A DNA stretch of 9,587 nucleotides from Candidatus Nanopusillus sp. GTDB taxonomy: Archaea > Nanobdellota > Nanobdellia > Nanobdellales > Nanobdellaceae. The notes under the pieces were generated by a model. The model made no database searches and was not told the DNA's origin. It saw nothing but the letters and a program-made list of their open reading frames with translations. The position numbers and the translations under genes were made by a program. Where the stretch lies: contig JAPWTZ010000016.1 in NCBI GenBank assembly GCA_028275775.1, positions 1-9,587 of the forward strand, given 5' to 3'. Position 1 is the first letter of the stretch. The number at the start of each line of letters is the position of its first letter. Below, piece by piece: positions 1 to 9,587 of the stretch.

Positions 1-510
1 TGTTAAATTTAATAATTGACCATTTGATGATACTACTCCTACTGCTGGCATGTAGTTTGAACCTGATCCAAAGTTATTAAATGTTATTTGATCTGATGCT
101 GGTTGTACATATGCTTCATATGTATAACTTTGTCCATTTATTTGGAATGATCCTGATCCTACTTGTAATACTGGATATACACTATTTATATTACTACCTA
201 AGTAAAGAGGTGCTTGTGATGAGTAAAGTGGATATACACCAGATGGAACTTGAGATACACTTGTTGAACTTACATTAACTGTTACATTTTGAGTTGATGG
301 TACTGTAAATGTTTCCAAAGCTGCAATTATGTTTGAGGCCCCTACAACATCTGCTGCATTGGCATTTGCTCCTACTACTACTGTCCATGATGTTGGTTGT
401 GATTTCATAGACTGTGCTAATTGACCTATTGTTGGTGCTCCTTGAGAATATGCTGCTACTCCCAATATTCCTAATGCTCCCAAAACTGCTAAGGTCTTAC
501 CTCTCATCAT
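1..510 (-). CDS. S-layer / surface glycoprotein precursor, N-terminal 170 codons (3' end lies beyond the left window edge)
   Basis: Missing from the ORF track because there is no stop codon inside the window. My reverse-complement translation from ATG 510..508 stays open for all 170 codons down to position 1: MMRGKTLAVLGALGILGVAAYSQGAPTIGQLAQSMKSQPTSWTVVVGANANAADVVGASNIIAALETFTVPSTQNVTVNVSSTSVSQVPSG...NGQLLNLT. It has a textbook Sec signal peptide (MMRGK, then a hydrophobic core, then YSQG/AP). The VVVGxxAxAADVVGAxxIxAAL motif is the one I know from archaeal S_layer_N domains (Methanococcales/Thermococcales-type S-layer proteins). Composition is rich in S/T/G/V/A, and there are three N-x-S/T sequons (NVT, NVS, NLT). 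An in-frame ATG at 552..550 would add 14 codons (MEKGYKGKNPYRYF), and a stop lies two codons upstream of that. Confidence 0.7.
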   Translation of the reverse strand, partial: MMRGKTLAVLGALGILGVAAYSQGAPTIGQLAQSMKSQPTSWTVVVGANANAADVVGASNIIAALETFTVPSTQNVTVNVSSTSVSQVPSGVYPLYSSQAPLYLGSNINSVYPVLQVGSGSFQINGQSYTYEAYVQPASDQITFNNFGSGSNYMPAVGVVSSNGQLLNLT

Positions 511-572
511 AAAATATCTATATGGATTTTTTCCCTTATATCCTTTTTCCATGATTTATTTAATTATGATAG

Positions 573-590
573 AATTTAAAAGGTTTTCGA
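573..590 (-). promoter_or_regulatory. Candidate BRE/TATA for the S-layer gene
   Basis: The minus strand reads TCGAAAACCTTTAAATTCT. TTTAAATT (plus 573-580) is preceded by a purine-rich BRE-like GAAAAC. The TATA centre lies about 26 nt upstream of the ATG at 552, which would give a leaderless mRNA. A second, weaker TATA-like GATATAAG (plus 534-541) sits about 27 nt upstream of the ATG at 510, so the true start is unresolved. In DNA this AT-rich, TATA-like strings arise easily by chance. Confidence 0.3.
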
Positions 591-642
591 TTTTTGATTA
601 AAATTAATTATAACCAATAAGTAACAACTCTATTATCAAGTT

Positions 643-656
643 AAAATATCAAAAAA
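643..656 (-). terminator. Oligo-T tract downstream of membrane-protein paralog A
   Basis: On the minus strand, immediately after the TAA stop (664..662), the sequence reads AATTA-TTTTTT-GATA-TTTT. Archaeal intrinsic termination typically uses T-tracts. The signal is weak against the AT-rich background. Confidence 0.25.
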
Positions 657-661
657 TAATT

Positions 662-1342
662 TTATAATTCTTTAGCCTTCAATAGTGCTACCAATGTTAC
701 TGTTGGTACCACAAATATAGTTAGTAAAATGAAAAATATTGCCATTCCATAATTTATTGAAATTGTTAACGCATATATTACATATATAATAGCCAATATT
801 ACTGATGCAATTATCGTGTATAATAGTATATATGCAAATAATATCAACGATTTTTCAAAATATATTGATAATTTATTTACTTTTCCTAAAATAGATCCAT
901 AGAATGTATATAGAAGTAGTATACTCAATATTATTGATATTATAATAATTGCCCATCCAATAATTATTAATGTTGGATTATATGATACATATTGATAACC
1001 TGTTAATCCAAATAGATTCATATATCCAGCTGATGCTAAAGATCCAACTGATACTGAAGTAATACCATTTAAAATAAATATTATTCCTATAGATGCTAAT
1101 AGATTTGGTATTAATAATGATAAAAATGATGTTTTATAATCTGGATTAATATTTTCTCCTGTAACTTTTGAATAATACCAGGATACTACACTTGGATAGA
1201 AATATGAATATATTATTACCCCCAATATTGGTAATGCTATAGATAAGAACCCCAGCACTGCTGCTGAAATAACAAATAATATACTATCTGCAAAATTTTT
1301 TCTCATATACTCAAAAGCCTTTTTATATATGTCTACTACCAT
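662..1342 (-). CDS. Uncharacterised polytopic membrane protein, paralog A (226 aa, about 5 TM segments)
   Basis: A 226-codon ORF in DNA where stop codons should occur roughly every 11 codons by chance. It has long hydrophobic segments. It shares these motifs with the adjacent gene: LPIxGxIIxSYxYP, WYYSKVTGENINPD(Y/H)KTSFLSLLIPNLL, YGSILGKVNKLSI and C-terminal LLKAKEL. A TATA-like TTTTTATATC lies about 24 nt upstream of the ATG. I recognise no enzymatic motif. The resemblance to DUF975/DUF4013-type small membrane proteins is only vague. Confidence 0.8.
   Translation of the reverse strand: MVVDIYKKAFEYMRKNFADSILFVISAAVLGFLSIALPILGVIIYSYFYPSVVSWYYSKVTGENINPDYKTSFLSLLIPNLLASIGIIFILNGITSVSVGSLASAGYMNLFGLTGYQYVSYNPTLIIIGWAIIIISIILSILLLYTFYGSILGKVNKLSIYFEKSLILFAYILLYTIIASVILAIIYVIYALTISINYGMAIFFILLTIFVVPTVTLVALLKAKEL
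863..901 (-). repeat. Identity block 1, copy A (39 nt, 100% identical to 1556-1594)
   Basis: Direct read: tattgataatttatttacttttcctaaaatagatccata occurs at both 863-901 and 1556-1594, an offset of 693. It encodes YGSILGKVNKLSI in both paralogs with no synonymous differences. Confidence 0.9.
1101..1180 (-). repeat. Identity block 2, copy A (80 nt, 79/80 identical to 1821-1900)
   Basis: Direct read: agatttggtattaataatgataaaaatgatgttttat[a/g]atctggattaatattttctcctgtaacttttgaataatacca occurs at 1101-1180 and 1821-1900, an offset of 720. The single mismatch (1138 against 1858) is nonsynonymous (Tyr/His). It encodes WYYSKVTGENINPD(Y/H)KTSFLSLLIPNL. Confidence 0.9.
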
Positions 1343-1372
1343 AAATAATAGATTTTAAAAAGATATAAAAAA

Positions 1373-2065
1373 TTACAATTCCTTAGCTTTTAGTAGTAAT
1401 ATTAGATTTAATGCTGGATATACAATCATTATATTTAAAATTATTACAATTATACTTCCCAATAAAGGTATTTTACCAATTATTAATAATATTATATCAG
1501 CAATAATATAAAATAAAAGCCAGTATGCAAATAATGTTAAGGACTTCTCAGCATCTATTGATAATTTATTTACTTTTCCTAAAATAGATCCATAAATACT
1601 ATATAATAATAATAACCACATTATTCCACTAACTATTATTATAATTATACCAATAACTATTCCTAAAAGAACATATGGAAGAAGATGGAAATTAGATAAA
1701 CTCATTAATATTAATTGTTGTAGATTATTGATATTCAATATATTTGTAAAAGTTAATCCTAGCTGTACTAAAATACTAACTAATACTACTAATATTATGG
1801 TTATACCAATAGAAAATAATAGATTTGGTATTAATAATGATAAAAATGATGTTTTATGATCTGGATTAATATTTTCTCCTGTAACTTTTGAATAATACCA
1901 TTTAGTTAATCTTGGATAAAGATATGAAAATATAATTGCTCCTATTATTGGTAATAAAAATAATAGACCCTGTAATATATAAAATAATATACCATATATT
2001 ATACTCTCTATTATATGATCCTTTACTAAATCAATAGATTTTTTATATGTTTCTAAAAGACCCAT
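1373..2065 (-). CDS. Uncharacterised polytopic membrane protein, paralog B (230 aa)
   Basis: A 230-codon ORF in tandem with, and on the same strand as, paralog A, separated by a 30-nt spacer. It has the same conserved motif set and the same C-terminal LLKAKEL. The central roughly 50 residues cannot be aligned with paralog A. It has its own TATA-like TTTTAAAT about 24 nt upstream of the ATG. Confidence 0.8.
   Translation of the reverse strand: MGLLETYKKSIDLVKDHIIESIIYGILFYILQGLLFLLPIIGAIIFSYLYPRLTKWYYSKVTGENINPDHKTSFLSLLIPNLLFSIGITIILVVLVSILVQLGLTFTNILNINNLQQLILMSLSNFHLLPYVLLGIVIGIIIIIVSGIMWLLLLYSIYGSILGKVNKLSIDAEKSLTLFAYWLLFYIIADIILLIIGKIPLLGSIIVIILNIMIVYPALNLILLLKAKEL
1556..1594 (-). repeat. 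Identity block 1, copy B
   Basis: See 863-901. Identical 39-mer. Confidence 0.9.
1821..1900 (-). repeat. Identity block 2, copy B
   Basis: See 1101-1180. 79/80 identical. Confidence 0.9.
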
Positions 2066-2095
2066 AAGAATTTTTCTTAATAAAAATTTAAAATA

Positions 2096-3619
2096 TTATC
2101 TTTTTGCAAACTTTATACCCTTCTTTTCATATTCAATAATATCGATTAACATTTCATCCTCATTTTTATATTCTTTCTTTAATAAAAATCTTGCAGATAA
2201 ATAACTTATACCCTTACCAGCATAAATAAATACAAATTTTTTACCATAATTTCTTAATAATTCAGCAGTTATATTTAATTTTTTCTCATCTTCCAAATCT
2301 TTTTCACTTTTTGCAACACCAAAATATTGACCTCCACATTTTTTACATTTAAATTTTTCATTATAATCCTTTACTTTTATTTTATATTTTGTTCCACATG
2401 CCATACAAACGAATATTAATTCTGTATTTTCAATTCTTTCCTTTACCAACTTTAATACTTCTCTCCATTTATCAGAAATCAATACATCTGATACATATTC
2501 TTCCAATCCTAAAATTGCTAAGGGAGATATATTTTCTCTATCAATAATATTTACCTTTATTTTTCTTTCCTTTATTTTCTTTAATATCATCTTTAAATTT
2601 TTTAAATCCAATTTTTCAATAAATAATTCATTTAATGTTTCTTTATATACTGGTGTATTTATTAAATGATCTAAAATTCTTCTTAAAGTAGATTTTGAAT
2701 AATCTGCATCCTTTCTAATTACTCCAAATCTTTTTGCAACATGAGAAAATTTCCATAAAAACAGATCTGTATTAACTATTGCCTTTTCCAATATATTTTC
2801 AACATTATCTAAATCAATATTTTCAATTACTTCCTTAATATTTTCCTTTGTAATATATCCAGCCTTTAACATTATTCTATATGGATCTGTTTTTATCCCA
2901 ACAACAATTCCATATTTTTCGGATAATATTTCAGAAATTAATCTTGATAATGCATCATTTATTTTAGTTCCAAATGGAGAATGAATAATAAACCAGTCCC
3001 TATATTGTTCAATATAAATATTATCTTTATTTGGATAAAAATATAATTCTTGATTTTTTAATTCATCAAAATTTAATAAATCTCTTTTTATTTCTTGTGC
3101 TTCCTGTGCAACCTCCAATGGAACAGGTAATAATTCACCTTCCCAGGAAGGTATTGCAGATTCGAAATCTTTTTCTAATCCAACCAAAATTTTGTTTTTT
3201 TCAACTTTTTCAATCTTCCATGGTAAACCCCTTAATATAAATATTGTACCAGGATTTCCATGTTTTGCAACAAATTCTTCATGTAATATACCAATTTTTT
3301 GACCAGTTGTTATATCATATACATCATATGATTTTTCATCAGGTATCATTGAAATATTATCTAAAAAATAAAATAATCCTTTTCTTGTCTTAATTAATTT
3401 TTTATTTTCTTTATCATATATTAAAATCTTTATTGAATCTAAGAAATTTATTATTTCTAAAAATTCTTCATATGTTAAATCTTTATATATATAAGATCTT
3501 TTTATTGTATTCCAAACAATATCAATATTAACTTCTCCATATTCCAAAGTCATCCCTACAATTTGATTTGCTAATACATCTAAAGCATTATAATGTATTT
3601 CAGGTTTTTCAAGTTTCAT
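2096..3619 (-). CDS. Lhr-type (COG1201) helicase, stand-alone C-terminal half: winged helix, DEAD_assoc/domain 4, Cys4 zinc ribbon and C-terminal tail. No RecA helicase core.
   Basis: The ORF track starts at a TTG (3640). I prefer the ATG at 3619 (MKLEKPEIHYNALDVLANQIVGM...), which has a TATA-like TTTATATA (3652..3645) about 29 nt upstream. Family motifs recognised by eye: ALDVLANQIVGM (compare PLDVLAQQIV at the start of the Lhr winged-helix domain), IPDEKSYDVYDITTGQKIGILHEEFV...GTIFILRGLPWKIEKVEKNKILV, AIPSWEGELLPVP, and a zinc ribbon CMAC-x16-CKKC (nt 2336-2407). Walker A, DEAH and motif VI are absent anywhere in the ORF. Confidence 0.8.
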   Translation of the reverse strand: MKLEKPEIHYNALDVLANQIVGMTLEYGEVNIDIVWNTIKRSYIYKDLTYEEFLEIINFLDSIKILIYDKENKKLIKTRKGLFYFLDNISMIPDEKSYDVYDITTGQKIGILHEEFVAKHGNPGTIFILRGLPWKIEKVEKNKILVGLEKDFESAIPSWEGELLPVPLEVAQEAQEIKRDLLNFDELKNQELYFYPNKDNIYIEQYRDWFIIHSPFGTKINDALSRLISEILSEKYGIVVGIKTDPYRIMLKAGYITKENIKEVIENIDLDNVENILEKAIVNTDLFLWKFSHVAKRFGVIRKDADYSKSTLRRILDHLINTPVYKETLNELFIEKLDLKNLKMILKKIKERKIKVNIIDRENISPLAILGLEEYVSDVLISDKWREVLKLVKERIENTELIFVCMACGTKYKIKVKDYNEKFKCKKCGGQYFGVAKSEKDLEDEKKLNITAELLRNYGKKFVFIYAGKGISYLSARFLLKKEYKNEDEMLIDIIEYEKKGIKFAKR

Positions 3620-3640
3620 GATTATTATATTTATAACCAA

Positions 3641-3653
3641 GTTATATATAAAT
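3641..3653 (-). promoter_or_regulatory. Candidate TATA box for the Lhr C-terminal gene
   Basis: The minus strand reads ATTTATATATAAC, centred about 29 nt upstream of ATG 3619. This implies a leaderless or near-leaderless transcript. AT-rich background caveat applies. Confidence 0.3.
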
Positions 3654-3681
3654 ATGTTATCTGGATTATTCTATATAAAGA

Positions 3682-3694
3682 TCTATAAAAATTT
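3682..3694 (+). promoter_or_regulatory. Candidate TATA box for the 151-aa gene
   Basis: TCTATAAAAATTT, centred about 25 nt upstream of ATG 3712. There is no SD-like sequence. A second TATA-like CTATATAAAG at 3671-3680 is roughly palindromic and could serve either direction. Confidence 0.3.
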
Positions 3695-3711
3695 TTATTA
3701 ATAACCAATGA

Positions 3712-4167
3712 ATGATAACAACATCAGAGGGATTAGATGAAATAATGAGATGCATAGATAAAAACATTGGAAGAGTTTCTTTATATACAATTAAACAATT
3801 ATTAGCTAGTAAAGGAGTATATGATTATACAGATGGAACATCTACCATTAATTATAAAAATAGAGATACGATAGAATATAAAAAGTACATAATAGGTATG
3901 AGCATTGTTGATTTTCTTTATGTAGAAGGTGGATGCAATTTACCAATACAGACTACATATTCACTTAATAAAAATGTATATATAGAAATTGCAAATAAAG
4001 TTTTAAAAAGATTAGAAGACAATAGCATAATAAAAATAAGAGAAAATTATATCATAATAATAAAAGATTCTTTTAATATCGCAAAAGAACTTGAAAGAAA
4101 ACATGGGATACCATGGAAAGATGCTTACGATATTATTGAAGGAATAAAAAGAAAAAGGAATTATTAA
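3712..4167 (+). CDS. Hypothetical protein, 151 aa (soluble, lysine-rich; possibly winged-helix-like)
   Basis: A 151-codon ORF in stop-rich DNA with a plausible TATA at about -25. I recognise no family. The segments GRVSLYTIKQLLASKG and IANKVLKRLEDNSIIKIRENYIII look like HTH/wing elements, but this is only a guess. Confidence 0.6.
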   Translation: MITTSEGLDEIMRCIDKNIGRVSLYTIKQLLASKGVYDYTDGTSTINYKNRDTIEYKKYIIGMSIVDFLYVEGGCNLPIQTTYSLNKNVYIEIANKVLKRLEDNSIIKIRENYIIIIKDSFNIAKELERKHGIPWKDAYDIIEGIKRKRNY

Positions 4168-6032
4168 TTTTTTAATCCCAAATATTTATCTAAACTTTCT
4201 TTAAATTCCTTCCACCATTCAACATAATCTTCATATTTTTCAAATTTCCAATCATTAGAATTTAATTCTTTACACATTGTAGATACAAGATCCATTGCCC
4301 TCTTACTTTCCCATAGAACAGGTTCTGCATTTGCTTTTATTGAATATTCAGCAATCTCTTTATATAGATTTTTATCTAAATCTTTTCCAGTAATTTCTTT
4401 ATATAATTTATCTAATACAGGTTCATAAGCACCTCTATAAAATCTACATATTCCTAAATCTTCAATTAAAGATTCATTTATTGCCCTTCCATATGAAAAT
4501 CTTGCAAAAATTTCTGGTCTTGCAAATGAATTCGAATAATCTGTCCAATATTTTCCCAAAATATACATTGGAGCAACCATTCCTGGACTCCAATATAAAT
4601 TTGGAGTAATATATCCTTCATTTCCAAAAGATGCATATACAACATAATCATTAAATTTATTATCCTTAATCCTTTCCTTATATTTTTCATTTAATATTTT
4701 TGAAGATATTCTTATTCCCTTTTCAGATATTAAAGATAATATTTCATTATTTTTCTTAATTAATCCTTCAATAATTTTTTCTGCAATTTTTGAATTTTTA
4801 TAAGAATCATTTTTTGGATCGAAATTCTCAAAATTAAATATTGGATATTCATTTAATCCAATTTCTTCAGGTTCTAATAATTTATTCTCAATTAAATCAA
4901 ATAACCATGAAATTAAATGTCCAACTTCAATTGCATCCATTCCATATTGATCTACTAAATCTACTAATTTCAATGCTTCTTCAAATATATAATTACCAAT
5001 AAATGGACCTAAAGAATGGAAAGGTTCGTAATCTACTTTTTTACCCTTATATACTTTTTTACATGCTACATTACATAAATCTCCACATGTAAACCATGAT
5101 TTATTTTTTATAAATACTTCTTCCTGGAAAGGTTTCCAAAATAATTCAATAATATTTTCATAATGTTTTCTCCTTAATTCTTTTGGATAATATATTGATT
5201 TATATCCAAATAAAGGCAATAATTCTTTATATAATATATAATTTTCACCAAAAGTTCCTCCAGATCCTGTTTCTGGATCATATCTATATTTCTTTGTCTT
5301 TTCATTAATAACATCTATATATCCTTTTCCAAATTTTTCTAAGAATATTTTATTTATTAATTGAAAATCATTTACCTTTTCATATCTATATTTATAATTT
5401 CCACCAGAAACTATACCTAAAATATTATGACCTTTAAATAATGAAGAACCTGCACCACCCCTTCCAGAAAAATCTTCAGAACCAATTCTAAATTCTCCAT
5501 TAATTATATCAAATGAAAATAAATTCCCATTATATGTATAAATAGATCCTTCTCCAACAACAACTGCCCTTGCATTATAATTTAAAAAGAAATCATTATA
5601 TTTTTCTAATAAATATCTTGAAAATGCATATACACCTTTATAATTTTTATATGAATTTACATAATTTATAGATTCGATTTTTACATTATTTGGAGAAATA
5701 AAAATTACAGAAGGTTCTTTTGAATATCCAATAATTACAATTCCATCAATTCCAGATCCCATAAATTTAAATCCAACACCACCAATTGAAGAAAAATGCA
5801 ATGTTCTTGTTAATGGACTTTTAAATATTGCAACCATTCTATGAACTCCAAATAATCTTCCACCAACAAATGGACCTAAACCAAATATAAAAGGGACTGA
5901 AGGATCATAAATATCTTTTTTCCATGATTCATATTCATTATGTATCTTTACTCCTAAAGAAATAATTCCTTGAGAATCTATATCAGAAATTTTATATTCA
6001 CCCTTATCTAAATTTATAAATAATACCTTCAT
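4164..6032 (-). CDS. Aldehyde:ferredoxin oxidoreductase (AOR) family tungsto/molybdopterin enzyme, most like glyceraldehyde-3-phosphate:ferredoxin oxidoreductase (GAPOR)
   Basis: 622 aa. AOR-family landmarks seen by eye: N-terminal FGLGPFVGG...VAIFKSPLT...GG, GRGGAGSSLFKGHNILGIVSGG, the Cys cluster region TCGDLCNVACKK followed by DYEPFHSLGP, the pterin-binding-type DQYGMDAIEVGHLISW, and the distal EDLGICRFYRG (fourth cluster Cys). The overall length, KYRYDPETGSGGTFGENY and the TCGxxCxxxCKK arrangement match my recollection of Pyrococcus GAPOR better than AOR or FOR. I am more confident of the family than of the GAPOR subtype. Confidence 0.8.
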   Translation of the reverse strand: MKVLFINLDKGEYKISDIDSQGIISLGVKIHNEYESWKKDIYDPSVPFIFGLGPFVGGRLFGVHRMVAIFKSPLTRTLHFSSIGGVGFKFMGSGIDGIVIIGYSKEPSVIFISPNNVKIESINYVNSYKNYKGVYAFSRYLLEKYNDFFLNYNARAVVVGEGSIYTYNGNLFSFDIINGEFRIGSEDFSGRGGAGSSLFKGHNILGIVSGGNYKYRYEKVNDFQLINKIFLEKFGKGYIDVINEKTKKYRYDPETGSGGTFGENYILYKELLPLFGYKSIYYPKELRRKHYENIIELFWKPFQEEVFIKNKSWFTCGDLCNVACKKVYKGKKVDYEPFHSLGPFIGNYIFEEALKLVDLVDQYGMDAIEVGHLISWLFDLIENKLLEPEEIGLNEYPIFNFENFDPKNDSYKNSKIAEKIIEGLIKKNNEILSLISEKGIRISSKILNEKYKERIKDNKFNDYVVYASFGNEGYITPNLYWSPGMVAPMYILGKYWTDYSNSFARPEIFARFSYGRAINESLIEDLGICRFYRGAYEPVLDKLYKEITGKDLDKNLYKEIAEYSIKANAEPVLWESKRAMDLVSTMCKELNSNDWKFEKYEDYVEWWKEFKESLDKYLGLKN

Positions 6033-6043
6033 AAATTAAAAAA

Positions 6044-7045
6044 CTATTTTATTCCTTTTAAAATTTCTGATATTTTTTCTTTAACATATAACCCTTTAGG
6101 TTCACCAAAAGCTTTCTTTGTTATTCTACAAAAGTCACATATATCTTTAGATGTTGGCATTCCACAATATTTACATTTATTTAATTTTATTTCTTCTTTC
6201 TTTTCATAAAATTTAATATTTCTTGCAATAGCTCTTGCTAAAGATATTTTAAATCCAGGATTTTCTTTCTCCATTTTATCCAAAAATTCCCTAATTTTTG
6301 TTTCAATTCTTTTACTACCATATTTAAATGGACATTGATCTTCCAAATATGGAATACCTGATAATTTTGCATATAATTTTGTTTCTTCTTCAGATATTTC
6401 ATATAATGGTCTAATTCTCCCAACTAGAGAATCTATTTTTTCTGTTTTAGGACCTAATTTACTTATTGAATATAAATCCTGTAAAAAGAAATTTTTAATT
6501 ATATAAGGTAATAGATCATCCATATGATGTCCTAAAGCAATATAATCTACATTTAATTCATTTGCAGCAACATTTAATATATATCTCCTTAATAATCCAC
6601 ATATACTACATGCAGGTCTTATATATTTTACTCTATAATTTGGTAATATTTTTGCACCTAATTTTATTAATGTTTCTGGTAAATATGATCCAATAATTTC
6701 TTTAGAATCTAAAATTATAAATTCTGTATTATATTCTTTACTAAAATTCTTTATAGCTTCTAAAGATTTTTTAGAAAAATCATATATTCCTAGATTTATA
6801 TGTAAACCGATTAATTCAAAACCAATTTCATCCTTTATATTTAATAATATATGATATAATGATGTACTATCTTTACCCCCAGAAACTCCTACCAATATTT
6901 TTTGTCCTTTTTTAATTAACTTATATCTTTTAATTGTTTCTAATACTCTTCTTTGTATATATTTTATATAATGATCCTTACATAACCATAATTTTGAATA
7001 TGGAATTTTTATAATTGCATCTTTTTCACAATAAAAGCATTTCAT
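6044..7045 (-). CDS. tRNA 2-thiolation PP-loop ATPase, TtuA / NcsA (Ncs6/Ctu1) family
   Basis: 333 aa. N-terminal zinc finger CFYC-x15-CKDH, PP-loop SGGKDS, [4Fe-4S]/catalytic cysteines in PACSICG and DQCPF, and a C-terminal zinc finger CKYC-x9-CDFC. This domain order is characteristic of TtuA/Ncs6-type tRNA sulfurtransferases. Confidence 0.85.
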   Translation of the reverse strand: MKCFYCEKDAIIKIPYSKLWLCKDHYIKYIQRRVLETIKRYKLIKKGQKILVGVSGGKDSTSLYHILLNIKDEIGFELIGLHINLGIYDFSKKSLEAIKNFSKEYNTEFIILDSKEIIGSYLPETLIKLGAKILPNYRVKYIRPACSICGLLRRYILNVAANELNVDYIALGHHMDDLLPYIIKNFFLQDLYSISKLGPKTEKIDSLVGRIRPLYEISEEETKLYAKLSGIPYLEDQCPFKYGSKRIETKIREFLDKMEKENPGFKISLARAIARNIKFYEKKEEIKLNKCKYCGMPTSKDICDFCRITKKAFGEPKGLYVKEKISEILKGIK

Positions 7046-7081
7046 GAAATAAATAAAAAATAAATACTTAAAAAAATTTAT
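7046..7081. promoter_or_regulatory. 36-nt divergent control region between the tRNA thiolase (-) and the GT-C glycosyltransferase (+)
   Basis: The whole spacer is GAAATAAATAAAAAATAAATACTTAAAAAAATTTAT. It holds A/T-rich TATA-like runs at about -20 to -33 for each start codon (AAATAAAAAATAAATA on the plus strand, AAATTTTTTTAAGT on the minus strand). There is no room for 5' leaders, which implies back-to-back leaderless promoters. Confidence 0.35.
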
Positions 7082-8413
7082 ATGAAAAATTCTCTCATGA
7101 ATAAATATGATTATATTTATATATTTCTTATATCATTTATACCACAATTAATTATTTTATTATTATCTCCTCCAATATTGTTTTGGGATGAATATTCATA
7201 TTTAGATAATGTAAAACATATATTATTAAATACCCCATATTTTGAATATTATAGATTTCCATTATTATGGTGGATATTAATTCCAATTTCTTATATTACA
7301 AATTTCAATATATTTTTTATAAAATTATTTTTAATTTTCATTTTTTCTTTATCAACAGTATTTTTATATAAAATATTGGAAGAATATGATAATAAATATA
7401 TAAACTATATTTTGATTTTATTTTATTCATTAAATGGATTATTTTTAATTTGGGCATCAAGAATTTATCCAGATGTTTTAGCATCTTCTTTATTAATTTT
7501 TTCAATATATTTCTATATAAAATACTTTAAAGATAATAAAGAAAGAAATTTAATTTTATATTCATTATTTTCAGTTCTATCAATTCTTTCAAAATATGAA
7601 TATGGTTTATGGTTAATTTCTTCAATAATTTTTTTAAAAAATAAGGATAAATTAAAAACAATATTATATTCTTTTCTATTTTCAATCCCATATTTTTTAT
7701 ATAACTTAATATTATATCATAATCCAATATTTATATTTATTAAACAGGCTGAAGTTGTCTATGCATATACATCTTATCAACCTCTTTCAATATTTTTATT
7801 CAATTTATTTATATTTTCTTCTGCATATCTTTTTTCTTTATTACAAAACCCAAAGAAAATTGAAAACTATAATAAATCTATATATTTATATATAATATTA
7901 TCAATAATATTTCTTGCATTTTTTGTTAAAGCGAAAGATGCAAGATATATTTTAATGATATTACCCCCATTTTTAATATTAACAAGGATATTTATTAATA
8001 AAATAAAAGGTTTACAATTTCCATATTTATTTTTATTTTCATTATTAAATATTATGTCAATATATTATGGTATAGCATTTTTAATAAATTATAATACAAA
8101 TCTTGGAAATACATATTTAAATTATGTATATAGAGCTTCAGAATACTTAAAACAATATAATCCAAAAGTAATATTAACAAATGTTAATTGGCCAATGGTT
8201 GCATATTATACAAATTCTCAGGTTTATATAATGTATAATGCTACATATTTAATCCCAAGAGTTTATCCCCAATTTATTATATATTCTCCAAATTGTGGAA
8301 CACCTTTTCCATTTAATCCAAATGATTATAATATATCATTAATATATTATTATATAGATCCAAATGATTGCCAAATATATATTTATAAAGTAAATAGTTA
8401 TTTTGTTAAATAA
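7082..8413 (+). CDS. GT-C fold membrane glycosyltransferase (PMT_2 / ArnT-like family), 443 aa
   Basis: About 10 or more hydrophobic segments. It has an acidic first-loop motif FWDEYSYLDN after TM1, then YYRFPLLWW and RIYPDVLASS, in the order seen in ArnT/PMT_2-type lipid-linked-sugar transferases. A C-terminal non-membrane domain carries N-x-S/T sequons. There is no WWDYG motif, so it is not an AglB/STT3 oligosaccharyltransferase. Confidence 0.55.
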   Translation: MKNSLMNKYDYIYIFLISFIPQLIILLLSPPILFWDEYSYLDNVKHILLNTPYFEYYRFPLLWWILIPISYITNFNIFFIKLFLIFIFSLSTVFLYKILEEYDNKYINYILILFYSLNGLFLIWASRIYPDVLASSLLIFSIYFYIKYFKDNKERNLILYSLFSVLSILSKYEYGLWLISSIIFLKNKDKLKTILYSFLFSIPYFLYNLILYHNPIFIFIKQAEVVYAYTSYQPLSIFLFNLFIFSSAYLFSLLQNPKKIENYNKSIYLYIILSIIFLAFFVKAKDARYILMILPPFLILTRIFINKIKGLQFPYLFLFSLLNIMSIYYGIAFLINYNTNLGNTYLNYVYRASEYLKQYNPKVILTNVNWPMVAYYTNSQVYIMYNATYLIPRVYPQFIIYSPNCGTPFPFNPNDYNISLIYYYIDPNDCQIYIYKVNSYFVK

Positions 8414-9057
8414 CCTTCCAATTCATTCAAACTTGCAAATCCTCTAATAGTATATGTTTCATTATATTTATATATAATAATAAATGGCCAGGTAGTAATA
8501 TTATACTTTAAATTATAATAACTTATAAAGTAATTTGGATAACTTGAATCAAAAGAATATATATACAAATTATGCTGATTTTGTACATATAAATATGTTA
8601 AAATATCACCTTCCTGATTACATGCACTTCCACAATATTTATTATTATAGAAATATAATATCAATGTGAAATTTGTTATATTGCAATCTTCTATATATTT
8701 TCTAGTTAATAAAAAGTGTAAATATTCCATATTAAAATATTGAGATTTTAAATATTTTACTTCTTCTTTATTATAATATATATTTTCCTTCGATTCTAAA
8801 TATGTCAATTCCTGCCCAATCTGAGCAATTTGAGATTTCAAATATTCTAAAAAAGATAAATAATTATTACTACACTCTAAACTTTGAGAACTTGCTAAAT
8901 ATTGGGCTGAAATTACCAATGAATTTATTTCATCAATTTGTAATATACTCTGTTGAAATGAATACTGATATAATAAATAACCTAAAATTATTCCTAAGAA
9001 AAAGGATAATATAGATATTATTACTGCTACTATTATTATGTTTCTTGGTTTATCCAT
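8398..9057 (-). CDS. Membrane-anchored (N-terminal TM) extracytoplasmic thioredoxin-fold protein with a C-G-S-A-C (CxxxC) motif, 219 aa
   Basis: A single N-terminal TM (IIIVAVIISILSFFLGIILGYLLY), then a helical/coiled linker, then a C-terminal roughly 95 aa that aligns by eye almost without gaps to E. coli TrxA: LILYFYNNKYCGSACN against ILVDFWAEWCGPCK, NITTWPFIIIY against IRGIPTLLLF (cis-Pro), and RGFASLNELEGYL against VGALSKGQLKEFL. The Cys pair is at nt 8620-8634. Three sequons (NIT, NIT, NET) fit an outside location. Confidence 0.55.
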   Translation of the reverse strand: MDKPRNIIIVAVIISILSFFLGIILGYLLYQYSFQQSILQIDEINSLVISAQYLASSQSLECSNNYLSFLEYLKSQIAQIGQELTYLESKENIYYNKEEVKYLKSQYFNMEYLHFLLTRKYIEDCNITNFTLILYFYNNKYCGSACNQEGDILTYLYVQNQHNLYIYSFDSSYPNYFISYYNLKYNITTWPFIIIYKYNETYTIRGFASLNELEGYLTK

Positions 9058-9587
9058 ATTTTTTATTTAAAAGTTTATTTATTAAACTATTATTCCATAC
9101 AATCCCACCCCATCTTAGATTCTTACCAAACAATTTATAATATACTGCTACAATTATAAAAATTGCATTAAAATATATTGAAAAAATTAGGTATATAATT
9201 GAATAATAAATTATTGATAACCATGATTTTGATTTATCATATCTTCTATATATACTAATAAAAAGAAAGAAATCTATTAACAAGATAATTGAAAATATCA
9301 TTAAAATCAATTGGGATGTAGATAATAATTGAAAGATATATGTATTAATATTAAAAGAAAAATAATTTTTGATGAAATAGGATATATCATAATTTATAGA
9401 AGATAGATATATTAAAAAATTATATAATTGATATCCATATGTATATAATATTACTGAAAATGCTAATGGTATTAAAATATATAAAATTATATTAATACCA
9501 AAAACAACTTCTCTTAAATATTCATTTTCAATATCTCTATATTTCATATAATTTTCAATAAATCCCAATGTCCATCTTACTCTTTGT
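9050..9587 (-). CDS. Cys-free polytopic membrane protein, probably 5'-truncated by the window edge
   Basis: The ORF track starts it at a TTG (9568), but the frame stays open to the last base of the window (...QRVRWT-LGFIENYMKYRD...). I see no convincing TATA upstream of the internal ATG at 9547. The gene therefore probably begins beyond 9587. It has four to five hydrophobic segments. Its stop overlaps the start of the downstream thioredoxin-fold gene (ATGGATAA, 9057..9050), which indicates co-transcription and translational coupling. Confidence 0.6.
   Translation of the reverse strand, partial: QRVRWTLGFIENYMKYRDIENEYLREVVFGINIILYILIPLAFSVILYTYGYQLYNFLIYLSSINYDISYFIKNYFSFNINTYIFQLLSTSQLILMIFSIILLIDFFLFISIYRRYDKSKSWLSIIYYSIIYLIFSIYFNAIFIIVAVYYKLFGKNLRWGGIVWNNSLINKLLNKKYG

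Follow-up and report, generated by a model that had tools for sequence, protein, structure and literature searches.

Segmental gene conversion and concerted evolution are features of bacterial tufA/tufB and of many duplicated surface-protein genes. SlaB, the single-pass S-layer anchor of the Sulfolobales, has a long extracellular stalk and is encoded beside slaA, and ArnE/ArnF are paired small paralogous membrane proteins found beside ArnT. AliA and AliB (arCOG02177/02178) are non-redundant, paralogous membrane proteins of archaea on which lipoprotein lipidation depends (PMC12462473).

The window, the whole 9,587-nt stretch of DNA analyzed here, comes from a Nanopusillus-like genome of 22% GC. 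Its minus strand carries two adjacent genes, copy B (2065..1373, a 230 aa ORF) and copy A (1342..662, a 226 aa ORF), which are the B-type and A-type paralogues of a Nanopusillaceae-specific 5-TM family. A same-strand tandem pair had been noted at these positions in a preliminary description of the DNA, and both members proved to be real ORFs. Copy B is the orthologue of N. acidilobi Nps_00750 and of Nst1_171, copy A is the orthologue of Nps_00755 and Nst1_170, and the two proteins align with 49% identity (BLASTP, E = 3e-46).

Surveying 1.84e9 (1.84 billion) representative proteins returned only 34 family representatives at E <= 1e-3, and every named match was from Nanopusillaceae or Nanoarchaeota. 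In a second, word-indexed homologue search with a broad family profile, the 120 matches listed were all family members. The family is confined to terrestrial Nanoarchaeota, namely Nanopusillus, Nanobsidianus, Nanoclepta, Nanobdella, and strain YN1. There are 56 B-type orthologues, at 64–99% identity, and about 54 A-type orthologues. The order B-then-A was found in 26 loci, and both copies are co-retained in 26 of the 26 loci that have both genes complete. In related genera the members likewise lie in tandem in this neighborhood, as three copies in YN1 and as two each in Nanobdella, Nanoclepta, and locus L052. A and B are anciently duplicated paralogues that have both been kept.

Scans of A, B, and approximately 50 relatives against Pfam and NCBIfam gave nothing above threshold. 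A profile search of PDB sequences returned nothing meaningful, and neither of the two AlphaFold2 (AF2) models had a significant fold match in the PDB using Foldseek. Supplementary Data 1 of Wurch et al. 2016 (PMC4935971) lists both orthologues as 'uncharacterized membrane protein', without an arCOG. That the proteins belong to no recognized, characterized family is thus borne out, as Pfam, NCBIfam, arCOG, and the PDB are all without a significant match; this is an orphan family whose function is unassigned by any match above threshold. Two product names assigned by JGI, 'cytochrome b561' and 'MFS family permease', found no support in any scan. Neither protein is among the N. acidilobi proteome detections, and few tryptic sites are expected in them.

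Three motifs, SKVTGENINPDxK, GKVNKLS, and KAKEL, had been described as common to the two copies, and they are. At the nucleotide level the copies share two blocks. Block 1 (WYYSKVTGENINPDHKTSFLSLLIPNLL in B, 1817..1900, minus strand; WYYSKVTGENINPDYKTSFLSLLIPNLL in A, 1097..1180, minus strand) is identical at 83 of 84 nt, constitutes repeat family D1 with a spacing of 720 nt, and runs from the cytoplasmic end of TM1 through loop 1 into the first part of TM2. Block 2 (YGSILGKVNKLSI in both copies; 1556..1594 in B and 863..901 in A, minus strand) is identical at 39 of 39 nt, constitutes repeat family D2 with a spacing of 693 nt, and spans the cytoplasmic end of TM3 and loop 3. The longest A-B identical runs measure 42, 41, and 39 nt, and since these exceed all column shuffles (mean longest run 13.9, maximum 33) the similarity is far above chance. 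Rfam and tRNA scans of the window yielded no match, and the conserved DNA is thus not explained by a known RNA element. A P-loop reading of GSILGKV was dismissed by inspection, as its spacing is GxxxGKV and not GxxxxGK[ST].

Comparison across genomes revealed that paralogues within one genome resemble each other far more in the blocks than in the rest of the genes. In block 1 the nucleotide distance between A and B of the same genome is 0.038, versus 0.072 among A genes and 0.089 among B genes (permutation p <= 0.0005). The block 2 distance is marginal (0.069 between A and B versus 0.059 and 0.068 for orthologues), and its concerted signal across genomes is weaker. Outside the blocks the relationship is reversed, with A-B distances of 0.38–0.49 versus 0.13–0.23 for orthologues. 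The paralogue pS is 0.106 in block 1 and 0.174 in block 2, versus 0.48–0.70 elsewhere. At sites where the amino acid is identical, the same codon is used at 94% in block 1, 88% in block 2, and 60% in the rest. The window follows this pattern, with codon identity at 26/26 sites in block 1 and 13/13 in block 2 versus 39/74 elsewhere (P = 6e-8 and 2e-4). Furthermore, synonymous variants that are private to a genome occur in both copies of that genome.

The same pattern is seen in lineages that carry other block sequences. All three copies in YN1 have a lineage-specific block 1 peptide, and c1 and c3 share approximately 90 identical nt; in Nanobdella the copies share a 133-nt tract with 3 mismatches. 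In both lineages the block differs in amino acid sequence from that of Nanopusillus but is uniform across the copies of each genome. The motifs, which had been called strictly conserved, are so only within the Nanopusillus/Nanobsidianus clade; YN1 and Nanobdella carry another sequence in this block. Not every pair evolves in concert: block 1 has diverged between the copies in L052, where the pattern is absent, and in Nanoclepta, where it is weak. The within-genome identity is unlikely to be an assembly artefact, as three closed genomes (CP010514, AP031373, and AP019769) show it. With within-genome similarity (block 1), a synonymous drop in the tract, and independent recurrence all observed, the blocks have the properties expected of concerted evolution. 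At the level of sequence comparison, these data show that the blocks (84 nt and 39 nt) are homogenized within genomes by recurrent short-tract gene conversion.

The A/B pair resembles tufA/tufB-type conversion in that within-genome paralogue identity exceeds between-genome orthologue identity over a sharply bounded tract, synonymous sites are homogenized, and the process has recurred independently in several lineages. It differs in that the tracts are very short, approximately 84 nt (133 nt in Nanobdella) and approximately 39 nt, in that they cover only the cytoplasmic-face motifs of genes with 49% amino acid identity, and in that they bracket a paralogue-specific outward segment that is never homogenized among 117 sequences. 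No literature tying gene conversion in Nanoarchaeota to the A/B genes was found.

Could purifying selection on the protein, combined with an extreme AT codon bias, have produced the blocks without gene conversion? The blocks are the most constrained segments of the protein (dN/dS 0.15–0.30), and codon choice is narrow at 22% GC. However, the same bias operates elsewhere in the same genes, where same-codon use is 60% rather than the 94% and 88% of the blocks, and selection on the protein does not make block 1 closer between paralogues of one genome than between orthologues. Neither does it account for genome-private synonymous variants common to both copies, or for the YN1 and Nanobdella blocks, whose amino acid sequence is different but uniform within the genome. 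We therefore consider this explanation very improbable. Conversion tracts can persist merely because constrained sequence stays recombinable, and selection for identity is not required. The idea that the inner face is invariant accordingly needs qualification: the motifs are indeed the slowest-evolving parts of the protein, but their identity between the copies owes much to A/B gene conversion.

The A+B pair is flanked by the C-terminal half of a split Lhr helicase gene and by an S-layer gene. The helicase fragment, Lhr-C (2096..3640, minus strand), encodes the Pfam domains WH_Lhr, DEAD_assoc, and a Zn-ribbon, probably has its true start at the ATG at 3619, and adjoins family members at every locus with readable flanking genes. 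The S-layer gene is represented by its 5' part (1..552, minus strand; 184 codons) and continues beyond the window. The encoded product has a signal-like peptide at its N-terminus. By itself the ORF gives only weak matches (Pfam S_layer_C, E = 2e-4; TIGR01564, E = 0.005), but its full-length orthologues match S_layer_C, and Wurch et al. 2016 (PMC4935971) designate it as Nps760, the predicted S-layer protein. The family has a conserved cell-envelope neighborhood comprising a GT2, a membrane ORF of approximately 219 aa, a PMT_2-type GT-C, and the S-layer gene. The position immediately upstream of the S-layer gene, as first described, holds in the window and elsewhere in Nanopusillus, in YN1, and in Nanobdella, but not in Nanoclepta, where Lhr-C, GatD, and a GatB/GatE-like gene stand between the pair and the S-layer gene. 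As synteny is broadly conserved across these small, related genomes, the neighborhood is weak evidence for function.

As with SlaB, the A/B membrane-protein genes adjoin an S-layer gene. The full-length S-layer orthologues (one in L035) lack a C-terminal TM anchor, and a separate anchor would thus make sense. We rejected a SlaB-like anchor, as A and B have five TM helices with at most approximately 35 residues outside, show no sequence or fold similarity to SlaB, and have lost the adjacency in Nanoclepta. Similarly, the pair is like AliA/AliB, which act on proteins of the cell surface and were formerly uncharacterized, in consisting of paralogous archaeal membrane proteins. AliA/AliB, however, have assigned arCOGs and a conserved catalytic Arg or His, whereas A and B lack an arCOG and conserve none of Arg, His, and Cys; the signal peptide of the S-layer protein also lacks a lipobox Cys. 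AliA/AliB identity was therefore rejected.

Each copy was said to have its own TATA-like element in a 30-nt spacer, and the spacers upstream of B (2066..2095, minus strand) and between B and A (1343..1372, minus strand) are both exactly 30 nt. A T/A-rich, TATA-like element lies approximately 22–30 nt before the ATG in both and is conserved across 26 loci. The element TTTTAAAT is kept in all distinct B-upstream sequences from the 26 paired loci, and the B-A spacer, which contains the conserved TTTTTTATATCTTTTTA, is 29–34 nt long and conserved in sequence in the same number of loci. The spacer upstream of B is a candidate promoter that would give a leaderless mRNA, and the B-A spacer with TTTTTTATATCTTTTTA is a candidate promoter for A.

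To relate the blocks to the membrane we examined the distribution of charge in 31 diverse members. Loop 1 has 3.5 K/R per protein, loop 3 has 3.3, and the C-terminus has 1.3, a sum of 8.1, versus 0.45 in the central TM2-TM3 segment and 0.16 in the TM4-TM5 turn, a sum of 0.6. A and B show the same K/R bias. The positive-inside rule predicts a cytoplasmic location for loop 1, loop 3, and the C-terminus and an outward-facing one for the TM2-TM3 segment and the TM4-TM5 turn, which agrees with the topology first suggested for the charged motif loops and the central segment. The AF2 model of A has a pLDDT of 87.5 and a pTM of 0.81; that of B has a pLDDT of 82, with 1/5 models good. As modelled, the proteins may have five TM helices with the N-terminus outside, or six with TM1 as a hairpin. 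The residues conserved family-wide are Pro, Gly, Tyr, and Ser, and none is His, Cys, Asp, or Glu; S175 is the sole fully invariant residue.

The central, predicted outward-facing segments were measured at 971..1066 in A (minus strand, residues ~93–124) and 1673..1774 in B (minus strand, residues ~98–131), near the coordinates first proposed. A and B align worst in the TM2-TM3 segment, consistent with its earlier characterization as completely different in the two copies. The difference, however, represents paralogue divergence and not ongoing hypervariation, because the duplication is old and each segment is conserved among its own orthologues, especially in B. In the AF2 model the B segment is a helical hairpin that lengthens TM2 and TM3 and has NINN at its tip (pLDDT ~65); it has no K/R, contains NxS/T sequons, and is fairly conserved among B orthologues. 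Residues 96–117 of the A loop have a pLDDT below 50, and the first half of this loop, ITSVSVGSLASAGYMN, is polymorphic and indel-prone. The outward segment of A is thus an indel-prone, Ser/Val/Gly/Thr-rich loop predicted to be disordered, and that of B a fairly conserved, predicted helical hairpin.

Pooled NG86 (Nei-Gojobori) counting in this 22% GC genome gave a dN/dS for the central segment of 1.05 in A and 0.74 in B. Elsewhere the values were 0.15–0.30 in the blocks, 0.5–0.8 in the TM helices, 0.54–0.89 in the S-layer gene, and 0.083 in Lhr-C. The two motifs are therefore the slowest-evolving parts and the central segment the fastest, at a rate comparable to the S-layer gene and far above Lhr-C. 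Strong constraint is confined to the blocks; the rest of the protein evolves fast, separately in each paralogue. The preliminary description had proposed diversifying selection. What stands of this is that the central dN/dS is the highest in the gene and that the A loop is polymorphic among close relatives; the value is not clearly above 1, however, and the TM helices also evolve fast.

These rates bear on the idea that the pair serves in host contact or recognition, with the outward TM2-TM3 segment under diversifying selection at the symbiont-host interface. The segment is predicted to face outward, its dN/dS is S-layer-like, and the A loop occurs as 49 distinct variants among 59 sequences in three length forms. 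These forms are scattered relative to the rest of the gene, with a mean distance of 0.137 between sequences of the same form and 0.148 between those of different forms. The report of Jarett et al. 2018 (PMC6142677) that hypothetical surface proteins of Nanoarchaeota have a raised density of non-synonymous SNPs points the same way; the supplementary tables of that study contain nothing on the A/B genes. However, a pooled Nei-Gojobori estimate at 22% GC that does not clearly exceed 1, TM helices that are fast-evolving as well, and a B loop that is fairly conserved across genera-level orthologues argue against such a role. From our reading of the sequence, the A-loop length forms can also come from slippage in the TCAGTATCAGTT repeat, and the exposed part is only approximately 20–35 aa and lies under the S-layer. 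We regard a host-contact role as doubtful.

Another possibility is that the blocks are recombination anchors that bracket the outward-facing TM2-loop-TM3 cassette, so that homologous exchange, whether among copies or among strains, would reshuffle the outer loops and change copy number (from 2 to 1 or from 2 to 3). Chimeras in the 117 sequences are of the end-to-end type only, BAA (7), BBA (1), and ABB (1), and ABA or BAB mosaics number 0 among the 117. The chimeras, the three-copy array of YN1, the scattered A-loop forms, and the between-strain mosaic distances would be footprints of such block-anchored exchange. We consider this improbable; if true, it would provide minimal-genome symbionts with a simple means to vary an envelope protein. 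Cassette antigenic variation of the pilE/pilS type was rejected, as each copy is a full-length gene with its own start codon and a conserved promoter-like spacer, and the ABA/BAB mosaic is absent among the 117 sequences.

We also considered A and B as subunits of a small channel or transporter that would move a solute, a lipid, or a lipid-linked glycan, with the cytoplasmic motifs forming a gate or vestibule. The proteins are polytopic, with conserved Pro and Gly within TM1, TM2, and TM5, and might serve the nearby GT2 and PMT_2 glycosylation genes; small paralogous proteins near a GT-C glycosyltransferase may by analogy recall ArnE/ArnF beside ArnT. That annotated transporters are very few in Nanoarchaeota (Wurch 2016, PMC4935971) also speaks for this reading. 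The best fold likeness was to PNS1, which is choline-transporter-like, although this match is not significant (TMq 0.54, E = 0.87), and no transporter family was matched significantly by sequence or fold. No charged or polar TM-embedded residue is conserved family-wide, and a TM helix dN/dS of 0.5–0.8 is unusual for substrate-lining helices. The K/R bias shared by A and B argues against an antiparallel SMR-like pair, and hhalign of the family profile with E. coli CysZ gave a probability of 0.3%. A transporter is in our view unlikely, if a little less so than a host-contact module.

A third alternative assigns the family to a very divergent branch of the 'TM-IPxxG' superfamily (DUF4013, the GDPD membrane domain, and DUF973), as a generic membrane-anchoring or organizing module. 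We take the plan of DUF4013 and GPDPase_memb to resemble that of A/B, with an N-terminal amphipathic helix, a long Pro/Gly TM1, a charged loop, further TMs, and a similar size; they differ in that the A/B family has no match to the current Pfam HMMs (E <= 10). UniRef names one A-type member (P0097) 'DUF4013 domain-containing' and the Nanoclepta member (P0165) 'Glycerophosphoryl diester phosphodiesterase membrane domain-containing', and sub-threshold matches were obtained to DUF973 in 3/30 members (best E = 0.0072), DUF624 (E = 0.016), DUF898 (E = 0.012), and EI24/CysZ (E = 0.03). These weak matches are scattered over unrelated families and involve TM1 only, and neither DUF4013 nor GPDPase_memb of Pfam-A matched at E <= 10 in approximately 50 members, including both that bear the names. 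Membership would in any case add little, as those families are themselves uncharacterized. We consider this reading unlikely overall, albeit the least so of the three; it is compatible with the best explanation given below.

The individual assignments to these domains were all rejected. DUF4013 (PF13197) had no match at E <= 10 in the window proteins or in the approximately 50 members including P0097, and the literature match to 'DUF4013' was unrelated to A/B. GPDPase_memb (PF10110) had none at E <= 10 in P0165, P0133, or the other members scanned. DUF973 (PF06157) stayed below threshold in the few members where it appeared. EI24/CysZ (PF07264) scored 14.8 bits in one distant member and 10.9 in another versus a cut-off of 32 bits, the hhalign probability is negligible, and CysZ is absent among the Foldseek matches listed.

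The explanation that we prefer, to which as a whole we give a chance approaching one half, is that of an old paralogue pair with gene-converted blocks that forms a hetero-oligomeric envelope platform. Its functional part is more tentative: A and B could be non-redundant subunits of one hetero-oligomeric membrane platform, acting as a scaffold or adaptor. The idea of an A-B hetero-oligomer is suggested by the retention of both copies at every locus where both genes are complete. A scaffold is preferred over an enzyme or a classical solute carrier because no His, Cys, Asp, or Glu is conserved and because of the fast evolution of the TM helices. In such a platform, blocks 1 and 2 of every subunit would form an identical cytoplasmic docking surface that faces a common partner, or through which the subunits dock to each other, while the small outward loops would lie in the pseudo-periplasm beneath the S-layer. 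Over longer times the block motif does change, jointly in all copies of one genome, and the outward segment diverges paralogue by paralogue while the blocks stay homogenized. Counting against a platform, the outward parts of approximately 20–35 aa are too short to span the archaeal pseudo-periplasm, and the N. acidilobi proteome contains neither protein among its detections.

Terrestrial Nanoarchaeota live on host material that they take up through a contact just tens of nanometres wide. The search for the mechanism has been directed to the predicted membrane proteins that are conserved in Nanoarchaeota (Wurch et al. 2016, PMC4935971). The A/B family is now defined as a lineage-restricted, always multi-copy family in an envelope neighborhood, with a constrained cytoplasmic face and fast outer loops. 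What is new is that the shared motifs, by the comparisons made here, evolve in concert within genomes. The A/B blocks represent a clear case, in an archaeal genome of 0.6 Mb, of segmental concerted evolution, and motif identity between paralogues should not be taken as deep conservation. If A/B is an envelope platform or a component of the host interface, the cytoplasmic motif would be a handle to its partner.

On the minus strand of the window, whose GC content is 22%, the genes follow one another in the order Lhr-C, B, A and S-layer gene. Lhr-C (3640/3619..2096) is the C-terminal half of a split Lhr helicase gene, with Pfam matches covering WH_Lhr, DEAD_assoc and a Zn-ribbon. Since its orthologues begin MK(I/L)EKPEIHY, translation probably starts at the ATG at 3619 and not at the TTG at 3640. 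Another "Lhr-like helicase", Nps_00695, is located elsewhere in N. acidilobi (Wurch 2016, PMC4935971). The ORFs of copy B (230 aa, 2065..1373) and copy A (226 aa, 1342..662) come next, and the preliminary description of this pair was correct with the exception of the strand, which is minus. Each is preceded by a 30-nt spacer with a T/A-rich TATA-like element 22-30 nt 5' of the ATG, and the spacer sequence upstream of each gene is kept over 26 loci, from which we infer separate candidate promoters and leaderless mRNAs. A gap of 109 nt separates copy A from the 5' end of the S-layer gene (552..1). The identity of this ORF rests on its own weak matches (Pfam S_layer_C, E = 2e-4; TIGR01564, E = 0.005), on the clear S_layer_C matches of its full-length orthologues, and on the prediction by Wurch et al. 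2016 (PMC4935971) that the N. acidilobi orthologue, Nps760, is an S-layer protein. GC content over positions 1-500, within this gene, is 36% compared with 16-25% in the remaining window, probably owing to a composition rich in Gly, Ala, Ser, Thr and Val.

Two motifs of A and B, both assigned to the cytoplasmic face, are under strong constraint, and gene conversion keeps them homogeneous between the copies. The two proteins are 49% identical (E = 3e-46). Their DNA is ~66% identical overall, yet contains identical runs of 42, 41 and 39 nt; the longest run under column shuffles reached a maximum of 33 nt. The near-identical tracts that encode the motifs, block 1 (84 nt) and block 2 (39 nt), are the only substantial direct repeats within the window. 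Across the 26 genomes holding both genes, the A-B distance within a genome in block 1 (0.038) was smaller than that among orthologues (0.072 for A, 0.089 for B; permutation p <= 0.0005), whereas outside the blocks A-B distances were 0.38-0.49 against 0.13-0.23 for orthologues. Genome-private variants, synonymous ones included, were common to both copies. Paralogue pS was 0.106 in block 1, 0.174 in block 2 and 0.48-0.70 elsewhere; orthologue pS in the blocks (0.15-0.19) was not much below the outside value. Where the amino acid is identical in A and B, the codons agreed in 94% of cases in block 1, 88% in block 2 and 60% in the rest (26/26, 13/13 and 39/74 in the window).

The same concerted pattern recurs with different block sequences in strain YN1, where all three copies carry WYYQKLSGEKLNPNY.VSFIS in block 1 and two of the three have ~90 identical nt in common, and in Nanobdella, where a 133-nt tract has 3 mismatches in genes otherwise ~50% identical. 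Judged from these sequences, the block motif is not family-invariant and changes in concert inside one genome. Purifying selection with AT-biased codon usage, acting without conversion, is unable to explain such change and is essentially excluded; recurrent short-tract gene conversion can explain the block identity. Concerted evolution is absent in L052, a Nanopusillaceae MAG, and weak in Nanoclepta, and is thus frequent rather than obligatory.

Hydropathy analysis of A and B revealed five hydrophobic stretches. Among 31 diverse family members, mean K+R per protein was 3.5 in loop 1 and 3.3 in loop 3 (the loops bearing blocks 1 and 2), 1.3 at the C-terminus, 0.45 in the central segment between TM2 and TM3, and 0.16 in the TM4-TM5 turn. 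By the positive-inside rule, this bias would place both motifs and the C-terminus in the cytoplasm and the central segment outside, in agreement with the sidedness first proposed. The N-terminal amphipathic helix carries 3.1 K+R and 2.8 D+E; it may lie outside, giving five TM helices, or inside if TM1 forms a hairpin at the conserved P39/G42, where the predicted structures show a broken helix in A and an unbroken one in B. In the models, the central segment of B prolongs TM2 and TM3 as a helical hairpin (pLDDT ~65), and that of A is a loop (pLDDT < 50) with short strands either side.

Outside the motifs, evolution is fast and paralogue-specific, and the central segment is itself paralogue-specific. 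The blocks gave a pooled Nei-Gojobori dN/dS among orthologues of 0.15-0.30; the N-terminal, TM3 and C-terminal regions gave 0.34-0.81, and the remainder of TM2 together with the central region gave 1.05 in A and 0.74 in B. Compared with values at the same loci of 0.083 for Lhr-C and 0.54-0.89 for the S-layer gene, A and B outside the motifs evolve like surface proteins. The central part evolves fastest, with a ratio not clearly above 1, and the TM helices are fast as well. The observation behind the preliminary description held, and its interpretation in part: the pattern of a conserved inner and a variable outer face is borne out, but ratios of 1.05 and 0.74 do not demonstrate diversifying selection. 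That the pair forms a host-contact module seems improbable.

All 56 orthologues of B retain a recognisable version of its central segment, which bears NxS/T sequons. In the predicted outward hairpin of B (window 1673-1774) NFT, NIS/NIT and NFS recur at conserved positions and could be candidate N-glycosylation sites, but Asn abounds in so AT-rich a genome; sequons per Asn amount to 0.24 for the central segment as against 0.18 for loop 1. In A, polymorphism is genuine in the first half of the loop, where 59 sequences contain 49 variants and fall into three length forms. The distribution of the forms is scattered with respect to the remaining gene sequence, the mean distance outside the loop being 0.137 between sequences of one form and 0.148 between those of different forms. 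What separates the forms is a few substitutions together with indels in a TCAGTATCAGTT-type repeat, so the present data fit slippage, recombination or selection alike as their source.

Among 117 full-length relatives, 54 were A throughout and 54 B throughout; seven joined a B N-terminus to A for the rest, one was B as far as block 2 and then A, and one was the reciprocal, an A N-terminus followed by B. Chimeric genes and proteins comprise L035:102-773, L038:1161-1865, L055:214-903, P0056, P0057, P0059-P0061, P0063, P0065, P0066 and P0029. In L035 and in L038 a lone B/A chimera occupies the interval from Lhr-C to the S-layer gene. L055 reads B C-terminus, A/B chimera, A N-terminus, ends exactly at block 1, and looks like part of a three-gene array. 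The chimeras may equally be products of real unequal crossover at the blocks, turning two copies into one or three, or metagenome assembly artefacts, as an internal repeat would make an assembler yield identical products. No ABA or BAB mosaic occurred among the 117, indicating that the outer cassette is not swapped between copies. Between-strain distances are mosaic in the A and B genes (L003 versus L008, L015 and the window): L003 and L008 differ by 0.02 in the C-terminal part of B, 0.11 in its N-terminal part and 0.15 in the C-terminal part of A, which suggests recombination between strains within the locus.

A and B belong to an orphan 5-TM family, found in tandem arrays and restricted to Nanopusillaceae. 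Pfam and NCBIfam scans of both matched no model. A word-indexed search returned 148 relatives, the named ones all Nanopusillus or Nanobsidianus, which split cleanly into A-type and B-type orthologous groups. When 1.84 billion cluster representatives were searched exhaustively by HMM, only 34 matched at E <= 1e-3, the named ones all from Nanopusillaceae, Nanoclepta, Nanobdella or unclassified Nanoarchaeota, and none from Nanoarchaeum equitans. Published annotation knows the pair solely as uncharacterised membrane proteins: the N. acidilobi orthologues Nps_00750 and Nps_00755 are listed as such, with 5 and 6 TM helices, without arCOG and undetected by proteomics (PMC4935971 Supplementary Data 1). 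In the literature searched we found no account of the family as such, of its narrow taxonomic range or of its segmental concerted evolution. Under their JGI names (entries P0001, P0075 and P0077), copy B is a "cytochrome b561" and part of the A-type orthologues are "MFS family permease", labels without support in any Pfam or NCBIfam scan. In UniRef, DUF4013 is the name of one member and "GDPD membrane domain" that of another; the current Pfam models of these had no match at E <= 10 among ~50 members, and remote membership of the DUF4013/GDPD-membrane superfamily, compatible with other readings, is doubtful. The sole Pfam matches in the family were scattered and sub-threshold (DUF973, DUF624, DUF898, EI24/CysZ), and direct hhalign against E. 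coli CysZ was negative (probability 0.3%).

N. acidilobi repeats the order Lhr-C, B, A, S-layer, and B-then-A tandems occur in 26 loci with both genes complete. YN1 has three tandem members between Lhr-C and the S-layer gene, Nanobdella aerobiophila and L052 have two each, and in Nanoclepta the pair lies upstream of Lhr-C with the S-layer gene three genes later. In some Nanopusillus contigs a distantly related third member is found upstream of Lhr-C (L017:491-1123; L046:257-856), with ~200-210 aa, 32% identity to B and the central segment almost missing; it is absent at the corresponding window position. Nps_03160, Nps_03165 and Nps_03170, three consecutive 5-TM "uncharacterized membrane proteins" near the "S-layer domain" gene Nps_03135 (PMC4935971 Supplementary Data 1), may represent a further array, of this family or of one like it. 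Two features are constant: family members adjoin Lhr-C, and they lie inside a larger conserved block that runs Lactamase_B, GT2, ~219-aa membrane ORF, PMT_2, then Lhr-C. The Glyco_transf_21-like GT2, the ~219-aa ORF and the PMT_2-type GT-C lie beside Lhr-C in every genus examined (window 7082-9568; L049:286-3597; L051:2057-5267; L052:1142-4414; L053:2168-5409). The ~219-aa ORF (window 8398-9057; no known family in Pfam/NCBIfam scans) overlaps the end of the GT2 gene, and the GT-C is on the opposite strand; in Nanobdella (L053) the ORF at the PMT_2 position has no Pfam match on record. In the window an insertion of TtuA-like and AFOR-like genes separates this block from Lhr-C. A 151-aa ORF (3712-4167, plus strand) lies between the AFOR-like gene and Lhr-C, opposite in strand and without a family match in Pfam/NCBIfam scans; N. 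acidilobi lacks it, the flanking genes there being 55 nt apart, and it looks like a strain-specific insertion. As the genomes are small and related, synteny is weak functional evidence.

Residues conserved family-wide are Pro, Gly, Tyr and Ser; S175 is the sole invariant one, and P39, G42, P51, Y155 and G163 are near-invariant. The absence of His, Cys, Asp and Glu among them argues against an enzyme. A small channel or flippase is unlikely. We tentatively favor, at well below even confidence, a hetero-oligomeric membrane platform, on the grounds that both copies are retained together, that no conserved residue is of a catalytic type, that the TM helices are under weak constraint, that the cytoplasmic motif changes in concert and that the pair lies among envelope genes. 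A and B would be non-redundant subunits of this platform, with identical cytoplasmic surfaces for binding to one another or to a shared partner, and the platform would serve as an envelope scaffold or adaptor rather than as an enzyme or classical carrier.

Follow-up and report, generated by a model that had tools for sequence, protein, structure and literature searches.

Two short blocks of near-perfect nucleotide identity shared by a tandem pair of paralogous membrane-protein genes in Candidatus Nanopusillus sp. very probably arose through gene conversion, with non-reciprocal homologous recombination over short distances recurring between the two genes. The window, that is, the whole stretch of 9,587 nucleotides that was analyzed, carries the pair, with all the parts of it that are given below by coordinates, on its minus strand. 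Paralog B (1373..2065, 230 aa) is the upstream gene and paralog A (662..1342, 226 aa) is the downstream gene; both open reading frames encode predicted six-helix membrane proteins that share approximately 49% protein identity. The 30-nt spacer between them (1343..1372) has a TATA-like, A+T-rich stretch, and A may therefore be transcribed from its own promoter; both genes are complete and a similar spacer precedes each of them. The B/A pair lies directly upstream of an adjoining S-layer gene, and the B-A order is kept in all 21 Nanopusillus and Nanobsidianus loci with both genes complete, the incomplete loci being consistent with it. Orthologs of B with 69-99% identity were identified in both genera. 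The proteins are orphans: Pfam searches of A, B, and the homolog P0097 gave no match even at E <= 10, NCBIfam and PDB profile searches of the A/B proteins were likewise negative, and a Foldseek search of PDB with the AlphaFold2 model of B (all-helical, pLDDT 75) returned no match (best E = 1.8, TM <= 0.24). One source names P0097 as DUF4013 (Pfam PF13197); this assignment was rejected, since the Pfam model is matched neither at its gathering score nor at E <= 10. The family is tiny, with 35 representatives found in a search across all protein cluster representatives, and its distant members retain only the WYY.K..G and YGS.LGK motifs.

Block 1 (863..901 in A, 1556..1594 in B) is identical between the copies at 39 of 39 nucleotides; its product, YGSILGKVNKLSI, is the second of the charged loops predicted to be cytoplasmic. 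Block 2 (1097..1180 in A, 1817..1900 in B) encodes WYYSKVTGENINPDYKTSFLSLLIPNLL, comprising the first charged, predicted cytoplasmic loop together with helix ends, and is identical at 83 of 84 nucleotides. The first-pass annotation of this DNA had reported block 1 at the same extent and block 2 as 1101-1180 = 1821-1900 with 79 of 80 identical positions; both counts were reproduced, and block 2 proved to reach 4 nt further. The lone mismatch in block 2 is nonsynonymous, as had been stated, with the gene-strand codon TAT (Tyr) in A and CAT (His) in B. In comparison with related genomes, this histidine is unique to the B copy of the present genome; hence, the mutation is later than the last conversion. 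The copy-to-copy offsets of 693 and 720 nt were also confirmed, and the 27-nt gap between them is accounted for by a variable-loop indel of 9 codons. The same holds for the codon contrasts quoted from outside the blocks, namely ATA/ATT, GGA/GGT, CTA-CTT-CTA vs. TTA-TTA-TTA, and four of the seven codons in the LLKAKEL segment.

A codon-aware alignment of A and B contains 115 identical residues, 78 of which use the same codon. This agreement is complete within the blocks (40/40) and about half outside them (38/75). When only degenerate codons are considered, 0 of 39 differ in the blocks, matching the earlier count of zero synonymous differences, vs. 36 of 72 elsewhere; synonymous sites are saturated everywhere but in the two blocks. 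The probability of finding no differing codon among 39 is 5e-8 (hypergeometric test stratified by amino acid), a clustering of the GENECONV type, and the minimum over 200,000 amino-acid-stratified shuffles was two differing codons, with a mean of 10.5. Because stratification by amino acid controls for codon bias, these values bear directly on the notion that the conserved residues reuse A/T-ending codons by chance in a genome that is very A+T rich (22% G+C). For several of the block residues (N, D, F, T, and P), A and B indeed never differ synonymously; however, L, I, K, G, and S differ in approximately 40-50% of their codons outside the blocks, the synonymous difference between paralogs in the blocks is 0.077 as opposed to an amino-acid-matched expectation of 0.34, and bias leaves genome-specific variants common to both copies unaccounted for. 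Codon bias is thus refuted by the amino-acid-stratified and amino-acid-matched tests, and we regard its chance of explaining the blocks as practically negligible. The longest exact A-B runs, of 23-89 nt, fall at the same two positions in each of 21 related genomes. Among these is the finished genome of the cultured Ca. Nanopusillus acidilobi (L002; 605,887 bp), and the blocks are therefore not an assembly artifact.

Comparison across genomes revealed a pattern of concerted evolution that is strongest in block 2. Over its 84 nucleotides, 19 polymorphisms are shared by A and B and no difference between them is fixed, vs. 83 fixed A/B differences elsewhere in the genes. In 18 of 36 cases, ties included, a block 2 sequence has its own-genome paralog as nearest neighbor (P < 5e-5 by permutation, 0/20,000), with the same result when permuting within major clades only, and the own-genome distance between A and B is smaller than the cross-genome distance in 16 of 18 genomes. 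Outside the blocks, the own paralog is nearest in none of the 36 cases and an ortholog in all 36, with d(A,B) of ~0.45 vs. d(A,A) of 0.16-0.27. Variants specific to a genome or lineage are present in both of its copies. Synonymous examples include TTG and AAT-TTA in L008, TTC in L001, ACT in L002/L013, AAG and GAG in L021, and TCT-CTA in L004, and nonsynonymous ones include W Ser58 (B numbering), L019 DYS, L021 KIAF...PTLLM, and L004 GED. The tract ends differ by lineage as well: the B copy of L003 has A-type LLASIGI and YFEKSLILFAY, and that of L021 has A-type LLMS, and in several of the conversion cases the direction looks, as far as the sequences tell, to have been from A to B. The duplication itself is, by these comparisons, older than the split of the sampled Nanopusillus and Nanobsidianus lineages. 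Separate recent duplications in each lineage were ruled out, because the flanks are orthologous across genomes and saturated between paralogs. Gene conversion had been the leading idea of the first-pass annotation, which had named in advance the comparison of related genomes, where concerted evolution predicts blocks alike within a genome and different between genomes. The outcome supports this idea, since the block variants follow the genome and not the paralog; across species the blocks are similar rather than identical, and their differences are common to both copies.

These data also bear on the proposal that the blocks are kept identical by a function of the RNA or DNA itself, whether as a folded mRNA element, as the target of a small or antisense RNA, or as a binding site or internal promoter. 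In the blocks, the synonymous difference between paralogs is 0.077 within the same genome, 0.098 within the same clade, and 0.159 across clades, and that between orthologs across clades is 0.151, whereas paralogs differ by 0.34-0.42 outside the blocks; synonymous difference in the blocks tracks genome relatedness alone, not paralog identity. The value for orthologs across major clades amounts to ~58% of the amino-acid-matched expectation (0.151 vs. 0.261), and the conversion signal may be augmented by some additional constraint or by exchange between lineages that favors the blocks. In the predicted fold, block 2 is closed by an 8-nt inverted repeat, TGGTATTA...TAATACCA. Nevertheless, Rfam gave no match at E <= 1 in positions 1-2500 of the window, fold z-scores range from -1.1 to +1.15 for both strands and both blocks including extended contexts, and the synonymous sites of the blocks vary between genomes at ~60-100% of the flank rate. 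Moreover, they change in both copies together, which constraint alone does not predict, and constraint would not yield the fusion genes with junctions in the blocks that are described below. The suggestion of nucleotide-level constraint, also made in the first-pass annotation, did not hold up, and we consider it very improbable as the main cause of the identity.

Block 1 is apparently a shorter conversion tract that is older or less frequently used than block 2. It also lacks fixed A/B differences across genomes, and its 39/39 identity in the window concerns only a short tract; in addition, its within-genome excess of similarity is weak (P = 0.02-0.03, own paralog nearest for 5 of 36 sequences) and clade 1 shows consistent synonymous differences between its A and B copies, suggesting that conversion at block 1 is rarer or older. 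A third conserved patch (1193..1234 in A, LPILGVIIYSYFYP; 1913..1954 in B, LPIIGAIIFSYLYP) differs between the copies in this genome, but in alignment columns 37-51 no A/B difference is fixed. Between the two blocks lie the paralog-specific middle segments (902..1096 in A, 1595..1816 in B), which encode in A helix 3, a variable loop predicted to face outside, and helix 4; the B segment is 9 codons longer. These segments are dense in fixed A/B differences, and the loop of A is devoid of K/R residues.

Public metagenome assemblies, the sole source of all recombinant genes described here, further contain genes that join the two paralogs. The source metagenomes are JGI 3300005856, 3300025360, 3300001382, 3300005966, and 2022920007, ENA ERZ27249336, ERZ27246779, ERZ27249301, ERZ27247215, and ERZ1744541, and MAG GCA_028282985. 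Among 120 cluster representatives, we identified seven recombinants of the BAA type, one BBA, and one ABB (~8%). The gene of L028, which had been considered as a single-copy outgroup equidistant from A and B, proved to be an additional B/A fusion, giving eight BAA-type fusions in all. In every recombinant, the diagnostic sites change cleanly from one paralog to the other a single time, within block 2, block 1, or the LPIxGAII patch. Block 2 is the junction of the chimeras L028, L032, L038-L040, and L041, block 1 that of L037/P0056, and the third patch that of the P0059 fusion, with the L033-L036 breakpoint placed between columns 36 and 51. Block 2 is the principal site of conversion and of crossover alike. 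The fusions are single genes at the locus: in the contigs read for context (all but those of P0061 and P0063), the Lhr-C gene is found upstream where sequence is present, and the S-layer gene is next downstream where enough sequence is present and the gene was identified. In L041, a triplication has the order B, A/B chimera, A, with the like type of spacer ahead of the chimera and ahead of A. Provided that the assembled genes are real, unequal crossing-over produced both the fusions, as deletions, and the triplication, as the reciprocal duplication, with junctions in the homology patches.

Even with conversion being real, the chimeric and triplicated genes could be products of assembly or PCR in which reads were joined at the identical blocks, a possibility that we judge unlikely but still appreciable. 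The chimera contigs are all short metagenome contigs (0.9-4.2 kb), the coverage of L038 is ~2x according to its contig name, and the L041 contig stops inside block 2 of the third gene. L028 equals the B and A genes of L021 joined exactly at an 89-nt identical block, which fits a real deletion or a mis-join alike; however, its flanks differ from those of L021 by 0.6-2.2%, and chimeras in general are 1-8% different from the nearest sampled two-gene loci. In addition, P0059 recurs without any difference in four separate samples and assemblies, and the patch at its junction has no long perfect identity. P0060 is on a contig labeled as a Celera draft assembly, which we take to mean long Sanger reads, and several chimeras are on contigs named k141, presumably from MEGAHIT with a final k-mer exceeding the block length. 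Each of the chimeras is probably biological in origin.

In the mechanism that we propose, the charged, predicted cytoplasmic loop segments encoded by the blocks would be functionally interchangeable between A and B, and copying one onto the other would therefore be tolerated; each conversion would restore perfect homology and thereby make the next event likelier. The enzymology would presumably be recombination of the RadA type; the window itself carries no recombinase gene. The tracts end at the onset of paralog-specific codon runs (SVVS/RLTK and A/F around block 2), and the sharp edges might arise either because heterology blocks tract extension or because selection removes longer tracts. 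At times, the same patches would resolve as crossovers between misaligned copies, which would produce single B/A fusion genes by deletion as well as B-A/B-A triplications.

The first-pass annotation had also raised recombination anchors that would permit shuffling of the variable cassette. A related proposal regards the blocks as selectively maintained anchors, by which the locus toggles between two-gene, fused, and triplicated states or shuffles the loop predicted to face outside, so that a surface component would vary. Crossovers at the blocks did emerge in the form of B/A fusions and one triplication. The fusions arose several times in different clades (L032 and L038, both in clade 1, as well as L040, L037, and L033), with further independent events in L028, P0057, P0061, and P0063, and variation in the genes is greatest in the segment between the blocks, which is predicted to face outside and is situated beside the S-layer gene. 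The shuffling part of the proposal found no counterpart, since exchange of the middle segment (a BAB or ABA pattern) is absent among 120 family proteins. Furthermore, both A and B are full-length genes, each of which apparently has its own promoter, and silent donor copies are absent from the locus; deletions and duplications at patches of homology are to be expected as a by-product of any tandem repeat; and the data give no sign of selection or of switching within a strain. We therefore consider maintenance of the blocks as anchors improbable. If it were true, toggling would change the displayed loops, predicted to face outside, of a membrane-protein pair upstream of an S-layer gene, and would constitute a simple recombination-based system of surface variation, perhaps linked to host attachment, in an archaeon that lives as an obligate ectosymbiont.

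As gene conversion, the locus represents an unusually clean natural mosaic of concerted evolution, in which tracts of ~40-85 nt have been homogenized for as long as a family-level archaeal clade has existed, whereas the remainder of the A and B genes diverged to saturation. It indicates active homologous recombination on very short homology in a genome-reduced DPANN symbiont, and, if the assembled fusions and triplication are real, short-homology recombination yields copy-number variants as well as conversions. The locus could thus act as a natural reporter of minimal homology and tract length in Nanoarchaeota. For annotators and phylogeneticists it carries a warning, as the A/B pair and its fusions can be expected to give conflicting trees.

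Among known systems, cassette-based antigenic and phase variation by gene conversion, as in pilE/pilS of Neisseria and vlsE of Borrelia, shares with the A/B locus conserved segments that flank a variable, predicted surface-exposed segment, and recombination at the conserved segments. However, the A/B locus lacks silent donor cassettes, exchange of the variable segment was seen in none of the 120 proteins, and the conserved segments rather than the variable one are homogenized; the locus is not a member of this class. Non-allelic homologous recombination between tandem duplicates, which yields fusion genes and gains in copy number, is known from the Lepore and anti-Lepore globin genes and from opsin arrays. 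As in these systems, the A/B locus gives reciprocal products, a single B/A fusion in place of the pair and a B-A/B-A triplication, with junctions in the short patches of highest identity. It differs in that its patches of homology measure only tens of nucleotides and in that the products are known from metagenome assemblies of natural archaeal populations instead of pedigrees or clones. Gene conversion between archaeal chaperonin subunit paralogs was reportedly described by Archibald and Roger in 2002. Prokaryotic paralogs subject to gene conversion include tufA/tufB in bacteria and the mtrA, mtmB/C, glnB, and histone duplicates in methanogens (PMC6053082); the seven archaeal cases in PMC6053082 are all from methanogens. 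Our literature search found no paper combining Nanopusillus with gene conversion. The process is of a known kind and its mechanism is not new; it is newly observed in Nanoarchaeota. The A/B pair resembles the known concerted paralogs in that paralogs within a genome are more alike than orthologs between genomes, in the recurrence of the process over a long time, in the tandem arrangement of its copies, as in mtrA, and in the restriction of conversion to part of the gene, the rest remaining paralog-specific. It differs from the known conversion cases in that its tracts are very short (~40 and ~85 nt) and the rest of the two genes is only 49% identical, from the methanogen cases in its host, a DPANN nanoarchaeote with a genome of ~0.6 Mb, and from cases in the core machinery in that the converted genes encode orphan membrane proteins.

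The window is extremely A+T rich (G+C ~22%) and originates from a Nanopusillus-like nanoarchaeote, its proteins having their closest homologs in Candidatus Nanopusillus and Candidatus Nanobsidianus. Two tandem paralogous genes for predicted membrane proteins, B (1373-2065, 230 aa) and A (662-1342, 226 aa), lie on the minus strand with a 30-nt spacer between them. The pair follows a stand-alone gene for an Lhr C-terminal module and directly precedes an S-layer protein gene, of which the window holds the N-terminus (1-552, minus strand, with the signal-peptide-like start MRGKTLAVLGALGILGVAAYSQG); a full-length orthologue in the related loci L033/L034 has 827 aa and carries PF05124 S_layer_C. The S-layer stretch has a G+C content of ~36% vs ~22% in the remaining window, and the paralog pair is located directly upstream of the S-layer gene in all loci that reach far enough. 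Neither A nor B has a sequence match in Pfam, NCBIfam or PDB, the AlphaFold2 model (pLDDT 75, all-helical) yields zero Foldseek matches in PDB, and a search among 1.84 billion proteins recovered a tiny family of 35 representatives. DUF4013, the name that one source gives to a homolog, was rejected, as the family fails Pfam's model.

The Lhr C-terminal-module protein (2096-3640, minus strand, 514 aa) consists of WH_Lhr and DEAD_assoc only, lacks the helicase core and carries a Cys-rich zinc-ribbon-like stretch. Its gene is likewise stand-alone in locus L032 and may represent one part of an Lhr gene split in two, an arrangement that is common in Nanoarchaeota. Further genes encode an aldehyde:ferredoxin-oxidoreductase-like protein with AFOR_N and AFOR_C (4164-6032, minus), unexpected for so reduced a symbiont, a TtuA-like tRNA 2-thiolation protein (6044-7045, minus) and a PMT_2-type glycosyltransferase membrane protein (7082-8413, plus). 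Three ORFs have no Pfam match, namely 3712-4167 (plus, 151 aa) and the membrane- or secreted-like 8398-9057 (219 aa) and 9050-9568 (172 aa), both on the minus strand.

The first-pass annotation described two blocks of near-identity between A and B, and all its coordinates and counts proved correct. Block 1 (863-901 = 1556-1594) is identical at 39/39 positions; block 2, described as 79/80 identical, extends further (1097-1180 = 1817-1900, 83/84), its sole mismatch being a Tyr/His replacement, and the copy-to-copy offsets of 693 and 720 nt result from a 9-codon indel. A codon-aware alignment of A and B contains 115 identical residues, which use the same codon in 40/40 cases inside the blocks and in 38/75 cases outside, where synonymous sites are effectively saturated. 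When the same/different status was shuffled only within each amino-acid class, which removes codon bias as an explanation, zero differences among the 39 degenerate block codons had P = 5e-8, so that the reported clustering of identical sites exceeds what codon usage can produce.

We compared 31 related loci, 26 from metagenomes and 5 from genomes, among them Ca. Nanobsidianus stetteri and the cultured Ca. Nanopusillus acidilobi, whose genome is finished. B precedes A in the 21 loci that yielded complete copies of both genes; the others are mostly cut by contig ends or frameshifted, and L028 contains a fusion. Outside the blocks A and B behave as old paralogs, with 83 fixed nucleotide differences, an A-B distance of ~0.45 vs 0.16-0.27 between orthologs, and an ortholog as nearest neighbour for 36/36 sequences. 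These orthologous, saturated flanks exclude an independent duplication in each lineage. Within block 2 the distinction between A and B is lost: its 84 nt contain 0 fixed differences and 19 polymorphisms common to A and B, the A-B distance within a genome falls below that to other genomes for 16 of the 18 non-redundant genomes, and the own paralog is nearest (ties included) for 18/36 sequences. Upon permutation of the B-to-A pairing, the observed block 2 value was reached in 0 of 20,000 trials, likewise when pairing was restricted within major clades. Synonymous variants common to both copies of one genome include TTG and AAT-TTA (L008), TTC (L001), ACT (L002/L013), AAG and GAG (L021) and TCT-CTA (L004); nonsynonymous ones include Ser in WYYS (the window), DYS (L019), KIAF...PTLLM (L021) and GED (L004). 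With amino-acid composition matched, paralogs differ synonymously at block codons by 0.077 in the same genome, 0.098 in the same major clade and 0.159 across major clades, where orthologs differ by 0.151, the reference for paralogs outside the blocks being 0.34-0.42; the block difference tracks genome relatedness only. Block variants thus go with the genome, as the first-pass annotation had predicted for gene conversion between the tandem copies, an interpretation supported by this comparison: such a pattern marks concerted evolution driven by recurrent gene conversion.

Block 1 also has 0 fixed A/B differences, but its within-genome excess similarity is weaker (P = 0.02-0.03), and a few consistent A/B synonymous differences are retained in clade 1; conversion appears rarer or older here, and that in the window is recent. 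The longest exact A-B runs of every genome, 23-89 nt in length, sit at the two block positions, and tract ends are shifted in the B copies of L003 (A-type LLASIGI and YFEKSLILFAY) and L021 (A-type LLMS). Both the run lengths and the moving ends thus point to conversion that recurred with differing end points and was then eroded by mutation.

A nucleotide-level constraint on the block RNA or DNA, also raised at first, is not supported. The blocks match no known RNA family (nothing in Rfam even at E <= 1), the folds predicted for either strand of each block do not exceed shuffled sequences in stability (z -1.1 to +1.15), and block synonymous sites vary between genomes at ~60-100% of the flank rate. 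However, ortholog synonymous divergence in the blocks across the two major clades is ~58% of the matched expectation (0.151 vs 0.261), so some mild extra constraint, or preferential between-lineage exchange at conserved segments, may add to the conversion signal. Read on the gene strand, block 2 opens with TGGTATTA and has TAATACCA near its end, a perfect 8-nt inverted repeat closing a predicted mRNA fold that shows very little variation and is no stabler than shuffled sequence (z = -1.1). The block core motifs WYY.K..G and YGS.LGK are the best conserved features in distant relatives (~30% identity); the remaining part of the 28-residue block 2 is unconserved there, and hence protein constraint alone is insufficient to explain the A-B identity.

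Some homologs of intermediate identity are A/B chimeras. Typed by N-terminal, middle and C-terminal segments, 120 cluster representatives comprise 55 BBB, 54 AAA, 7 BAA, 1 BBA, 1 ABB and 2 N-terminally truncated -BB patterns. Each fusion examined on the DNA level has a single clean B-to-A switch (121 diagnostic alignment columns), located in block 2 (L032, L038/L039, L040 and the clean B/A join L028), in block 1 (L037) or in a third conserved patch, LPIxGAII..SY.YP (L033-L036; 1193-1234 and 1913-1954 in the window). On the contigs read, all fusions are single genes in place of the pair and follow the Lhr-C gene wherever upstream sequence exists, with the S-layer gene downstream wherever enough sequence is present and identified. 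Contig L041 has the putative reciprocal product of the fusions: the end of B is followed by a complete A/B chimera, joined within block 2, and then by A, which runs off the contig at block 2. Unequal crossing-over of tandem repeats at short patches of homology is expected to yield these two products, a fusion and a triplication. Of the proposal that the blocks are recombination anchors for shuffling a variable cassette, the crossover junctions in the blocks thus stand in assembled fusions and L041, whereas shuffling of the variable segment does not (BAB or ABA patterns: 0 among the 120 representatives). We consider it improbable that selection maintains the blocks as anchors for variation of a surface-related locus adjoining the S-layer gene.

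At least some fusions are arguably real, since the P0059 fusion recurs in identical form in four separate samples and assemblies, with a junction in a stretch devoid of any long perfect repeat, the P0060 contig is labelled a Celera draft assembly (which we take to consist of Sanger reads), several fusions are on contigs named k141 (presumably reflecting an assembler with a final k-mer longer than the blocks), and the divergence of the fusions from each of the sampled two-gene loci is 1-8%. Caution is nevertheless due, because all recombinant genes are on short metagenome contigs and L028 is an exact join of the first 254 nt of L021_B and the last 558 nt of L021_A across an 89-nt identical block; the L028 flanks differ by 0.6-2.2% from L021. 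In L040 (a YNPsite14 contig), the B-derived part has 2/165 differences to L012_B and 15/165 to L009_B, and L009 is the closest match for the A-derived part (5/432 differences) and for the two flanks (99.2-99.4%), which suggests recombination between Nanopusillus lineages besides that within genomes, or strain mixing during assembly. In L030 (2501-3920), the B gene is split into three frames and the middle of A is garbled, through either pseudogenisation frameshifts or sequencing errors in that assembly. A weak third family match (29-34% identity, ~150 aa) ~2 kb upstream of the pair in L018 (15-413) and L030 (24-437) may be a distant additional paralog; none was reported in the window itself.

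Lys and Arg in A and B are essentially confined to the two termini and the loops of blocks 1 and 2, B having one extra Lys in a short loop preceding the last helix, and the long variable segment between the blocks has zero Lys/Arg. Under the positive-inside rule, this distribution suggests a six-helix protein in which the blocks would form cytoplasmic loops together with the neighbouring ends of helices, and the segment that is specific to each paralog and varies between lineages would lie on the outside. We propose that the loops do the same job in A and B, making conversion there harmless, and that each conversion would renew perfect homology and favour the next event. Tracts would halt at paralog-specific codon clusters, through heterology or selection, and occasional crossover resolution would produce fusions and triplications.

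There is ample documentation of gene conversion and concerted evolution among paralogs in prokaryotes. One systematic survey lists 26 long-lasting cases, of which the seven archaeal ones are all in methanogens and include a tandem mtrA pair (PMC6053082); no paper combining Nanopusillus with gene conversion was found in the literature searched. The A/B locus shows the defining features of interlocus gene conversion, as well as those of unequal crossing-over, with recombinants known from metagenome assemblies, and it differs from cassette-type programmed variation in having neither silent donors nor variable-segment exchange. It is notable for very short, sharply bounded tracts maintained throughout an entire clade of DPANN archaea with reduced genomes, and for its apparent natural fusion and triplication variants.
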